From Candidatus Thorarchaeota archaeon (GTDB lineage Archaea; Asgardarchaeota; Thorarchaeia; Thorarchaeales; Thorarchaeaceae), in contig JBHLRQ010000002.1 of the NCBI GenBank assembly GCA_048882385.1, positions 24,799 to 88,798 of the forward strand: a stretch of DNA of 64,000 nucleotides, read 5' to 3'. Each line of letters starts with the position of its first letter. The stretch's first letter is position 1. Below the pieces are notes generated by a model, which did no database searches, was not told the DNA's origin, and worked only from the letters and a program-made list of their open reading frames with translations. The position numbers were made by a program, and so were the translations under genes. Positions 1 to 64,000 of the stretch are shown piece after piece.

Positions 1-3000
1 TCAGTATAGACGACTGACAGATTTACAGTATCTATGAATGAAGCCTCTAAACTCAATGGCTCCCAAGTGGCAATAAAGGAGTTTGCTGCAAGAGTCACAT
101 TGATTCCTATGGTTAAGTTTGTCTGATACTGATATCCATAAAGCCATGCATTGATAGTTGCAATTCGTTCTCCAATACCAAGTTCTTGACCTGGAATTGA
201 TACACTCCATATATCTGCAGAATAAGTCAGGTTGTAAAATCGACCGTCAATACTCACATTGACAATGGCTGTTTCAGGGACATCCCCTTCATAGAAAGTA
301 TAGTCCACAGTCAAGTTAAGTAAATCAGTATACTCGATTGTAACATTGGATGGTTCCCAAGTTACAGCTAGAGGATCAGTTGAAACCGGATTTACTGTGA
401 GTATTATGCCCAAGGACTCACTGTACTCGTATCCATATACTTGAGCTCGAATATCAGCAACATGACCGCCCAATGACAGATTGTTTCTCGTCAAGGTAGT
501 AATCCAAAGGCTTCCGTCGAAGGTCAGGCTGTATGTATTCGTTCCATCAATGGTGATGTTTACCACTGTGCCCACCGAAGGAACCGTAACACCAGTTCCA
601 TTGTAATAGTAGTCTACAGTAAGGTCAATATCCTGAAGATAGTCAACAACAGTTGAGGACCAGACAATTGTGAGGTTTGTCAAGGCTTTCTCTATAGTGA
701 AGCTTATCGATAGTGATATGACCGGATCATATCCAAACTTGCTGAAGTTGGCCCAGACATTATGCAGTCCAAGGTCGAATGTGTTGTTGAACTCAATCCA
801 GTATGCACCAGCAGTTCCATGGAGTATATACTCTGTACTATTCACATAGACTAACTTCGTGGTTGCATTTTCAATTGGCGAACCTTGGGAATCTAGAAAG
901 TCAAACGATAGAATTACACTCTCAGTCCAGTCAATGGTATACGACGTCCATGATGGAGTGACAGTTGGGGAGTCTGTTCTCAAAATAAGTGATGTTGAGG
1001 GTAATTGTGCTACGTAGACAGGAGCAGATGCTTGAATATCGACTGTAAATGTTCCTAGGCCTGGTGGAATTTGATCGCCATCAAAACGGACCTGATATGC
1101 ACCTGCAGTATCATTCCAAGCAAGGGTCCATGGCGGATACACTCCAATTGTTGCATTAACTATGGCTCCAAGAATGTCTGAGCCGTTACTCATCCTATAG
1201 ACGACTGATAAGACAGTGTACTCGACATAGGTAATGTCGTTCCCGTTTGTCCAAGATACATCAATGGTTGTTGGGTCTCTAGCAAGGGTAAGACTGGATG
1301 AATTCGTGGCATCCACATAACCATAGAGTGTTGCTTCAATCAATATTGAATGTGTCCCAAATCCTGGTGGAGAATCACTCCCATTGAACCTGATACTGTA
1401 CATGCCTGCTGTTGAGTTCCAATCTAATACCCAGGTCTTCACTCCAATAGTCACATTTACACTCGCATCCTGAATGGATGACTTATTGGACATTCTGAAA
1501 TCAACATAGAGGACAGTATAATCGAAAAATGTTACATTGTCATAGTTCGGAGCTCCCCATGAGGTCACAACTGTTGTTGGCTCTGGAACTATTGTGAGGT
1601 ATAATGTCCAATCTGGCCAAGGATCAAAACCATAGGCTGATGCATTGACAACTAGGTTAAATGTATCAAATCCAAGCGAACTATCGCTACCATTGAATTG
1701 AATTCTGTAGGTTTCACTACTAGGATGCCATTTGAGATCCCAGAGTTCCCCATTAACTGTCACATTCACAGTTGCTCCAGCAATTGACACTCCATCAGAG
1801 GTAGTATAGTTTACTTGAAGTACCGTGAAACCAACATAGGTTATTGTACTTCCCCCTAGCAGTTTACTTTCTAAATTGACATTCTCACTGATTATTGTCA
1901 GATTATAGTCTATGTTGACTGTCATTTCATAACCTGGCTTCACCCCTCTAATCGATAGTCCAAATGAACCTAGTCCTGGCCAACCTATGGAGTCATTCTT
2001 GAAGGTAATCTCATAAAGACTACTAGTTGAATTCCAGTCTAGAAACCAAGGACCTGATCCAGCTATCGTCACATCTACTTCTGCATCTGGAATCTCATTT
2101 CCATCACTTGATGTATAATTGACAAGAAGAGTTGTTGATTCAACAAATGTGATTGAATGACCATTGGACCAACTTGCTGTGATCGATGTTGGTTCATCAT
2201 TTATGGTCAAGAATTGTGATAAATTAGTTAAACCAACATGATTGGCTTTCCAAGCCTTGATGAGTAACTGATGTGTACCTATTCCTGGAGGTTCATCTGT
2301 TCCCAACCATGTGTATTCATACGCTTTAGATGTATCATTCCAGATTGCTAGTCTAGTTATCACATGCGTTATATTTACCAATGCACCAGAAATCGGTGTT
2401 CCATTACTCATAAGATAAAAGATTCTGATTTTTGTGGATCCAATATACGTAATAGTATCACTTGGGTCCCATTCAAAGACAAAATGTGTTTCTTCAATAT
2501 GAATTTCCAATTGCTCGTCTGTGTTTGTTATGTTGATGTATCCAAATTTCGATGCTCTAATTTCCACTGTGTGAGTTCCATAACCTGGAGGGTCTTCATC
2601 TCCAGAAATATAAGCCTCGTAAGTTTCATTATTCGGATTCCAGATGAGTTCCCAGAATCTTCCGTTTATTGTGACATTAACAATAGCATCCGGAATTGAA
2701 TCAAAATTACTATCTTGATATCTGACAGAAAGCAAGGTTTCTTGTACGTAGCTTATGTTGTATCCATTTGACCAGTTGATGACAATACTAGTTGGTTCTT
2801 TATCTATGGTTAGGATCTCATCTTCAATGAAATGTGTTTCAAAATCATCTTTCAGAGCGTATATTTCAGTAGTGTGGATTCCAAAACCAGGTGGATTATC
2901 AGTTCCATAAAATGTGTGCTCATAATATTCTCCAATCAGAGATAATGGGAATATTGTGCCATCAATTGAGATGTAAACTGTCGCACTATCAATTATAGTT

Positions 3001-5520
3001 CCATTGAACATAGAATACCTTACTCTCAGAGTTGTTTCTTCTATGTATGTAATCGTATCAGTATTCGACCACGTGATTTCTACTAAGGTAGGAATGACTG
3101 GTAAAGTTAGTTTCTTTGTATCACCCGTCTGACTCACATATCCATACTTCGAAGCTTGTATCGTCAGATTATGTGTTCCCACTCCTGGAGGCCAATCTGA
3201 GCCATTGAATCTGACTTGGTACAACAAAGCAGTTTCATTCCAAACCATATCCCACGAGTTTGTGCCGATTGTAACGCTTAACGTTGCATTTGTGATTGTG
3301 GTTGTATTACTCATACGATAATCAACAAAAAGGAATGTGTGTGCAAAGTAGGTCAAATCATTGCCATTAGACCAACTAATTACCAAGTCTGTAGATTCTA
3401 AATTTACAGTCAAAGTTTCATCAGTGTTATCTTGTTGCTCAAATCCATTCAATGTTGCATTGACAGTCACTGGGAATGTTCCAACACCAATGTCTGGGTG
3501 ATTACCACTTAGAATGAGCATGTACATCATTGAGAATTCGTTCCAATCGAATATCCATTCCCTAGAGGCTATTGTCGCATTGATACGGGCACCTAGGACC
3601 GGCGAACCATCACTCATGGAGAAGTTTGCATAGAGCACTGTATTTCCAACATACGAAATTGTGTCAGACACCCACCACGAGAGTTCCAGCGATGTATTTT
3701 CAATTTCAATGGTGAACCAGTAGGTGTCGTTGGTTTGGGTCTGAAATCCAAATTTAGATGCGCCAATAATAACATTGTACGTTCCGATATCAGGTGGATT
3801 ATCAGTCCCATTGAATGTTATTTCATATGCCAGATTGCCTACATTCCAATCGAGAGTGAATAATGTTGATCCTATCAATGCTGTAACATTTGCATCGATT
3901 GCAATCGGAGTTGTATCATTCATTCGGTACATGATTGATAACGTTGTTTGTTGAACATAGGTGATTGTAGTTCCATTAGACCATGATATGTCAATACTTG
4001 TAGGCTCCACAGTGATATTGAGATAGGATGCTTTCGACCTATCATTATATCCGAATAGATCTGCAAGAACAACAACGCTGTGATTACCAAAGCCCGGAGG
4101 GTCGTCTGATCCATTCAAAGTGATGCGATAAGTTTGGGACCCTTCATGCCAAATCATTTCCAGAGGTGATGCTCCACCTAAACTCACATTGACCATGGCA
4201 TTTCGAACTGCTGTTCCATTTGCCATTGTGAAATTTGCAGACAAGATGGTTTGCTCAATGAAGGTTATGTCATTCCCATTTGACCAGATAAGAACTAAAT
4301 CTGTTGTTTCTTCGCGGAAAATCATTTGGGATATATTGTTCTTTTCGACGAATCCAAACAGATCCGCTTGTATTGTGAGAGTATGTATTCCAAATCCTGG
4401 AGGACTATCAGCCCCAGAAAACCTTACCCTGTATGTCTGAGTTGGGCTATCCCACTCCAAATTCCATGGGGGATAGACACCAATTGTTACATTGACAACT
4501 GCTCCTAATATTGGAGAACCATCACTCATAGTGTAATTTGCAATAAGATAGGTTTCTTCAACATATGAGATGTCATTACCTGACAACCAGGACACAACAA
4601 GAGCAGTGGGTTCTTCGTTTATTGTAAATGGAACCAAAAACTCATTCTGATCAATATGTCCATGTTTACCAACCAAAATTGTTAGACTGTGAGTATCAAT
4701 TCCAGGTGGAGCGTTTCCTTCAAACACATATTCATAGACTGAACCATTAAACACTAGTATGAATGGATCTAGAGTTCCAATTGTGACATTGACTAATGCG
4801 TCAACAACAGGTGACCCATTGCTCAGCGTGTAGTTCACAATAAGTGTTGTAGACTCAACATATGTGATGACATTCCCATTAGACCACGTGTAGGTCATGG
4901 ATGTGGGTTCAAGAGATATGGTCAATGAAACACCAGTTTCATCTTTGGTTGCGTGACCGTGTTTATCTGCCATGATTGTAAGAATATGACCGCCAAAACC
5001 GGGAAGTTCAGCATCGCCATTAAACACATACTCGTAAGTTGCACCATTTAAAGTTAGATTGTAAAGGTCTGTTCCAATGGTAACATTCACGATTGCGCCA
5101 ACAACAGGAGAACCATCACTCATCGTGTAGTTCACAATCAATGTTGTACTCTCAAGGTACGTAATGTCATTACCATTGATCCACTCATATGTCATTGTAG
5201 TTGGTTCTTCTCTAATATGCAGAGTTTGCATTGTATCGGATTGCGCTTTGTGGCCCGCCTTCCACGCTTCAATGGTGAGGTCATGTAAACCAAAACCTGG
5301 AGGAACATCAGTTCCGTTGAAGGTGATTCTGTAAGCACTAACATCATCCCAGGTCAATGTCCAATTCTTTGCATTGATTGTAACATTTACTGTCGCACCC
5401 GGAATGGGAGTGGATCCTGTCACTCGATTGTAGTAGACCACAAGTTCTGTTGTTTCGATGTATGTGATATTATTGCCATTGGTCCATTCAACGGTTAATG
5501 GTTCAGTATCATGAATTAAA
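1..5520 (-). repeat. Intragenic tandem ~300-nt (~100-aa) degenerate repeats, about 18 units
   Basis: WSNG-like codons recur near 5480, 5175, 4880, 4580, 4280, 3975, 3670, 3365, 3065, 2765 and 2165. Example unit: EETTDLVLIWSNGNDITFIEQTILSANFTMANGTAVRNAMVNVSLGG...YRITLNGSDDPPGFGNHSVVVLADLFGY. Confidence 0.85.
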
Positions 5521-7421
5521 TCCACACTGACCTGAATGCTCTGGTTTTGGAGTGCAAATCCCTCAGTATAGATGTCAACTAGATATGTCCCTGGATTCTT
5601 TCCCGTGGTTGGGATTGTAGCAGTCCATGTACCGTTGTTGTGGTCAGTCATACTGGTATTAGTTCCGCTGTCGAAAGAGTACACTGCCTCTATAGCAGCA
5701 CCATAAAGCCCTTGGGGCGTGAATGTGTCTTCAAAGTAGACTCTCACCTCCAAGGTACTCTCTGTGAAACCATCGATTTCAGAATCCGTGGCTGTCAAAG
5801 AAGTTGGATAGTAAACTACCAGTTCTTTCACCAAGTAGCCTGCATCAGTTCCATTAGCCCAAGAAACTTCGATTGTGAATGCACCATTATCCGATGTTGT
5901 AGTGTCGATATTCCAGAGATAATTAGTATGTCCATTACTCACACTCTGGTTTGATGGGGACCATATGACTGATCCGCTCTTGGTAATCGTAAGATTTGCT
6001 AGTCCTGTATTCACAGGGTCCGAGTCTTGCTCCAATATGGACATATTGACATCGACATCAGCAAGAATTGAAGAAAGACTACTCAACTCATTGTCATTTG
6101 AGGAATCATATGTGTGAACTGCTATAAGGTGATTAAATGATGAAGCTTCTAGACGCCATAAACCATCCGTCATACTTGCGCAAATCACCGTTGTACCAAC
6201 TACAACGTAACTCGTATGATTTGTCATTGGAGCTGAGCTTTCATAGAGTCCTGTAATTATCCAACTATTTGCTTTTGACATATTGAGATATTTCGATATT
6301 TGTCCTGACACACTAGGATAAGAAACACTAGTACCTACACTCCAATGTACTAATCCACTTGAAGGAGTGATTTCCCAAGAAGTTGTTGTTGAAGATTGTC
6401 TTTCATAGAACAGAGTCATATTATAGTCGAAGTAGACGGATTGGTTTGTATCAAATGAGATGCTTGTTATGTTCTTGTTCGCCGATGAAAAAGTGAAGCT
6501 GGATGTAGTGATGGCTGTCGTATTTCCTCTCAAGTCTACTTTTTGGGGAGAAGAGAATACTAACGGCGCATCTGATGTCTGATTCCATGGTATGTATGAA
6601 TAATTCAACAAAGCTTCAAGTGACAATGATGCCCATCCACCAGGACCTCTCTGATATGATCCAAAAGTTCCTGCACTATTTTCTGCGCTCCAGTAGATAA
6701 TTGGATATGTCGGGAAGGGATCTCCTGCTTTTGATAAAGTCGAACCATCTATTACAGCCCAATACACAGTATCTGCAGACATTGATGCATTTCCTCCTGG
6801 AGATGTAGTCCAAGAGAGAACGCTGTCTGATGCTGTCATATTTACTGGAGTTGTGATATCCGTAGCACTGTCCAAATCTGATGAGCTTCCACTACGAACG
6901 ACTAATGAAGCATTTCCTCTAATTAGTGGATCATAGTCGTCTGTAAGATAGTAGATTGAGTAGTTGACAAGAGCTCCATCATGAGGTTGATTGTAGAATC
7001 CCTGCGCAAGCTGCGAATAAAAGAGAACTCCCTCTTCAAATATCTTGAAATTATAATTCTGAGGAGTGACTCCAACTACTTCTTTTTCAACTGCCCCCTT
7101 GATACTAACTGTATCTATTTCTATCCTGAATAGTTTCCAGCCAGCAACTTGATAGTTTGACAGGTCAAGCATTGTGTTATGAGTGACTGTATCTCCATAT
7201 GAGTTGAAAATCTCCAGACGTTGTCCTGTGAATGTGCGTTCGAAAAACATTGTTGCGGTCTGTTCGCTACCGCCTCCTGAGATAGAAGCTGAACTACTCC
7301 TATTATCTGGTAGGATTGGTTTCTCATCCGATAGGATTAGTGTTCCCTCTGGATGTCCTGTTTCCTGAATTGAAGACAGGAGCAAGACTGCAATGACCAA
7401 CAAGATTACAGATCTCTTCAT
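1..7421 (-). CDS. Giant secreted/surface glycoprotein with tandem ~100-aa Ig-like beta repeats (partial, >2,470 aa, runs off window start)
   Basis: ATG at 7421 after a GGTG SD. Signal-peptide N-terminus MKRSVILLVIAVLLLSS. The same frame reads ...FIDTVNLSVVYT at the window edge. Absent from the ORF track, presumably because no stop lies inside the window; frame checked at both ends and internally, not codon by codon. Rich in S/T/N and N-x-S/T sequons. Confidence 0.88.
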   Translation of the reverse strand, partial: MKRSVILLVIAVLLLSSIQETGHPEGTLILSDEKPILPDNRSSSASISGGGSEQTATMFFERTFTGQRLEIFNSYGDTVTHNTMLDLSNYQVAGWKLFRIEIDTVSIKGAVEKEVVGVTPQNYNFKIFEEGVLFYSQLAQGFYNQPHDGALVNYSIYYLTDDYDPLIRGNASLVVRSGSSSDLDSATDITTPVNMTASDSVLSWTTSPGGNASMSADTVYWAVIDGSTLSKAGDPFPTYPIIYWSAENSAGTFGSYQRGPGGWASLSLEALLNYSYIPWNQTSDAPLVFSSPQKVDLRGNTTAITTSSFTFSSANKNITSISFDTNQSVYFDYNMTLFYERQSSTTTSWEITPSSGLVHWSVGTSVSYPSVSGQISKYLNMSKANSWIITGLYESSAPMTNHTSYVVVGTTVICASMTDGLWRLEASSFNHLIAVHTYDSSNDNELSSLSSILADVDVNMSILEQDSDPVNTGLANLTITKSGSVIWSPSNQSVSNGHTNYLWNIDTTTSDNGAFTIEVSWANGTDAGYLVKELVVYYPTSLTATDSEIDGFTESTLEVRVYFEDTFTPQGLYGAAIEAVYSFDSGTNTSMTDHNNGTWTATIPTTGKNPGTYLVDIYTEGFALQNQSIQVSVDLIHDTEPLTVEWTNGNNITYIETTELVVYYNRVTGSTPIPGATVNVTINAKNWTLTWDDVSAYRITFNGTDVPPGFGLHDLTIEAWKAGHKAQSDTMQTLHIREEPTTMTYEWINGNDITYLESTTLIVNYTMSDGSPVVGAIVNVTIGTDLYNLTLNGATYEYVFNGDAELPGFGGHILTIMADKHGHATKDETGVSLTISLEPTSMTYTWSNGNVITYVESTTLIVNYTLSNGSPVVDALVNVTIGTLDPFILVFNGSVYEYVFEGNAPPGIDTHSLTILVGKHGHIDQNEFLVPFTINEEPTALVVSWLSGNDISYVEETYLIANYTMSDGSPILGAVVNVTIGVYPPWNLEWDSPTQTYRVRFSGADSPPGFGIHTLTIQADLFGFVEKNNISQMIFREETTDLVLIWSNGNDITFIEQTILSANFTMANGTAVRNAMVNVSLGGASPLEMIWHEGSQTYRITLNGSDDPPGFGNHSVVVLADLFGYNDRSKASYLNITVEPTSIDISWSNGTTITYVQQTTLSIMYRMNDTTPIAIDANVTALIGSTLFTLDWNVGNLAYEITFNGTDNPPDIGTYNVIIGASKFGFQTQTNDTYWFTIEIENTSLELSWWVSDTISYVGNTVLYANFSMSDGSPVLGARINATIASREWIFDWNEFSMMYMLILSGNHPDIGVGTFPVTVNATLNGFEQQDNTDETLTVNLESTDLVISWSNGNDLTYFAHTFLFVDYRMSNTTTITNATLSVTIGTNSWDMVWNETALLYQVRFNGSDWPPGVGTHNLTIQASKYGYVSQTGDTKKLTLPVIPTLVEITWSNTDTITYIEETTLRVRYSMFNGTIIDSATVYISIDGTIFPLSLIGEYYEHTFYGTDNPPGFGIHTTEIYALKDDFETHFIEDEILTIDKEPTSIVINWSNGYNISYVQETLLSVRYQDSNFDSIPDAIVNVTINGRFWELIWNPNNETYEAYISGDEDPPGYGTHTVEIRASKFGYINITNTDEQLEIHIEETHFVFEWDPSDTITYIGSTKIRIFYLMSNGTPISGALVNITHVITRLAIWNDTSKAYEYTWLGTDEPPGIGTHQLLIKAWKANHVGLTNLSQFLTINDEPTSITASWSNGHSITFVESTTLLVNYTSSDGNEIPDAEVDVTIAGSGPWFLDWNSTSSLYEITFKNDSIGWPGLGSFGLSIRGVKPGYEMTVNIDYNLTIISENVNLESKLLGGSTITYVGFTVLQVNYTTSDGVSIAGATVNVTVNGELWDLKWHPSSETYRIQFNGSDSSLGFDTFNLVVNASAYGFDPWPDWTLYLTIVPEPTTVVTSWGAPNYDNVTFFDYTVLYVDFRMSNKSSIQDASVNVTIGVKTWVLDWNSTAGMYSIRFNGSDSPPGFGTHSILIEATLYGYVDATNSSSLTLARDPTTIDVSWTNGNDITYVEYTVLSVVYRMSNGSDILGAIVNATIGVYPPWTLAWNDTAGAYQVRFDGDQIPPGLGTFTVDIQASAPVYVAQLPSTSLILRTDSPTVTPSWTSYTIDWTESVILSFDFLDSQGSPIENATTKLVYVNSTEYILHGTAGAYWIEFNNTFDLGLHNVWANFSKFGYDPVISLSISFTIEKALTNLTIVWSSTVVDYLQDIDLTVDYYYNGTGVTVPSVGTVVNITIDGTNTYSLTFDGSLWITTLTRNNLSLGGHVADIRAQVYGYEYSESLGIILTVNPVSTDPLAVTWEPSNVTIEYTDLLNLTVDYTFYEGDVPETAIVNVSIDGRFYNLTYSADIWSVSIPGQELGIGERIATINAWLYGYQYQTNLTIGINVTLAANSFIATWEPLSLEASFIDTVNLSVVYT

Positions 7422-7547
7422 GCAAACACCTTTGGAAACGGCGGGACTCCTAAACAGCTACTCATAGCTATCCTAAACTTATTTCCTATTGTTTGAAAAA
7501 GAGAGCTACTATGTATACGTCCCGAAAAACAGTCGAGCCTTTCCCTA

Positions 7548-8060
7548 TTATGTATAATATGAAGGTCCGGCTTCTGTCGTAGTGTCCTCTTTTGTGCCTA
7601 GCTGGCCTGTGACCTCATTAAGTAGTGCGATCATCATATCGATAGATCCGTGAAGCTTTCGCATTGTCTTCCAAAGATGGTCTTCTGTAAATGCATCGTC
7701 ATAGATTCTGTCTGAAACAACAAATCCTGGACCAGGAGGCTGCGGTCCTGGCTGACCCGGACGTGGTTGTACAAATCCCATGTTGAATCCTTCTTGAAAA
7801 CTGAATTTCATCGCTTTCATCTGAAACTCGCGCATCTTCTCAACGGTCAAAAGCTTCTGATGTTGAGGTGAGATCATGATTTGTGACTCAATCTGAAGGT
7901 ATCTTTGTTCATTTGGGCGAACGACTGTGAAGAAGAACCGCATGAACTTAACCTTGAACAAAAACTCTGCCTTTGGATTTGAAATGGTTTCAACCTTTGT
8001 ACCTTCACGTGAAAACCAATCTCTTACAGATTCCTTGATGAGCTCTGTTTGATTCGACAC
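7548..8060 (-). CDS. Conserved archaeal hypothetical protein (DUF2299-like)
   Basis: ORF track gives 7548..8102; GTG at 8060 follows a GGAGGAG SD. N-terminus IKESVRDWFSREG resembles DUF2299 proteins. Contains a Pro/Gly-rich loop. Confidence 0.5.
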   Translation of the reverse strand: MSNQTELIKESVRDWFSREGTKVETISNPKAEFLFKVKFMRFFFTVVRPNEQRYLQIESQIMISPQHQKLLTVEKMREFQMKAMKFSFQEGFNMGFVQPRPGQPGPQPPGPGFVVSDRIYDDAFTEDHLWKTMRKLHGSIDMMIALLNEVTGQLGTKEDTTTEAGPSYYT

Positions 8061-8123
8061 CGAGTTCTCCTCCAACTTACTTAGGCAAATTCTACCGCTC
8101 ACTTAACGCTTGTGTTCACCTAG

Positions 8124-8927
8124 TTACTCACGGAACCAACGGATGCTATCATACCCTGAAGGCGAAATATCGGAGTAGCATGTTATCTGAGACCTCACAC
8201 TTTTGATCATGTCTGTGTTTCCCTCTGTGGTGATGATTCGTTTCTCTGAGTTGCGAGTTGTCAATAGTACTCCCCAGGGATCCACCACCTGGCTATGACC
8301 AAAGTATGTTTTTCCGTCAAAACCAAATCCGACCCTATTTGCTGCTGCGACATACAACTGATTCTCTATTGCTCGAGCCCGAACAAGTGTGTTCCAATGC
8401 TCACTTCTGGGATCAGGGAATGCAGCAGGGATAAACACAATTTCAGCGCCTTCAAGAGCAAGCTTGCGTGTGATCTCAGGAAATCTGATATCATAACATA
8501 TCTCGACTCCGACATTAATCCCAGCACATTCGAAGATTGCCATCGTAGTGCCTCCAGCAAAGACTTCACGTTCCTCCTGAAATGGATGAATTTTGCTATA
8601 TGTTCCATGGATATCTCCATCAGGCTTTGCCATGACAAGGGTATTGAGAAACTTGTCCCCAAATTTCTCTATTCCTGTACCTATGGTATAGGCTCCATGC
8701 TCTTTTGCTACAGAACAAATGAACTCGGTGGTTAGACCTGGTATGCCTGGTCCCAGTTTCTTGTAATCCTCATGCCTGAAGCCAATCGCAAACAGCTCAG
8801 GAAGAAGAATGAATTGAATACCTCTTCTTGGTTTGCGTTTGCTAAGCAAGAAGTGAGCATGGTCGAAGTTGTTCTTTCGATTACCTTCTTCACATGGCAT
8901 CTGAACAAGAGTTAATGTAAACTCCAA
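8124..8927 (-). CDS. Carbon-nitrogen hydrolase (nitrilase superfamily, omega-amidase-like)
   Basis: E-K-C catalytic triad motifs LPELF, YSKIH, ICYDIRFPE; also RARAIENQ and GHSQVVDPWG. Confidence 0.92.
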   Translation of the reverse strand: MEFTLTLVQMPCEEGNRKNNFDHAHFLLSKRKPRRGIQFILLPELFAIGFRHEDYKKLGPGIPGLTTEFICSVAKEHGAYTIGTGIEKFGDKFLNTLVMAKPDGDIHGTYSKIHPFQEEREVFAGGTTMAIFECAGINVGVEICYDIRFPEITRKLALEGAEIVFIPAAFPDPRSEHWNTLVRARAIENQLYVAAANRVGFGFDGKTYFGHSQVVDPWGVLLTTRNSEKRIITTEGNTDMIKSVRSQITCYSDISPSGYDSIRWFRE

Positions 8928-9058
8928 AGCGAATCATCCTCGTAAGCAAGATGGTGGTAGATTATTCGTCTGATAAGGCAACCGAATTCTGTATTTCCCC
9001 AATCATTACTATCATAACGCTTAATTGTCTGTATTAGTGCGGGCTTGCGTAGGCTCTA

Positions 9059-9394
9059 GTGGACGTGTGTCTATTGGTAAACGAAGTAAATACCGAGCCA
9101 AAGAGCAGGAAGGAAATGCCAAAGACATCATACTCCAAACCAGTTGTTGGTGCTACTGGTAAAACTGGGAGTTGGCGTACTTTTGATCCCGTAATCAACT
9201 ATGACGAGTGTAACAGGTGTCGAACATGTTGGCTACACTGCCCAGAGGCTGTAATCAGTTTAGACGAGGATGGGACTCCTCACACAGATTATGATTATTG
9301 TAAGGGTTGCGGGATATGTGCGCAAGTCTGTCCTAAACAGTGCATTGAGATGTTACGCACAGATGAGCGAAAGAGGAGGACTGGCGAGATATGA
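9059..9394 (+). CDS. porD: 2-oxoacid:ferredoxin oxidoreductase delta subunit (2x[4Fe-4S])
   Basis: KTGSWRTFDP followed by CxxCxxCxxxCP twice; immediately precedes the alpha subunit. Confidence 0.88.
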   Translation: MDVCLLVNEVNTEPKSRKEMPKTSYSKPVVGATGKTGSWRTFDPVINYDECNRCRTCWLHCPEAVISLDEDGTPHTDYDYCKGCGICAQVCPKQCIEMLRTDERKRRTGEI

Positions 9395-10572
9395 AAACCG
9401 AACTCATGAGTGCTAACTATGCAGCAGCAAGATCCGTGGTTTCAGCCCGTGTTGAGGTTGTTGCCGCATATCCAATCACACCAGCGACAACAGTTCCTGA
9501 ACAGGTTGCCCTACTGAATGAAAAAGGGATTTTCAAAGGCGAGTTCATCAGAGTAGAGTCTGAACACTCTGCAATTTTCGCTTGCATTGGTGCAAGTTCA
9601 ACTGGAGCCCGTGCTTTTACAGCTACATCATCTAACGGACTTCTCCTGATGGATGAAGGTCTCCACTGGGCCGCTGCCGCAAGATTACCTATAGTTGTCA
9701 ACAATGTCAATCGTTCAGTTTCCCCAAGCTGGAACATTCATGTAACACATGATGACGCATACTCCAAACGCGATACTGGATGGATTCAGTTCTATGTTTC
9801 AAGTGTTGACGAGCTATATCATACACTCATACAATCATTCAAACTGGCTGAGGACGAGCGTGTTCTAATGCCCGTGTTAGTGAATGCAGACGGATTTGTA
9901 CTAAGTCACACTCTGTCATCATTCGACTATCTAGAACCAGAAGAGGTTGACAAGTTCCTCCCACCCTATACACCGCCTCATTGGGTGATGGATCCTGAGA
10001 ATCCAGTGTCTCATGGCAACATAGTCTTTCCTGAGCACTATCAAGAATTTCGCTATATGATGCATGAAGGCACCCAGAATGCGCTCAGAGTCTATGAAGA
10101 GGTCGAGAAAGATTACAAGAAATTGTTTGGGAAGTACTTTGGTGGACCAATTGACTGCTATAGATGTGATGATGCAGAGGTTGTATTCACATCGCAAGGT
10201 TCAGTCGGGGCAGAGGCAAAGGATGCAATTGATGAGCTACGCGATGAAGGTTACAAAGCTGGTAATGCACGAATGAGGATGATTCGACCATTCCCTGTTG
10301 AAAAGATACGCGAGTTGGGAAGTCGAGTGAAAGGGTTTGCAAGCTTCGACAGAGGAGTTTCATATGGATTTGGTGGTCCTGTCGCAAACGATATTCGATC
10401 CTCAATGTATCACACAAAGTACCGTCCAATCATCAAGAGCTACATTGGCGGGTTAGGCGGACGTGATATGACTGTGCCTGATATCAAGACTGTAATATTG
10501 GACACATTCAATGCTGTTGAGAGCGGTGAGCTAGGTCCAGAAGAAACCTGGCACAATCTAATGGAGGAGTGA
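9391..10572 (+). CDS. porA: 2-oxoacid (pyruvate-type):ferredoxin oxidoreductase alpha subunit
   Basis: AAYPITP, VESEHSA, ARAFTATSS, IRPFP, GLGGRD motifs. Confidence 0.92.
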   Translation: MKTELMSANYAAARSVVSARVEVVAAYPITPATTVPEQVALLNEKGIFKGEFIRVESEHSAIFACIGASSTGARAFTATSSNGLLLMDEGLHWAAAARLPIVVNNVNRSVSPSWNIHVTHDDAYSKRDTGWIQFYVSSVDELYHTLIQSFKLAEDERVLMPVLVNADGFVLSHTLSSFDYLEPEEVDKFLPPYTPPHWVMDPENPVSHGNIVFPEHYQEFRYMMHEGTQNALRVYEEVEKDYKKLFGKYFGGPIDCYRCDDAEVVFTSQGSVGAEAKDAIDELRDEGYKAGNARMRMIRPFPVEKIRELGSRVKGFASFDRGVSYGFGGPVANDIRSSMYHTKYRPIIKSYIGGLGGRDMTVPDIKTVILDTFNAVESGELGPEETWHNLMEE

Positions 10573-11480
10573 TTATGGTAGCAACTAAAGATATGCCACT
10601 CAAGGAATATGTGCTGAAGGGAAATGCGGCCTGTGCAGGTTGCCAAGACATGGTGGCTCTTCGGCATGCTCACAAGGCTTTGGAAGGTGACGTGATTCAG
10701 GTCGTCCCAGCTTGTTGTACAAGTGTTGTTCAATCCCTCTGGCCAAAGAGTGGTCTTGGGATTCCAGTCCTGAATACTGCATTCATGGCATCTGGTGCTA
10801 CAGCCTCTGGTGTCAAAGCTGCTCTTAAGGCTAAAGGAAACGACCATACATTGGTTATGGTATGGGCTGGAGATGGCGGAACATTTGATATTGGAATACA
10901 AGCTCTAAGTGGTGCATTTGAGAGGAGGACAGATTTCCTCTACATTTGCTATAACAATCAGGTGTACAGTAATACTGGAACGCAACGATCTGGTGCAACA
11001 CCACTCCACGCTAAAACAACGACAACATGGTTTGGTAAGACTGAGCCAGAGAAGATGCTTGATCTTATTGTAGCAGCACATGAACCAGTGTACCAGTTTA
11101 CAGCGAACACATCCTACCCCCGTGATCTCTACGAGAAGTTCCAGAAAGCGCGAGAGTTTGAAGGACCAAAGTTCGGTCATATCTTTCTCCCTTGTCCGCA
11201 AGCCTGGAATTATCCCGTCGAACAGGGTGTTGAGATAGGGAAGCTTGCTGTTGAAACAGGATACTGGATACAGTGGGAGCGAATTGGTGAGGAGTTCATT
11301 CTTGGACGCCACAGTAAAAGATTCCAGGACCCAGAAAAGAGAAAACCAATCGACGAGTTTCTAAAACTTCAGGGTCGATTTTCACATCTGTTTAAACCAA
11401 AAAGGGATGACAAGAAAATTCAGGAATTACAGGACTTCGTTCAGCATCGATGGGATGTTGTCATCAAGACATTTACTTGA
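10569..11480 (+). CDS. porB: 2-oxoacid:ferredoxin oxidoreductase beta subunit (TPP binding)
   Basis: ACAGC, GDGGTFDIG TPP motif, YSNTGTQRSGATP, LPCP. Confidence 0.92.
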   Translation: MIMVATKDMPLKEYVLKGNAACAGCQDMVALRHAHKALEGDVIQVVPACCTSVVQSLWPKSGLGIPVLNTAFMASGATASGVKAALKAKGNDHTLVMVWAGDGGTFDIGIQALSGAFERRTDFLYICYNNQVYSNTGTQRSGATPLHAKTTTTWFGKTEPEKMLDLIVAAHEPVYQFTANTSYPRDLYEKFQKAREFEGPKFGHIFLPCPQAWNYPVEQGVEIGKLAVETGYWIQWERIGEEFILGRHSKRFQDPEKRKPIDEFLKLQGRFSHLFKPKRDDKKIQELQDFVQHRWDVVIKTFT

Positions 11481-13008
11481 AACCATTTTGCGACTGAAGT
11501 ATTAGATATGTTACTCCACCAGCATAAGAAGAAACAATTCTTTGAATGCGATGTTCATCTCCTAGTTTACTGATATCTCCTGAAGTGATGTCTGAACGAG
11601 TCGATTCCTCAGCAATGAATCTAGAAACCCATGGAAGATCCATGAGAGCTTCTCCAATCTTTAAAAGCTGAATCAATCTATACGAGGTTTCAAAACAGAG
11701 TGCTTGTGTAAATCTCTCAGCTTCTTCACCAAGTGTATCTAAATGGCTTTCAACAACCTCAACGATCGCATCAAACGCCTCATCAACTTGGTCGATTATT
11801 GTTTCTTGCGGGATTCTCTCAATCTTTTCATCTTCAAGACTCTGTTTCAATGATGATAGAACCACTTTAAACCTATGCTCAGGACTGATTCTTGGTTTCT
11901 CCCCAATCCTTGCTCGTTGCTTATAGTCGCTCAACTCTTCAAACAGGTCTTTTCCAATATTGTTAGATTCGAGTAGTCTATTTGCTATCTTACTTTTTTC
12001 TCCATCAAGGAGATTGATAAACAGAGAAAGCTCTTCGTTCTGCCCCTTTCCATGACGAATACGCATAGTTTCTTTGTAATGATCGACAAGCTCTTGTATT
12101 AGATACGTGAGGAAGTCCAAATCACTCCACTTCCTCCTCTCTCCATTTGCGGCATAGGAAAACAATGTACATGTGGTCATTTTTGTGGCAGACCTAGCAA
12201 GAACATCAAGAGTTATGAATAACCTACTGCAACTTTTCGGATTTCCAATAAGAGGCCAATCAAAGAGTCGATGTACTCCTCCTCCTGTGATTTGACTCCT
12301 AAGCATAATCTTTGCATGCATTGTAACAATGTATGCAGTGGTTTCTTCTGGAATCTCTTTTTCCTGTAAGGCAAACACTCGATCCAGATCGTATGGAAAA
12401 CCAGTTGATTTCATGATTACTAATGCCACCAATGCCCTCAAGCGTTGCTCTCTCATGGAATCTTCTATGACTTGTCCCCTTCCAATAGGATTGGCCTCAA
12501 AAACAATGTCTGGTATACCTCGTTTTTCCATTTCATTTGATATTTGTCCTTTCAGTTTCTTGCGTGATTCATCAGATGATAATAATTCAGAAATGAACTC
12601 GCTGATCTCCTTAGTTGCAAAAGCTTCTGGCAAGGTAGATGGATTAATGAGTATCTTGGGAAGAGCCATTAACCATAACATAGCAATTGCTTCTTGTTTT
12701 GCTGCACCGATAACCTGTTGCCCTGATTGAAACTCATCTTTGTTTAAACTAAACCCAACCCACTTTGGAGCGTTCATCAAGAACTTAAGAGTATCAGTGT
12801 CGTGAATGGTTTTGGACAAGATATGCTTCTTGATATTTGTGTACATGTCAATAGGATCGGAAGAGGTAACTGAAAAACTTCCTAAACCAAGTTCCTCCCG
12901 AATCTCCAATGCATCCTTTCTACTCCATTCCTCTATGGTTTTATAGAGCCATGTGTTTCGAAGATTCTCAACAATCTCTTTCGTGATTTGCTTCCATCCT
13001 TTGGTCAC
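11473..13008 (-). CDS. Hypothetical alpha-helical protein (511 aa)
   Basis: Long ORF with protein-like composition, overlapping the upstream gene by 4 nt; no recognised motif. Confidence 0.7.
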   Translation of the reverse strand: MTKGWKQITKEIVENLRNTWLYKTIEEWSRKDALEIREELGLGSFSVTSSDPIDMYTNIKKHILSKTIHDTDTLKFLMNAPKWVGFSLNKDEFQSGQQVIGAAKQEAIAMLWLMALPKILINPSTLPEAFATKEISEFISELLSSDESRKKLKGQISNEMEKRGIPDIVFEANPIGRGQVIEDSMREQRLRALVALVIMKSTGFPYDLDRVFALQEKEIPEETTAYIVTMHAKIMLRSQITGGGVHRLFDWPLIGNPKSCSRLFITLDVLARSATKMTTCTLFSYAANGERRKWSDLDFLTYLIQELVDHYKETMRIRHGKGQNEELSLFINLLDGEKSKIANRLLESNNIGKDLFEELSDYKQRARIGEKPRISPEHRFKVVLSSLKQSLEDEKIERIPQETIIDQVDEAFDAIVEVVESHLDTLGEEAERFTQALCFETSYRLIQLLKIGEALMDLPWVSRFIAEESTRSDITSGDISKLGDEHRIQRIVSSYAGGVTYLILQSQNGFK

Positions 13009-13883
13009 AGAGAGTCCCCTCCGAATAGCGTCCGTAATACATCGCTCCGTGACACATTTCCTTCAAACTCGAATCTGATGTAAAGCATCATATCAAGTAT
13101 TGCCTTTTCAACATCTGTTTCAACACCTGAATCAACGAGTTTTGAAAACGAAAGTTTACTTAGCTCCTTCTCTAGCTCCGGATTATCTGGACATTTAATT
13201 CCAGTACCAGTGTCAATCTCGATCTCATCCTCCAGTCCTCGATACTTGACATCAACAACCGAACCATATGGATGTTTTAGATTTCGTATGTAGATTCTTT
13301 TTCTAGGACTGAGTCCAAAGAATTCAATATCATCAAGAAGTTTCGTTAGTCTTGTTTGTAGAAAGGAGCTAGAAACATATGCTTTCTTGAGTTCACTGAG
13401 GGGAATCATTTCAGCAAGACTAGAAGCTATCTGCATCTCTCTTTTGTAATTGAAGGTTTCGTGCTTCAGACCAGAGTCGTTAAGGAATGATTCTACCCCA
13501 AAACTGCCTAGCGAATCAAGTGTTATTTCTATTGGTCTGATATTTCCCCCATCATCAAATGAGATTCCTTTTCCCACATCGAATGTTCTGACATCTTCAG
13601 GCCTGAAACTTGGAAGCATTACACCTGCGATTTCCTTGTGACTTACTTCAATAAGAACACCATCTACTGATGTTTGTTGGGCTGAGCAGTAGAAGAATCC
13701 TGGTAAGAATGCATAGAGATTACCAATTTCATCTGAAGAACCAGACTCTTCTACAATCGGCATTGAATACCCAACGCCTTTGAAGTAACCAAGGTCTGAT
13801 ACTCCAATCAGCCACTCATCCTCCGGCAGTACACTCTCTTGTATTTCAACCAGTCTGAGTGCTCGCCTACTTGGAATGTACAA
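13005..13883 (-). CDS. Hypothetical protein (292 aa)
   Basis: Long acidic ORF translationally coupled to 11473..13008; no recognised motif. Confidence 0.7.
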   Translation of the reverse strand: MYIPSRRALRLVEIQESVLPEDEWLIGVSDLGYFKGVGYSMPIVEESGSSDEIGNLYAFLPGFFYCSAQQTSVDGVLIEVSHKEIAGVMLPSFRPEDVRTFDVGKGISFDDGGNIRPIEITLDSLGSFGVESFLNDSGLKHETFNYKREMQIASSLAEMIPLSELKKAYVSSSFLQTRLTKLLDDIEFFGLSPRKRIYIRNLKHPYGSVVDVKYRGLEDEIEIDTGTGIKCPDNPELEKELSKLSFSKLVDSGVETDVEKAILDMMLYIRFEFEGNVSRSDVLRTLFGGDSL

Positions 13884-13948
13884 TCATTACTCACCGGTCC
13901 CACGAAATCCGTTGGTCCGCCTAATTTGAATCTTTGGCCGATGACTGT

Positions 13949-15766
13949 TCACAGCCGTTGCCGTGTTACATATGCTCCCAAAGCTATTACAGCTACAACA
14001 CCTAGCGACAGTGATGGAACAAAAAACTGCTCCAGCCTAAATTCTGCATAATGCGGGTCTGTTCCATCCTCAAATTCTTTCAAGTTGGAAAAAGAATCAC
14101 CGTCTGGGTCCTCGAGTGAATCATCAGTTGTTGGATCAAGATTGTTTTCGATTTCCCACAGATCTGGCATTCCATCAAAATCAGAGTCTGGCTCATTTGG
14201 ATTACAATTGTAAATGTATTCGTCTTTGTTTGAAACGCTATCAGAATCATTGTCGGTAAACGCGTCGTTTGGATCAAGTGGGTCTAGACCATATTGAATC
14301 TCCCAAGGATCTGGAAGTGTATCCGAGTCTGAATCATTGGAATTACGGTTTGTACCAATTATCATTTCTTGACCGTCGTTAATCGAATCTGCATCTGAAT
14401 CTAATGAGAAGTACTCTTCATCAAACCAAAACTCTTCGTGGTCAGGAATACCGTTCCAATCAATATCTGTTTCATAAGCAACTTGGATTTCATGACCAAC
14501 ACTTTCCTCCCCGTTGTTTACAATGTTCAATCTATAGAGTCCTTGGCCCGGAACATTTTGATTGAATACCTGTCTTGGTTCCCAAGCTGATGCATCGGAA
14601 TCTGTCATACTAGCTATCAAGTTGTCATTTGAGTTGTAGAGTCTGAATGCTGTTCCTCCTCCCCACCAACGACTTGTCACATTGATTACAGTGGGTGCAC
14701 TGATGACGAACGAATAATTACGATTTTGACCTGGCCTTAAAGTGAAGCTCAATTCATGAGTTAGCGGTTCTCCATATTTCCTAGCCATGGTGAATGCCAT
14801 AGCACCTCCAATTGCTTTCACTGTCTCAGTAGCAACTTGATAATCATAGAGTGGATTATCCCATGTATCCTGAGGTGTGTGGTATGCATTATCATAAGCG
14901 CCGCCACTCTCATGAGCAAACAAGGCTGTATATCCCTTTTGCACAAATGGTGCATGATCTGAATTCTGCCAACCTGAAAAATCACCAGAATTAATTGGTC
15001 GAATCATGTTGCGACCGTAGGTCTGACTCATAGCTCTCGTCAGGTCTGCCCAGTACCTTCCCTGATAATAGAAGCCTGTTGGATATGCCATGAGAACTTG
15101 CTCGCTAGGTGGAGCGAATGGATCTGGTACGAGTAGCATATCAATATTGTAATACGCCAGGAGTTCAACACCTCGGTTCCTCAGGATTTGAGCTACTTCG
15201 GTACTTCCAATCAAGCCGATTTCTTCCGCATTCCAAGCACAAAAGTAGATGTCTAAAGGCCAATCATATTTTGACATCACCTTAGCTAGTTCTAATGCTG
15301 CCGCTACACCTGTAGCATCGTCGTTCGCTCCTGCTGATGAAGCAATTGTATCATAATGTCCGCCCACCATTAGAGCAGGTGCGTCCACAGGTAGATAACC
15401 AGGAAGTCTGCCCACAACTGATGCATAATCACCAAGGATCTCCACTTCAATTCTGCCATTAGAAACCTCTTGTAATTCCTTGACAATATAGTTTCTCGCC
15501 GCAATATTGTTTGCACCCAGGTCAGATGGAGTTCGAACAACCCGCGAACCATTCTCAGTAAGTTTAATGATATAGTTGCGATATGAGCTAAGTAAAACTG
15601 AACTGAATATTTCGCGTGAATAATCCAATCCATAAATCCTCTGAGTTTCTGTTGTAGCAGGAGTATATGTTGTTCTAGAGGATTTTTCCAATACAGCTTG
15701 TACCCCATTGGTAGGAGTCATAGCAAGGAGCAAGCAAATGAGTAAGATTGGAAGACATCGCTTCAT
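13949..15766 (-). CDS. Membrane-anchored M28 family Zn aminopeptidase with DxDxDG Ca-binding (thrombospondin type-3-like) repeats
   Basis: Signal peptide; GGHYDT, GANDDATG, NAEEIGLIGS, NIDM, SDH motifs; DSDxDG/D repeats; C-terminal TM helix with basic tail. Confidence 0.9.
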   Translation of the reverse strand: MKRCLPILLICLLLAMTPTNGVQAVLEKSSRTTYTPATTETQRIYGLDYSREIFSSVLLSSYRNYIIKLTENGSRVVRTPSDLGANNIAARNYIVKELQEVSNGRIEVEILGDYASVVGRLPGYLPVDAPALMVGGHYDTIASSAGANDDATGVAAALELAKVMSKYDWPLDIYFCAWNAEEIGLIGSTEVAQILRNRGVELLAYYNIDMLLVPDPFAPPSEQVLMAYPTGFYYQGRYWADLTRAMSQTYGRNMIRPINSGDFSGWQNSDHAPFVQKGYTALFAHESGGAYDNAYHTPQDTWDNPLYDYQVATETVKAIGGAMAFTMARKYGEPLTHELSFTLRPGQNRNYSFVISAPTVINVTSRWWGGGTAFRLYNSNDNLIASMTDSDASAWEPRQVFNQNVPGQGLYRLNIVNNGEESVGHEIQVAYETDIDWNGIPDHEEFWFDEEYFSLDSDADSINDGQEMIIGTNRNSNDSDSDTLPDPWEIQYGLDPLDPNDAFTDNDSDSVSNKDEYIYNCNPNEPDSDFDGMPDLWEIENNLDPTTDDSLEDPDGDSFSNLKEFEDGTDPHYAEFRLEQFFVPSLSLGVVAVIALGAYVTRQRL

Positions 15767-15779
15767 GTGGTATCCTCTT

Positions 15780-17615
15780 TCAATTCCATGGATCCTCTCG
15801 TCTTCTGATATAAAGAAATACTCCGATTAAAGCAATTACTACTAATGGCGTAGCAAACCACTCTGTCCGTATCTCCATGGGTTCTGGGACTTGTGGATCT
15901 GTATCATTCAAGTACTCCTCCAGATTGGTAATCCCGTCATTGTCAAAATCAAGATCCGCATCGTTGTTCAGTGGATTAAGTCCATTCTCTAGCTCCCAGA
16001 GATCTGGCATGAGATCGTTGTCGGAATCTGCAGAGTGCGGATTAAGACCTGCACTATATTCTTGAGCATTGCTCAAACCGTCTGAGTCTGCATCTTCATT
16101 GGCATCAGAAGGATCTCTTGGGTCAAATCCATTATCTACTTCATATTTGTCTGGCAATGTATCACGATCTGAATCACTGTTCATCATGTCAGTACCTAGA
16201 AACAGTTCTTCAGCATCGCTCAATCCATCAGAATCTTGGTCTGAATCAAAGAGTGCCTCATCAATCCAATACTCGTTTCTATCTAAAATCCCATTTCCAT
16301 CAATATCTGATTCAATAGTCACATCAATTTCCAGTCCTATAGATCTGAAATCATTATTGTGCACAACCAACGTATATTGTCCATTTTGTGACACATATTG
16401 ATTAAACAATTGAGAGTATTCCCATGCTGATGCTGAACTAAATTCTCTTGTAGCAATAATGGATCCCTGTGGATTGAGTAAGTAGAATGATGCTGAGCCG
16501 CCAAACCATCTCGATGAAACGTTCACTATGGTTGGTGTAGATACTGTAATGTAGAACTCCTTCCAATTGTCACTTCCAAGAGTGAAATCATACTCATTGA
16601 ATACAGGTTTATCTAGCGCACGACTCATTGTGAATGCAATGCTTGCTCCTATTACAGCGGCTGTTTCCTGTCCAAGATAATAGATGTAAGCCCCATTTTC
16701 CCATCTATCGTATTCATTCTGATATGCTGTGTCATATCCTATACCTGACTCAAATGCACACATCACATTAGTAAAACCCTGTTGATAGAAAGCGTAATGA
16801 TCCGAAGATGTCCATAGATAGAAGCTTGAAGAAGGTACTGGAACAATCCTATTCAATCCAATATTCTTGCTCATCTGACGTGCTAGTTCAGCCCAATAAC
16901 GACCCCAATGATAAAGTCCTGGAGCGTATCCAAATTGAATTCTTTCATCAACAGGAACATCAGGTGCCTGGACTAAGAGTGTGTCAACATTGTAAAGCAT
17001 CAGGAAATCAATACTTCTATTCCGAAATTCATGAACAACCTCTGGACTGCCTTCCATAGGCAGCATTGTGAAAAGTCCATTGAATGTGATGAAGTAAATG
17101 TCGAGCGGCCAGTCATACATGGAAAGCACTCTCACAAGTTCTAGGACTGCAGCAATACCGCTACCATCACAATTAGCTCCTGGTGATCCTTCTGCAGAAT
17201 CATAATGGGCTGTAATTGCAAAAGCAGGATTATTCCCAGGTAAGTAACCAGGTAGTTTTCCCACAACATTCAGATAATTTCCTATTATTTCGGTTTCAAT
17301 TCTCCCGTTAGAGAGCTCTTCGAATTGTTGAATGATGTAGTTCCTTGCATGCATGTTGGGTCCACTTGTTGCTCTGGAGTAGTCTAAAACCCTTCTAGAT
17401 CCGTTCTCGGTGAATTTCTGGACAATATTCTCATAATTATGCAGTGAAACCTCGTGGTAAATATCCCTTGAATAATCTTCACCATACACTCTGGTGTATA
17501 TTTCTGGTCCACTCTGGGCTTCGATTACTTGTTCTGTGGGCGAAATGGATGTACCTCCGGTTGATGGCATGATTAATAGAAAAATCATGAAACACTGTAG
17601 CACCAACCGCTTCAT
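15780..17615 (-). CDS. M28 peptidase-fold paralogue with DxDxDG repeats, probably catalytically inactive
   Basis: Same architecture as 13949..15766 but GANCDGSG, and FNGLFTMLPMEGS replaces NAEEIGLIGS. Confidence 0.85.
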   Translation of the reverse strand: MKRLVLQCFMIFLLIMPSTGGTSISPTEQVIEAQSGPEIYTRVYGEDYSRDIYHEVSLHNYENIVQKFTENGSRRVLDYSRATSGPNMHARNYIIQQFEELSNGRIETEIIGNYLNVVGKLPGYLPGNNPAFAITAHYDSAEGSPGANCDGSGIAAVLELVRVLSMYDWPLDIYFITFNGLFTMLPMEGSPEVVHEFRNRSIDFLMLYNVDTLLVQAPDVPVDERIQFGYAPGLYHWGRYWAELARQMSKNIGLNRIVPVPSSSFYLWTSSDHYAFYQQGFTNVMCAFESGIGYDTAYQNEYDRWENGAYIYYLGQETAAVIGASIAFTMSRALDKPVFNEYDFTLGSDNWKEFYITVSTPTIVNVSSRWFGGSASFYLLNPQGSIIATREFSSASAWEYSQLFNQYVSQNGQYTLVVHNNDFRSIGLEIDVTIESDIDGNGILDRNEYWIDEALFDSDQDSDGLSDAEELFLGTDMMNSDSDRDTLPDKYEVDNGFDPRDPSDANEDADSDGLSNAQEYSAGLNPHSADSDNDLMPDLWELENGLNPLNNDADLDFDNDGITNLEEYLNDTDPQVPEPMEIRTEWFATPLVVIALIGVFLYIRRREDPWN

Positions 17616-17722
17616 AGTTTCCTGCTCGGAACAAATCCCCTCAAGAAGGTTCTCCTAGAAGCAAATGATGTATTTGAAGCCTTTTTATAGAGTTAGTCCG
17701 TGTTCTAAGAAGTTGAAATCAG

Positions 17723-18997
17723 ATGCCTGTAACAGATTTGCCCTCGGTCCTTAAGATTAAAGATCCAATCCATGGTTATGTGTCACTCACAGCACTAGAA
17801 AAGGGGATTATCGATCTACGTTTGACTCAAAGATTGAGGTATATTCAGGGTCCTGCAGGACTTTCTCTTGTTTATCCGGGAGCAGCAATCTCTCTGATGG
17901 GACGAACTCTTGGATTCATGTATATGAGTGAGCTCTTCTTTGAGTATCTTGGAGGAGAATTGGATGAGGTTCTCAGTGGTAGGTTAGCATCATTACTCCT
18001 TATGCTGACAAACGGCCCCTGGGCTAACGTTTCAGAGGAATATCTTACTGTTCGTGGTCTTAATCGACCAAGGATATGCGAGATTATTATCAATGAAACT
18101 GAAGTTGGAGATCTAGTTGAGGAGCATGGGTTCACAAAGTCTGAAGTTGTGAGTTTGATTACTAAAGGGGTCCCAATCAAGGGTGTTTATTTAGACTTGC
18201 TTCATTGTCCAATCAATCCCGAGTTGATTGATGATTTAGAACGTGATTCATACTTTGCAGGAGTTGAATATGCTCAGCTAGAATTTCGAAGACTCTTTTC
18301 ATCAACAAGGATTGCTAAGAACAAGATAGCTGTTGAAAGAGGGTCTCTATTCACACTTGAATCGTATCTATCTGCATCTGCCAATATGTTTGATGCAGTG
18401 TATTTCCACAAAACTGTGAGAGCTGCAGAACTCATGTTATTGCGGGTTCTTGATGAAGCTGGATCGCAGTTGTTCTCTCTACCGACCGAAGATCCTTCAA
18501 ATTTCTTCTGCTGTGATGACCTGACGTTTCTTCATCGATTGCTTCACGTCGAGCAAGAAGATACAGAGGAGCTGCAGACTGCAAATCGAATCTATAGTGA
18601 CTTTAGTAGGAGGAATCTCATTAAACTCGTCAGTTCTAGAGCTCTGTCAGACCCTGTATTTCTTTCTAAGTTGTCAACAGCAGATGGATTGTATGCAATC
18701 GAGAGAGAGATTGCTGAAGGTGCTGGAATTGATCAAAGCAATGTCTACATTGATTTTCCTGATCGACCATCAGTCACCTATTATCCCGGTCGCTTCAACT
18801 TGGAGGACCTTGTACTATTCGAGCGAGGGTCTAGTGGCTATGAGTTTTGGAGAGTAACAGATCTAAGTCCTATGGCAAGAAGCTTCTCAAGGATTTTGAA
18901 ACCAGTTCGTGTCTACACGACTCGAGGGTATAGAACTAAATTGAAAAAATCTGCAGATGCTGTCTTAGAGAGTGTTGATACTGCAGGAAGCAAGTAG
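17723..18997 (+). CDS. SAMHD1/YdhJ-like HD-superfamily protein with degenerate HD motif
   Basis: IKDPIHG, QRLRYI..LVYPGA, RDSYFAG and VYFHKTVRAAELML are present, but the metal-binding H and HD residues are replaced. Confidence 0.82.
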   Translation: MPVTDLPSVLKIKDPIHGYVSLTALEKGIIDLRLTQRLRYIQGPAGLSLVYPGAAISLMGRTLGFMYMSELFFEYLGGELDEVLSGRLASLLLMLTNGPWANVSEEYLTVRGLNRPRICEIIINETEVGDLVEEHGFTKSEVVSLITKGVPIKGVYLDLLHCPINPELIDDLERDSYFAGVEYAQLEFRRLFSSTRIAKNKIAVERGSLFTLESYLSASANMFDAVYFHKTVRAAELMLLRVLDEAGSQLFSLPTEDPSNFFCCDDLTFLHRLLHVEQEDTEELQTANRIYSDFSRRNLIKLVSSRALSDPVFLSKLSTADGLYAIEREIAEGAGIDQSNVYIDFPDRPSVTYYPGRFNLEDLVLFERGSSGYEFWRVTDLSPMARSFSRILKPVRVYTTRGYRTKLKKSADAVLESVDTAGSK

Positions 18998-19048
18998 AAC
19001 TGCTTTTCCCCACAATATATAATATCTCTCAGACACTACACGAATCCA

Positions 19049-19549
19049 TTGGTGAGGACATTGAGTGATCAACTAGAAGTGTTTGAACAGATTAAATCAT
19101 CGCCAAATTTCTTGCTGATTTTAGTTGGAGCAGTGATTTGGTTTATTGGATATTTCACATGGGTCTTTATGCCAATCTTTGTTGTTCCTGGATTTGCGTT
19201 GACAATTATTGCTACAGCTCAAGCAGCTATGAGTAGACCAATTTCATCTGCTCTCCCTGGGTTGCTTGTCGGTGGATTGATTCAAATTGGTGGATACCTG
19301 GTCCAGAACGTCATCATCATTGGATGGGTGCTTGGTCCTGCACTGCAAGTCTTTGGTGGAGTCATGCTACTATTCTATGGTTTTTCCATAGCACTACAGA
19401 GAATTGACATACCCATTGTCAAGAACCTTGAGGATTTCCTAGAAGCCCAACAGAAAAAGGATGAGCCCAAAAGGAAGTCAAAGGTTGAAACTGTTGAAGA
19501 GATTGAAGAAGAACCTGAGTTAGATGAATCAGACGAAACTGACCAATAA
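19049..19549 (+). CDS. Small integral membrane protein (about 4 TM) with acidic C-terminal tail
   Basis: Hydrophobic segments in a duplicated GxxIxxIGY pattern; E/D-rich tail. Confidence 0.75.
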   Translation: MVRTLSDQLEVFEQIKSSPNFLLILVGAVIWFIGYFTWVFMPIFVVPGFALTIIATAQAAMSRPISSALPGLLVGGLIQIGGYLVQNVIIIGWVLGPALQVFGGVMLLFYGFSIALQRIDIPIVKNLEDFLEAQQKKDEPKRKSKVETVEEIEEEPELDESDETDQ

Positions 19550-19648
19550 TAATGGTAAATCCTAGAACCTACCTGAAATTCCCTTAATAGTGAATCTTGA
19601 AAATCACAACTCAGCAGACAACATCATCTCTTTCAGTGGTGCAAAGTA

Positions 19649-21922
19649 GTGTTTACATGCAAGCGTTGTGGTGACCCACTGTTCATTCATACTGCAGAAT
19701 TGAAAGACAAGATTCTGAAAATGAATGTTCAGTGCCTTCGAGGTCACAAAAGTGTTCGGCGGCTTTCTGAGCACCAGGCAATGGAGATGGCTCCTGAGGT
19801 CTTCAAGAGGTTGTATATATGCACAGAGTGTGGGTCGAATATGACCCACATTGAAGAAAGAGGTAATGGGAACAAAATCGAATCCGTTTTTCTATGCCCA
19901 ATCCATGGGCCACAGAAGCGTGAGTTTCCACGAGCTTTTGGTTCAACAGTTGACCTTGTTGGAGCTGATGTAGATAGTCCTCGATCGATAATTGATTCTT
20001 TCAGATGTCCTCAATGTGGCCTCGTATACGCAGTCAATGAGATTGACCAACGTCGTGGAATTCTTGAGGTGGACACTCGTTGTGCAAATGGACACAAGAC
20101 TACAAGGTATTTACCAAGTAGTATTGACACTACCTTGCTGAAGAACATACTTCAGCGAGTTATACATTGTGACAAATGTGGTCTCCCAGGACATATTGTG
20201 TCTTTGGAAAATAAAGGAAATACTACAAGAGTCAATACATCATGTCCAATTCATGGCTTAGCCAAGAAAGATATTCTAAGCACGCAAGTAGATCTGCTTG
20301 AACAGGCGTTTTCAGAGATTCCAGAAGATGCGGTAGTAAAATCGACATTGACCTCCCATGAATGCCGAAAACCCCTCGCAATTCGTGGGATTGAAGAGGT
20401 CAAACAGGGATACCGCCTCAGATGTATTTGTCCTGGAACAAAATATGCTTCTGACAGAGTACTGCCACTGACATGGAATGAATCTGTTCTGGATCGAATC
20501 ACAAGAGCCATCTTGACTTGTGATGAATGTGGTCATCTAACTCATATTCTAGATAAGAAAAAGAGCAAGAAGAACGTAGATTTCAGAATAGTCTGTCCAA
20601 TTCATGGAGTCATGACCCGTGAAGCACCGCCTGATGTTTTCAAGAAAATTCAGAAGTGCGAATCCTCCATTGACAGAATGCCATCTATTGTACGAAGTCT
20701 GAGTTGTGAAAAATGTAGTATGCCTATGAATGTACGAGATGTGGAAGAGAAGAGGGGCCTTATTGAGTTTGATACAGAATGTCGCAATGGTCATCGAAGC
20801 AACAGACTATTCATACCTGGACTTGATCAGGAAACTCTCTCAGGATTATACAAAAGGCTCTACCAATGTCCTGAATGTTATGAGTCACTTGATTTAGTCT
20901 ACATTGAACCGCGTGGAAGGGAAGATAGAGTTGTTCTGTTATGTTCTTTACATGGCAAGACTGTATTAGACATTCCCCCAGACCACGCCGAGGCTATGCA
21001 AAGAGCCTACAATGAAATGCAAGAAGATAAGATAAAACCTCCAACCGAAGCACCCGCGCTGGATTCTTCAGAATCATTGGAAGTTTCAGCTGCAATGCAA
21101 GATTCAGATGCAGGTGTGCAAGTACTACGAGGATGTGAAATCGTTGGAGGAAAATTCGACTATAAAGTCAAAATCAAGAATGATAGTGGATATGTAATCA
21201 CAAATGTCACAGTAAGTATTGTTGCTTATCCTCAAGATTGTATGGAGCTTGCAGGAGAAACCGTGAAGACAATCTCTCGGATTGAAGTTGGTGGTTTCCG
21301 AAGTCCTCAGTTCACGCTCTATCCTACAAAAGACTGTGTACAAGGAAAAGTGGTAGCTACGGTTTCTTATATTGACTTTCTCGATCAGTTACACACCGTT
21401 AACGTGGAGCCCTATCTGATAAGGTCTGTGTGTGATCTCCTTCAACCATTGAAAGAAACATCTGATGCATTCGAACTTGTCCTCACAGGACTGGAGAAAA
21501 CCCAGCAGGAACAGACATTGGATTGGAATCCACAAGTATTGTATACAAAGGCTGAGAAGATACTCCCCGCCAAGAACTTCCATATCATTGATGCTGATGA
21601 GGAAATCATCGCTGGTGAGTTCATAGGAACCATCAGAGGATATGCTGAAGGCAAGTATACTCAAAATAAGGTGGCAGTCATATTACTCATCAGTGGACCC
21701 GAAAATGGAAGACATGCTAATGTGAGAGTTGAAGCATTGGGAGAAGACGCAGCAATGCTTCCTACTACAATCGACGAATTAGCAGACACAATGGACTCTT
21801 GGGTTTGCTTGAGGTGTGGAGCTCCACTCGAGGTTGAGCAAGTAGAAGAGATGGGAAAGCGATTTCCAATTCGCTGCAAATACTGTACTCATACGCTTAC
21901 AATAGCACTGTATATGCAATAG
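19649..21922 (+). CDS. Eight-fold Zn-ribbon repeat protein with C-terminal Ig-sandwich + platform (adaptin-appendage-like) domain and terminal Zn ribbon
   Basis: 8x CxxC-x21-CxxGH/CxxHG units (unit 5 degenerate); YKVKIKNDSGYVITNVTV beta-sandwich; alpha/beta platform-like region; CLRC..CKYC. Confidence 0.8.
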   Translation: MFTCKRCGDPLFIHTAELKDKILKMNVQCLRGHKSVRRLSEHQAMEMAPEVFKRLYICTECGSNMTHIEERGNGNKIESVFLCPIHGPQKREFPRAFGSTVDLVGADVDSPRSIIDSFRCPQCGLVYAVNEIDQRRGILEVDTRCANGHKTTRYLPSSIDTTLLKNILQRVIHCDKCGLPGHIVSLENKGNTTRVNTSCPIHGLAKKDILSTQVDLLEQAFSEIPEDAVVKSTLTSHECRKPLAIRGIEEVKQGYRLRCICPGTKYASDRVLPLTWNESVLDRITRAILTCDECGHLTHILDKKKSKKNVDFRIVCPIHGVMTREAPPDVFKKIQKCESSIDRMPSIVRSLSCEKCSMPMNVRDVEEKRGLIEFDTECRNGHRSNRLFIPGLDQETLSGLYKRLYQCPECYESLDLVYIEPRGREDRVVLLCSLHGKTVLDIPPDHAEAMQRAYNEMQEDKIKPPTEAPALDSSESLEVSAAMQDSDAGVQVLRGCEIVGGKFDYKVKIKNDSGYVITNVTVSIVAYPQDCMELAGETVKTISRIEVGGFRSPQFTLYPTKDCVQGKVVATVSYIDFLDQLHTVNVEPYLIRSVCDLLQPLKETSDAFELVLTGLEKTQQEQTLDWNPQVLYTKAEKILPAKNFHIIDADEEIIAGEFIGTIRGYAEGKYTQNKVAVILLISGPENGRHANVRVEALGEDAAMLPTTIDELADTMDSWVCLRCGAPLEVEQVEEMGKRFPIRCKYCTHTLTIALYMQ

Positions 21923-22074
21923 AGGTTTTTACTTACAAGAAATATCGTGAAATGTTATTACAGATAATCGAAAATTGCCCAGAAATACCAATTTCATCAG
22001 CTACGTAATACCTTTTAGGGACTTCCGCACATGACGAATAGTTTCATCGCCGCGTGCCAAGGTGGAGGAGAAGC

Positions 22075-23922
22075 TTGTTCACGTGTAAGAAATGTAAAGA
22101 GCCATTCTATGTTCAGGCTGGTGAACTGAGGGGACAAACACTTCGAGTTTACTGTCAATGCTTGAATGGTCATAAGGGGAAACGTGACGTTTCGAGATAT
22201 CAAGCAGACAGTATGGCAAATGAAGTCTTTGAAGGAATCTTCACTTGCATTGAATGCGGTTCTACGATGTCACTAATGAATACTGATGTGGGTAGATCGA
22301 AGGCAGAATACACCTTCATTTGTCCAATCCACGGACCTCAGATGAGAGCAATACCTGCATTCTATCATACTGCTATCGCAGGAATGCAGGGAAGTATGAA
22401 TAGTTCAAAATCCATCCTTGATTCATTGAGTTGTCCTAGATGTGGGGAAGTATTTGTTGCTCATGAAATCGCTGACAAAAAAGGTATCCTTGAAGTAAAA
22501 GCCCGTTGTCCGAATGGCCATAAGGAGATGCGCTTTATCCCAAAGGTCGCTGATGAATCTGTACTAAAGACAGTTGTAAAACGTCTCATTCATTGTGATG
22601 AATGCGGTCTACCATGTCAGATATTGGAAACCCAACCTAAAGGCAACAAGGCCCGAGTTGAGATTTCGTGCCCAGCTCATGGGAAAGCCAAGAAGGAACT
22701 TCCCGCTGAGTATGCATGGATGTTTGAAGCCATCGTTGAGGCTATGTCTGAGGGAAGTATTGTACGTTCGATGCTGAACTGTCGTGACTGTGGATCTCCT
22801 GTTTCGATTAGGAGTATTGAACTTGATAAGATGAAATACAAACTCAAGTGTAGTTGCAAGAATGGTCACAATGTAGATCTTTCTCAACCAGTTGATTTGG
22901 ATGAAGAAGCTATAGATTCTATAATTAACGGTGTTTTGAAGTGTACTGATGGTGATTTAGTTTCTGATATCGTGGAAACCAAAGTTAGTGGAAACGATGT
23001 AGAATTGAAGTTGGTCTGTCCTATCCATGGAGACTTCAAAAAGAGTGTTGCAGTTGGAATCTATAAGCATCTAGAAGAACGTAATCCACACATTGATCGA
23101 ATGCCCTCAATTGAGGAGAGTCTAAAATGTTCGAAGTGTACTTCTCCAATGACCATTCGTGGAACTAAGGTGCGAGACAGTATTGTTGAATTAAAGATGG
23201 AATGCAGAAATGGCCACGGAGATGGAAGATATCTGCATGTTGGAGCTGTGGAACCTGTTGTTGAACGGTTCTACCGTCAGCTGTATGAATGTCATAAGTG
23301 CCATAATCCCTTGAATCTATCTTTGATTGAAGAAAAGAACGATAAATCGGAAGTGACACTAATGTGCGAACAACATGGCGAAAGCAAAGTGGAGATTCCG
23401 AGGGAACATGCTGCACTGGCTCGTGACGCATTTCTATCAACAATGAGCATGCAAGATTTGGAGATGATTCTTGAAACACGTTTACAAACAGAGAGAGCTG
23501 CAGAGTATCAAATAGACCCAGATGCTGATATTCAAGAGATGCTCGATATTGTAAATGATATTATAGAACAGCAAAGTGTGAAATTCATTGGAGAAAAGAG
23601 CGGAACAAAACATGGCGAGGAATCTTGGTTTTATGGAAAAGCCAGGTCCGGCACTGAATACATTGTGATCGGATCAGTTTCAAAAGAAAATCTGACAATG
23701 CGGATATCAGTTTCAAGTGATGATGAGAGTAAAATGGAAATGCTTCTATCCGAGATGCGAGACGGTCTCAGAGAAGTCCTACTCAAACTCCAAGCAAAAA
23801 CTGGTGACACAGCTCCGAAAAAGATAGAGTGCGAACAATGTGGTGCGGCTCTGAAAAAACGTGCACTTCCAGGAGAAACTGTAATCTGTGATCATTGTGG
23901 AACTCCATTACACTGGGCATAG
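22075..23922 (+). CDS. Paralogous eight-fold Zn-ribbon repeat protein with platform-like domain and terminal Zn ribbon
   Basis: TTG at 22075 after GGAGGAG gives MFTCKKC, matching MFTCKRC of the paralogue. 8 units (unit 6 degenerate); CEQC..CDHC terminus. Confidence 0.8.
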   Translation: MFTCKKCKEPFYVQAGELRGQTLRVYCQCLNGHKGKRDVSRYQADSMANEVFEGIFTCIECGSTMSLMNTDVGRSKAEYTFICPIHGPQMRAIPAFYHTAIAGMQGSMNSSKSILDSLSCPRCGEVFVAHEIADKKGILEVKARCPNGHKEMRFIPKVADESVLKTVVKRLIHCDECGLPCQILETQPKGNKARVEISCPAHGKAKKELPAEYAWMFEAIVEAMSEGSIVRSMLNCRDCGSPVSIRSIELDKMKYKLKCSCKNGHNVDLSQPVDLDEEAIDSIINGVLKCTDGDLVSDIVETKVSGNDVELKLVCPIHGDFKKSVAVGIYKHLEERNPHIDRMPSIEESLKCSKCTSPMTIRGTKVRDSIVELKMECRNGHGDGRYLHVGAVEPVVERFYRQLYECHKCHNPLNLSLIEEKNDKSEVTLMCEQHGESKVEIPREHAALARDAFLSTMSMQDLEMILETRLQTERAAEYQIDPDADIQEMLDIVNDIIEQQSVKFIGEKSGTKHGEESWFYGKARSGTEYIVIGSVSKENLTMRISVSSDDESKMEMLLSEMRDGLREVLLKLQAKTGDTAPKKIECEQCGAALKKRALPGETVICDHCGTPLHWA

Positions 23923-23936
23923 TAGCGGAACTACAA

Positions 23937-24497
23937 CTAGCCAGTCCATTTTGCAGCCGAATCCTTTGATATACCTAAATGAGCTAGTACTCTTTCAATT
24001 ACTGAATCAACAAGTTCCTCAATTGTCTTAGGTTTTGCCCAGAATGCTGGACTGGCTGGAATTACTATGGCCCCTGCTTCTGTCACGGTAGCCATATTTC
24101 TGATTTGAATGAGGTTGAGTGGGGATTCTCTAGGGACTAGAATGAGTTTCCGTCTTTCCTTGAGGCTGCAGTCTGCTGCACGTGCAATGAGATTGTCTGC
24201 ATACCCATGGGCTATACCTGCTAGGGTCTTCATAGTACATGGAATCACCACCACTGCATCAATTGAGAAACTCCCACTAGCTGGTCCTGCAGACAAATCA
24301 TGTTCATCATATATGAAGTCTGATTCTTTGTTCAAAGATTCTCTCGTAAAGCCCGTTTCATACTTGAGGGTTTCTTCTCCCCATTTTGACAATATGAGGT
24401 GGACTTCATGACCTTCGCTTTTCAGTGCACGTATTAGCCTAACACCATATATTGCGCCACTAGCACCAGTCAAACAAACGAGAATTCTTTTCTTCAT
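23937..24497 (-). CDS. ubiX: Flavin prenyltransferase UbiX
   Basis: TGASGAIYG, ASGSF, PCTMKTLA, RAADxxLKERR, PRESPL, PASPAFW. Confidence 0.93.
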   Translation of the reverse strand: MKKRILVCLTGASGAIYGVRLIRALKSEGHEVHLILSKWGEETLKYETGFTRESLNKESDFIYDEHDLSAGPASGSFSIDAVVVIPCTMKTLAGIAHGYADNLIARAADCSLKERRKLILVPRESPLNLIQIRNMATVTEAGAIVIPASPAFWAKPKTIEELVDSVIERVLAHLGISKDSAAKWTG

Positions 24498-24554
24498 ATT
24501 TGCAACCAGCTAACTAAATTCAGAAACTAACGTATATACTTCTATCGCAATGGG

Positions 24555-26381
24555 TCAGAAAAGGAACGCTAGGAGAATGTAGAGGAGTAAAGACAAGCCT
24601 CCAGCACGGATTCCAGTTTTCTTAGCAATCCCTGCAGCCTCAGCAATATCCTGTGTCAAAATATCAAACCCTCTCTCTCCAAAGGTTCGAAGGTCCTTTG
24701 CCTTCCCAAATCCAAGACCCACCTTAACGGGCTGTACTCGTTCACGCGCCTTCACTGAAGCTGTAACAATATGATCTAGAGTTTCTTGAGGCTTGTTTCT
24801 ACCTACTGGTGGATATCCTCTACTTGAGAGAGATATCGCATTCACAACATGTGTATCCGTTGTGATTGCCTCGGCATTATCAAATCCTTGACTCTTCAGA
24901 AGGCTCAGTATCTTTTCTCTATATCCTGACTCCATATTGTTTCCATCAATGCAGATGATGATCATTTCGGTTTCGCCGCTATTTAGAACAACTGCGATTA
25001 TTCCTCCAGGTCCAATACCCTCCTCCTGACTTATATCATCAGGATATACCTGATGCAATCCAATCTGTAAACGAGTCTTTGGCTTGTTGATTGTAGAGAA
25101 TACAGCTTCTGAGACTGACCCGACGTATTCTGCAGCTTCGGGATCTCCTTGATTCACTGAAATGGCGCTGTCATCAATACAATTGTGAGCGTCAACAACA
25201 GCAACTCCGCCTACCTTTGGTAATCGTTCTCGAATCATGTTAGCAACATCATAACCAACATCTAGTGAAATATCATCAGTGAATTCTGGTGAGCTGGTAC
25301 TTATCGTCATGACATCATTTCCAGCAAAAAGCGTCCAGACCTTGTACTTTCCTCCATCTGACCAATGTGGTCCAGAAATTTCATCATGAACTTCTGTGTC
25401 TTGGATGAGTCTATCAATCTCAGCTAGCACAACTGGATAATCATCCTTAGTCGTTAAGTTCTGCTGGTGCGTACAGCTCCCATGCAAAACAAAAGCTGGA
25501 ATCCCATGCTTCGTTTTGATATGCTCTATGATTGTTGAAGGTAGTCCACTACTTCCAATGTCTCTGAATGGTCCTGGATGTACATATTCAATCACACCAC
25601 AGGCAACAGGACCTTGTTCATCCTTGAAGAGGATTATTTCCACTGGAACATCTTGATGTGTCGCAATTCTTGTCAAGATTTGCTCCATAGGTGCTGGATT
25701 GCCAGCCAAATAGTCATGACCAAATGCTCTCAGGAGTTGAGGTCCATTTATTCCCAGGTCTCTCTCAAATGGAACGCTTACTGCTCTATAGATATAATGT
25801 ACTGTTACTGTGCCTATGATAAGAGAAACTAGAATTGGGATATACCATAGTGATGGGAAAATTGGAATTGATGTTTCATTTGGGGCGATGAACAGCATTG
25901 TTAGAATCCAGAGAACTGGAGGCATAAGAGCCGCGATACTATTACGGACAGGATGATGATCACTGAGTCCGTTTACCAGAAATGCAAATGCAAGGTATGC
26001 AATTGAAACACCCAGAATTGAGAATTTGACCTCATAGACCGAAGAACCCGTTGCTGCATCAATTAATCCGCCAATAATGCTTAGCACGATCCAAAAGATA
26101 AGGCCAAAATGAACGAGCCCCCCAGTCCTTCGACCATCTAAGGGTGAGTTCTCCTCTGTGGCAATGAGATATAGCAAGCCTGATCCGACAAAGACGGGAG
26201 TACCCAGTATAACCAAATAGCAGATTAGAGAAGAAAGTAGAAGGCCTTTCAGTATACTGAGTATGACTGAACCGAGAACTACCATAAAGACCATTCTCAA
26301 TACTATCTGACGGTAGGAGGGTAATTGCCAGACCTTTGAGTATAGCCTGACTGTTTCTTTTACCTTCGCCTTCTCTCCCAA
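24555..26381 (-). CDS. Archaeal DUF2070 family membrane protein
   Basis: N-terminal TM helices; HPGPFRDIGSSGLP, HGSCTH, VDAHN, DGNN, TTDTH motifs; C-terminal TM. Confidence 0.85.
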   Translation of the reverse strand: MGEKAKVKETVRLYSKVWQLPSYRQIVLRMVFMVVLGSVILSILKGLLLSSLICYLVILGTPVFVGSGLLYLIATEENSPLDGRRTGGLVHFGLIFWIVLSIIGGLIDAATGSSVYEVKFSILGVSIAYLAFAFLVNGLSDHHPVRNSIAALMPPVLWILTMLFIAPNETSIPIFPSLWYIPILVSLIIGTVTVHYIYRAVSVPFERDLGINGPQLLRAFGHDYLAGNPAPMEQILTRIATHQDVPVEIILFKDEQGPVACGVIEYVHPGPFRDIGSSGLPSTIIEHIKTKHGIPAFVLHGSCTHQQNLTTKDDYPVVLAEIDRLIQDTEVHDEISGPHWSDGGKYKVWTLFAGNDVMTISTSSPEFTDDISLDVGYDVANMIRERLPKVGGVAVVDAHNCIDDSAISVNQGDPEAAEYVGSVSEAVFSTINKPKTRLQIGLHQVYPDDISQEEGIGPGGIIAVVLNSGETEMIIICIDGNNMESGYREKILSLLKSQGFDNAEAITTDTHVVNAISLSSRGYPPVGRNKPQETLDHIVTASVKARERVQPVKVGLGFGKAKDLRTFGERGFDILTQDIAEAAGIAKKTGIRAGGLSLLLYILLAFLF

Positions 26382-26465
26382 GATTACATCACTCGCTGTT
26401 TCACTGAAACGACTTCAGAGGTCTTATCAAACTTCCTCTAGGCATTTCGTGTCACTTCCGAAGCC

Positions 26466-26519
26466 TTTATATCGCATTCGATATCGATAAATATCGTATT
26501 CGATAATCGTATCCGATAT
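26466..26519 (+). promoter_or_regulatory. TATA box overlapped/followed by three ATCG-N4-CGAT operator palindromes (putative PadR sites)
   Basis: TTTATA at 26466-26471; ATATCGCATTCGATAT 26469-26484; ATATCGTATTCGATA 26491-26505; ATCGTATCCGAT 26506-26517. Confidence 0.7.
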
Positions 26520-26536
26520 TATTGAGGATGATCCTC

Positions 26537-27076
26537 ATGAACGAATCTGAGCCAAAAGAATGTGAACATCTTGAGATGCCCCAATCAGTACCTCGTGGGC
26601 TTTTACGTCACATCATTCCCCGTCTTTTAAGATCAAGGGACATGACCGGCACAGAAATCATGAATGCTCTTGAGGAACTGACAGAGGGTGAGTGGAATCC
26701 TAGTCCTGGGACAATCTATCCCCTACTTGCTTCTCTTGAGGAATCTAACATAATTAAAACTGTCAAGACAGAGGGTCGCAGTAAAACATACAGGCTGACG
26801 GATCAGGGTCGTGACCATATGGTTATGATTATCAAGAAGAGAAAGGGAGCAGTAGGTCACAAGACTCGTTTGGGACCGCGTCTCTGGGAAAAGCTTCTTG
26901 ATCCATCTGAACGTGTCCAATTTCACATTCATGGATTACAGATGGCTATGGACTCATTGGAAGAAATAGCTAGCTCCCTAAACTCAAAGGATCGACAGAA
27001 ACTGCTGAAACATCTTGAAGATATGGATACTCAGTTATCCAAACTCATTGACTCGTTGAAATCCGGAGGAACATAG
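26537..27076 (+). CDS. PadR family transcriptional regulator
   Basis: VPRGLLR, GTEIM, WNPSPGTIYPLLASLEE, KTYRLTDQG. ATG 26537 follows GAGGA (track start 26522). Confidence 0.92.
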   Translation: MNESEPKECEHLEMPQSVPRGLLRHIIPRLLRSRDMTGTEIMNALEELTEGEWNPSPGTIYPLLASLEESNIIKTVKTEGRSKTYRLTDQGRDHMVMIIKKRKGAVGHKTRLGPRLWEKLLDPSERVQFHIHGLQMAMDSLEEIASSLNSKDRQKLLKHLEDMDTQLSKLIDSLKSGGT

Positions 27077-27077
27077 A

Positions 27078-28964
27078 TTGTCTAGAAACAATGGTGGTCA
27101 TACCATCAGAAAGAGTCCTGCACGATACATGCTAAGTGGCTTGATGAGAAACAAAGGAATCACAATATTTGCTACAATTCTTACAGTCATTTCGACTATT
27201 CTCGTAACAATACCTTCAGTCATCATCGGAATGGCTGTGAATGAGCTAGTACGAGATGATGGAATCACTCCCGCTCTGTCATTGACGCCGCAATTCATAT
27301 TCTATGTATGGTTGATTATTGGACTTGGCTTACTCTATTTAGGTCTCTATTTCGTAGTGGGCTATGTATGGGCAATTGTTACTCTTCGCTGGGAAAGAGA
27401 TGCTCGACAGGATTTCTTTGAAGCCCTTCAAGACTATAGTATGACCTTCCATGATGAGGTTGACAGCAAGAAACTTTTGTCAGTTGCAATGCAAGATATC
27501 TCTTGGGTTCGATTCTCTCTAAATCCTGCGCTACGAAACCTCATTGGAGCTATGATATCTTTTGCCATTACTACTATTATTCTAATCCAGATTGATCTCA
27601 GTCCCAATCTACAGAATTTCACCCTTGTAAACCTGGGTGGACTTTCAATTCCAATATATGGATTCACTACAATCATGTTGGTTGGCACTCCCATCTATAT
27701 GGCGTTCTCATATAGATATGCAAATTCTATTGAACCCGTACGTAGGAGAAGATCTGAGGATATGGAACGCTTGACAGCCATCACCCAAGGTGTATTTACA
27801 GGAATTGAAGTAGTTCGAGCGTTCGGGAAGGAAGACTACGAGCAGTCTAAGTTCCATGATGTCAGTAAGATGTATGAGAAATCAATCACACAAGAAAGTA
27901 GACTAGCAGCTTTCTACATTCCTGCCTTAATTCTAATAGCGATGAACGCTATCGCATTTCTATATGGAGCGTATGCTGTAATCAATGAAGCCATGGTCAT
28001 AGGAGATTTAGTCACAATCATGGCTCTTCTATTGTCCATCGAAGGTCTGAACTTCATGCTTCCAAGATTCCTCCTAGTTTTGAGAGGTGGATATGTGAAT
28101 GCTCAACGAATCGTTGACATATTGAATTGGAAAGAAACTCTAATTGAACCAGAAGAAGAGGTTCGTGATATTGATTGGCTTAGTGACATTATTTTTGAAG
28201 ATGTCAGTTTCAAATATGGTGATAACAATAATAGCAACGATCACTATGCTCTGAAGGATTTTGATATTACAATTCCCGGAGGGTCTCGAGTTGCTCTAAT
28301 AGGAGGTCCTGGAGGAGGGAAGAGTACTATACTGAAGTTGCTTCTGCGACTTTATGACCCTACTGAAGGTACAATCCGGGTAGGCGGCGTGGACCTTCGA
28401 AATGTTTCTACAGAATCTGTACGCGATGTGGTTGGTCTTGTTGAACAGGACATCTTTCTGTTTCGCATGAGCGTTAGAGACAATATTGCATTCGGCAGGC
28501 GCGATGCAACTCAGGAAGAGATTGTTGAAGCAGCGAAGCGAGCTCAGGCTCACGAGTTCATAGTTGAACTGCCTGAGCAATACGATTCAATGATTGGAGA
28601 AAGAGGAATGACACTCTCTGGTGGTCAGCGACAACGACTCGCAATTGCTAGAGCAATTATTCAAGATCCCAAGATTCTTTTGCTTGACGACTCTGTCAGT
28701 GCAGTCGATGCACAAACAGAGTTCCTCATGAGAAAAGCACTCGACGAAGTAATGGTTAATCGAACCAGTATTACAGTCACGCAACGTCTCAGGACTCTAA
28801 TCGAATCTGACCTAGTGATTATTGTTGACAAGGGACACATCATTGCCTCAGGCACTCATGATAAACTACTTCGTGAATCAGATCACTATCGAAAGATCTT
28901 TGAACGACTTCCGGGTGCACAATCACTCCTTGCAAGTGCCTCAATTCGTGGAGGTGCTGAATAA
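27078..28964 (+). CDS. Heterodimeric ABC exporter subunit 1 (TMD+NBD, degenerate catalytic residues)
   Basis: TM domain; GGPGGGKST, LSGGQRQR, Walker B LLLDD (E to D), switch TQRL (H to Q). Confidence 0.93.
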   Translation: MSRNNGGHTIRKSPARYMLSGLMRNKGITIFATILTVISTILVTIPSVIIGMAVNELVRDDGITPALSLTPQFIFYVWLIIGLGLLYLGLYFVVGYVWAIVTLRWERDARQDFFEALQDYSMTFHDEVDSKKLLSVAMQDISWVRFSLNPALRNLIGAMISFAITTIILIQIDLSPNLQNFTLVNLGGLSIPIYGFTTIMLVGTPIYMAFSYRYANSIEPVRRRRSEDMERLTAITQGVFTGIEVVRAFGKEDYEQSKFHDVSKMYEKSITQESRLAAFYIPALILIAMNAIAFLYGAYAVINEAMVIGDLVTIMALLLSIEGLNFMLPRFLLVLRGGYVNAQRIVDILNWKETLIEPEEEVRDIDWLSDIIFEDVSFKYGDNNNSNDHYALKDFDITIPGGSRVALIGGPGGGKSTILKLLLRLYDPTEGTIRVGGVDLRNVSTESVRDVVGLVEQDIFLFRMSVRDNIAFGRRDATQEEIVEAAKRAQAHEFIVELPEQYDSMIGERGMTLSGGQRQRLAIARAIIQDPKILLLDDSVSAVDAQTEFLMRKALDEVMVNRTSITVTQRLRTLIESDLVIIVDKGHIIASGTHDKLLRESDHYRKIFERLPGAQSLLASASIRGGAE

Positions 28965-31222
28965 TGGGTATGCGTGGACACGGTGGTCCTATGGCACTTG
29001 CTAGCCAGAAACCAAAACGGAGTAGACCAATCAGAATACTACTACGTAAGATGGTCTATTACCTTGGCAGATTCAAACGAATAGTAGCAATTGGTGCAAT
29101 TCTATCTCTTGTTTCCACAATTGTATCAGTCTTTGATCCATTGATTCTTTCTTGGGCAATCGACTCAGCTCTCGTCGTTAATCCTGTTATTGATACCATA
29201 TTCCTACTGACTGGTTTCTATGTATTCCTCAGAGTGATATCTTGGATATTGAGTAGTGTCAATATATGGATCCTCGCAGGTGCCCAAGCAGGGTTTGTCC
29301 AGAATATTCAAGAAGATCTCTATTCAAATCTCCTCAGAGCTGACCTCTCATACCATAAGAGTGAACAGAGTGGCAACGTTACATCGCGAGTAACGTCTGA
29401 CACAGTGGAGCTCGGAACTGGAATTCAAGTACTGATTGACTTCTCCAGCCAGGCACTGATGCTCGTTTCATCGTTCCTCATGCTTTGGTGGGTCAATCCA
29501 TACATTGCATTGACAACACTTGTAGTTCTTCCAGGTGTACTCTTCATAACAGTCCTCTTTGGATCTGTTGGTCAGAGGATTATGCTTGCGTCACGACGCG
29601 CCTCTGGAGCAGTGTCTGGTCAGATAGCTGAGAATCTCAGTGGTATCCATGTGGCAAAAGCCTTCAATCGAGAGAAAGAGCTTGCAGAAGAAATGATGGA
29701 GCTGAATCAGAATTCTTACCGTTATGGTTTCAGATTCATGATTTTGATGAGTGCAATGCAACCACTGGTTCGAACAATTGGCCAGCTAGCGATTGCTACA
29801 ATGCTGTTTGTTGCAGGAAGTCTCGCAGTTGGTGTTTTACCCCTGCTCACCATTGGTGAATTGTTTCTTGGAATCACTCTGATTAACAGGTTTCTCTGGC
29901 CGCTGTTAGGACTTAGTATGATGTTCACTCAGGTTCAGACTTCAATGGCTGCAATGGACAGGGTAATGGATGTAATCGAATCCAAACCAGCAATAACGGA
30001 TTCCCCTGATGCAGTTCCACTTGCTGATGAGAGTGATGGCATCTATTTTCAGGATGTGACATTCGAATACGTGGAAGAAACACCTGTTTTGAACAATGTT
30101 TCATTCGAAATTCATCCAGGTGAGATGGTAGCAATTGTTGGTCACACAGGTGCTGGAAAGACAACCATTGCTGCTCTTGTCAATAGGTTCTATGATCCCA
30201 CTAGGGGTGGCATTTTCATTGGAAGTCAGAACCTACGTATGGTGACCCAAGAGTCATTGCACAGTTCAATGTCACTGATTCCACAGGAACCATATCTCTT
30301 TGATGATAGCATCTTTGAGAATATCCGTTATGGTCGCCCAGACGCATCTGATGAAGAGATCTATGAAATCTGTAGGATAATTGGTGCTAACGAATTCATA
30401 GAGGTTCTTGCTGATGGATATGAGACCTGCATTATCGAGGGTGGAAAAAACCTGAGTGCAGGTCAACGTCAGATGATTACTATAGCACGAACAATGCTAG
30501 CTGATCCCAAGATACTCATCCTAGATGAAGCGACAAGTCGACTAGATGCATATAGTGAATCGTTAGTGCAAGATGCACAGGAACGACTCTTTGCAAACAG
30601 AACGACTATTGTAATAGCTCATCGTCTCACAACTATTGCTAATGCTTCACGTGTGTTTGTGTTTGATCATGGTGACCTAGTTGAGCAAGGTACCCATGAA
30701 GAACTTCTTGCACTCAATGGAGTCTTCAAGTCACTATATGACACATATTATGCTCATCAAGGAATTGATGAGATAACTGAGGAAGTAGCAGAGGTCGCCA
30801 AGTCTGAGGTGGAAAAATATGGTGAGGAGGAAACTCCGGTTCCGGCTGGTCCTGGAATGATGATGATGGGAATGGGTGGTGGTATGCCTGGAATGGCTCA
30901 TGGTGCTATGGGTGACATGAAACCTTCTCCAGAGATGATTGAGAAGATTAAGGAAAGGTTCAAGTCTGATCCTGATTCAATTCCTGCATCTATGCGTGAG
31001 ATGCTAAAGCAAATGTTTGAGGTTGATGATATGACAGATAAGAAAAACGATGAATATGGTCGAAGCAAGACACAACAACAGGGTCCTCTCGGGTCTGGTA
31101 GACCAACACCACAGATGATGAGAGAGCTAAAAGAAAAATACAAGAAAGACCCGTCTTCAGTTCCAGCACACATGCATGAGATATTTGAGAGGATGATCCA
31201 GGAAGAAGATAAAGGAGAGTAG
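28964..31222 (+). CDS. Heterodimeric ABC exporter subunit 2 (TMD+NBD, consensus site) with Met/Gly-rich C-terminal extension
   Basis: GHTGAGKTT, LSAGQRQ, ILDEATS, IAHRL; ~150-aa extra tail. Confidence 0.93.
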   Translation: MGMRGHGGPMALASQKPKRSRPIRILLRKMVYYLGRFKRIVAIGAILSLVSTIVSVFDPLILSWAIDSALVVNPVIDTIFLLTGFYVFLRVISWILSSVNIWILAGAQAGFVQNIQEDLYSNLLRADLSYHKSEQSGNVTSRVTSDTVELGTGIQVLIDFSSQALMLVSSFLMLWWVNPYIALTTLVVLPGVLFITVLFGSVGQRIMLASRRASGAVSGQIAENLSGIHVAKAFNREKELAEEMMELNQNSYRYGFRFMILMSAMQPLVRTIGQLAIATMLFVAGSLAVGVLPLLTIGELFLGITLINRFLWPLLGLSMMFTQVQTSMAAMDRVMDVIESKPAITDSPDAVPLADESDGIYFQDVTFEYVEETPVLNNVSFEIHPGEMVAIVGHTGAGKTTIAALVNRFYDPTRGGIFIGSQNLRMVTQESLHSSMSLIPQEPYLFDDSIFENIRYGRPDASDEEIYEICRIIGANEFIEVLADGYETCIIEGGKNLSAGQRQMITIARTMLADPKILILDEATSRLDAYSESLVQDAQERLFANRTTIVIAHRLTTIANASRVFVFDHGDLVEQGTHEELLALNGVFKSLYDTYYAHQGIDEITEEVAEVAKSEVEKYGEEETPVPAGPGMMMMGMGGGMPGMAHGAMGDMKPSPEMIEKIKERFKSDPDSIPASMREMLKQMFEVDDMTDKKNDEYGRSKTQQQGPLGSGRPTPQMMRELKEKYKKDPSSVPAHMHEIFERMIQEEDKGE

Positions 31223-31227
31223 ATGAC

Positions 31228-32022
31228 CTATTCGAAATCTTCGTTCACTGTGTAGATTTCGTCCAGTTTGCTAGCTGCAAGAACCGAGGCTCCTACCAAA
31301 ATATAGGACTCTATTGCAGTAACATAGTCAAACGGAGATCCTGGACAGTAGTTTACGAAGCTCCAGAATAGAATTCTGATGAAAAACAATAGGACTCCTA
31401 GAAACAAAAAGATGAGTGGTCTTACCATCAGTCCATTTCGCAGAGTCCACATGAGGCTCCCAAGTGCAATGAGAATCACACCGAGTCCCACAACCAAAGG
31501 GATTGAAATGGCTGTGTAGAGAATCTGAAGTGGATTCAGCACGGCTACAACAACCAGACTGGCTAGTCCTGCTATAGAAGCCAAAGTAACAACGAATTGA
31601 AGTATTGAGTCTGTATTTGAAATGCCTAATGCAGAGTTTGACGAGCGCAGATATCCTAAAACTCCTAGTCCCCACAAGAGCAGCGCTGGCATCTGCACAA
31701 GACCCACTGCGAAACAAATTTCGCTGCTGTTTCCTGTATAGTGGATGATCCCGCTTGCGATCTCTGATAGACTGAATACAACAAGCCCCAATGCCATCCA
31801 AACATTCAATGAATGAAACCTGTCATCCTTGACGAGAGATTCATGACCAAAAGCATTCAGACCTAGAACTCCAAGCACAAGTGCAACTGTTGGAGATAGT
31901 AGTGTAACTATTATTAGAAGACTGGAAATGCTCCCTGCCCAATAGAGAATCAATGAAACAACTAGAATGGCAAGACCTGAGAAGATAATCAACCCTGTGT
32001 TCAGCCATCCTACTAACGACAC
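31228..32022 (-). CDS. Multi-pass membrane protein (about 8 TM), unknown function
   Basis: Hydrophobic helices throughout. GTG at 32022 after AGGAG is a likelier start than the track's 32118. Confidence 0.7.
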   Translation of the reverse strand: MSLVGWLNTGLIIFSGLAILVVSLILYWAGSISSLLIIVTLLSPTVALVLGVLGLNAFGHESLVKDDRFHSLNVWMALGLVVFSLSEIASGIIHYTGNSSEICFAVGLVQMPALLLWGLGVLGYLRSSNSALGISNTDSILQFVVTLASIAGLASLVVVAVLNPLQILYTAISIPLVVGLGVILIALGSLMWTLRNGLMVRPLIFLFLGVLLFFIRILFWSFVNYCPGSPFDYVTAIESYILVGASVLAASKLDEIYTVNEDFE

Positions 32023-32096
32023 TTGATTCCTGCTCCTCGTGAACACTGTCAGATTGATTGAGAATTCCGTTTTGTATATTTTGCTGATATTGGTCT

Positions 32097-33287
32097 TCAA
32101 ACGGAGAGTGTTTCCCATTCAATCTCATATACGGTACTTGGATACTGTTGCTCGATTTCCCCCTTAGTATTAGTTACTATTCTGTTAATCGGGTTTGCTC
32201 CTGTGAGATCCTTTACTCTCCGAGTGATGAACTGTGTTAGGACTCGAAATCCGTCATTTAGGACAAAGGGTGCAATTGATCCTTTGATTGTTGCAGCAGT
32301 AAGTGAGCTTCTCATCTCGATGTCAACACCCATTTCGAGCGTGATATATGCCAACCATGGGTAATTACCAACCAACTCTTTCCTAGATACGAAAAAGATC
32401 TTACGTGTTGCATTAAGTCCCACAATCATCGCGCAGTTTCTAAGTAATGATTGAAGGGCGGCTATGTATCTAACAGCTACAGCATGCGCTGGAGTAACAA
32501 GTTCAATCATTCTTCTTCTCTCAAGAAGTGCAACATCATCCAAGAATCTCCTCAAGTCTGATGTACGAAGTCTTTCTGCAGCAATTGAAAGTGGCGTTTC
32601 GCCATCGATCTCCGTTAGTGCTCGCACAGAATCTGGTGATAGTGTTTCATCTGGATAGGTTGTTTGAGCGAGGGTTGCTTGATAGATGTCATCAGGTTTG
32701 ACGGGATTGTAAATAGTGATTGCATTCTCCCAAAGTGCTTCTGCGGCAATATTCATTGCGACTTCTAAAGGAACTTCTAAGAAACTAGCTGCATCCTTTA
32801 CAGAGCATATTTCTGGAATAAGCCTCAGGAATGACTGGACATCAGGTCTCTTCGTGTAGTATTCCCACTCTGGCCTGACTGTCATCATTGTTTCAGGTTT
32901 TATTTTGTCTCTGATGAACTCATCAATCATACTTGCTTCAAAACGAGTATGTACTGCTAAATCTAGGTCGACCCATCTAAGTATACCGAACTGCTCCTCA
33001 AACAGTTTAATGATACGTTTCAGCTTGTCTCTGATGTACGCACTGTCCTCCTTTAGGGAAATTGCACCAAGCGTCCATTCCCCAAACTCGACAACTATCC
33101 TGTAATTAGCTCCTTCAAAGGCTCTAGCTTGAGATTTTACCGACCTTGTAGCCTCGTCAAAAAAAGATGTCATTGCCACTAAGAAGGAGGATAAGAGTTG
33201 AGGATCAAATGCAGACTCGGTGAAGTCCTTGTGATATATGCAGACACCTGTATCTCTGCGGATTATATACAGGCTGTTAATCTCCAT
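32097..33287 (-). CDS. Longin-domain protein with tandem winged-helix-like C-terminal domains (NPRL2-like architecture)
   Basis: Longin pattern SLYII..TGVCIYHKDF...DPQLLSSFLVAMTSFFDE; two wHTH-like segments (LIPEICSVKDAA..., EIDGETPLSIAA...). Confidence 0.72.
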   Translation of the reverse strand: MEINSLYIIRRDTGVCIYHKDFTESAFDPQLLSSFLVAMTSFFDEATRSVKSQARAFEGANYRIVVEFGEWTLGAISLKEDSAYIRDKLKRIIKLFEEQFGILRWVDLDLAVHTRFEASMIDEFIRDKIKPETMMTVRPEWEYYTKRPDVQSFLRLIPEICSVKDAASFLEVPLEVAMNIAAEALWENAITIYNPVKPDDIYQATLAQTTYPDETLSPDSVRALTEIDGETPLSIAAERLRTSDLRRFLDDVALLERRRMIELVTPAHAVAVRYIAALQSLLRNCAMIVGLNATRKIFFVSRKELVGNYPWLAYITLEMGVDIEMRSSLTAATIKGSIAPFVLNDGFRVLTQFITRRVKDLTGANPINRIVTNTKGEIEQQYPSTVYEIEWETLSV

Positions 33288-33481
33288 GGGTTGAACCTCG
33301 AGTCTAGTATGGCGAACTGTAGATCTGCATCCTCCCGCGTTTCAGACAAAGATCTTGGCGCGTCTATGAGGATTAGACTCACAGATGCTTTTGAGCCTTC
33401 TAGTGATGTATACCAAAATGTGTGATTTTGTCCTACGGTCACCCTTATAGGAATAGAATGGGCTCTCAAGGTTTGATAGCT

Positions 33482-34090
33482 ATGTCAGAGAAAGAAGGGT
33501 CCGGAATCATCTGTCCCTCTTGTGAAAAGGGTGCATTAAATGTACGCTCTACACTCTATAGCATTCCCTTCTTCAATGAGCTTGCTATGTTCTCGATGAA
33601 CTGTCCTCATTGCAACTTCAGCCATTCCGATGTCTTTTCTGCCGAAGAGAGAAAGCCAGCAAGGTTTACTCTTTATGTCAGTGATTCGTCACTTCTCCGT
33701 GCGAGAGTTGTAAGGTCAGGTTCAGGAACATTTCGACTTCCTGAGTTTGGAATCGATGTGGAACCCGGACCTGCAGCAGAATCCTTCATCACTAATGTGG
33801 AGGGTGTATTGTTACGCGTCAAGTCTGTCGTGGAAACTGCAATTGGATTTGCAGATGCTCCTGAGGAGAAAGCACGTGGGATTGAGATCCTTTCAAAAAT
33901 AGACAGAGCTCTTGCTGGTGATATTTCATTCTCATTGATCATGGAGGACCCCGTTGGAGTCAGCGGCATTATCCTCGATGATATGTCAAAGGTAAAGTAT
34001 GAGGAGCTCAGTGCTGAAGAAGCTTCAAAATTAAAAGGTGCCCCCTTTTGGATTGATTCAATCCGTGAAGACTACTCAACTCAGGAATAG
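33482..34090 (+). CDS. Archaeal ZPR1 zinc-finger protein
   Basis: CPSC...YSIPFF...CPHC, RVVRS, IDVEPGP, ITNVEGVL, EDPVG. Confidence 0.92.
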   Translation: MSEKEGSGIICPSCEKGALNVRSTLYSIPFFNELAMFSMNCPHCNFSHSDVFSAEERKPARFTLYVSDSSLLRARVVRSGSGTFRLPEFGIDVEPGPAAESFITNVEGVLLRVKSVVETAIGFADAPEEKARGIEILSKIDRALAGDISFSLIMEDPVGVSGIILDDMSKVKYEELSAEEASKLKGAPFWIDSIREDYSTQE

Positions 34091-34904
34091 CTTAAGTGAC
34101 TTTCTTGCTGTGAAGATTAGATATCCAACATTTTCATACTCTCCCTCAGCCCTGAGAGAAATTGTCTTTCTCGTTCCTAAAAGTTTGCTGACTTGTCGAC
34201 GGACATGGCCATTGATGAGCATATGATAGACAAGTCTAAGAGTCGCTCCAGCCGCGCTTGACCTGTTTCTAGGCATTTCAAAGACATTTCTGTAGTTCTC
34301 ATTTACTTGAATGTCATCCAATCCCCTCTGATCGAACAGTGACCTCCATTCAGTGATACTCATTATTTCATTTTCAGCGCCTAGAATATCCATGAAGATC
34401 TGATTGAATTTGTCACGAACGTCCGAGGGAGCAGTTTCTTTTACAAAGAGGTCTAGTGTGCCAATTACTCCACCTGGCTTCACTACTCTCAGAAATTCTT
34501 GCAAGACTTGATATTTGTCAGGGATTAAAGCTGTAACAGCCACAGTGAAGACAGCATCAAAGGTGTTGTTCTGAAAGGGAAGGTCTAATGCATTTGCGAC
34601 CTCGAATCTTGCTTTAGTCAGGTTTTGGTCAATCGCACGCTCTCTGGCTTTTTCCACGAGGATTTCTGAGAGATCTATACCAATCAATTCACAATCGTAT
34701 TTCTTTACAGTCATGCAACTAGTAAATCCCGATTCGCAACCAATTTCAAGAACTTGGCTATCTTGAGTGATTTGCAGTTGATCTAGTAGTTTGCTTGTTC
34801 CCTCGATTCCACCTATGAATGGCGAATTGAACGCACCAATATAACCTAAAAAGTCATAGATTCCGAGTTCTGTAATTTTCTTTTCGACTGAGTTTCCGTG
34901 TCAA
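34076..34904 (-). pseudogene. Class I SAM-dependent methyltransferase, apparently frameshifted near the 5' end
   Basis: The frame of 34076..34714 stays open upstream through VLEIGCESG and ITELGIYDFLGYIGA without an ATG/GTG/TTG. TTG at 34904 joins it if one A of AAAAGAAAA is removed. LPFQNNTFDAV and VVKPGG motifs are present. Confidence 0.6.
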
Positions 34905-35036
34905 TCTTGAACCTTCTTCTAAGACTATGTAGCAAATTGAATCAATAATATACTTGCTTTCTAAGTAGAATTCTTTTCGAAGGGGTAAATAGCGTAAGGG
35001 TTAAAACACTCAACCGGAAACCCACTCGGTAGACGT

Positions 35037-35113
35037 GGGCCGATAGATCAGCCTGGCAGATCGTCTGGTTTGCATCCAGAAGGTCGCGAGTTCAAATCTC
35101 GCTCGGTCCACCA
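35037..35113 (+). tRNA. tRNA-Ala (anticodon UGC), intron-less, CCA encoded
   Basis: Acceptor GGGCCGA/TCGGTCC with G3:U70; D arm GATC/GATC; anticodon arm TCTGG-TTTGCAT-CCAGA; T arm GCGAG-TTCAAAT-CTCGC; ACCA end; TTAAAA box at 35001. Confidence 0.97.
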
Positions 35114-35132
35114 ATTCCTTCTTTCACCAGGA

Positions 35133-35597
35133 TCATCGTCTGGAAAAGCCATCCAGTATCTCTTTGCCTTCTCTCTCAACACATTCCCTATGCGTAGCTC
35201 CTGTACTTTTGATGATTCTATATCCTACGTGCGCTGTTTCTGCTGACTCTTGATTTATAGACACAACGAGACCGCAGGAGGTCAAGAACAAACCAGGTTC
35301 AGAACCTCTACTCCATTGTTTGGCAGAGTGTATTGGCTCGCCATCCTTTGTGAGAAATGGTGTCGTAACTGCATATGTCCTGAGAATAAACAATCCAGAA
35401 TAGGCTACAACAATGCCGATTAGAAAGATTCCAGTATTCACTGCATATCCAATTGGTTCCATATACATTTGTGGTGGGTTGTAAGGATGGTTGGCATCTG
35501 CAAACACCATCATAACAATGACCACCGGTATTATTGCCCATATTGCCCCGATGATTGCTACTGTCTGGCCAATTAATCGATAGAGCCTGTTTGTCAA
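35133..35597 (-). CDS. Two-TM membrane protein, unknown function
   Basis: Two hydrophobic helices. TTG at 35597 after GGGAG is a likelier start than the track's 35708, which overlaps the upstream gene. Confidence 0.6.
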   Translation of the reverse strand: MTNRLYRLIGQTVAIIGAIWAIIPVVIVMMVFADANHPYNPPQMYMEPIGYAVNTGIFLIGIVVAYSGLFILRTYAVTTPFLTKDGEPIHSAKQWSRGSEPGLFLTSCGLVVSINQESAETAHVGYRIIKSTGATHRECVEREGKEILDGFSRR

Positions 35598-35634
35598 CTG
35601 AATACTCCCTGGGATTATTATCTCGCTTACACAA

Positions 35635-36732
35635 TTAGGATTTTGGATTCTGTTGTCTATGACAAGGTACAATACACAAACCAGTTCCAGTAGGGGCTTG
35701 ATACGCACCGGTCAGTTCATGCAAACCACAAAATGGATCATCTCGCAGAGACCCTGGTGCCAATTCGTGCGGATGGTTAAAGTTCGAGCCAGATAGAACA
35801 ATGTGCACTGCTGCAGAAACTCCAATCTGTGTTTCCCATGGACTGATCATCACACACTCAATCCCATATTCTTCAGCCAGCACAGCAATTCGTTTCGTCT
35901 GAAAGATACCTCCATGTTTGATTAGCTTCAATCCGAAGAGATTGACCGCATCATATTCTATCAGTTTCTTTGCATCCTCGTAAGTGTACACTGACTCGTC
36001 AGCCATCAATGGCACACTTGTCTTTCTCTGTAATTGTGCGAATCCTTGAAGATTCTCAATAGGTAATGGTTGTTCCAGATATTCGAGGTTTATCTCTTCT
36101 GCCACTCTGAGGAACTGGAGGGCTTCTGGCACCGTGTATCCTGTGTTTGCATCAGCTCGAATCTTTGCAGATTTTCCAACGGCTTCGCGGACCAGCCTCA
36201 AGGTTTCTACATCCTTTTCAACGTTCAATCCAACTTTGATTTTGACAGCACGCATTCCTGATTGAAGCTGTTGAACTGCCGCTTCAGCTATAGTTTCTGA
36301 TGCTCCGATTCCCAGCACTGACGCTATCTCCACACACTCTTGTGCTTGGCCACCGAGAAGTTCGAAGACAGGAACGCCTCGTATCTTTCCCATCAGGTCA
36401 TAGAGAGCTAGATCCACACCGGTCCTTGCGGTACCACCTACTGTTGGAAATTTATCAGTCAGGTTCTGATAGACATTCATGTCAAATGGGTTCTTTCCAA
36501 TCAGATTGGGTGCAAGTTGATGATCAATCTCTCTCCGAATCTTGTCTGGGTCATCATCAAATGTAAAGGGTAATGGACAGGCTTCACCAACTCCTACCAC
36601 TCCGTTATCTGACTCTATACTTACGATTACATGATGTCTAGTAGTTGGTTCCTTGCCGTACGTAGTTATGAAATCGTTTCCTGCAAGCTTGGTTTGAATC
36701 TGCTTCGTCTTGACCGACACTATCTTAGACAT
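35635..36732 (-). CDS. Enolase-superfamily enzyme (muconate cycloisomerase / dipeptide epimerase subgroup)
   Basis: GVGEACP, DLALYDL.GK, KIKVG, RADAN, YLEQP, MADES, KLIKHGG. ATG 36732 follows AGGTGA. Confidence 0.9.
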   Translation of the reverse strand: MSKIVSVKTKQIQTKLAGNDFITTYGKEPTTRHHVIVSIESDNGVVGVGEACPLPFTFDDDPDKIRREIDHQLAPNLIGKNPFDMNVYQNLTDKFPTVGGTARTGVDLALYDLMGKIRGVPVFELLGGQAQECVEIASVLGIGASETIAEAAVQQLQSGMRAVKIKVGLNVEKDVETLRLVREAVGKSAKIRADANTGYTVPEALQFLRVAEEINLEYLEQPLPIENLQGFAQLQRKTSVPLMADESVYTYEDAKKLIEYDAVNLFGLKLIKHGGIFQTKRIAVLAEEYGIECVMISPWETQIGVSAAVHIVLSGSNFNHPHELAPGSLRDDPFCGLHELTGAYQAPTGTGLCIVPCHRQQNPKS

Positions 36733-36829
36733 CAATTTCACCTGATTATGTTGCTTGATGGCATCCTTCAAAATGATAAGTATTTGTTAAATGCATCCAA
36801 CATATTTGCTTCTAGAGTGTGTGATGTGA

Positions 36830-37219
36830 TTGGATGATTTTCAGCATATTTCAACTGCACTGAAATTCAATGAGCGGATTAATGCGAGAGACCTGACCGG
36901 TCTGGGAGAGATGATGACTGAAGACCATGTCTTCATTGACATACCTGGAGAAGTTCACAGCAGTCGACCGATGATGGTGTCTGGCTGGTTTGATTTTTTT
37001 AGGTTCTATCCTGACTACAGAAACAACTTCACTCATATCGAGGTGAAGGAGGGACTTGTCATTATGGTAGGATTCTCTGAATGTTCACATGATTCTCTTG
37101 ATGGTCCCGCAATCTGGACTGCAAAGATTCGAGATGGTCTCATCTCTGAATGGCGTGTCTATGAAGACAATGAGGATACACGCAAAGAATTGGGAATCAC
37201 TTATCCAATTGGAATCTGA
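36830..37219 (+). CDS. SnoaL/NTF2-like protein
   Basis: FNERINARDLTGL..MTEDHVF, FYPDY, RDGLISEWRVYED. Confidence 0.85.
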   Translation: MDDFQHISTALKFNERINARDLTGLGEMMTEDHVFIDIPGEVHSSRPMMVSGWFDFFRFYPDYRNNFTHIEVKEGLVIMVGFSECSHDSLDGPAIWTAKIRDGLISEWRVYEDNEDTRKELGITYPIGI

Positions 37220-37367
37220 ACTCTCTATTTGCTCAAACAATGTCGTAAAGTAACCCTTAAAGGGGGCCATCCTCGCGGAAATCGAAACAACAAGGGACAA
37301 TGTGCGAGAGCTTTCGCCGGCCGACCTTGTGAATAGGTACGGATGCCCTTGAAGTGGTGAAAAGATA

Positions 37368-39764
37368 ATGCAGTTATTCGAGACATTTGCTGGAATGCAC
37401 TGGTATGAACAAGCAATGATCTTCACAGTCATTCTGGCTGCTATTGCAAGTCTCGTGTACGCTTGGTGGCTCAGAAAAGGAGTCCTTCAACAGGACAAAG
37501 GGACTGAGCAGATGCAGAAGGTTTGGAATGGCATTAGAGAGGGTGCTCTGTCCTATTTGAATAGGCAGCTGAAGACAATAATTCCTATACTAGTTGTCTT
37601 ATCCTTCTTGCTCTTCTTTACTATTTACATCACCGTCCCAGAGAGAGGTACACTAGAGCTATTTGGAATCGATCCAATTAATCCTGAATCGACTCCAGAA
37701 GCCCTTGCAGCAGCAAGGTTACTTGTTGGTCTAGGTCGTTCTCTAGCCTTTGTACTGGGTGCGAGCTTCTCTTTGATAGTTGGACAGCTTGGTATGCGTA
37801 TTGCAGTTGAGTCCAACATTCGGGTTGCACAGGCTACACGAGAAGGTGAAGACAGATACAATAGAGCATTGACAATCTCGTACCGCGGTGGTACATTCAC
37901 CGGAATGTTGACTGACGGTCTTGGCTTGGCTGGTGGAACTTTCATCTTCATAATATATGGAATTGCAGCTCCTGATGCACTTCTTGGTTTTGGACTTGGA
38001 GGTACACTTCTCGCACTTTTCATGAGAGTTGGTGGCGGTATATATACAAAAGCCGCTGACGTCGGTGCTGACCTTGTAGGAAAACTTGAGCAAGGACTAC
38101 CTGAAGACGATCCACGAAATGCCGCTGTTGTAGCAGATCTTGTAGGAGATAATGTCGGTGACTGTGCAGGGATGGCAGCTGACATTTTCGAATCATATGA
38201 GGTGACAATCGTATCAGCTCTGATTCTGGCCATTGTCATCTTTCTTGAGAATCCAATCGGCCTCCTACCCGGTGGTCTATTGGCTGTAGTCGTCTTTCCA
38301 CTCTTCATACGAGCTGTTGGTGTAATTTCATCAATGATTGGAACGGTAATGGTGCCTGTCTGGCCTAGGATCCTGAAGAAAAGTGCTGTATATGCAGAGA
38401 AAGCAATGTTTCTCTCCTATGAGGCATCAAGTGCATTTACTATCATTCTATCAATGCTGATATCTTGGTTCTATGTCGGAGACCTCCGATTTGGAATCTT
38501 GATTGCTGTTGGTGTACTGCTTGCAGTATCATTCAATCCTATCACGAGCTACTTCACTTCACTGAAGAAACCACCTGTTCAAGAGATCGTCAAATCCGCT
38601 GAAACAGGTCATGCTACTTTCATTCTGTCAGGACTTGTAGCTGGCTACGAATCAACAGTTGCTGCCTTAGTTGTTATTGTCGCAACATTTGGTATTGCAT
38701 GGGTTCTATTCCTAGCACCTGTTGCAGCTGCCTTGGCACCTTGGTTCGTTGCTGATGCCTATGGACATCTATGGACACTTTATGGTATTGCATTGATTGG
38801 TATTGGAATGCTCTCACACACTGGCAATAATGTAGCCATGGACTCTTATGGTCCTATTAGCGACAATGCTGCTGGTATAGGTGAGCTATCACCTGGGGAT
38901 TTTGATGAAACCTCAATGAAGACCATGGCTGAACTTGACGCAGTTGGAAACACAACCAAAGCTATCACAAAAGGAGTTGCTATTGCTTCAGCAGTCATTG
39001 CTGCAGTAAGCCTATTCGACAGCTATGTCGTTGTGGCCGGGTTGGAACACATCTTCATGGATGACCCAATTGTGTTCTCAGGTCTTCTGCTTGGTGCTGC
39101 ATTACCTTGGTTGTTCTCTGCACTGAATATCAAGGCTGTCACACGAGCCGCAGGCGAGATGGTCATGGAGGTTCGAAGACAGTTCAGGATACCTGGTATC
39201 CTTGAAGGTACTAAGAAACCCGACTATGATAGGGCTGTTGATATTTCAACAACCGCTGCACAAAAGGAGCTCATCTCACTTGCAGCGCTAACAATCTCCA
39301 TTCCAATCATGGTGGGTATTCTGTTTGGTGTCACAGCACTCGGAGGATTTCTCGGTGGAATCATTGTGTCTGGTCAGTTGTTGGCCGTCTTCATGTCCAA
39401 CACCGGTGGAGCATGGGACAACGCGAAGAAAGCAATCGAGGATGAACCCTGTGATATAGAACATAACACTGGAAAGGGTTCTGAGCGCCACAAGTGTGGT
39501 GTTGTTGGTGACACAATTGGTGACCCACTAAAAGACACAGCAGGTCCTGCGCTCAATCCAATGATCAAGGTAGTTAACCTACTCGCTTTGATTCTAGCCC
39601 CCCTTCTGGTTCAGTTCACGTTTGGAGCAGATTTCACTACTAACATAATCTTAGTTGGTGCATTGTTCATAATGTTCATGCTAACAGTCTGGTCAATACG
39701 AAAGAGTACCAAACCTGCTGACTTCGGTACTAGCCGTGCCAAAGAATTGGAAGCAGTTCAGTAG
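37368..39764 (+). CDS. hppA: Membrane-integral H+-translocating pyrophosphatase, K+-independent type
   Basis: GGGIYTKAADVGADLVGK, EDDPRN, DNVGDCAG, DSYGPISDNAAG, GGAWDNAKK, GDTIGDPLKD. GNTTKA carries Lys at the K+-dependence determinant. Confidence 0.95.
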   Translation: MQLFETFAGMHWYEQAMIFTVILAAIASLVYAWWLRKGVLQQDKGTEQMQKVWNGIREGALSYLNRQLKTIIPILVVLSFLLFFTIYITVPERGTLELFGIDPINPESTPEALAAARLLVGLGRSLAFVLGASFSLIVGQLGMRIAVESNIRVAQATREGEDRYNRALTISYRGGTFTGMLTDGLGLAGGTFIFIIYGIAAPDALLGFGLGGTLLALFMRVGGGIYTKAADVGADLVGKLEQGLPEDDPRNAAVVADLVGDNVGDCAGMAADIFESYEVTIVSALILAIVIFLENPIGLLPGGLLAVVVFPLFIRAVGVISSMIGTVMVPVWPRILKKSAVYAEKAMFLSYEASSAFTIILSMLISWFYVGDLRFGILIAVGVLLAVSFNPITSYFTSLKKPPVQEIVKSAETGHATFILSGLVAGYESTVAALVVIVATFGIAWVLFLAPVAAALAPWFVADAYGHLWTLYGIALIGIGMLSHTGNNVAMDSYGPISDNAAGIGELSPGDFDETSMKTMAELDAVGNTTKAITKGVAIASAVIAAVSLFDSYVVVAGLEHIFMDDPIVFSGLLLGAALPWLFSALNIKAVTRAAGEMVMEVRRQFRIPGILEGTKKPDYDRAVDISTTAAQKELISLAALTISIPIMVGILFGVTALGGFLGGIIVSGQLLAVFMSNTGGAWDNAKKAIEDEPCDIEHNTGKGSERHKCGVVGDTIGDPLKDTAGPALNPMIKVVNLLALILAPLLVQFTFGADFTTNIILVGALFIMFMLTVWSIRKSTKPADFGTSRAKELEAVQ

Positions 39765-39780
39765 GAACAAACAATCTAGT

Positions 39781-39816
39781 GGTGGCACCTAGTGCCACCC
39801 ACCACTCTCTTCTTCT
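39781..39816 (+). terminator. Hairpin plus pyrimidine tract after hppA
   Basis: GGTGGCAC-CTA-GTGCCACC (39781-39799) followed by CTCTCTTCTTCTT. Confidence 0.5.
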
Positions 39817-39855
39817 TGAAAACGACAACCTTTTGTCCAAATAATCCACTATCTT

Positions 39856-41052
39856 TTGATTGCATTAGATAAATCGAGTTTTAGGAAAATGGAGAGGAAG
39901 AGGTTGGAAGGAAGTCTGACACCAAATACTCAGTTAGAAGGGCATGAGTTTACAGTCTGGTCTGTCGCCGTCACTGAAGATGGAAGGAACATACTTTCTG
40001 GCGGCCAAGACGCAACTATACGTCTTTGGGACATTGATAATGAAGAGGAAATTCACAAATTTGTTGGCCACCAAGGTCCTGTCTATGGTCTGGCTATAAT
40101 GCCTGATGGCAAGCGATTTGTATCAATTGCTGACAAAGACCTCGCTGTTAAAATCTGGGACATTGAAACTAAAACCCTAATCAGTTCATTGGCCCCCAAC
40201 TCTGCACATGTGAACGCAGTTGCAGTGAGTCATGATCAGAGATACATCGTTACAGGTGGAGATGATGGAATTACACGATTCTGGGACATCGATCGTGGCA
40301 TCAACCTCCGAACTCTTAAGCACACTCATAGTATATACTCCATTTTGATTAGCCCTGACAATCGGTACATGCTGTGTGGAAGCAAGCAAGAACTTCTCTC
40401 AACCAAACCGGGAGTAGTTACTGTTTGGGATTTTGAGCTTGGAATTCTTTTGAAGACCCTAGAAGGTCATAAAGGGCATGTTACAGCATTGGCAATGTCT
40501 GCAGACTCTCGATACATCCTGTCGGGTGGTCAGGATGGAGTAGTTCATCTCTGGGACCTCGAAACAGGAACACAGTTGAAGACGATGACTGGTCACAGAG
40601 ACTCAATACTATTGATTCATGTCACATCCGATGGTCAACACATCATTACTGGATCAGGAGATGGTACTGTCCGTGTCTGGATTCTCCGTGGAGGTGTTCT
40701 TCTACGAAACCTCACACATACAGAGAACGTACACTCAATGGCCATCACGTCAGATAGTCGTCACGTCATCACGGGTTCTGTAGAGGGTATGGTTGAGATT
40801 TGGGATTTTGAAAGAGACAGTCCTTGGATTGATACATCAAAGGAGCGAGCTGAAGAGGAAAAGACAGAGCTAGAAGCTTTCCGTATGCTTCAACTCAAAA
40901 AGATAATGACTCGTTATGAAACATTACCTCTTGAACGATTAGCAACAGTTCTTAGATTTCCAAATCTTGAAGAACTTGAGGATTGGTTATTGGACCTGCC
41001 TCCTGAGATGCCTGTCAAAATCGACGGTCCATTGCTCATCATTAGAAAGTAG
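39856..41052 (+). CDS. WD40-repeat beta-propeller with C-terminal PCI-like winged helix
   Basis: Seven GH...WD repeats; tail LKKIMTRYETLPLERLATVLRFPNLEELEDWLLDL...KIDG. Start may be ATG 39889. Confidence 0.9.
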   Translation: MIALDKSSFRKMERKRLEGSLTPNTQLEGHEFTVWSVAVTEDGRNILSGGQDATIRLWDIDNEEEIHKFVGHQGPVYGLAIMPDGKRFVSIADKDLAVKIWDIETKTLISSLAPNSAHVNAVAVSHDQRYIVTGGDDGITRFWDIDRGINLRTLKHTHSIYSILISPDNRYMLCGSKQELLSTKPGVVTVWDFELGILLKTLEGHKGHVTALAMSADSRYILSGGQDGVVHLWDLETGTQLKTMTGHRDSILLIHVTSDGQHIITGSGDGTVRVWILRGGVLLRNLTHTENVHSMAITSDSRHVITGSVEGMVEIWDFERDSPWIDTSKERAEEEKTELEAFRMLQLKKIMTRYETLPLERLATVLRFPNLEELEDWLLDLPPEMPVKIDGPLLIIRK

Positions 41053-41130
41053 ACAAATCTTGCGTCAAACATTCTACTATTAATATTGCATAAGTCAGTC
41101 ATCTATACAAACATCTTTGGAGTCAATCCC

Positions 41131-42195
41131 ATGAACGATGAAATCACATACAAAGAATTAGAGGAAACGCTTGTCATCTACAAACGAATTCATGGGAAAG
41201 CAAAAGATCTTCCACCAATATTTGAAAGTCTGAGTAAAGCAGCAGGGAACAAGGCTAATGGAGTCCCCATAGTCATTCATCACTGGCCACTTCGTGATGA
41301 CAATGGATATGACATGGATGTCTGTATACCAGTTGACGGTGAAATCAAGACTTCTGAATTTAGCACAAAGACATTGAAGGGCGGTCATGCCGCATCACTG
41401 ATTTACAAGGGAGCGTATGAGAAGATTGGAGAAACCTATTCTAGGATGGTGACTGATTTTTATTCTCACGGTCTGCCTATTGCTGAATCTGGTCGGATGG
41501 AATATCCAAATCTTGATCTCGAAGACCCGGAGAAAAACATCATTGAAGTTCAGATAGTCCTACATGATTGGGAGAATAGGCTATCTGAAAACGTACGCCG
41601 GGTTTTGGGACCTGATGTCGAAAAGCAGGTTATGACCAGTTTGAGAGAGATTCCTCTAACAGCACCGCATAAAGATAGGACGAATGCTATCATAGCTGTG
41701 TTAGAGAAACTGGAAAAGGTTGCAGATGAATCACAACGATATGAAATCCTTTCAAGATGCGCTCATGTATACCCACCAGAACTCATTCCACCTATGAGAG
41801 AACTCTGGCTAAATACAAAGAATATTGATGCTGTAATAGCAAAAATGAAAGAACTTGGAGGTTACTATCCGAAGTGTAGCAGAAATGGGCGAGTCATATC
41901 ACAGGTAAAGAATCCTGCCAATCCAAAGGCTTTCGAGGAAGCAAAGACTCGTGAGGAGAAGCGGAAAGCATATTGTTTCTGTCCCCTTATTAAAGAGTCA
42001 TTAGATGAGGTTCCGAGTACATTCTGCAACTGTTCAGCAGGTTGGCCTCGTCAGATTTGGGAAGGAATCTTGGGGGAAAAGGTCAGAGTGGAAATAGTAA
42101 GGTCTTTACTGACTGATGATGACTACTGTGAATTTGCCATCTACCTTCCTGATTCTGTTCAGACTGATGGATTTGATCAGACCATTGAAGCCTGA
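41131..42195 (+). CDS. GyrI-like small-molecule-binding domain fused to a Cys-rich V4R/DUF6144-like domain
   Basis: DMDVCIPV, ASLIYKGAYEKIGETY (GyrI-like); RCAH, YCFCP, FCNCSAGW, SLL..DDYCEFAI. Confidence 0.75.
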   Translation: MNDEITYKELEETLVIYKRIHGKAKDLPPIFESLSKAAGNKANGVPIVIHHWPLRDDNGYDMDVCIPVDGEIKTSEFSTKTLKGGHAASLIYKGAYEKIGETYSRMVTDFYSHGLPIAESGRMEYPNLDLEDPEKNIIEVQIVLHDWENRLSENVRRVLGPDVEKQVMTSLREIPLTAPHKDRTNAIIAVLEKLEKVADESQRYEILSRCAHVYPPELIPPMRELWLNTKNIDAVIAKMKELGGYYPKCSRNGRVISQVKNPANPKAFEEAKTREEKRKAYCFCPLIKESLDEVPSTFCNCSAGWPRQIWEGILGEKVRVEIVRSLLTDDDYCEFAIYLPDSVQTDGFDQTIEA

Positions 42196-42212
42196 CCTTT
42201 CTTCTGGTGATA

Positions 42213-44261
42213 CTATCTCTTCTTCTTGAGTATCAAAACAACAGCCCCAATTATGACGGCGGCTGAACCAACAATCGTTCCAATGATCAAGATGTCTGGC
42301 AGTCCAGAGGTCACTGTAACCCAGACGGTATTTGTCACGGAATGTCCAGCTATATCCTTGAGGATCAGAGTGAAGTTGTAACTTCCAACATTTAATCCAT
42401 CAACATTATGAACTATGTTCGACCCATTCCAATCCTCAGTTGTACCGACAAACCCGTCATGGATTATAGTGTAGTTTGAATGGTCTCCATCCTCGTCTGT
42501 CACTTCCCAAACAATTTGGTTTCCTGTTGTTCCCTGAATGTATGTGACATCGCTCACTGAGAGTATCCTTGGAGCCAAACCTGATGGCCAATGATAGTCC
42601 ATGGCTCTACTGAGTTCTGTCCGAATTTCGGGATTATCAAAATCAGATACGTAAAATGGTCCGCATGTTGGAACAGGAGCTGAATAACTCCATTCTGCAT
42701 ATCCTAAACCTGTTTCTTCATTATAGATGTGCTCAGGGATGATTTTCTCCTGAAGTATCTGTTGAATGTTGTAAAATGATTCAGTGCTTAATACCACTCT
42801 TGCTCTATACGACGACAATACTTGTGAGGACATGTATTCATTAGGCCATCCGTAATACGAGTGAGAATTTCCGTATGCCCTTGTTTCATTAATATACATG
42901 AAAGTGAAGGCTATGTCTTCAGCAGTGAGAAGTTCTCCATCTGACCAAACAGCATTGTCCTTGATATCAACTGTAATCCATGTCTGTCCCTCTGGAACTG
43001 ATGGATTGGCTGCATGATTCTCGATGAGTATTTCTTTGACTAGGTCCGGATATGCAACATCGTCTGGCCCCATCTTGAATAGACTTGATTGAAGGGTTTC
43101 ACTGACTGCTTTTGAAACATAGTTGTTGGAGGAAAGAAAGTTGTATGTACTAGGTTCAAGCCCAGTAGCAATATTATAGGTCCCTCCGAAAGGACTACCA
43201 GTTCTAGTGTGGACTTTCAAGTTAGTCCAGGGACCCAAAATCCCCCAAAATTTGTCCTCAACATGACCAGTGAGCTCTGCTATCCGATAAGCTTGATAGT
43301 CGATATCCTCGTAGAGAATAATTGATGGTACATTCTCTTGCAGATGCTCTTGTAAGGCTGAGATTGTCTCAAAGACTTCTTCGTAAGTCGTGGCACTATG
43401 AAACTCATCGAACAATGTATCAAACGTGTCATTCTCATACCTGTATTGATTGATATATGCCACATCCGCGTATTGTGACAAATAATCAGACAATATTCTA
43501 TCAGGGTCATCCTCAAAAAATCTCCAATCGTGGATTGCCAAGTCATAATTTGGATCATAGTCTTTTGGATAAACTGAATGAATCCACATAGTACCCTTTT
43601 CAGTAAGAGTTGGAATGTGAAGTGATGCTAATGCATCAGCTACAATCCCTGCGGCTGGATGATCCCAAGACAGAATCGTGAACGAAAAGAAGGTTCCATT
43701 AGGCATCTGTCTCATATTAGTACCAGGATCGACCACAAAACCCAGATTATCTAGAATCTGATTTCCGAGATCTGATTGGTTTGTATAGTAATCATATGGA
43801 AGGTCGTCTTCAATACACCAACTACTTCGCAATGAAAAGACCGAATCATGTCCTATTGCGTGATTACTCCTGGCTTCTGCTACAATCCGAGTTTTGTCAA
43901 TTGCATATGCAATGGCTCTTCTAAATGCACTGATGTTCAGGGGGTACTTTCGGCAGTTGATTGCGAGGCGTCCGTAGCCATTTTCTGGTATTGGGTGTAC
44001 TCCAATATCAGGATCCGCCTCCAAGATGCTTAGGTAAGTTGGATCAATAGGGTCAAGGAGTGCATCGAAGTTTCCAGCCTGTAATGCGAGAATTCTACTA
44101 GCCTCATCAGGTTCTACAGTATATACAACCTTCTCCATATATGAGCCAGAACAAGGATTCTCTGAATCTTCAAGCACTGCATTGATTGTAATAGTGCTGG
44201 AGAATAAAATGATTGCCAAAAAGCAAACTATCACAACGCGAATAGCTGATTTTAAAGCCAT
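42213..44261 (-). CDS. ABC peptide/nickel substrate-binding protein (family 5), membrane-anchored
   Basis: Signal peptide; FRRAIAYAIDK, WSDGELLTAEDIAFTF, CGPFYV motifs; Ig-like stalk; C-terminal TM + KKR. Confidence 0.88.
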   Translation of the reverse strand: MALKSAIRVVIVCFLAIILFSSTITINAVLEDSENPCSGSYMEKVVYTVEPDEASRILALQAGNFDALLDPIDPTYLSILEADPDIGVHPIPENGYGRLAINCRKYPLNISAFRRAIAYAIDKTRIVAEARSNHAIGHDSVFSLRSSWCIEDDLPYDYYTNQSDLGNQILDNLGFVVDPGTNMRQMPNGTFFSFTILSWDHPAAGIVADALASLHIPTLTEKGTMWIHSVYPKDYDPNYDLAIHDWRFFEDDPDRILSDYLSQYADVAYINQYRYENDTFDTLFDEFHSATTYEEVFETISALQEHLQENVPSIILYEDIDYQAYRIAELTGHVEDKFWGILGPWTNLKVHTRTGSPFGGTYNIATGLEPSTYNFLSSNNYVSKAVSETLQSSLFKMGPDDVAYPDLVKEILIENHAANPSVPEGQTWITVDIKDNAVWSDGELLTAEDIAFTFMYINETRAYGNSHSYYGWPNEYMSSQVLSSYRARVVLSTESFYNIQQILQEKIIPEHIYNEETGLGYAEWSYSAPVPTCGPFYVSDFDNPEIRTELSRAMDYHWPSGLAPRILSVSDVTYIQGTTGNQIVWEVTDEDGDHSNYTIIHDGFVGTTEDWNGSNIVHNVDGLNVGSYNFTLILKDIAGHSVTNTVWVTVTSGLPDILIIGTIVGSAAVIIGAVVLILKKKR

Positions 44262-44359
44262 ATCAAAACGCCCCTACGATGTTCCAAACATTTGAGGATA
44301 AATACTTAGTCGTTCCTTGAAACAATTCTCGGCTTGAGAGAATCCTTCTGAAACACGAT

Positions 44360-44698
44360 TCATGATTGTTTTCCATCATCATGTAAAAGGAAGTATCCTG
44401 CTAACACATATTTAGATGCCAAGAATGCTATCTGCCTCTCATCGTCTGTCAAGGGGATTGATTCCACTCCCAGACTTTCCATCTTGGCTTTGAGCTCCTC
44501 TTCATACATCTCCTCAATGTGCTTTCCAGTTTCAGCTTCTAGTCGTTGCATGTCCTCTCTTCGAAGCTTTACTACCCTATCAGAACCTGCAATAAGATAC
44601 AGCATGGATGGGCCAACACCAATTCGTAACAATTCTTTGACCACTCGAGGTCTCTTTCTTCTCGGACCTCTTTGTGAGCTTCTTGCTCTACCTCTCAT
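44360..44698 (-). CDS. Hypothetical protein (112 aa, basic N-terminus)
   Basis: ATG after GGCGAGAGTG; protein-like composition. Confidence 0.55.
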   Translation of the reverse strand: MRGRARSSQRGPRRKRPRVVKELLRIGVGPSMLYLIAGSDRVVKLRREDMQRLEAETGKHIEEMYEEELKAKMESLGVESIPLTDDERQIAFLASKYVLAGYFLLHDDGKQS

Positions 44699-44783
44699 TT
44701 CACTCTCGCCTACTTTTGATGTTTACACAGGTTTCAATGTTTCTGCACAAGTGTAGGTCTACGAATTAAGCGCAATCCACATA

Positions 44784-45401
44784 CTAGGTTTCCTGATCAT
44801 CATCAGTCTTCTTAGTAGCTTTTATCATGCTCGTTTCTAATTTTGATAGACGTAACGAATCTGGATAAATTGATCTTAGAACAAATTCAAAGAAGGCCAT
44901 GAAGATAAGCATGAGGAATATGAAGAGTAGAACAACGCCAACAATTAGACCGGATTGTGGGTCTAGTGCTGGACTAAGGTCCACCCAGAATGGACTAAAG
45001 AAGGCAATTAGCAGATTCCATACGACCATACAAGTTGCTGTTGTAAGGTACCCCGAAACGAGAATTGTGAATCGATATATTCGCTCAAACTTGAGAAATT
45101 GTTCTTTCTCTTCCTCGAATATCCCGATGAATCTATCCACGAAAGGGAGGTACTCATCCCGATACCAATTGATACTGGTTGGGAGTAGAAAAGATAGACC
45201 TGTGAGTGCTATCAAGGTTGGAAGCAACAATCCTATACCCAAATCCCACGATAGGAGATCCCCAGGAAAACTCGAAACTGACACCAATACTCCTGCGAAG
45301 ACATGAGCAATAAACACATAGTCTTGATATCTGTCTCTTTCAGATGGTCTGAGACCAGCCCAATCAATTTCAGGAAGTCCTTCATTTTTTTCCGAGTTCA
45401 A
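44784..45401 (-). CDS. Four-TM membrane protein, unknown function
   Basis: TTG start after GAGGGA; four hydrophobic helices. Confidence 0.7.
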   Translation of the reverse strand: MNSEKNEGLPEIDWAGLRPSERDRYQDYVFIAHVFAGVLVSVSSFPGDLLSWDLGIGLLLPTLIALTGLSFLLPTSINWYRDEYLPFVDRFIGIFEEEKEQFLKFERIYRFTILVSGYLTTATCMVVWNLLIAFFSPFWVDLSPALDPQSGLIVGVVLLFIFLMLIFMAFFEFVLRSIYPDSLRLSKLETSMIKATKKTDDDQET

Positions 45402-45500
45402 TTACAGTCCCTCAGATAGAATTCCCAATACTTTCTAAAAAATCAGTTGATTATCTGACCTATAGAAGATCCATTTTGAGATGAGAAAGAAAGAGAATAT

Positions 45501-45603
45501 GGGCCTGGAGCGAGGGAAAATATAGGGAAAGTAGACTGTTGTTTTCACAACAGCAGGTATTCGCGTGGTTAGGAGGGGAGTTTGAAGCCCTCACACCAGA
45601 CCC
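45501..45603 (-). ncRNA. Putative structured small RNA, copy 1 (103 nt)
   Basis: 5' GGGUCUGGUGUGAGGG pairs with 3' CCCUCGCUCCAGGCCC (15/16, two U-G wobbles). Internal CUGUUGU-GAAA-ACAACAG hairpin. TATA-like GTTTAATATA about 25 nt upstream; U/C tract downstream. Confidence 0.75.
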
Positions 45604-45775
45604 TGAAATTTAATCCCGCGATAGTATATTAAACATTGAGTTAGGGGAAATTAGAAAAATTAAATGTGTTCTAGCTCGGAATGGATGGATTTCTGAAGAC
45701 TTGCATAAGACTTCGACAACATTTTTCAGACTGAGTATCAACTTTTCATCAATTTGGAATGTGGAGTGATTTCCA

Positions 45776-46609
45776 TTGAAGCTCACTCGTGGCGGAATCC
45801 TATTCATTATCATACTCTTCCTCATAGAAGTGTATGTCGTAATTACTCAATGGTCTGCTCCACTCAGTTGGGGCACAGTTCCACTAACTCGTTTGAATGG
45901 AGGAATTTCATATACGATCATGTGGCTTGTATGGCCCTTAGTTGGAAGCATTTTTTTTGCAGTTGTGATGCCTCGCATTCTAGCTCCCCTTTTTCTGAAA
46001 TTGAAAGGAGCTGTCTGGCCTGACTACAAGAATGCCTATGTTGACCTTCCTCCACCCACTCTCAGACAGACAAGTGTTGTACGAAGAGCTATCTATCTCG
46101 GACTGCTTACAATGGGTATTGTTTCCATTCTGATTTACGTCCTTCCTCCCACGCTCTTCCTTCCATCTGGTGAAGTTGAGCCAGGCGAAGTTTCTGTTTT
46201 TCACATGGCCTCAATTGCTAGCATTGCTGGTCTGGTCGTTCCTATTGCTGTAGCAATGTGGTCTACAGGATGGTCATATCGTGATGCTTCACTAGTCCAT
46301 TATAAGATTCCTGATGACGGAGTTGAGGAACTTTATGAGATTGAACCAATCTATCTAAGATTCGACTCTTTTCTGAAGGGATATGCAGGATTCTCTTCAA
46401 TTCTATTCATCATCAATCTTGTAGTTGTTCAATTCAGTACACAAGACCTTGTGATGGCTCTACTTGTTCTCTATGTCTTTATGCACATTTCCTTCCTAAC
46501 GCTGCCAGCCCTCTATGTTCATTCTCAAATGAATCATATGTGGCTTAGAAAGAATCTCCCCAAAGCACGAAGGTTCACTAAATCTGATGTTCAGATTCTT
46601 GAAGAATAA
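45776..46609 (+). CDS. Multi-pass membrane protein (about 6 TM), unknown function
   Basis: Hydrophobic helices; polar motif DASLVHYK...YEIEPI...KGYAG; TTG after GGAGTGA. Confidence 0.75.
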   Translation: MKLTRGGILFIIILFLIEVYVVITQWSAPLSWGTVPLTRLNGGISYTIMWLVWPLVGSIFFAVVMPRILAPLFLKLKGAVWPDYKNAYVDLPPPTLRQTSVVRRAIYLGLLTMGIVSILIYVLPPTLFLPSGEVEPGEVSVFHMASIASIAGLVVPIAVAMWSTGWSYRDASLVHYKIPDDGVEELYEIEPIYLRFDSFLKGYAGFSSILFIINLVVVQFSTQDLVMALLVLYVFMHISFLTLPALYVHSQMNHMWLRKNLPKARRFTKSDVQILEE

Positions 46610-46627
46610 TAGATTGGAAAAGAAGAT

Positions 46628-46724
46628 AGGATCCGATTCGGTGTGTGTAGGTATTCGAAAGTTTCCTTTCGATCGCGTGGTAGGAGGGAGATTGAAGATT
46701 ATAGAAATCGACGAATCGAATCCT
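46628..46724 (-). ncRNA. Putative structured small RNA, copy 2 (97 nt)
   Basis: 5' AGGAUUCGAUUCG pairs with 3' CGAAUCGGAUCCU (13 bp, one U-G). Internal UCGAAAG-GAAA-CUUUCGA hairpin. Shares its loop core with copy 1. GTTTATTAAT about 25 nt upstream; UCUUCUUUU downstream. Confidence 0.75.
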
Positions 46725-46850
46725 TACTTGGCCTCAGATAGCTGATTAATAAACTTATTTTTGCCGGAATATTGCACAAAATTAAATTGAAAATTCGTCA
46801 AAAGCCAGAAAATAGTGTCCACTAATGTGAGGTGTATGCCCCCTCGAGGG

Positions 46851-47222
46851 CTAGTATCCCCACTCCTGCCCAAGCCTCTGACGATACCATCTTTGCCCTT
46901 TCTTGGTGAGTGAGTACTGTCCTTGGAATTCAGACAGTAAACCCATCTCCTCCATGTTGTGTATAACACCAAAGAGCTTGTCGTCTGAGGCACCTGTGAC
47001 CTGTTGGAGTCCAGCGAAGTTCATCTTTCCATTTCTTTTCAGATGTTGAGCAATATCGAATTTTCCGACTGCTCTTGTTTCAGTACGGATTATGATATGT
47101 CCGCAATTTGTACAGAGGAGGTCTCCCTTGTGATCATCTCGGGCAACTTCCCTGCTTCCACAGATTGGGCAGGTCGTCTTTGCAAATCGTAGTGAACGTC
47201 TGTGTGACATGTTTCCGACCAA
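46851..47222 (-). CDS. TFIIB/TFB-type Zn ribbon fused to a winged-helix domain
   Basis: CPICGS...DDHKGDLLCTNCGHII; HTH-wing ..EEMGLL..YSLTKKG. Start may be ATG 47210. Confidence 0.75.
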   Translation of the reverse strand: MVGNMSHRRSLRFAKTTCPICGSREVARDDHKGDLLCTNCGHIIIRTETRAVGKFDIAQHLKRNGKMNFAGLQQVTGASDDKLFGVIHNMEEMGLLSEFQGQYSLTKKGQRWYRQRLGQEWGY

Positions 47223-47277
47223 GTGGAACTCTGAAAGGTACCTTGATAAAACTAACGAAGGAACAAAAGTTCCTTAC

Positions 47278-47781
47278 TCATTTATCATTGACAAGATCTT
47301 TGAAGAATGCTTCATAATCTATCTCAAATGGAACTCGAAGACCTAATCGAACCCTCTTTGCAGTCTTGTCAAGCTCGACATAGCCATGGGTTTGTAGCTC
47401 TCTGAGGTCTTCCAAGACTCCTCGCATACTCTTTTTTCTGAACTCTCTAACCCTGTCATAGGATACCCACCCACCTTCTTGGTATGCAAGTGTTATGACA
47501 ATCAGAAGAGTGGCAGCAAGCTTGTCCGGAAGAGGAGTTTCCTCCTGTTTCAATTTAGTCTGTAATGAAGTGTCCACATAGAAGACGCCACTTACAGGAT
47601 TATGTTTGATCACTAGACCAACGGGTTCTAGCCTACTGTGCAATTCTCCCATTCTTCTGAATAGAATCTCCCGACCAATATCCTCGGGAAGTCCAAGAGC
47701 GTCAAGCATGTCATCTACTCCTGCACCTATGGGATTTCCAGATCTGGTAAGGAGTTTCATGAGAATGGCATACTCGTTCAC
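47278..47781 (-). CDS. Tandem winged-helix kite-type SMC accessory protein (ScpB/Nse1/3-like)
   Basis: WH-A (ELHSRLEPVGLVIK) and WH-B (LAATLLIVITLAY...LRELQTHGYVE); 4 kb from smc/kleisin on the same strand. Confidence 0.65.
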   Translation of the reverse strand: MNEYAILMKLLTRSGNPIGAGVDDMLDALGLPEDIGREILFRRMGELHSRLEPVGLVIKHNPVSGVFYVDTSLQTKLKQEETPLPDKLAATLLIVITLAYQEGGWVSYDRVREFRKKSMRGVLEDLRELQTHGYVELDKTAKRVRLGLRVPFEIDYEAFFKDLVNDK

Positions 47782-47831
47782 AATTGTTTCACCTGAAACT
47801 ACTCTCCTCCAGTATCAAGCATGTATAAACA

Positions 47832-48356
47832 ATGAGGTTTCAAAGAAAGACTCGCGCTAATCCATACTCGTTAATACCCTTCAATTGGAATGGCTGTAGG
47901 AATATGATAGTCGAAATGAACACCCGACTTGAACGCTCAGTGGCTTTCTGTATATGCCTCTTTTTTGCATTGACTTTGATACCACTTTATTCGAATGGGT
48001 TTCATATGTTTGTGATGTTCGTCAGTTTCCAACTAGCCATAGTTCTATTGGGTTGTGAAATTGAGTATATAGTCCTCTGGAGGACTAATGATGATGCAAA
48101 GAAAGGATGGAGAACTCTGAGAAATTATATGATTCTCTTCATAATGGTTTTCTTAATACTGACCCCGGGTGTTCTAGAGTTCTTGATAGGTGTTGATACT
48201 CTGTCTGACCTCTTTAACCCATTATTCTTTGCGTGGTATGTCATCATCGGATGGTTTCAAGGTAAGGTTATTACTAGGCAAACCTACATCCTGAAACCGC
48301 CTTCAGAAATAAAGGGATTTTTGAGAGGTCTGAAGGAGGATAGAAACACAAGCTGA
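47832..48356 (+). CDS. Four-TM membrane protein, unknown function
   Basis: Hydrophobic helices; the true start is probably about 25 codons downstream. Confidence 0.6.
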   Translation: MRFQRKTRANPYSLIPFNWNGCRNMIVEMNTRLERSVAFCICLFFALTLIPLYSNGFHMFVMFVSFQLAIVLLGCEIEYIVLWRTNDDAKKGWRTLRNYMILFIMVFLILTPGVLEFLIGVDTLSDLFNPLFFAWYVIIGWFQGKVITRQTYILKPPSEIKGFLRGLKEDRNTS

Positions 48357-48388
48357 CACCTATTAGACCTCTCAAAAATGATTCATAA

Positions 48389-49573
48389 CTACCGTCGTTT
48401 TACTAACACAATTACAATCATAACCAGGACCAATCCTCCAACTCCAATCGCTATCCATTCGATTGGTATTGGAGCTGATGGTGGAGATTGATCAAGGCGT
48501 TGCCAGGTATTTGAGTTCACATCATATGACCAGGTCTTTCCGTCAGTTTCTGAAACCATTACGGTAGTAGAGAATCCGGTTCGTGTGCCGCCATAGATGA
48601 TTACTCTGTCAGATTCCCAGTCGTAGGCTGAGCCGTGACGACTGCGTACATCTGGGTGAACGGTTGGATTCATCTCTGTCCAAGTCATTGAGTTGTAATC
48701 GAAAAGCCAGGTGTCTGAATACGCAGTCCCTCCGTTCGAACCACCAAATAGGACTATTCTATCACTCTCACTGTCATACGCAAGTGAAGGAACTCCTCTA
48801 CTTGAGGGACTAGAAGTCGGTGTTACGTTTTCCCAGCTATCTGTATTGAAATCGTACACCCATGTATCTCCAAAGTAACTAGATGGCTGATTTACGGAAC
48901 CGCCATTGTAACCTCCGAAAAGAATTACTCTGTCGCTCTCAGAGTCGTACACCATTTTGTGTGCAAACCTATGCGACGGTGCAAGACTTGGACTCATCTG
49001 AGTCCATAAGTTTGTCCCAGGATCAAATGCCCACGTATCGTTAAGAACATCGCCATCCTCCCCCCCGAAGATGATGAATCGATCACTCTCGGAATCGTAT
49101 ACCATACCATGAGCTCGTCTCTCTGAAGGAGCTAGAGTTGGAAGTACCTCTGTCCATGTATCTGTATTTGTGTTGTAAAGCCAGGTGTCGTTGAGCCTAT
49201 CATTGGTGTTGATGTCTCTCATTCCACCGAATAAGACCATTCGATCTCTCATAGAATCATACGCAAATCCTGGCTCTGCTCTTCCATCAGGAGTTGTGGA
49301 CGGACTCTTCTGTGTATAGGTGTCAATGTTGTAATCATATGTTAGGACATCAGTTTTGGAAGCTGTTGTAGGTGTGTTATTCCATCCTCCGAAAATAATC
49401 ACCAAATCTGATTCGTTATCATATGCCATTCCCACATTTCCTCTTGTTGGTAGATCTGCTTGATCTGCTATCGTAAAATCTCGATTCAATGAATCAATCG
49501 AAGCCACTGGATTGACTGCTATAGCTGGTGTATATGACAATACTAAAACAAACGCAGCTAATAGTGCAATCAC
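48389..49573 (-). CDS. Secreted, membrane-anchored Kelch-repeat beta-propeller
   Basis: Six YDSESDR.ILFGG...DTW.YD...W repeats; signal peptide; C-terminal TM + KRR. Confidence 0.9.
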   Translation of the reverse strand: MIALLAAFVLVLSYTPAIAVNPVASIDSLNRDFTIADQADLPTRGNVGMAYDNESDLVIIFGGWNNTPTTASKTDVLTYDYNIDTYTQKSPSTTPDGRAEPGFAYDSMRDRMVLFGGMRDINTNDRLNDTWLYNTNTDTWTEVLPTLAPSERRAHGMVYDSESDRFIIFGGEDGDVLNDTWAFDPGTNLWTQMSPSLAPSHRFAHKMVYDSESDRVILFGGYNGGSVNQPSSYFGDTWVYDFNTDSWENVTPTSSPSSRGVPSLAYDSESDRIVLFGGSNGGTAYSDTWLFDYNSMTWTEMNPTVHPDVRSRHGSAYDWESDRVIIYGGTRTGFSTTVMVSETDGKTWSYDVNSNTWQRLDQSPPSAPIPIEWIAIGVGGLVLVMIVIVLVKRR

Positions 49574-49655
49574 TTTCTTTAATGAAATCTCAGAATGTGT
49601 AATTCTTCATTCCTCCTCTACCTGTCCGATTAGATAATCAAAGTATCATTTAAGA

Positions 49656-49679
49656 TACTATAGGGATACTGCTATAGTA
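49656..49679. promoter_or_regulatory. Perfect 8-8-8 palindrome upstream of the Kelch gene
   Basis: TACTATAG-GGATACTG-CTATAGTA, adjacent to a minus-strand TTAAAT box. Confidence 0.45.
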
Positions 49680-49933
49680 AAAAAGTGATATAGCAACTGC
49701 AAAATTCTCCATCTTCGATAAGAGACATTTTCCTACTCCCAACACATTTACTTCCTCCAATTAGTAAGGGTCAGAAACAGGGAATCCTCAAAACACCGCG
49801 AACAATAGAATTCAATTGACCTATCTTACTAACTTTCACAGGTTATGTAATAACTGGTTGAGCACACTAGTATATAATAGAAAAAGTTACTATTTGGTAA
49901 ATCACTTACCACAAGGAAAGTGCCCTTTTTGAT

Positions 49934-49990
49934 AGTCACATATTGTGACTTCATTCTGTGACCCTAACAAGTGGCTTTGCTATATATATC
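49934..49990 (+). promoter_or_regulatory. Palindromic site plus TATA box for the uORF/MFS transcript
   Basis: AGTCACA-TAT-TGTGACT at 49934-49950; TATATATAT at 49981-49989. Confidence 0.5.
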
Positions 49991-50020
49991 AAAATTGAGC
50001 AGTCTTTCTTGTGAAATATT

Positions 50021-50122
50021 ATGGCTCTAACAACCAACTCACGAAAATCATCTGTGTCAAAGAACAACAACAAAGCTCAGTCAACTGACGCTCTTGCTTA
50101 TGCCTACTTGACTATGAGGTGA
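50021..50122 (+). CDS. Putative leader peptide uORF1 (33 aa)
   Basis: MALTTNSRKSSVSKNNNKAQSTDALAYAYLTMR*; GTGA SD; stop overlaps a GAGGTGA SD; aligns ungapped with uORF3. Confidence 0.55.
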   Translation: MALTTNSRKSSVSKNNNKAQSTDALAYAYLTMR

Positions 50123-50127
50123 ATCTC

Positions 50128-50244
50128 TTGAAGCGAATTATGAACCCTGTAAATTGGTATCTTGCAGATCCATTGGTGACCCAGCGTGGTCACCCGGTGG
50201 TCACAGAAGTGGGCACTGAGTCTCAGAAATACAATATCTTGTGA
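50128..50244 (+). CDS. Possible small uORF2 (38 aa) spanning leader hairpins
   Basis: TTG 5 nt after GAGGTGA; MKRIMNPVNWYLADPLVTQRGHPVVTEVGTESQKYNIL*. Confidence 0.35.
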   Translation: MKRIMNPVNWYLADPLVTQRGHPVVTEVGTESQKYNIL

Positions 50245-50271
50245 CCACCCTAAAGACGGATGTGAATTACT

Positions 50272-50370
50272 ATGGCTCTCGCGAAAATTGAACCGAACAA
50301 ACGTGTCTTGAATAAAGCTAAGATTCCCCTCTCGACAACTGCTGTCGCTCGAGTATATTTTAGGAGATAA
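50272..50370 (+). CDS. Putative leader peptide uORF3 (32 aa)
   Basis: MALAKIEPNKRVLNKAKIPLSTTAVARVYFRR*; its last codons AGG AGA form the SD of the MFS gene. Confidence 0.55.
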   Translation: MALAKIEPNKRVLNKAKIPLSTTAVARVYFRR

Positions 50371-50375
50371 TCTAG

Positions 50376-51716
50376 TTGACTGAAACTATGCTTGTTGAAG
50401 AATCGGAAGAGAAGACTGAAACCAAGGGTTTCAGAGCTGTTCTCAGCCATCGCGACTTCTCGTTCCTCTGGTCTGGACAGTTAGTGTCCAACATTGGTAC
50501 TGCAATATCCTCACTTGCTCTTTTGTTCTATGCTTACGACCTAACAGGTTCAGCTATGGCAATGGCGATTCTTGCAATGGTCCAAACAATTCCAGTTGTT
50601 GTTTTTGCCGGTTTCGTTGGTGTGTATGTTGATCAATGGAATAGGAAAAAGATAATGGTTGCATCCGATATTGTACGAGCCATCACAATTCTCCTCATTC
50701 CGCTTACAATCTACTTTCCTACATTTTTGCCCACAATCTATTGGGTTTACTTACTCACATTTATCTATGCTACAGCAAATGCATGGTTCTTTCCAGCAAG
50801 AAGCGCATCCATTCCCAACCTCGTTGAAGGTGATGAGCTAGTAGCAGCCAACTCTCTATCTCAGATGACATTTCAGGTTGTTCAGTTAGTTGTTCCACCA
50901 CTTGGGGGTATCCTAGTTGCGCTCCTTGCACCAGATTATTTCCTCGCCTTTGCGATAACCTCATCATCTTTCATCTTCTCTGCTGTTGCACTCCGTGGTA
51001 TCAAAACAAATCTCATTCCTGATAGGACCAATGAAGACAGAGAGTCCTTAATGGCACAGATTGCGCAAGGTGCTCGCTATGTTATTGGGAATGCAATCCT
51101 CTCATTCCTCTTTGTATTCGCAATGCTTCTTGCTGCATCATCTGGAATTCTGAATGCTTTGTTGATGCCATATTTTGAAGGAGAAATCGGATTAGGATCC
51201 GCACAGGTTGGTCTAGTTCTTAGTGCGGGTGCTGCTTCTGGAGCGGCTTCTGCAGTCTACTTCAGCCGGAAGAAGGATTTGGACAAACCTCTCTATCTTG
51301 TCGCATTTGCTGGGCTTTTAGCCGGTGTCGCAGTTTTTGCACTTGTTCTAGCATTTGATCTTGTGACTGTGATGATATCATGGGCAATGATTGGCGCTGT
51401 CGATGTCATTCTGAACATACCTCTGTCAGTTCTGATGCAACAGCTTGTTGAGGATAAGCTCCGAGGTCGTGTCTTTTCACTTCTAAACGTGGCTTTTACA
51501 GCAGTGCAGGTTGTCGGAATGGGTTTGGGTGGTGTTTGGGCTGAAGTAGCGGGCTCCACTGGTCCTCCGCTGATTGGTGCTGCAGTTGGATTGGTGATAG
51601 TATCTCTCCTAGGCTTTGTGGTTGTCGCAATAATGAAACTTCACTCTAGATTGGAAATTCCATCTGAAGTGGAAGTTGAAGAAGCTCCAGCAATTCCTGT
51701 AGAAGTCCATGCTTGA
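50376..51716 (+). CDS. MFS transporter (DHA3/MefA-like efflux family)
   Basis: RDFSFLWSGQLVSNIG, GVYVDQWNRKKIMVASD, FFPARSASIPNLV, LRGRVFS; about 12 TM. Confidence 0.9.
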   Translation: MTETMLVEESEEKTETKGFRAVLSHRDFSFLWSGQLVSNIGTAISSLALLFYAYDLTGSAMAMAILAMVQTIPVVVFAGFVGVYVDQWNRKKIMVASDIVRAITILLIPLTIYFPTFLPTIYWVYLLTFIYATANAWFFPARSASIPNLVEGDELVAANSLSQMTFQVVQLVVPPLGGILVALLAPDYFLAFAITSSSFIFSAVALRGIKTNLIPDRTNEDRESLMAQIAQGARYVIGNAILSFLFVFAMLLAASSGILNALLMPYFEGEIGLGSAQVGLVLSAGAASGAASAVYFSRKKDLDKPLYLVAFAGLLAGVAVFALVLAFDLVTVMISWAMIGAVDVILNIPLSVLMQQLVEDKLRGRVFSLLNVAFTAVQVVGMGLGGVWAEVAGSTGPPLIGAAVGLVIVSLLGFVVVAIMKLHSRLEIPSEVEVEEAPAIPVEVHA

Positions 51717-51741
51717 GAAATCAAGCATGACTTTCTCTTTC

Positions 51742-52401
51742 TTATGTTGAGTCAATATCTGCCAATGATGGTTTCCAGACCTCACGCGTTTCAGGATCGT
51801 AATTTAACCGACCCTTGGATACTAGAATCACAACATAGAGAAACTGTTTCAGAAATATATCAAACTCATTACTCATAACAAGTTCATCGAAAGTGATTCT
51901 CCCATTGTTTATCGTCTGCAAGAATTTTTCCAAGTCCTCCAAAAACACTGATTCTTCTGTTTCTAAGGCATATCCATTTGGTAAATCGGTGATTTTTGGA
52001 ATAGTTTCTTCTACGGGTTCTCGAGACAATGCATCAATAATTTGCACAACACGCTCAAGTGCTGTACCTAATGATGAATGTTCAATATGTCCAATGACCA
52101 CAGGTTGTTTTGGAGATAGAAGCTTCGCAAGTTCTCTTGAAGATCTCCCCTTCAGTTTGTTTACATAAATCTCTGGAGCTGCGAGAACACGAGCGAGTTC
52201 CTGAACTCTATTTACCTTTGAGCTTAGAATCTCGTTAAGCATTTCATCAATGTCAATTCTGCTGTCTATTTTGGCTGCTAATTCTTGAAGTTCTTTATAT
52301 GCTTCTGTCAATCTGAGTTCAAGGGGATCAATATCACCTGAGCGTGCAGCTTGAATCATTTCGAACACACGCATGGCAAGACTACCATTTTCACTCAACA
52401 A
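51742..52401 (-). CDS. scpA: ScpA-like kleisin
   Basis: N-terminal GDIDPLELRL (cf. ScpA IDPWDIDI); C-terminal WH ITFDELV...FLYVVILVSKGRL; directly downstream of smc. Confidence 0.7.
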   Translation of the reverse strand: MLSENGSLAMRVFEMIQAARSGDIDPLELRLTEAYKELQELAAKIDSRIDIDEMLNEILSSKVNRVQELARVLAAPEIYVNKLKGRSSRELAKLLSPKQPVVIGHIEHSSLGTALERVVQIIDALSREPVEETIPKITDLPNGYALETEESVFLEDLEKFLQTINNGRITFDELVMSNEFDIFLKQFLYVVILVSKGRLNYDPETREVWKPSLADIDST

Positions 52402-52411
52402 TCAATCCCTC

Positions 52412-55400
52412 CTATTGTGCTTTGAACTTAGGACTCTCAATAATCACAGATGGATCTACTCCGTTTGGAGACACCACTCCCAAGATTTTGTCTGCGTGTT
52501 TCAATAGGTGAGTGCTCTTTGCTGGCGTGAGTATGATAAACTGACTTCTACGTGACGCATCGTGAAATAGTCTACTGACAAGTTCGGTGTTTGTTGCATC
52601 AAGGAATGTATCTACCTCGTCCATGATATACACGGGTGCTGGATTGAAACCTTGCAATGCAAGAATTAGACCGATCGCAATAAGAGACCTTTCGCCTCCA
52701 GAGCCAGCACTTATAGCTCCAAATCCCTCGGATTTAATTCGTGATTGGAACTCGACACCGTATTTACCATCTCTCAGAGCCAGCTCGAATCGAACACTTC
52801 CAGGGAATTGTACTCGCCCCAGAACTTGGTTGACACCCTTCTCAACATTGCGAAGGGTTTCATTCATTCCATTATGGTACTGTTCTCTGATATTGCGTAC
52901 AGCTGACTCTGCTTCATCCAATTCTTCAGTCAACTCAGCTACACGTACAATGAGTGTCTTGAGTCGACCTTTCAGCTGATTTTCTGTATGAGCGACGGTT
53001 TCTGAAACGTCTTGATAATCATCCAAAATATGGCGTATTTTCACTAGGTCGCTTCTTACTACATCAATCGCGCGGATGTTTTCAGGTCTTTCCTTATTTT
53101 GAAGTTCCTGTTCTAACAACTCTAGATCATACTCTAGATTGGTCAACAACCTCTTTGCCTGCAGGACTTCTAGACGTCTGTCCTTCAAAATAAGATTGAG
53201 TTCTACAAGTCGTTCGCTCAAAGACCTCATCGTATTTTTAGCGTCATCAAACTCCTGCTTTGCCGACGCCTGAGCTTCGCGCGTCTTTGCTGCACTCTCT
53301 CTCAGAACTTCGATTTTTTCCAGAATTGCTGATGTTGTGTCCTTTGACTTTTTCATTTCATTTCGTAGGTCTGAGAGACTTTCTGAAAGCATTGTTATAT
53401 TCTCAGCTACTCGTCGAAGTTCTTGTCTCTTTAGCTCCTCATCCCTATCCGTAGCATGAGCTTTGTTGTCTACCTTGGTCAGGTCGCTTTGTACACGTCT
53501 ATGTTTGATTCTAACTGCTGACTCTTGACCTACCAATCTGCTCCTTTCTGGTGGTTGTGTACCATCAAGTTTCCTGAGATTCCTTTCGGATTTTCCATAT
53601 TCACGTTGAAGTGTTTTCAATTCATCATCTATGGAAGCCAATCTCTCCTCAAGTTCTGGTATGCTTTCGTTCAACTTGCGCCGCCTCTCCCAAGTCGAAC
53701 TCCAACGAGTCATTTGTCCAAGGAGATCCATTGTTTCTTCCCGTTCTGTAGAGAGAATTTCGAGCCTACTCATAATTTCTGTTACATGTTTACGTTCATT
53801 TGTCAGATTCTTTTCCTGCTTTTCTAGACGTGTCTGAAGAGGTGCTGTAGAAACTAATCCTGATGGTTCACTCTTTGGATGACTTACAATTTGTGTGTTC
53901 TGAGGTATCGTGACATATCCGTCAAAAGTAACTACTTTCTTGTTGTGGCTTACAGAAAGTCTGGCTGCTGTTTGAACATTCTTCACTAGGATAAAATCAC
54001 CAAACACTCTACGGAAGAGATTCTGTATGTCCATGTCTACAGTTAGTCTGTCCCAGAGCCAGCCGTCAACTCCAACTCCATGGGGAAGTTCTGGTCTTTT
54101 ATATTCATCATCTGTTTCTCTTAGGAATATTATTGGAGATGGTGCTTCAGCATTATTTCTCAGCTTCAGCATTAATTGGTATTCTGACTGGTCTGTTACA
54201 ATAAAGGCTAGGGGTAAATTGCCTGATAGAACAGCTTCTACGGCTGTAGAAATATCGTCTTCAGCAATGAACATCTCGATGAGCGGTCCCTCTACAGATT
54301 CCAGTTCATGTTCTTGGATAGATTCTTTCAATTCTCTCACTGAATCTGGAATTCTTTTCGAAGTTTCAGAAAGCTTAACCTTGATTTCATCAATCTCTTT
54401 CTGTAATTGCGCAACCAGACTTGTCTTCTTGAACCTCTCTTCATTCAGAGCTGCGATTTCTCTCTCAAGTTGAGATTTTCTCGCAGTGAGTTCCTTCTCA
54501 TCTGTCTTCTCAATTTTATCCCAAACTTGAGACCATTTACTCTCGATAGATTGAAGCTCCGCTTCTTCTACTTGGATACGTTCTCGTAGACTTCTCATCA
54601 GAAGATCCTTGCCTTCTATCTCTGCTTGGAGCGCTTTGTATAGACCATGAGCTTCAGCTCGTTTGGTGTTCCATTCAGCAAATGCAGCAAGTTCATCTTG
54701 GATTTTGGACCGTTCCTCTTCCAATCCCTCAAGTTCTTCACGCAACTCTCTCTGCCTTTGCATATACTGTTCCTTTGCGGCTGATACTCTGTCAAGGTCT
54801 TCTCGCAGTTTCTCTTCTTTCCTTTTCTCCGCTCTAACATTGCTTTCTAATTGTCTAAGTTCCACAACCTGCTTCTTTGAATCTCCTTCGAGTTTCGCGA
54901 GATTCCTTTCTTCTTCATCTATCTTCGCCTCAATTCTACCGATCTCAGTCTGCAAACCTGCTAGTCTTGTTTCGATTCTAGTACTCTCTTCCTCTTGCTC
55001 AGAAATCTGACCTTCAATTATTGATTGTTCTTCCAGTATTCCAACAAGCCCAGATTCTTTAGATTCTATCTCATTTTTTGTCTGTTCCATTCTAACTGAG
55101 AGGTCATCATACGAAGACCATTTACGCTCCTGTTCAAGTTCATGTTCCTGTTCCTGTAATGCTCTCTTCTTCTCAAGTCTGGTTATGTCATGCTGCAATA
55201 ATTCTAGTTCTCGTTCAACAGTCTTAGATTCAGTAAGAGCTGTTTCTAATTTCTGACGACTCTGAGTCACTTCAGTTTCCTGAAGTCCTATCCTATCTCG
55301 AAGAGTATCAAGTCCTGTTCCTTCTTCAACGAGTCTCCGGACTTCAAATGGATCCATCTCTCGAATAGCATTGATACGCTCTTGAGGCATGAACACAAGT

Positions 55401-55783
55401 GGGTTATCTGTGTCTAACCCAAATCCCTCCACCAAGAGTTTGTGTTCAGCAGCTTTTACACGTTTTCCGTCAACATAGGCTCGAGGAATTCCGTCACGAT
55501 CGATTTTCCGTAGGAATTTCCTACTCTGACCATTCACTTTGACAGTTACTTCAACTTCTGCTGTATTTGCACCGTGTCGAATGAAATCACTCCATTTGCT
55601 ATACCTATTCTCTCTCTGATTAGAGCCAAGCGCAAACTTCAATGCATGGAAGATAGATGTTTTGCCTGAACCATTTGGTCCTGCAAGTACAGTGAGCCCT
55701 CTGTCAAACTCTACGCGTCCTTTGTAGAAGGACAGAAAGTTTCCCAATCTGGCCGATGTGATGTAAACGCTGTTTTCACCCAT
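52412..55783 (-). CDS. smc: SMC family ATPase (Smc5/6-like head motifs)
   Basis: GPNGSGKT, Q-loop FMPQERI, long coiled coils, hinge (VEGPL..VVTFDG), signature SGGERS, Walker B IMDEVDTFLD. Confidence 0.93.
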   Translation of the reverse strand: MGENSVYITSARLGNFLSFYKGRVEFDRGLTVLAGPNGSGKTSIFHALKFALGSNQRENRYSKWSDFIRHGANTAEVEVTVKVNGQSRKFLRKIDRDGIPRAYVDGKRVKAAEHKLLVEGFGLDTDNPLVFMPQERINAIREMDPFEVRRLVEEGTGLDTLRDRIGLQETEVTQSRQKLETALTESKTVERELELLQHDITRLEKKRALQEQEHELEQERKWSSYDDLSVRMEQTKNEIESKESGLVGILEEQSIIEGQISEQEEESTRIETRLAGLQTEIGRIEAKIDEEERNLAKLEGDSKKQVVELRQLESNVRAEKRKEEKLREDLDRVSAAKEQYMQRQRELREELEGLEEERSKIQDELAAFAEWNTKRAEAHGLYKALQAEIEGKDLLMRSLRERIQVEEAELQSIESKWSQVWDKIEKTDEKELTARKSQLEREIAALNEERFKKTSLVAQLQKEIDEIKVKLSETSKRIPDSVRELKESIQEHELESVEGPLIEMFIAEDDISTAVEAVLSGNLPLAFIVTDQSEYQLMLKLRNNAEAPSPIIFLRETDDEYKRPELPHGVGVDGWLWDRLTVDMDIQNLFRRVFGDFILVKNVQTAARLSVSHNKKVVTFDGYVTIPQNTQIVSHPKSEPSGLVSTAPLQTRLEKQEKNLTNERKHVTEIMSRLEILSTEREETMDLLGQMTRWSSTWERRRKLNESIPELEERLASIDDELKTLQREYGKSERNLRKLDGTQPPERSRLVGQESAVRIKHRRVQSDLTKVDNKAHATDRDEELKRQELRRVAENITMLSESLSDLRNEMKKSKDTTSAILEKIEVLRESAAKTREAQASAKQEFDDAKNTMRSLSERLVELNLILKDRRLEVLQAKRLLTNLEYDLELLEQELQNKERPENIRAIDVVRSDLVKIRHILDDYQDVSETVAHTENQLKGRLKTLIVRVAELTEELDEAESAVRNIREQYHNGMNETLRNVEKGVNQVLGRVQFPGSVRFELALRDGKYGVEFQSRIKSEGFGAISAGSGGERSLIAIGLILALQGFNPAPVYIMDEVDTFLDATNTELVSRLFHDASRRSQFIILTPAKSTHLLKHADKILGVVSPNGVDPSVIIESPKFKAQ

Positions 55784-55787
55784 CTAT

Positions 55788-56858
55788 TCATCTTCCCATT
55801 ATTCTATGAAGTCTATCGCTACTCTTTTTTGCTCTGAGAAGCCGAGTGAGTCGGTCTTCTGCTGAGCCCGTTAGTAGAAATGGATGTCTGCTCAGAAACT
55901 CCCTATCTTTAACAGAGAGAGGGAGTCCTTCATTCAGAACTTCTATCACCCTTTGAGTTTCCGCATAATCTTCACCCACAGCCATTAGATAGAGCTGGTC
56001 CAGAAACTCATCTGGATACTCCTCACTTATTTTGCTGAGTTCTGGTTGTGGTGCACCCTTTGTCTTCCTTACTAGATTTTCAAGAAATCTTGAATCACTA
56101 AATGCTACCACCCCACTGTTCTCAATGAGTTCCTCAATTTTCTCTCTCGGAATCTCACTTCCCTCTACTTCTTCTGTCATGTAGAGACTCATTGCTAGGT
56201 GATTCATATCTGAGAATCCCCAACCCTCAGTCAATTCCGCAATGACTGACACATCGAGGTCTTCTCTATCTTTCAAGACTTGTTCAAGAAGTCTAATCCT
56301 ATCTTCAACGGATGTGCCTTCTACAATGTAGGTTCTATCAAAAAGTGAAAGAAGCTCTCTGTCCACTTGTTCTGGTCTTGTAGTAGCAGCAATGATAATC
56401 ACTTCATCCGCACTCCAATTTGTGTTCTTGATCTCGTCCTGAACCATGACAGACTGAAAGGAATCTCGTGGACTAATGACTTCCAGTTTCTCGATATACA
56501 GTAGTGAGGGAGAATTCCTTTTTGAAAACTCAAACCCTACTCTGAGTGACTCAGAGCCCCTTTTGCTCTCGTCAAGAACTCCTTCCATTTTGAAAGTGAC
56601 GATTTTGATTGGCACCTCCCGTGCGAGAAAGTGAGGAAATGCTCCGAAATCGGTTCCTGGTGGTCCAATAAGTAAGACTCTTCCTCCAAATATCAGTCCT
56701 CTATCATCCATCTTCACCTTCAACACCTCATAACGTCTGAGAAGCTGCAAAAACTCTGTTGCGAAGGTGACTACGGAATACTGACTAACTCGTTCAGTTG
56801 GAACCTGTTCAGGAGTGGTTAGTGTAACCATTTCAACGAATTCTCTTTCTTCGCCCAA
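55788..56858 (-). CDS. Degenerate Cdc48/classic-clade AAA+ domain protein
   Basis: LLIGPPGTDFGA (no Walker A Lys), LYIEKLE (Walker B altered), IAATTRPEQVD, TEGWGFSD. Confidence 0.78.
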   Translation of the reverse strand: MGEEREFVEMVTLTTPEQVPTERVSQYSVVTFATEFLQLLRRYEVLKVKMDDRGLIFGGRVLLIGPPGTDFGAFPHFLAREVPIKIVTFKMEGVLDESKRGSESLRVGFEFSKRNSPSLLYIEKLEVISPRDSFQSVMVQDEIKNTNWSADEVIIIAATTRPEQVDRELLSLFDRTYIVEGTSVEDRIRLLEQVLKDREDLDVSVIAELTEGWGFSDMNHLAMSLYMTEEVEGSEIPREKIEELIENSGVVAFSDSRFLENLVRKTKGAPQPELSKISEEYPDEFLDQLYLMAVGEDYAETQRVIEVLNEGLPLSVKDREFLSRHPFLLTGSAEDRLTRLLRAKKSSDRLHRIMGR

Positions 56859-56976
56859 CTTTCAACCCCACTGACTGCTGGCTTCTCGGTCGTTCCCCCG
56901 AAACCATATTACGTCTTCGGACATGGTACAATTTCGCGCCGAACAATATACTCACCGTATTGTAAGAATATCACAG

Positions 56977-57948
56977 TTAGGCAATGATAGTATGCTCATC
57001 CTTGACTTCTGTTTGTATTCGTCTGGAGGAGAGTACCCATAACGGAATCCCAATTCCCAACCAAATAATAGTATCACCAATAGTGGCCAGGACAAAATTC
57101 AGTCCTTCTGGATCTAACCAGAACTGTCCCAAATTCATCATTTTGATGAGTGGAAAAATCAACAAAAAGCCAAAGATTCTTTGGAGGAATACTTCATTCA
57201 CTCTGGATGCGTATCTTGGGCCAATAAAGCCTCCAATAATCATTCCAATTCCCATTATCAAACCGTAATATAAGAAGACTAACAGTTGTTCACTTTGAGC
57301 TAAATAGAAGTAATTCACCACAGAACCCGCTGATGTTGTGAAGATCATTGTGAACATCGATGTAGCTGCTGCCATTATCATCGGAAATCTCAAGACGATG
57401 TACAGAACTGGAACTATGATCGTTCCACCACCTAGACCCAGAAGACCTGCTGAAACACCTGCCATGAATATTGCGATTATTGTTGCTGCTAGTTTTATTT
57501 TGTCCAACTCAGAAAATCCAATCTTCGTTTTTTTCCGATCTTCAATTTCAGAATCATCTCCTATTGCGAAGATCAATTTCAGTGCGACAGGGATCAAAAT
57601 TATACCAAAAAGATAGCGTAAGATATGCGCATGCGCGGCTATTGTTCTAAAGAAGATACCAACAAAGGTTCCTGGTATCGTAGCGATAACTGATATAATT
57701 CCCACCTGATAATCTATCAATTGAGAGTTCTGTCTGTAATATACTATGGTGCTCACAAATGCAATAAAAAGCGCTGATAGTAAAGATGCTGCAGAGGCTA
57801 CTTCTGCAGTAAGTGCAAACAGAATGATCAGAAGTGGTGTCTTGAAAGCACCACCACTAATTCCAGTCATGGCTGCAACGATTCCAATACCGACTGAAAT
57901 TAGTACGATTACAATGAAGTCGATTATGAGTTGTTGCACACTGATCAA
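56977..57948 (-). CDS. TauE/SafE (TSUP) family transporter
   Basis: Duplicated GISGGAFKTP / GLGGGTIIVP motifs; AAATS; multiple TM. Confidence 0.9.
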   Translation of the reverse strand: MISVQQLIIDFIVIVLISVGIGIVAAMTGISGGAFKTPLLIILFALTAEVASAASLLSALFIAFVSTIVYYRQNSQLIDYQVGIISVIATIPGTFVGIFFRTIAAHAHILRYLFGIILIPVALKLIFAIGDDSEIEDRKKTKIGFSELDKIKLAATIIAIFMAGVSAGLLGLGGGTIIVPVLYIVLRFPMIMAAATSMFTMIFTTSAGSVVNYFYLAQSEQLLVFLYYGLIMGIGMIIGGFIGPRYASRVNEVFLQRIFGFLLIFPLIKMMNLGQFWLDPEGLNFVLATIGDTIIWLGIGIPLWVLSSRRIQTEVKDEHTIIA

Positions 57949-58069
57949 TCCTGATACGGTGTTATTCTTTTACTTCAAAATAAATTGTTCAGTACGCTAG
58001 AATATAGGTTCATTCGCGCCCTTCTGTGCTAGGTTCATAACTGTTAAGACTGACACTAACTCTTGCCAG

Positions 58070-59791
58070 GTGGTTCTGATGAGCATCCAAAGCAAAAAAC
58101 TTCGAGAGCAGGTAATGAATGTCATCGCAACAGTAGAGAGTCGAGGTCTCTTTGTACATTCATCTGACCTTGAAATCAAATACAGTTCTTCAGGTTCCTC
58201 AAAAGATCAGGTGAAAACTGCCAAGCTGCCACTAATTGTTGGCACATGCGTATTGAATGCCTTGGTTCCAAGATCTGCAATGCTGCTGGTTGGTGGTCAC
58301 GGTGGAGGAAAAACCACACTAGCAAAAATCTTGGGTCGCATGATGACTGGAAAGTCTCTTGACGAGATAGAAGATGGCATTCTGAGAGGTCATCCTCAGT
58401 TGACTGAAGAGAAGATGATAGCGACGCTCAAACCTGGACCTTTGATGAAGGATGGTCTGGAAGTTGTTGTGTGGAGAAGATTTGTAACTAATTTCTTCAA
58501 GATTATTGATGAGGTCAACAGACTCACGCCTCATGCTCAGAATATTCTACTATCGCTTTTGGCTGAGGGCGAACTGAAATATTATGATGAAGTGAAGCGT
58601 TGTGAAGAATTCTGTCTTTACGCAACATTGAATCCAACTGATGCAGGAACATTCGATATAGGTCCTCCATTTCTAGACCGTTTTGGAATCGCAGTTCCCA
58701 TAACTATGCCAACTGTTAATGACTTGGAGCTGATTCTCGCATCACGAGACGATCGTCTTTTTGGTTATGATGAACTCTGGCAAGTACCTGCAGTATTAAC
58801 AGAGGAAGACTTACTCACAATCTGGAATTTAGCTGACAAGGTTTCTGTATCGCACGAGGCTTCAGAGTTCATGCGGTCAGTCGTGAGGGAATTTGGAGCA
58901 TGTATACGAGCTGACAAGAGTCAATCAACAGGTCTCACAGTCGAAACTGGTCTTTGTGATGGATGTCATTTTAATACAGCGAAGAGCGTGTGCAATAAAG
59001 TCATCATTCCCTTGAGTGTTCGCGCGGCAAAAGACCTGAATAGGTATTCAAAGGCGGCTGCATGGCTAGTGGGAGCTACAGAAGTCAGCGTGGAAATTGT
59101 CAAGTCACTAGCTCCTCTTGTTTTCTGGCACAGGACACAATATGTTAGAGATGAGCTAGATAGGTCTCCCTACTATGGAGATATCTTTGAATACACTAAA
59201 CATCTCGTTGAACTTGCAATATCCCGCTTTGTTCAGAGAGAACCCGCAATCGCGATAATGGACTCGATGAAACAAGGCAAGGAATCAAAGGATGCGATGA
59301 ATGAACTAAAAGAGATGGGGAAAAGCGATCTTCTTGTTCGTCTAGACCACATCGCATTAGCAAAGGCATTGAAGAAATCAGGATATCAAAAGATGGTCAA
59401 GAATATTGAGAAGTGTATTAAGAACCAGAACGTTGCGGAGTTGACTACTATCTATGAAGATCTGCTGAAGGATACTGATTTTCCAAATCGGAGTATGCTA
59501 TTGAAACAAGTGTCTGAGGCTCTTCATAAAATCACACTTACACAATTTGCTATCAACTTTGAGCAGTGGCAGGATCTTTGGACAACAATTAGTCTTCAAT
59601 TTCCAAAGCTGACCAGTATTTTGAAGGAAACCTTGAATCCTCCAAAGAGGAAGATAGTTCGAACTGATGGACTTACTGTTGTAATCTATGTAACAGGTGA
59701 CAAACCTGAATCTGCTGTATTTCTTGAGATATCTGGAGGAACAGCAGCATTGAATCTAAAGAAAGAAATTGAAAACCAAGTGGGAGAATGA
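58070..59791 (+). CDS. MoxR-like AAA+ ATPase
   Basis: GGHGGGKTT, IIDEVNR, ATLNP.D, FLDRF, SVRA. Confidence 0.88.
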   Translation: MVLMSIQSKKLREQVMNVIATVESRGLFVHSSDLEIKYSSSGSSKDQVKTAKLPLIVGTCVLNALVPRSAMLLVGGHGGGKTTLAKILGRMMTGKSLDEIEDGILRGHPQLTEEKMIATLKPGPLMKDGLEVVVWRRFVTNFFKIIDEVNRLTPHAQNILLSLLAEGELKYYDEVKRCEEFCLYATLNPTDAGTFDIGPPFLDRFGIAVPITMPTVNDLELILASRDDRLFGYDELWQVPAVLTEEDLLTIWNLADKVSVSHEASEFMRSVVREFGACIRADKSQSTGLTVETGLCDGCHFNTAKSVCNKVIIPLSVRAAKDLNRYSKAAAWLVGATEVSVEIVKSLAPLVFWHRTQYVRDELDRSPYYGDIFEYTKHLVELAISRFVQREPAIAIMDSMKQGKESKDAMNELKEMGKSDLLVRLDHIALAKALKKSGYQKMVKNIEKCIKNQNVAELTTIYEDLLKDTDFPNRSMLLKQVSEALHKITLTQFAINFEQWQDLWTTISLQFPKLTSILKETLNPPKRKIVRTDGLTVVIYVTGDKPESAVFLEISGGTAALNLKKEIENQVGE

Positions 59792-61542
59792 ATCAGATGT
59801 CACGAACCTCTGAAAGCACCTCTCATGAACGAGGACTCATAGAAGTTGCCCAAAGAGCATGGGGACAAGCATTAACTGATTTCTACCATCCTCCACTTCC
59901 GGAACCGAAAATTGAGAACACTACCGAAGCCTCCAGTTTCTTCTATATTGATTCAGTTAGCTGGACAGTTCATCTGAACACAGCAGGAGTTCCACTCTAT
60001 ATGGATTCAAATGAAGCAGAACCTTATCTTCGGTCGGTTTGCCAGCACGAGATCCAGCACTACTTGCTCTGTCCATACGATGGTGTGACGAATGGTTTGA
60101 TGTTTGCAGCTGCTAGAAGGAAAGTGAATGACGCAACTGCAATGTTTGTTTGTAACCTATATGCTGATCTCGTTGTTGACTCCAAACTTTTGAAACGATT
60201 TCCTACATTGACTCATAGTAGAATAAGCGCATCAATTCATGACTCTGCACTAAGGATTCGAGATCATAGTCTCCTGTGGACTTTGATTGCAGCAACATAT
60301 CGTGCTATGTGGGGGTTTCCGATTCCTGCTTTGGCTTCCGTTGATGAAAGAGCATTTGAAGCTGCCAAGAAGATTACTGATGTAGCTCGCAAGTCAATTG
60401 ACAGTGAACCTAAGTGGCCAAAAGCTTGTGAAAATATAGCAAGAATAATTGCAGAATGGCTGCCTGAGGATGAAGAAGACCAGCTTCCTGGAATAGGAGA
60501 TTTTGGTGGATCTAGCGATGCAAGACATGAAGGAAAAGGAGAAGTTGGTTCTGATTTTGTTGTTGTACCTCAAGATGTTGATGCTGTGATGGGTAATCCA
60601 ATTGAAGTTAGAAATGGCGATCTTGCTCGAAAGTGTCTTGATGCTGAATCGATGCGGGATATTGATGGAGAGATGGAGCGACTTGCTGTAGAGATTGAGC
60701 AACTGGGAGGAGATTTAGAGGATCTAGAAGGAGTGTATCTTACTGCAGGCATCGGATCCCCGAGGAAAGAGTGGATTCGATTCTGGTATAGAGCAAAAGC
60801 GCAAGGGAATCTCCGCATTGAAGTGGTTGAGCAGAAGTTTTCAGGTTCAGCTCCGCTAGCTCCTCAAGTCTGGAGACTAGGTGATCCCGTTGAAGAACTT
60901 GATATTGTGCAGTCCTTACAGACTTTTCCTGTTCTAATTCCAAACAAATCAACACGCAAATGGCTAAAGGTTGAGTCTCTTGGAATTGAGAGATCCAAAT
61001 CACTTCCGGACATGCTCATTGTGATTGATTCAAGCGGATCTATGACTTGGGGAATGCGTTCGAAATCTGTTTCTGGATCCTATCATACTGCACTTGTTGC
61101 TGCGTTTGCAGCAATAGAGGTCGCTCTACAGAAGGGCTCGAGGATTGCTGCAATAAACTTCTCTGATGGTAGTCGATCAAGCAAGTGGTCTTCTAACCGA
61201 GAGGAAGTAGAACGAATACTACTAGCGTATCAGGGGGGCGGTACCGTGGCTCCTACAAAGAAGATTGCTTCTGTGTGTGAGGATGCAGAATCACAAGTAA
61301 TGGTAATCATGATTACTGATGCAGAGATTGCCAACTGGGACAAATTTATTGATTCCATTCGAACACTCACTAACAAAGGTCACAACCTATTCATCTTCCA
61401 TATTGGAGGAGGATCTGGGAAACGTAAGAGTAGGATTCAGAGAGCTCTTGAAGAAGCGGGAGCCAATGTCTACCCAATCAAATCCACCAAGGACCTTCCT
61501 AGTCTTGTTATCAGGGAAGTCCACAGAGTTTACGGAAGATGA
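59788..61542 (+). CDS. VWA-domain protein with N-terminal HExxH metallopeptidase-like region
   Basis: HEIQH; MIDAS IDSSGSM, GGGT, ITDAE; overlaps the MoxR gene by 4 nt. Confidence 0.88.
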   Translation: MNQMSRTSESTSHERGLIEVAQRAWGQALTDFYHPPLPEPKIENTTEASSFFYIDSVSWTVHLNTAGVPLYMDSNEAEPYLRSVCQHEIQHYLLCPYDGVTNGLMFAAARRKVNDATAMFVCNLYADLVVDSKLLKRFPTLTHSRISASIHDSALRIRDHSLLWTLIAATYRAMWGFPIPALASVDERAFEAAKKITDVARKSIDSEPKWPKACENIARIIAEWLPEDEEDQLPGIGDFGGSSDARHEGKGEVGSDFVVVPQDVDAVMGNPIEVRNGDLARKCLDAESMRDIDGEMERLAVEIEQLGGDLEDLEGVYLTAGIGSPRKEWIRFWYRAKAQGNLRIEVVEQKFSGSAPLAPQVWRLGDPVEELDIVQSLQTFPVLIPNKSTRKWLKVESLGIERSKSLPDMLIVIDSSGSMTWGMRSKSVSGSYHTALVAAFAAIEVALQKGSRIAAINFSDGSRSSKWSSNREEVERILLAYQGGGTVAPTKKIASVCEDAESQVMVIMITDAEIANWDKFIDSIRTLTNKGHNLFIFHIGGGSGKRKSRIQRALEEAGANVYPIKSTKDLPSLVIREVHRVYGR

Positions 61543-61547
61543 ACTAT

Positions 61548-62990
61548 CTATTCAGATTCTTCTGTTTCATCTTCAGATCCTGGTTGTGGCTGTCCTGTCA
61601 GATACGCTTGGATTGACCTAGCTGCAATTCTACCTGCACCCATAGCCTCGATGACTGTTGCTGAACCAGTAACTATGTCTCCTCCAGCCCACACTCTGTC
61701 AACACTTGTACGATTATTCTTGTCAACTTCGATGTACCCCCATCTATTCAGCTCAAGATCTGGCATTGTGTTGATCAGTAATGGATTTGCTCCAGCACCA
61801 ATAGATATGATCACTTGATCACACTTGAATTCGAAGTTAGATCCCTCTATTGGCAACGGTCTCCTTCGCCCACTGGCATCAGGTTCACCAAGCTCCATTC
61901 TTATACATTCCATTCCTGTTACTTTTCCATCTTCACCCAGGATTCTTACTGGATTAGTCAGTAATTGAAATTCCACTCCTTCCTCTTCCGCGTGATGCAC
62001 CTCTTCTGCTCTGGCAGGTAATTGTTCTCTTGCCCTCCGATAGACGATTGTGACATGGGCGCCTAGTCTTTTTGCTGTGCGAGCAGAGTCCATTGCCACA
62101 TTACCACCACCCACAACGCATGTGTGTTTTCCAGGAGGTAGAGGTGAATCATAATCAGGAAATAGATATCCCTTCATCAAATTACTACGGGTCAGATATT
62201 CGTTTGCTGAGAAGACACCATTGAGTTCCTCTCCATCTATTCTCATAAAGGTTGGAAGGCCTGCACCAACTCCAATGTAGACCGCATCATATTCCTCAAG
62301 CAGTTCATCCATTGAAACTGACATTCCAACAACGTCATTCAGATTGATCTCGACTCCTTGCTTTTCGAGGTATTCTACCTCTGCCTTTACAATCTCCTTT
62401 GGTAGTCTGAATTCTGGTATACCATAGACAAGAACCCCTCCAGCTTCATGGAGCGCCTCGTAGATAGTAACTCCATGGCCTTCAAGGATGAGGTCTCCTG
62501 CGACAGTCAAACCAGAAGGTCCGGATCCAATAACAGCTACTTTCTTGCCACTGGATTTTGGTTTCTTTGGAATTTCAACTAGATTGTTCATTCTCTCATA
62601 ATCTGCAACAAATCGTTCGAGAGCACCGATGGACACTCCACCATACCTTTTGAATAGAGTACACGATCCCTCACATTGAGTTTCTTGAGGACATACTCGA
62701 CCTGTTACTGCAGGAAGCACATTTGTTTCTTTAATTAGACGAGCTGCCTCCACAAACTTGCCCTCTGAAACCAATTTGAGAAACTCAGGTATCTGCACAC
62801 CTACCGGGCATCCACCAACACAAGGTTTCTTCCTACAATCAAGACATCTCACTGATTCTCTCATCGCCATTTCAGGAGTGAGTCCCAGAGGTACTTCTTC
62901 GAAATTAGCTGCTCGAGTATGAGGATTCTGTTCAGGCATCTTAGACCGAGGTATCGCCATTCTTTCTTTGGGAGTCAGTTTCTCCGTCAT
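61548..62990 (-). CDS. nfnB: NfnB/SudA (GltD-like) large subunit of electron-bifurcating transhydrogenase
   Basis: RCLDC..PCVGGCP, GRVCPQETQCE, GSGPSGL, YGIPEFRLP, GGGNVAMD, AGGDIVTG. Confidence 0.9.
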   Translation of the reverse strand: MTEKLTPKERMAIPRSKMPEQNPHTRAANFEEVPLGLTPEMAMRESVRCLDCRKKPCVGGCPVGVQIPEFLKLVSEGKFVEAARLIKETNVLPAVTGRVCPQETQCEGSCTLFKRYGGVSIGALERFVADYERMNNLVEIPKKPKSSGKKVAVIGSGPSGLTVAGDLILEGHGVTIYEALHEAGGVLVYGIPEFRLPKEIVKAEVEYLEKQGVEINLNDVVGMSVSMDELLEEYDAVYIGVGAGLPTFMRIDGEELNGVFSANEYLTRSNLMKGYLFPDYDSPLPPGKHTCVVGGGNVAMDSARTAKRLGAHVTIVYRRAREQLPARAEEVHHAEEEGVEFQLLTNPVRILGEDGKVTGMECIRMELGEPDASGRRRPLPIEGSNFEFKCDQVIISIGAGANPLLINTMPDLELNRWGYIEVDKNNRTSVDRVWAGGDIVTGSATVIEAMGAGRIAARSIQAYLTGQPQPGSEDETEESE

Positions 62991-63866
62991 CTAGGCAACC
63001 TCCTTCTGTGTTTGATTCTCTTTCAGAATCGCACCATCTTGTCTGCATCTGTGAAATTGAAAGGCAAGGTTTTCTTCAACAACATATGCCCGTTTTCTAG
63101 CAAATACTAGATCCCAGTTCACTTTGTGCGCATCAAAATCTGGTCCATCCACACAAGCAAATCTTGTTTCGCCTGCAACTTCGACTCGGCAGACTCCACA
63201 CATTCCTGTTCCGTCTACCATCAGGGTGTTTAGAGCAGCAATCGTCGGAATGTTGTGAGGTTTAGTTCCCTGGCTGGAAACCATCATCATGTAAGTGCAG
63301 CCTACAAAGTGAGCATGGTCAATCTTACCTTCTTTTTCAAGAATGTGTGGAAGAGCTTCCTTGACATGTCCCTTTATTCCTCTTGAACCATCACCAGTCA
63401 CAATATAGAGGTCATCCACGACTTCCCTCAGTTTTTCCTCGTTATACACAATGTATGAGGTTCGCGCTTCGAGGAGACCTATGACTCTATTTCCTACATC
63501 TTTGAATGCTTTAGCAAGGGGATAAATTGCACCGAGACCATAGCAACCACCTCCAAGAAGGACTGTGCCCCATTTTTCGATGACTGATGGTCTACCAAGC
63601 GGTCCGACGACTGTGTGGACCGAGTCACCAGTCTTCATTCGCGAAAGTTTCATGGTCGAAACACCCGCCTCAAGATAAAACACAGTTATCGTTCCAGCCT
63701 CAGCATCCCAATCAGATAGAGTGAATGGAACTCGTTCACCCACCTCATCAGGTATTAAGATGATGAATTGACCTGGTTTTGCGCGTCTAGCAATTGCTGG
63801 TGCTTCGAGCACAAGTCTATGTGTATTGGGAACGACTTCTTCATTCACTAGAATCTTGCCACTCAT
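62991..63866 (-). CDS. nfnA: NfnA/SudB (PyrK-like FAD/[2Fe-2S]) small subunit
   Basis: AKPGQF, ERVPFTL, GPLG, MVDGTGMCGVCRV, ACVDGPDFD. Confidence 0.9.
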   Translation of the reverse strand: MSGKILVNEEVVPNTHRLVLEAPAIARRAKPGQFIILIPDEVGERVPFTLSDWDAEAGTITVFYLEAGVSTMKLSRMKTGDSVHTVVGPLGRPSVIEKWGTVLLGGGCYGLGAIYPLAKAFKDVGNRVIGLLEARTSYIVYNEEKLREVVDDLYIVTGDGSRGIKGHVKEALPHILEKEGKIDHAHFVGCTYMMMVSSQGTKPHNIPTIAALNTLMVDGTGMCGVCRVEVAGETRFACVDGPDFDAHKVNWDLVFARKRAYVVEENLAFQFHRCRQDGAILKENQTQKEVA

Positions 63867-64000
63867 TTGGATACCTCCTTTGCATTTGCCTTCTCCAGTC
63901 GTTTGATGAGGTCATCAAAGGATTCTTTGATTTCAGGTCTGTCACGATTGGGTAATGCTTCAATGAAGGTTGCCAAATCTTGGATACGTTCTGCTAGCGT
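63863..64000 (-). CDS. 3' end of an upstream gene (partial)
   Basis: Open frame TLAERIQDLATFIEALPNRDRPEIKESFDDLIKRLEKANAKEVSK* whose TGA overlaps the nfnA ATG. Confidence 0.6.
   Translation of the reverse strand, partial: TLAERIQDLATFIEALPNRDRPEIKESFDDLIKRLEKANAKEVSK

What the first reader, a model, noticed from the sequence alone, without database searches (positions are those of the whole stretch)
45501..46787. Pair of homologous ~100-nt structured small RNAs with a conserved anti-SD-like loop: candidate new archaeal ncRNA family
Seen: two intergenic minus-strand elements (45501-45603, 46628-46724) flank one membrane gene. Each pairs its 5' and 3' ends into a 13-16-bp stem. The stem sequences differ completely, and their U-G wobbles only work on the minus strand. 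Each has a perfect 7-bp hairpin capped by GAAA, again with different stem sequence. Only the unpaired loop is conserved: CUUCAA(A/U)CUCCC(C)UCCUA(A)CCACGCGA...AUACCU. The GAAA hairpin sits after AUACCU in copy 1 but between CCACGCGA and AUACCU in copy 2. Both have a TATA-like box about 25 nt upstream and a U/C tract right after the stem. Structure kept with sequence changed, plus a conserved loop, is the signature of a functional RNA. Inference: the exposed CCUCCU equals the 16S anti-Shine-Dalgarno core, and many genes here use GGAGG, so these may be trans-acting translational regulators or protein decoys. The closing stem with a pyrimidine-rich loop also recalls Y RNAs. I recognise no C/D box, K-turn, tRNA, 5S or SRP features.
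Basis: partly seen in the sequence, partly recalled or inferred. Interest (0 to 1): 0.9.

Follow-up and report, generated by a model that had tools for sequence, protein, structure and literature searches.

The report
New intron-bearing small RNA family, Thorarchaeota
The two elements are real genes for a previously undescribed small RNA found across one family of Asgard (Thor) archaea; each holds an unchanging pyrimidine-rich loop on a long stem, some relatives carry a tRNA-type intron inside that loop, and its function is still unknown.

Summary
Both minus-strand elements (45501-45603 and 46628-46724) fold as described. No Rfam family reaches its threshold and ARAGORN finds no tRNA. The motif occurs only twice in this 3.7-Mb genome.

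They are two paralogues of one RNA family:
- A covariance model finds the family in 59 of 87 genomes of the class. A further 10 genomes carry an interrupted form, which gives 69 of 87 genomes and 15 of 17 genera. All belong to one family, which public record titles call Thorarchaeota.
- Outside that family there are only 2 weak, unstructured hits in 124 genomes.
- All 16 pairs of the closing stem show compensatory changes.
- A TATA box sits at -29..-25 in 65 distinct copies.
- The A+B pair is a duplication specific to this genus. Other genera carry one main copy, which can be as short as 70 nt.

The new point is that in four genera the invariant loop is split at one site by a 30-63-nt insertion with bulge-helix-bulge (HBh') geometry. 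This is a candidate splicing-endonuclease intron in a gene that is neither tRNA nor rRNA.

Function is not shown. There is no extended complementarity to 16S, 23S or the genome, no Ro60 gene, and the neighbouring genes are housekeeping genes. My best guess is a trans-acting mimic of the 16S 3' tail (anti-SD), at about 0.4. An unrelated RNP scaffold is at about 0.3.

The parts
45501..45603 (-). sRNA gene, paralogue A (103 nt). It has a closing stem, an invariant loop, a variable hairpin and a second conserved stretch.
   Evidence: Sequence and fold. Model R1 scores it 81.1 bits, E 2.2e-18. Orthologues were found in 19 genomes of the genus.
45588..45603 (-). A: 5' strand of the closing stem (GGGUCUGGUGUGAGGG). 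It pairs with 45501-45516.
   Evidence: Covariation within the genus is (94.3% of cells paired, at most 66% when the partner is slid).
45556..45587 (-). A: conserved single-stranded core CUUCAAACUCCCCUCCUAACCACGCGAAUACC. It contains CCUCCU, the same as the 16S 3' end.
   Evidence: These columns are invariant in alignment A2. The core is shared by 14 genera.
45535..45555 (-). A: variable GAAA-capped hairpin. It is a dispensable insertion that is absent from the 70-nt forms in other genera.
45517..45534 (-). A: second conserved stretch CUACUUUCCCU followed by a U run, directly 5' of the 3' stem strand.
45625..45633 (-). A: TATA box TTTAATATA, at -30..-22 from the first stem base.
   Evidence: The profile of 65 distinct copies shows 93-100% A/T at -29..-25.
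45470..45500 (-). A: pyrimidine/T-rich trailer, the likely termination tract.
46628..46724 (-). sRNA gene, paralogue B (97 nt). It has a 13-bp closing stem, a small 5' hairpin, the core with two one-base deletions, a hairpin and an ACAC-rich linker.
   Evidence: R1 scores it 51 bits, E 2e-10. There are 13 orthologues. Pair counts are (98.2% of cells paired).
46673..46698 (-). B: conserved core UCUUCAAUCUCCCUCCUACCACGCGA.
46655..46672 (-). B: 7-bp GAAA-capped hairpin inserted between GCGA and AUACCUAC of the ancestral core.
46746..46753 (-). B: TATA box TTTATTAA, at -29..-22.
46598..46627 (-). B: pyrimidine/T-rich trailer.
45776..46609 (+). Variable cargo between the two RNA genes: a 277-aa multi-pass membrane protein with no Pfam or NCBIfam match. 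It is not part of the RNA system.
   Evidence: In the direct neighbours G023, G017, G001 and G009, B and A lie 211-217 bp apart with nothing between them.
46851..47222 (-). Conserved upstream neighbour c1: a 123-aa protein with a TFIIB-type zinc ribbon and a possible winged-helix tail. It serves as a synteny anchor. No link to the RNA is shown.

Best explanation
What it is (about 0.95 sure):
- These are two paralogous genes of a previously undescribed small non-coding RNA family, found through one family of Asgard archaea that public record titles call Thorarchaeota.
- Each gene is its own transcription unit. A BRE/TATA promoter sits about 27 nt upstream, transcription runs on the minus strand, and it ends in a pyrimidine/U tract.
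- The 5' and 3' ends pair into a 13-17-bp helix whose sequence drifts freely while pairing is kept.
- That helix clamps an unstructured, G-poor loop of about 40 nt, ..AUCUCCCCUCCUAACCACGCGAAUACCUACUUUCC.., which is nearly invariant across genera.
- Hairpins inside the loop are optional additions.
- In four genera the gene is split inside the loop by a bulge-helix-bulge insertion. I infer that the tRNA-splicing endonuclease removes it and so restores the contiguous loop.

How it works (inferred, about 0.4):
- The loop is the working part, and it acts in trans as a mimic of the 3' tail of 16S rRNA (..AUCACCUCCU).
- It would bind what that tail binds: the purine-rich Shine-Dalgarno regions of mRNAs, and possibly the factors that recognise the tail. 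That would compete with the 30S subunit and damp or tune translation initiation.
- The helix would protect the RNA from exonucleases and keep the loop single-stranded.
- The A/B pair in this genus is a recent duplication in which B is diverging.
For: Existence and strand:
- Folds are far better than shuffles on the minus strand.
- No Rfam family reaches threshold and ARAGORN finds no tRNA.
- The motif has only 2 sites in the genome.
- The exact motif is in 26 of 61 relatives. That is 23 of 27 in the genus, and 0 of 24 outside the family.
- Model R1 hits 59 of 87 genomes of the class, in 14 of 17 genera.
- 10 further genomes carry the split form.
- On 36 distinct sequences from other genera, 16 of 16 stem pairs show double changes and 93.1% of cells pair. 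0 of 500 shuffles reach this, and slid partners pair at 53% or less.
- MAFFT alignments within the genus, which were not fitted to a model, give 94.3% and 98.2% paired, with many G-U pairs.
- In 65 distinct copies, A/T is 93-100% at -29..-25, A/T reaches 83-96% at -35/-34 (mostly A in the printed copies), and the trailer is T/C-rich.

Loop as the working part:
- The loop is invariant while the stems vary.
- The 70-nt forms consist of stem plus loop only.

Intron:
- Five copies were found without any intron pattern, and 10 of 87 genomes by pattern.
- All share one site. The exon bases CCCU pair with (A/G)GGG of the insert, the bulges are CC|A and A(A/C)|U, and a 2-9-bp intron helix lies flush with the bulge.
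- This is the HBh' class, which is counted as canonical in bioRxiv 10.64898/2026.10.13.758758 (passages read).
- Random boundaries reach that class in 129 of 20000 trials.

Tail mimicry:
- The 16S genes of three genomes of the genus end in GGAUCACCUCCU.
- GGAGG is found upstream of 6.8% of 2562 crudely called ORFs against 1.4% of controls, peaking at -16..-12.
- Masking of ribosome-binding sites by an archaeal sRNA has a precedent in sRNA41 of Methanosarcina mazei (review PMC5867862, passage read).
Against: - The mechanism is not tested. No RNA-seq run could be listed, so even transcription is inferred.
- About 20 bases beyond CCUCCU are invariant (UAACCACGCGAAUACC..). An SD-length pairing does not explain that.
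- No extended complement exists in this genome. The longest perfect match is 12 nt at E 3.4.
- The complement of the central 12-mer occurs at 70 places in 87 genomes. 63 of them are the RNA genes themselves and only 7 lie elsewhere. The backwards control gives 51.
- Paralogue B tolerates one-base deletions inside the core.
- An SD mimic would be unspecific, because at least a quarter of crude ORF upstreams carry GGAG or GAGG.
- Three of the four central BHB pairs were imposed by my census pattern. Splicing itself has not been observed.
Confidence: 0.4

Rival explanations
1. It is an RNP scaffold unrelated to Shine-Dalgarno pairing. The invariant C/U/A-rich loop would be a landing platform for one or more conserved RNA-binding proteins, for example KH-type poly(C)-binding proteins or Sm-like (SmAP) rings on the U run next to the 3' stem strand. 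The RNA would then work as part of a stable particle or as a protein sponge.
For: - About 20-40 single-stranded bases are invariant across 14 or more genera, with no complementary partner found.
- The loop has only about 2 G, so it cannot fold on itself.
- A run of 4-5 U directly precedes the 3' stem strand.
- The genome has three LSM-domain genes.
Against: - No candidate partner gene is linked to the RNA. The conserved neighbours are SMC, a kite-like winged-helix protein, a zinc-ribbon protein, a WD40 protein and an H+-pyrophosphatase.
- I saw no K-turn in the sequence. This was by reading only, with no test.
- No Ro60/TROVE gene was found.
- Which protein would bind is my guess from general knowledge of KH and Sm proteins.
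Confidence: 0.3
2. It is a guide or chaperone RNA that pairs with rRNA or tRNA precursors, in the way snoRNAs or U3 do. The invariance of the loop would then mirror an invariant target.
For: Invariant single-stranded stretches flanked by variable helices are typical of guide RNAs. The family is ubiquitous, and outside this genus each genome has one main copy.
Against: - Neither copy has a C box (RUGAUGA) or a D box (CUGA).
- Loop against 16S plus 300-nt flanks: best duplex -35.4 kcal/mol, against -34.0 +/- 2.5 for 30 shuffled loops.
- The longest Watson-Crick or G-U runs against 16S and 23S of two genomes are 7-14 nt. They lie mostly outside the invariant core, and the G-U runs fall within the range of the 20 shuffles run for one RNA against 23S (11-16 nt).
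- The complement of the central 12-mer shows no excess in 87 genomes, 44 of which hold a 16S gene.
Confidence: 0.05
3. It is a DNA-level element rather than an RNA: recombination or attachment sites (attC-like), a MITE, or direct repeats left by the insertion of the membrane gene.
For: - The two copies flank one gene.
- The content between B and A, and after A, varies between species. The spacing ranges from 211-217 bp to 7.9 kb.
Against: - There are only 2 copies per genome, at a fixed syntenic place downstream of gene c1.
- The stems of A and B are unrelated in sequence.
- Pairing relies on G-U, which works on one strand only.
- A TATA box lies at a fixed distance.
- Other genera have a single main copy with nothing to flank.
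- No integrase or transposase is in the cargo.
- There is no hit in viral contigs.
Confidence: 0.02
4. They are cis-acting parts of plus-strand mRNAs, namely a leader and a terminator of the membrane gene.
For: On the plus strand the elements sit just 5' and 3' of the 277-aa gene.
Against: - Plus-strand folds are weaker (z -1.67 and -2.60).
- The same RNAs occur without that gene in most genomes.
- The promoter and G-U evidence point to the minus strand.
Confidence: 0.02

Closest known systems
Archaeal trans-acting sRNAs that mask ribosome-binding sites, e.g. sRNA41 of Methanosarcina mazei (Buddeweg et al. 2017, as described in review PMC5867862; passage read)
   Same: It is a small, intergenic, independently transcribed archaeal RNA. 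An exposed pyrimidine-rich stretch could pair with purine-rich ribosome-binding sites.
   Different: There is no sequence or structure relationship, and none was tested beyond Rfam. In this family the exposed stretch is about 40 nt, invariant across genera and clamped by a terminal helix. No target is known, and the gene can carry an intron.
Y RNAs (Rfam RF00019; features recalled)
   Same: It is about 100 nt, its 5' and 3' ends form a long closing helix, and it has a pyrimidine-rich internal loop.
   Different: As I recall, Y RNAs conserve the lower stem, which is the Ro60 site, and vary in the loop. Here it is the reverse. No Rfam match appears even at E up to 10. No TROVE gene was found in G000.
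BHB-intron-bearing archaeal genes: tRNA and rRNA genes, the Cbf5 pre-mRNA (PMC2738675) and the permuted SRP RNA of Thermoproteus (PMC4731332). For both papers I saw only the listing and the start of the abstract.
   Same: The insertion has a 4-bp central helix, two 3-nt bulges that hold the cut sites, and a flush intron helix (HBh'). Removing it restores a conserved sequence.
   Different: The host is a new small RNA, not a tRNA, rRNA, mRNA or SRP RNA. The outer exon-exon helix is missing. Splicing is predicted, not observed.
C/D box and H/ACA sRNAs
   Same: They are small archaeal RNAs with conserved single-stranded stretches between helices.
   Different: There are no C or D boxes. I saw no ACA box after the stem and no K-turn when reading the sequence. 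There is no complementarity to rRNA.

Membership tests
Any Rfam 15 family | Covariance-model score at or above the family's gathering threshold. | tested here: not met
   At gathering thresholds the whole window gives only a tRNA at 35037-35110. The permissive scan of 45350-46900 gave 8 matches, all far below threshold. Those overlapping the elements score 12.8-14.3 bits, with E 6.8-8.
tRNA / tRNA-like | Cloverleaf recognised by ARAGORN. | tested here: not met
   ARAGORN finds 0 genes in 44000-48000. A superficial UUCAAAC..ACCA likeness to a tRNA 3' half does not keep tRNA spacing, and the UUCAAA part is not conserved in other genera (my reading).
Y RNA | Conserved Ro60-binding lower stem, and a TROVE (Ro60) protein in the genome. 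| tested here: not met
   The stem varies at all 16 pairs. TROVE PF05731 gives 0 matches in G000, which is 95.3% complete.
C/D box sRNA | Box C (RUGAUGA) and box D (CUGA). | tested here: not met
   Neither motif is in copy A or copy B.
MITE / repeat element | Many scattered copies with terminal inverted repeats and target-site duplications. | tested here: not met
   There are 2 sites in G000. Other genomes have 1-3, at one syntenic place.
BHB (HBh') intron, for the insertions in orthologues | [quoted passage not shown] | tested here: met
   10 of 10 census copies have 4 of 4 pairs. Three of those pairs were imposed by the search pattern. The copies found without that pattern were checked by hand: the G027 B copy in L038, G071, G096, G091 and G068.
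BHB (HBh') intron, for the insertions in orthologues | [quoted passage not shown] | tested here: met
   h' is 2-9 contiguous pairs in 10 of 10 copies, and h is 0 in all. Random boundaries reach the class in 129 of 20000 trials. The class definition is from bioRxiv 10.64898/2026.10.13.758758, section 4.8.
BHB (HBh') intron, for the insertions in orthologues | Actual excision and ligation in the cell. | not testable with these tools
   No RNA run could be listed.
Archaeal RNA polymerase transcription unit | BRE/TATA centred about 26-27 nt upstream of the start. | tested here: met
   A/T is 93-100% at -29..-25 in 65 distinct copies. Window boxes are at 45625-45633 and 46746-46753. The expected distance is from my general knowledge of archaeal promoters.

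The most novel reading that the evidence does not exclude
The novel reading is a Thorarchaeota-specific regulatory particle.
- Its RNA displays a stem-clamped copy of the 16S rRNA 3' tail.
- It acts as a global decoy, either for Shine-Dalgarno-led mRNAs or for factors that handle the 16S tail during 30S maturation.
- Production of the active RNA is gated by tRNA-type (BHB) splicing, because the intron sits inside the mimic and pairs with it in the precursor.
- That would couple the splicing endonuclease to control of translation in a close prokaryotic relative of eukaryotes.
Probability: 0.12. Interest if true: 0.85.

Novelty: new variant of a known kind. Interest (0 to 1): 0.72.

Why it matters
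[quoted passage not shown] My two full-text searches found no paper describing small RNAs of Thorarchaeota.
- This family sits at one syntenic site, with one main copy per genome outside this genus. It is found in 69 of 87 genomes of the class and has textbook covariation and a canonical promoter. It is therefore likely to be an important cellular RNA with an unknown job.
- The invariant loop contains the anti-Shine-Dalgarno sequence. That gives a concrete, testable hypothesis about how translation initiation is controlled in this lineage.
- The BHB-type insertion inside the loop would add a new class of substrate for the archaeal splicing endonuclease, beyond tRNA, rRNA, a few mRNAs and SRP RNA.
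- The insertion also explains why covariance-model searches miss the gene in some genera. That is a practical warning for RNA annotation in Asgard genomes.

Tried and rejected
- **Rfam.** The scans at gathering and at E up to 10 gave nothing usable.
- **tRNA.** ARAGORN found none.
- **Bacterial-type signals.** The promoter/terminator scan gave chance-level promoter hits and 0 terminators. It is not relevant to archaea.
- **Pairwise alignment.** MAFFT of the two copies misaligned the core. I used motif anchoring instead.
- **rRNA guide idea.**
  - G000 has no 16S.
  - Three genomes reached through named loci gave no 16S or 23S.
  - A 16S primer motif found 16S in 44 of 87 genomes.
  - 16S and 23S of relatives were fetched. 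No complementarity beyond shuffles was found.
- **Whole-genome complement of the loops.** The longest match was 12 nt at E 3.4.
- **Central 12-mer complement across the class.** There was no excess over the backwards control. I did not inspect the 7 places outside the RNA genes.
- **Expression.** No RNA holder was listed.
- **Homologues outside the family.** There were 2 weak hits in 124 genomes. One has a core with two changes and a poor stem, and the other keeps only CCCUCCUAAC. Neither folds better than shuffles (z -0.59 and -0.68). I rejected both as unproven.
- **Exact-motif hits elsewhere.** The exact motif hit 10 bacterial loci and one unplaced archaeal MAG locus (L065). With R1, 4 bacterial loci scored 14.7-21.6 bits; the other 6 and L065 gave nothing. 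I treat these as chance.
- **Neighbouring genes as partners.** They are housekeeping or uninformative.
- **Hairpins of copies A and B as BHB introns.** By hand I found no central helix or bulges at their boundaries, so I treat them as ordinary insertions.
- **The interrupted B copy in L073.** It has 4 central pairs at one boundary choice but no flanking helix, so I left it unclassified (my reading).
- **Peptide coding.** I rejected it. The core has no synonymous variation, and the hairpin indels are not multiples of three.
- **Tools.** Supplements of the papers were not seen. Those of bioRxiv 10.64898/2026.10.13.758758 might list non-tRNA intron hosts.
Full report
**1.

Reading the minus strand, copy A (45603 to 45501) is built as follows:
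- the stem strand GGGUCUGGUGUGAGGG;
- the loop CUUCAAACUCCCCUCCUAACCACGCGAAUACC;
- a GAAA-capped hairpin;
- CUACUUUCCCUAUAUUUU;
- the stem strand CCCUCGCUCCAGGCCC.

Copy B (46724 to 46628) is built as follows:
- the stem strand AGGAUUCGAUUCG;
- a small hairpin;
- the loop UCUUCAAUCUCCCUCCUACCACGCGA;
- a 7-bp GAAA-capped hairpin;
- AUACCUACACACAC;
- the stem strand CGAAUCGGAUCCU.

As RNA, the minus strands fold at -35.0 and -26.5 kcal/mol (z -4.66 and -3.78; 0 of 200 shuffles fold as well). The plus strands give z -1.67 and -2.60.

The shared motif occurs twice in the window against 0.00 expected, and only twice in the whole 3.70-Mb, 256-contig genome. The gene between the copies is a multi-pass membrane protein.

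**2. It matches no described RNA family**

- Rfam 15 at gathering thresholds finds only a tRNA elsewhere in the window.
- A permissive scan of 45350-46900 gives 8 matches. All are far below their thresholds, and those that touch the elements score 12.8-14.3 bits.
- ARAGORN finds no tRNA.
- Neither copy has C or D boxes.

**3. It is a conserved family**

*Exact motif.*
- It is present in 26 of 61 related genomes, counting G000. That is 23 of 27 in the genus, 2 of 9 other genera of the family, and 0 of 24 genomes outside the family.
- A scan of one genome per prokaryotic species returned 46 stretches. 36 are in MAGs titled Thorarchaeota, Promethearchaeota or (uncultured) archaeon. 10 are single hits in assorted bacteria.
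- With the covariance model, 4 of those 10 bacterial loci score only 14.7-21.6 bits and 6 give nothing. I treat them as chance.
- No viral contig holds the motif.

*Covariance models.*
- Model R1 encodes only the closing stem. It was built from 32 copies of the genus.
- R1 finds the RNA in 59 of 87 genomes of the class, in 14 of 17 genera.
- R2 was built from 69 copies. On an even sample of the phylum it finds the RNA in 23 of 26 genomes of the family.
- In 124 genomes of other families, R2 gives only 2 weak hits. On inspection they lack a convincing stem and fold no better than shuffles.

*Copy number.* Only this genus has the A+B pair. Other genera have one main copy, and a few have a weak second one.

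**4. Structure, strand and transcription signals**

- On 36 distinct sequences from the other genera, all 16 pairs of the closing helix show compensatory changes and 93.1% of cells pair.
  - None of 500 column shuffles reaches any of the five measures.
  - Sliding the partner by 1-3 columns drops pairing to 53% or less.
  - This alignment was fitted to the model, which favours the structure.
- The MAFFT alignments within the genus were not fitted. They give 94.3% (type A) and 98.2% (type B) paired, against 66% or less and 56% or less when slid. G-U pairs are frequent, and G-U pairs fix the strand.
- Over 65 distinct copies, positions -29 to -25 from the first stem base are 93-100% A/T. Positions -35 and -34 are 83-96% A/T (mostly A in the printed copies), and the first 10-15 bases after the stem are T/C-rich.
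  - From general knowledge, this is the layout of an archaeal BRE/TATA promoter and a U-tract terminator.
  - In the window the boxes are at 45625-45633 and 46746-46753.

**5. What is conserved and what is not**

- In three species of another genus the whole RNA is 70 nt. It is an 8-bp-plus stem around AUUCAAAAACAAUCUCCCCUCCUAACCACGCGAAUACCUACUUUCCUUUUG, with no internal hairpin.
- Across genera the constant part is (A)UCUCCCC(C)UCCUAACCACGCGAAUA, then CCUAC(U/A)..UC and a U run.
In A the hairpin follows AUACCU, and in B it follows GCGA.
- In other species the hairpins vary in sequence, length and loop. One reaches about 55 nt.
- Several genera have instead gained a hairpin 5' of the core. Its purine strand (GGAG..) pairs with a duplicate of the start of the core.
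- The loop has about two G and cannot fold on itself.

**6. An intron-like insertion in the core**

*Copies found without any intron pattern.*
- The model turned up B-type copies in which the core is interrupted.
- It also found a copy in genus g33 with a 31-nt insertion.
- Genus g3 had only 4 of 17 hits, so I anchored on the conserved upstream gene c1 in five 'negative' genomes.
  - In three of them I found the RNA 100-600 nt downstream, split at the same place.
  - The layout is ..CUCCCCUCC[insert]UAACCACGCGAAUACC.., with inserts of 30, 62 and 63 nt.

*Census.* A pattern for this split form finds it in 10 of 87 genomes: g3 8 of 17, g31 1 of 1, g33 1 of 3. None of these 10 had been hit by R1. 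The union is therefore 69 of 87 genomes and 15 of 17 genera.

*Geometry.* In all 10 copies:
- the four exon bases CCCU pair with (A/G)GGG near the insert's 3' end;
- the cut sites implied by the conserved core fall two bases 3' of each strand of that helix, at CC|A and A(A/C)|U;
- an intron helix of 2-9 pairs abuts the bulge;
- there is no outer exon-exon helix.

*Classification.* This is the HBh' class. A recent census of Asgard tRNA introns counts that class as canonical (bioRxiv 10.64898/2026.10.13.758758, passages of sections 1, 2.4 and 4.8 read).

*Controls and caveats.*
- Random boundaries of the same lengths in the same loci reach the class in 129 of 20000 trials.
[quoted passage not shown] The copies found before the pattern existed, meet the geometry by hand check.
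- One further interrupted B copy (L073) has its insert 3-4 nt further on and no flanking helix, so I left it unclassified.
- Splicing is inferred, not observed.

**7. Context**

- The ancestral gene order is SMC, a roughly 220-aa protein, an MFS transporter on the other strand, c0, c1, then the RNA or RNAs. A WD40 protein and an H+-pyrophosphatase follow on the other strand.
  - c0 is about 170 aa. Its language-model features resemble kite and winged-helix proteins.
  - c1 is about 120 aa, with a TFIIB-type zinc ribbon.
- Nothing in this neighbourhood points to an RNA partner. There is no reverse transcriptase, Cas, TnpB or integrase.
- Variable genes have been inserted between B and A, and after A, in different species. 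In G023, G017, G001 and G009 the two RNAs are 211-217 bp apart. The membrane gene in this window is such cargo.

**8. Function: what was tested**

*(a) A guide for rRNA: not supported.*
- 16S genes of three genomes of the genus end in GGAUCACCUCCU.
- The loop pairs with 16S plus 300-nt flanks no better than 30 shuffled loops do (-35.4 against -34.0 +/- 2.5 kcal/mol).
- The longest complementary runs to 16S and 23S are 7-14 nt. They lie mostly outside the invariant core, and the G-U runs fall within the range of the 20 shuffles run for one RNA against 23S.

*(b) An extended target elsewhere: not found.*
- The longest perfect match in G000 is 12 nt at E 3.4.
- The complement of the central 12-mer occurs at 70 places in 87 genomes. 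63 are the RNA genes themselves and 7 lie elsewhere, against 51 for the backwards control.

*(c) A Y-RNA-like particle: not supported.* No TROVE gene was found, and the conservation pattern is the reverse of the one I recall for Y RNAs.

*(d) Anti-SD mimicry: possible but unproven.*
- CCUCCU is the end of the family's own 16S.
- In most genera the loop reads AUCUCCCCUCCUA, against AUCACCUCCU in 16S.
- GGAGG is enriched at SD distance upstream of ORFs: 6.8% against 1.4% of controls, peaking at -16..-12.
- An archaeal sRNA that masks ribosome-binding sites has been described (sRNA41; review PMC5867862, passage read).
- Against this, about 20 more loop bases are invariant without any evident pairing reason.

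*(e) A protein platform: equally possible.* Three LSM genes exist, and a U run precedes the 3' stem strand.

**9. Verdict**

- These are real RNA genes of a new family that runs through the Thorarchaeota family searched here.
- The most unusual feature is a BHB-type insertion in the invariant loop in several genera.
- The mechanism is open. I put about 0.4 on a 16S-tail/anti-SD mimic acting in trans. I put about 0.3 on an unrelated RNP scaffold, and about 0.05 on an rRNA or tRNA guide. DNA-level and cis-acting readings get about 0.02 each.
- My two full-text searches found no paper on small RNAs of Thorarchaeota. I did not see supplements.

Noticed in passing
window 45703-45761 (-) and 45362-45456 (-): There are sub-threshold matches to eukaryotic C/D-box snoRNA models (28.9 bits each, E 0.1 and 0.077). 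The first has a UGAUGA and a CUGA in the right order and lies in the intergenic space upstream of the membrane gene. It could be an archaeal C/D sRNA or chance.
   Followed up: no
window 44784-46724, and loci L005-L076: The space between RNA B and RNA A, and just after A, is an insertion hot spot. Different species carry different cargo there: a membrane protein, a DUF362 protein, an SBP_bac_5 protein, a NosD-like beta-helix protein, a 1766-aa protein, and small paired ORFs. No integrase or transposase was seen.
   Followed up: partly
L161 (G013:C8), L160 (G074:C1), L158 (G073:C113), L015 (G020:C73): Some genomes hold additional divergent copies. One shorter form ends right after ..CUCCCCCUCCUACCACG and carries a roughly 20-nt 5' insertion. 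A third copy in G013 has the core split by 5 extra bases.
   Followed up: partly
L137 (G014:C153:5055-5135): Paralogue B of one species has lost the CUUCAAUCUCCC part of the core while keeping the stem. Several species of the genus show no B copy at all. B may be decaying or changing role.
   Followed up: no
L145-L150 (G012, G017, G005, G001): In these relatives the 16S gene is not followed by a 23S gene within about 6 kb. In G017 the 23S lies about 70 kb from the 16S on the same contig, and in G012 it is on another contig, so the rRNA genes are unlinked. The 16S of G012 is about 60 nt longer and differs near its 3' end, which may be an insertion.
   Followed up: no
G071:C65:2723, G086:C147:3485, G092:C164:922, G017:C205:37926, G032:C4:86561, G030:C3:120160: These are extra exact copies of the central 12-mer or its complement, outside the known RNA loci. 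Three are in genomes whose main copy carries the intron. They could be second, intron-less copies or chance.
   Followed up: no
window 46851-47222 (-) and 47278-47781 (-): Two conserved small proteins always precede the RNA. One has a TFIIB-type zinc ribbon with a possible winged-helix tail. The other is a Thorarchaeota-specific 167-aa protein whose language-model features resemble kite, ScpB or MAGE winged-helix proteins. It lies downstream of SMC and may be the missing ScpB-like subunit.
   Followed up: partly
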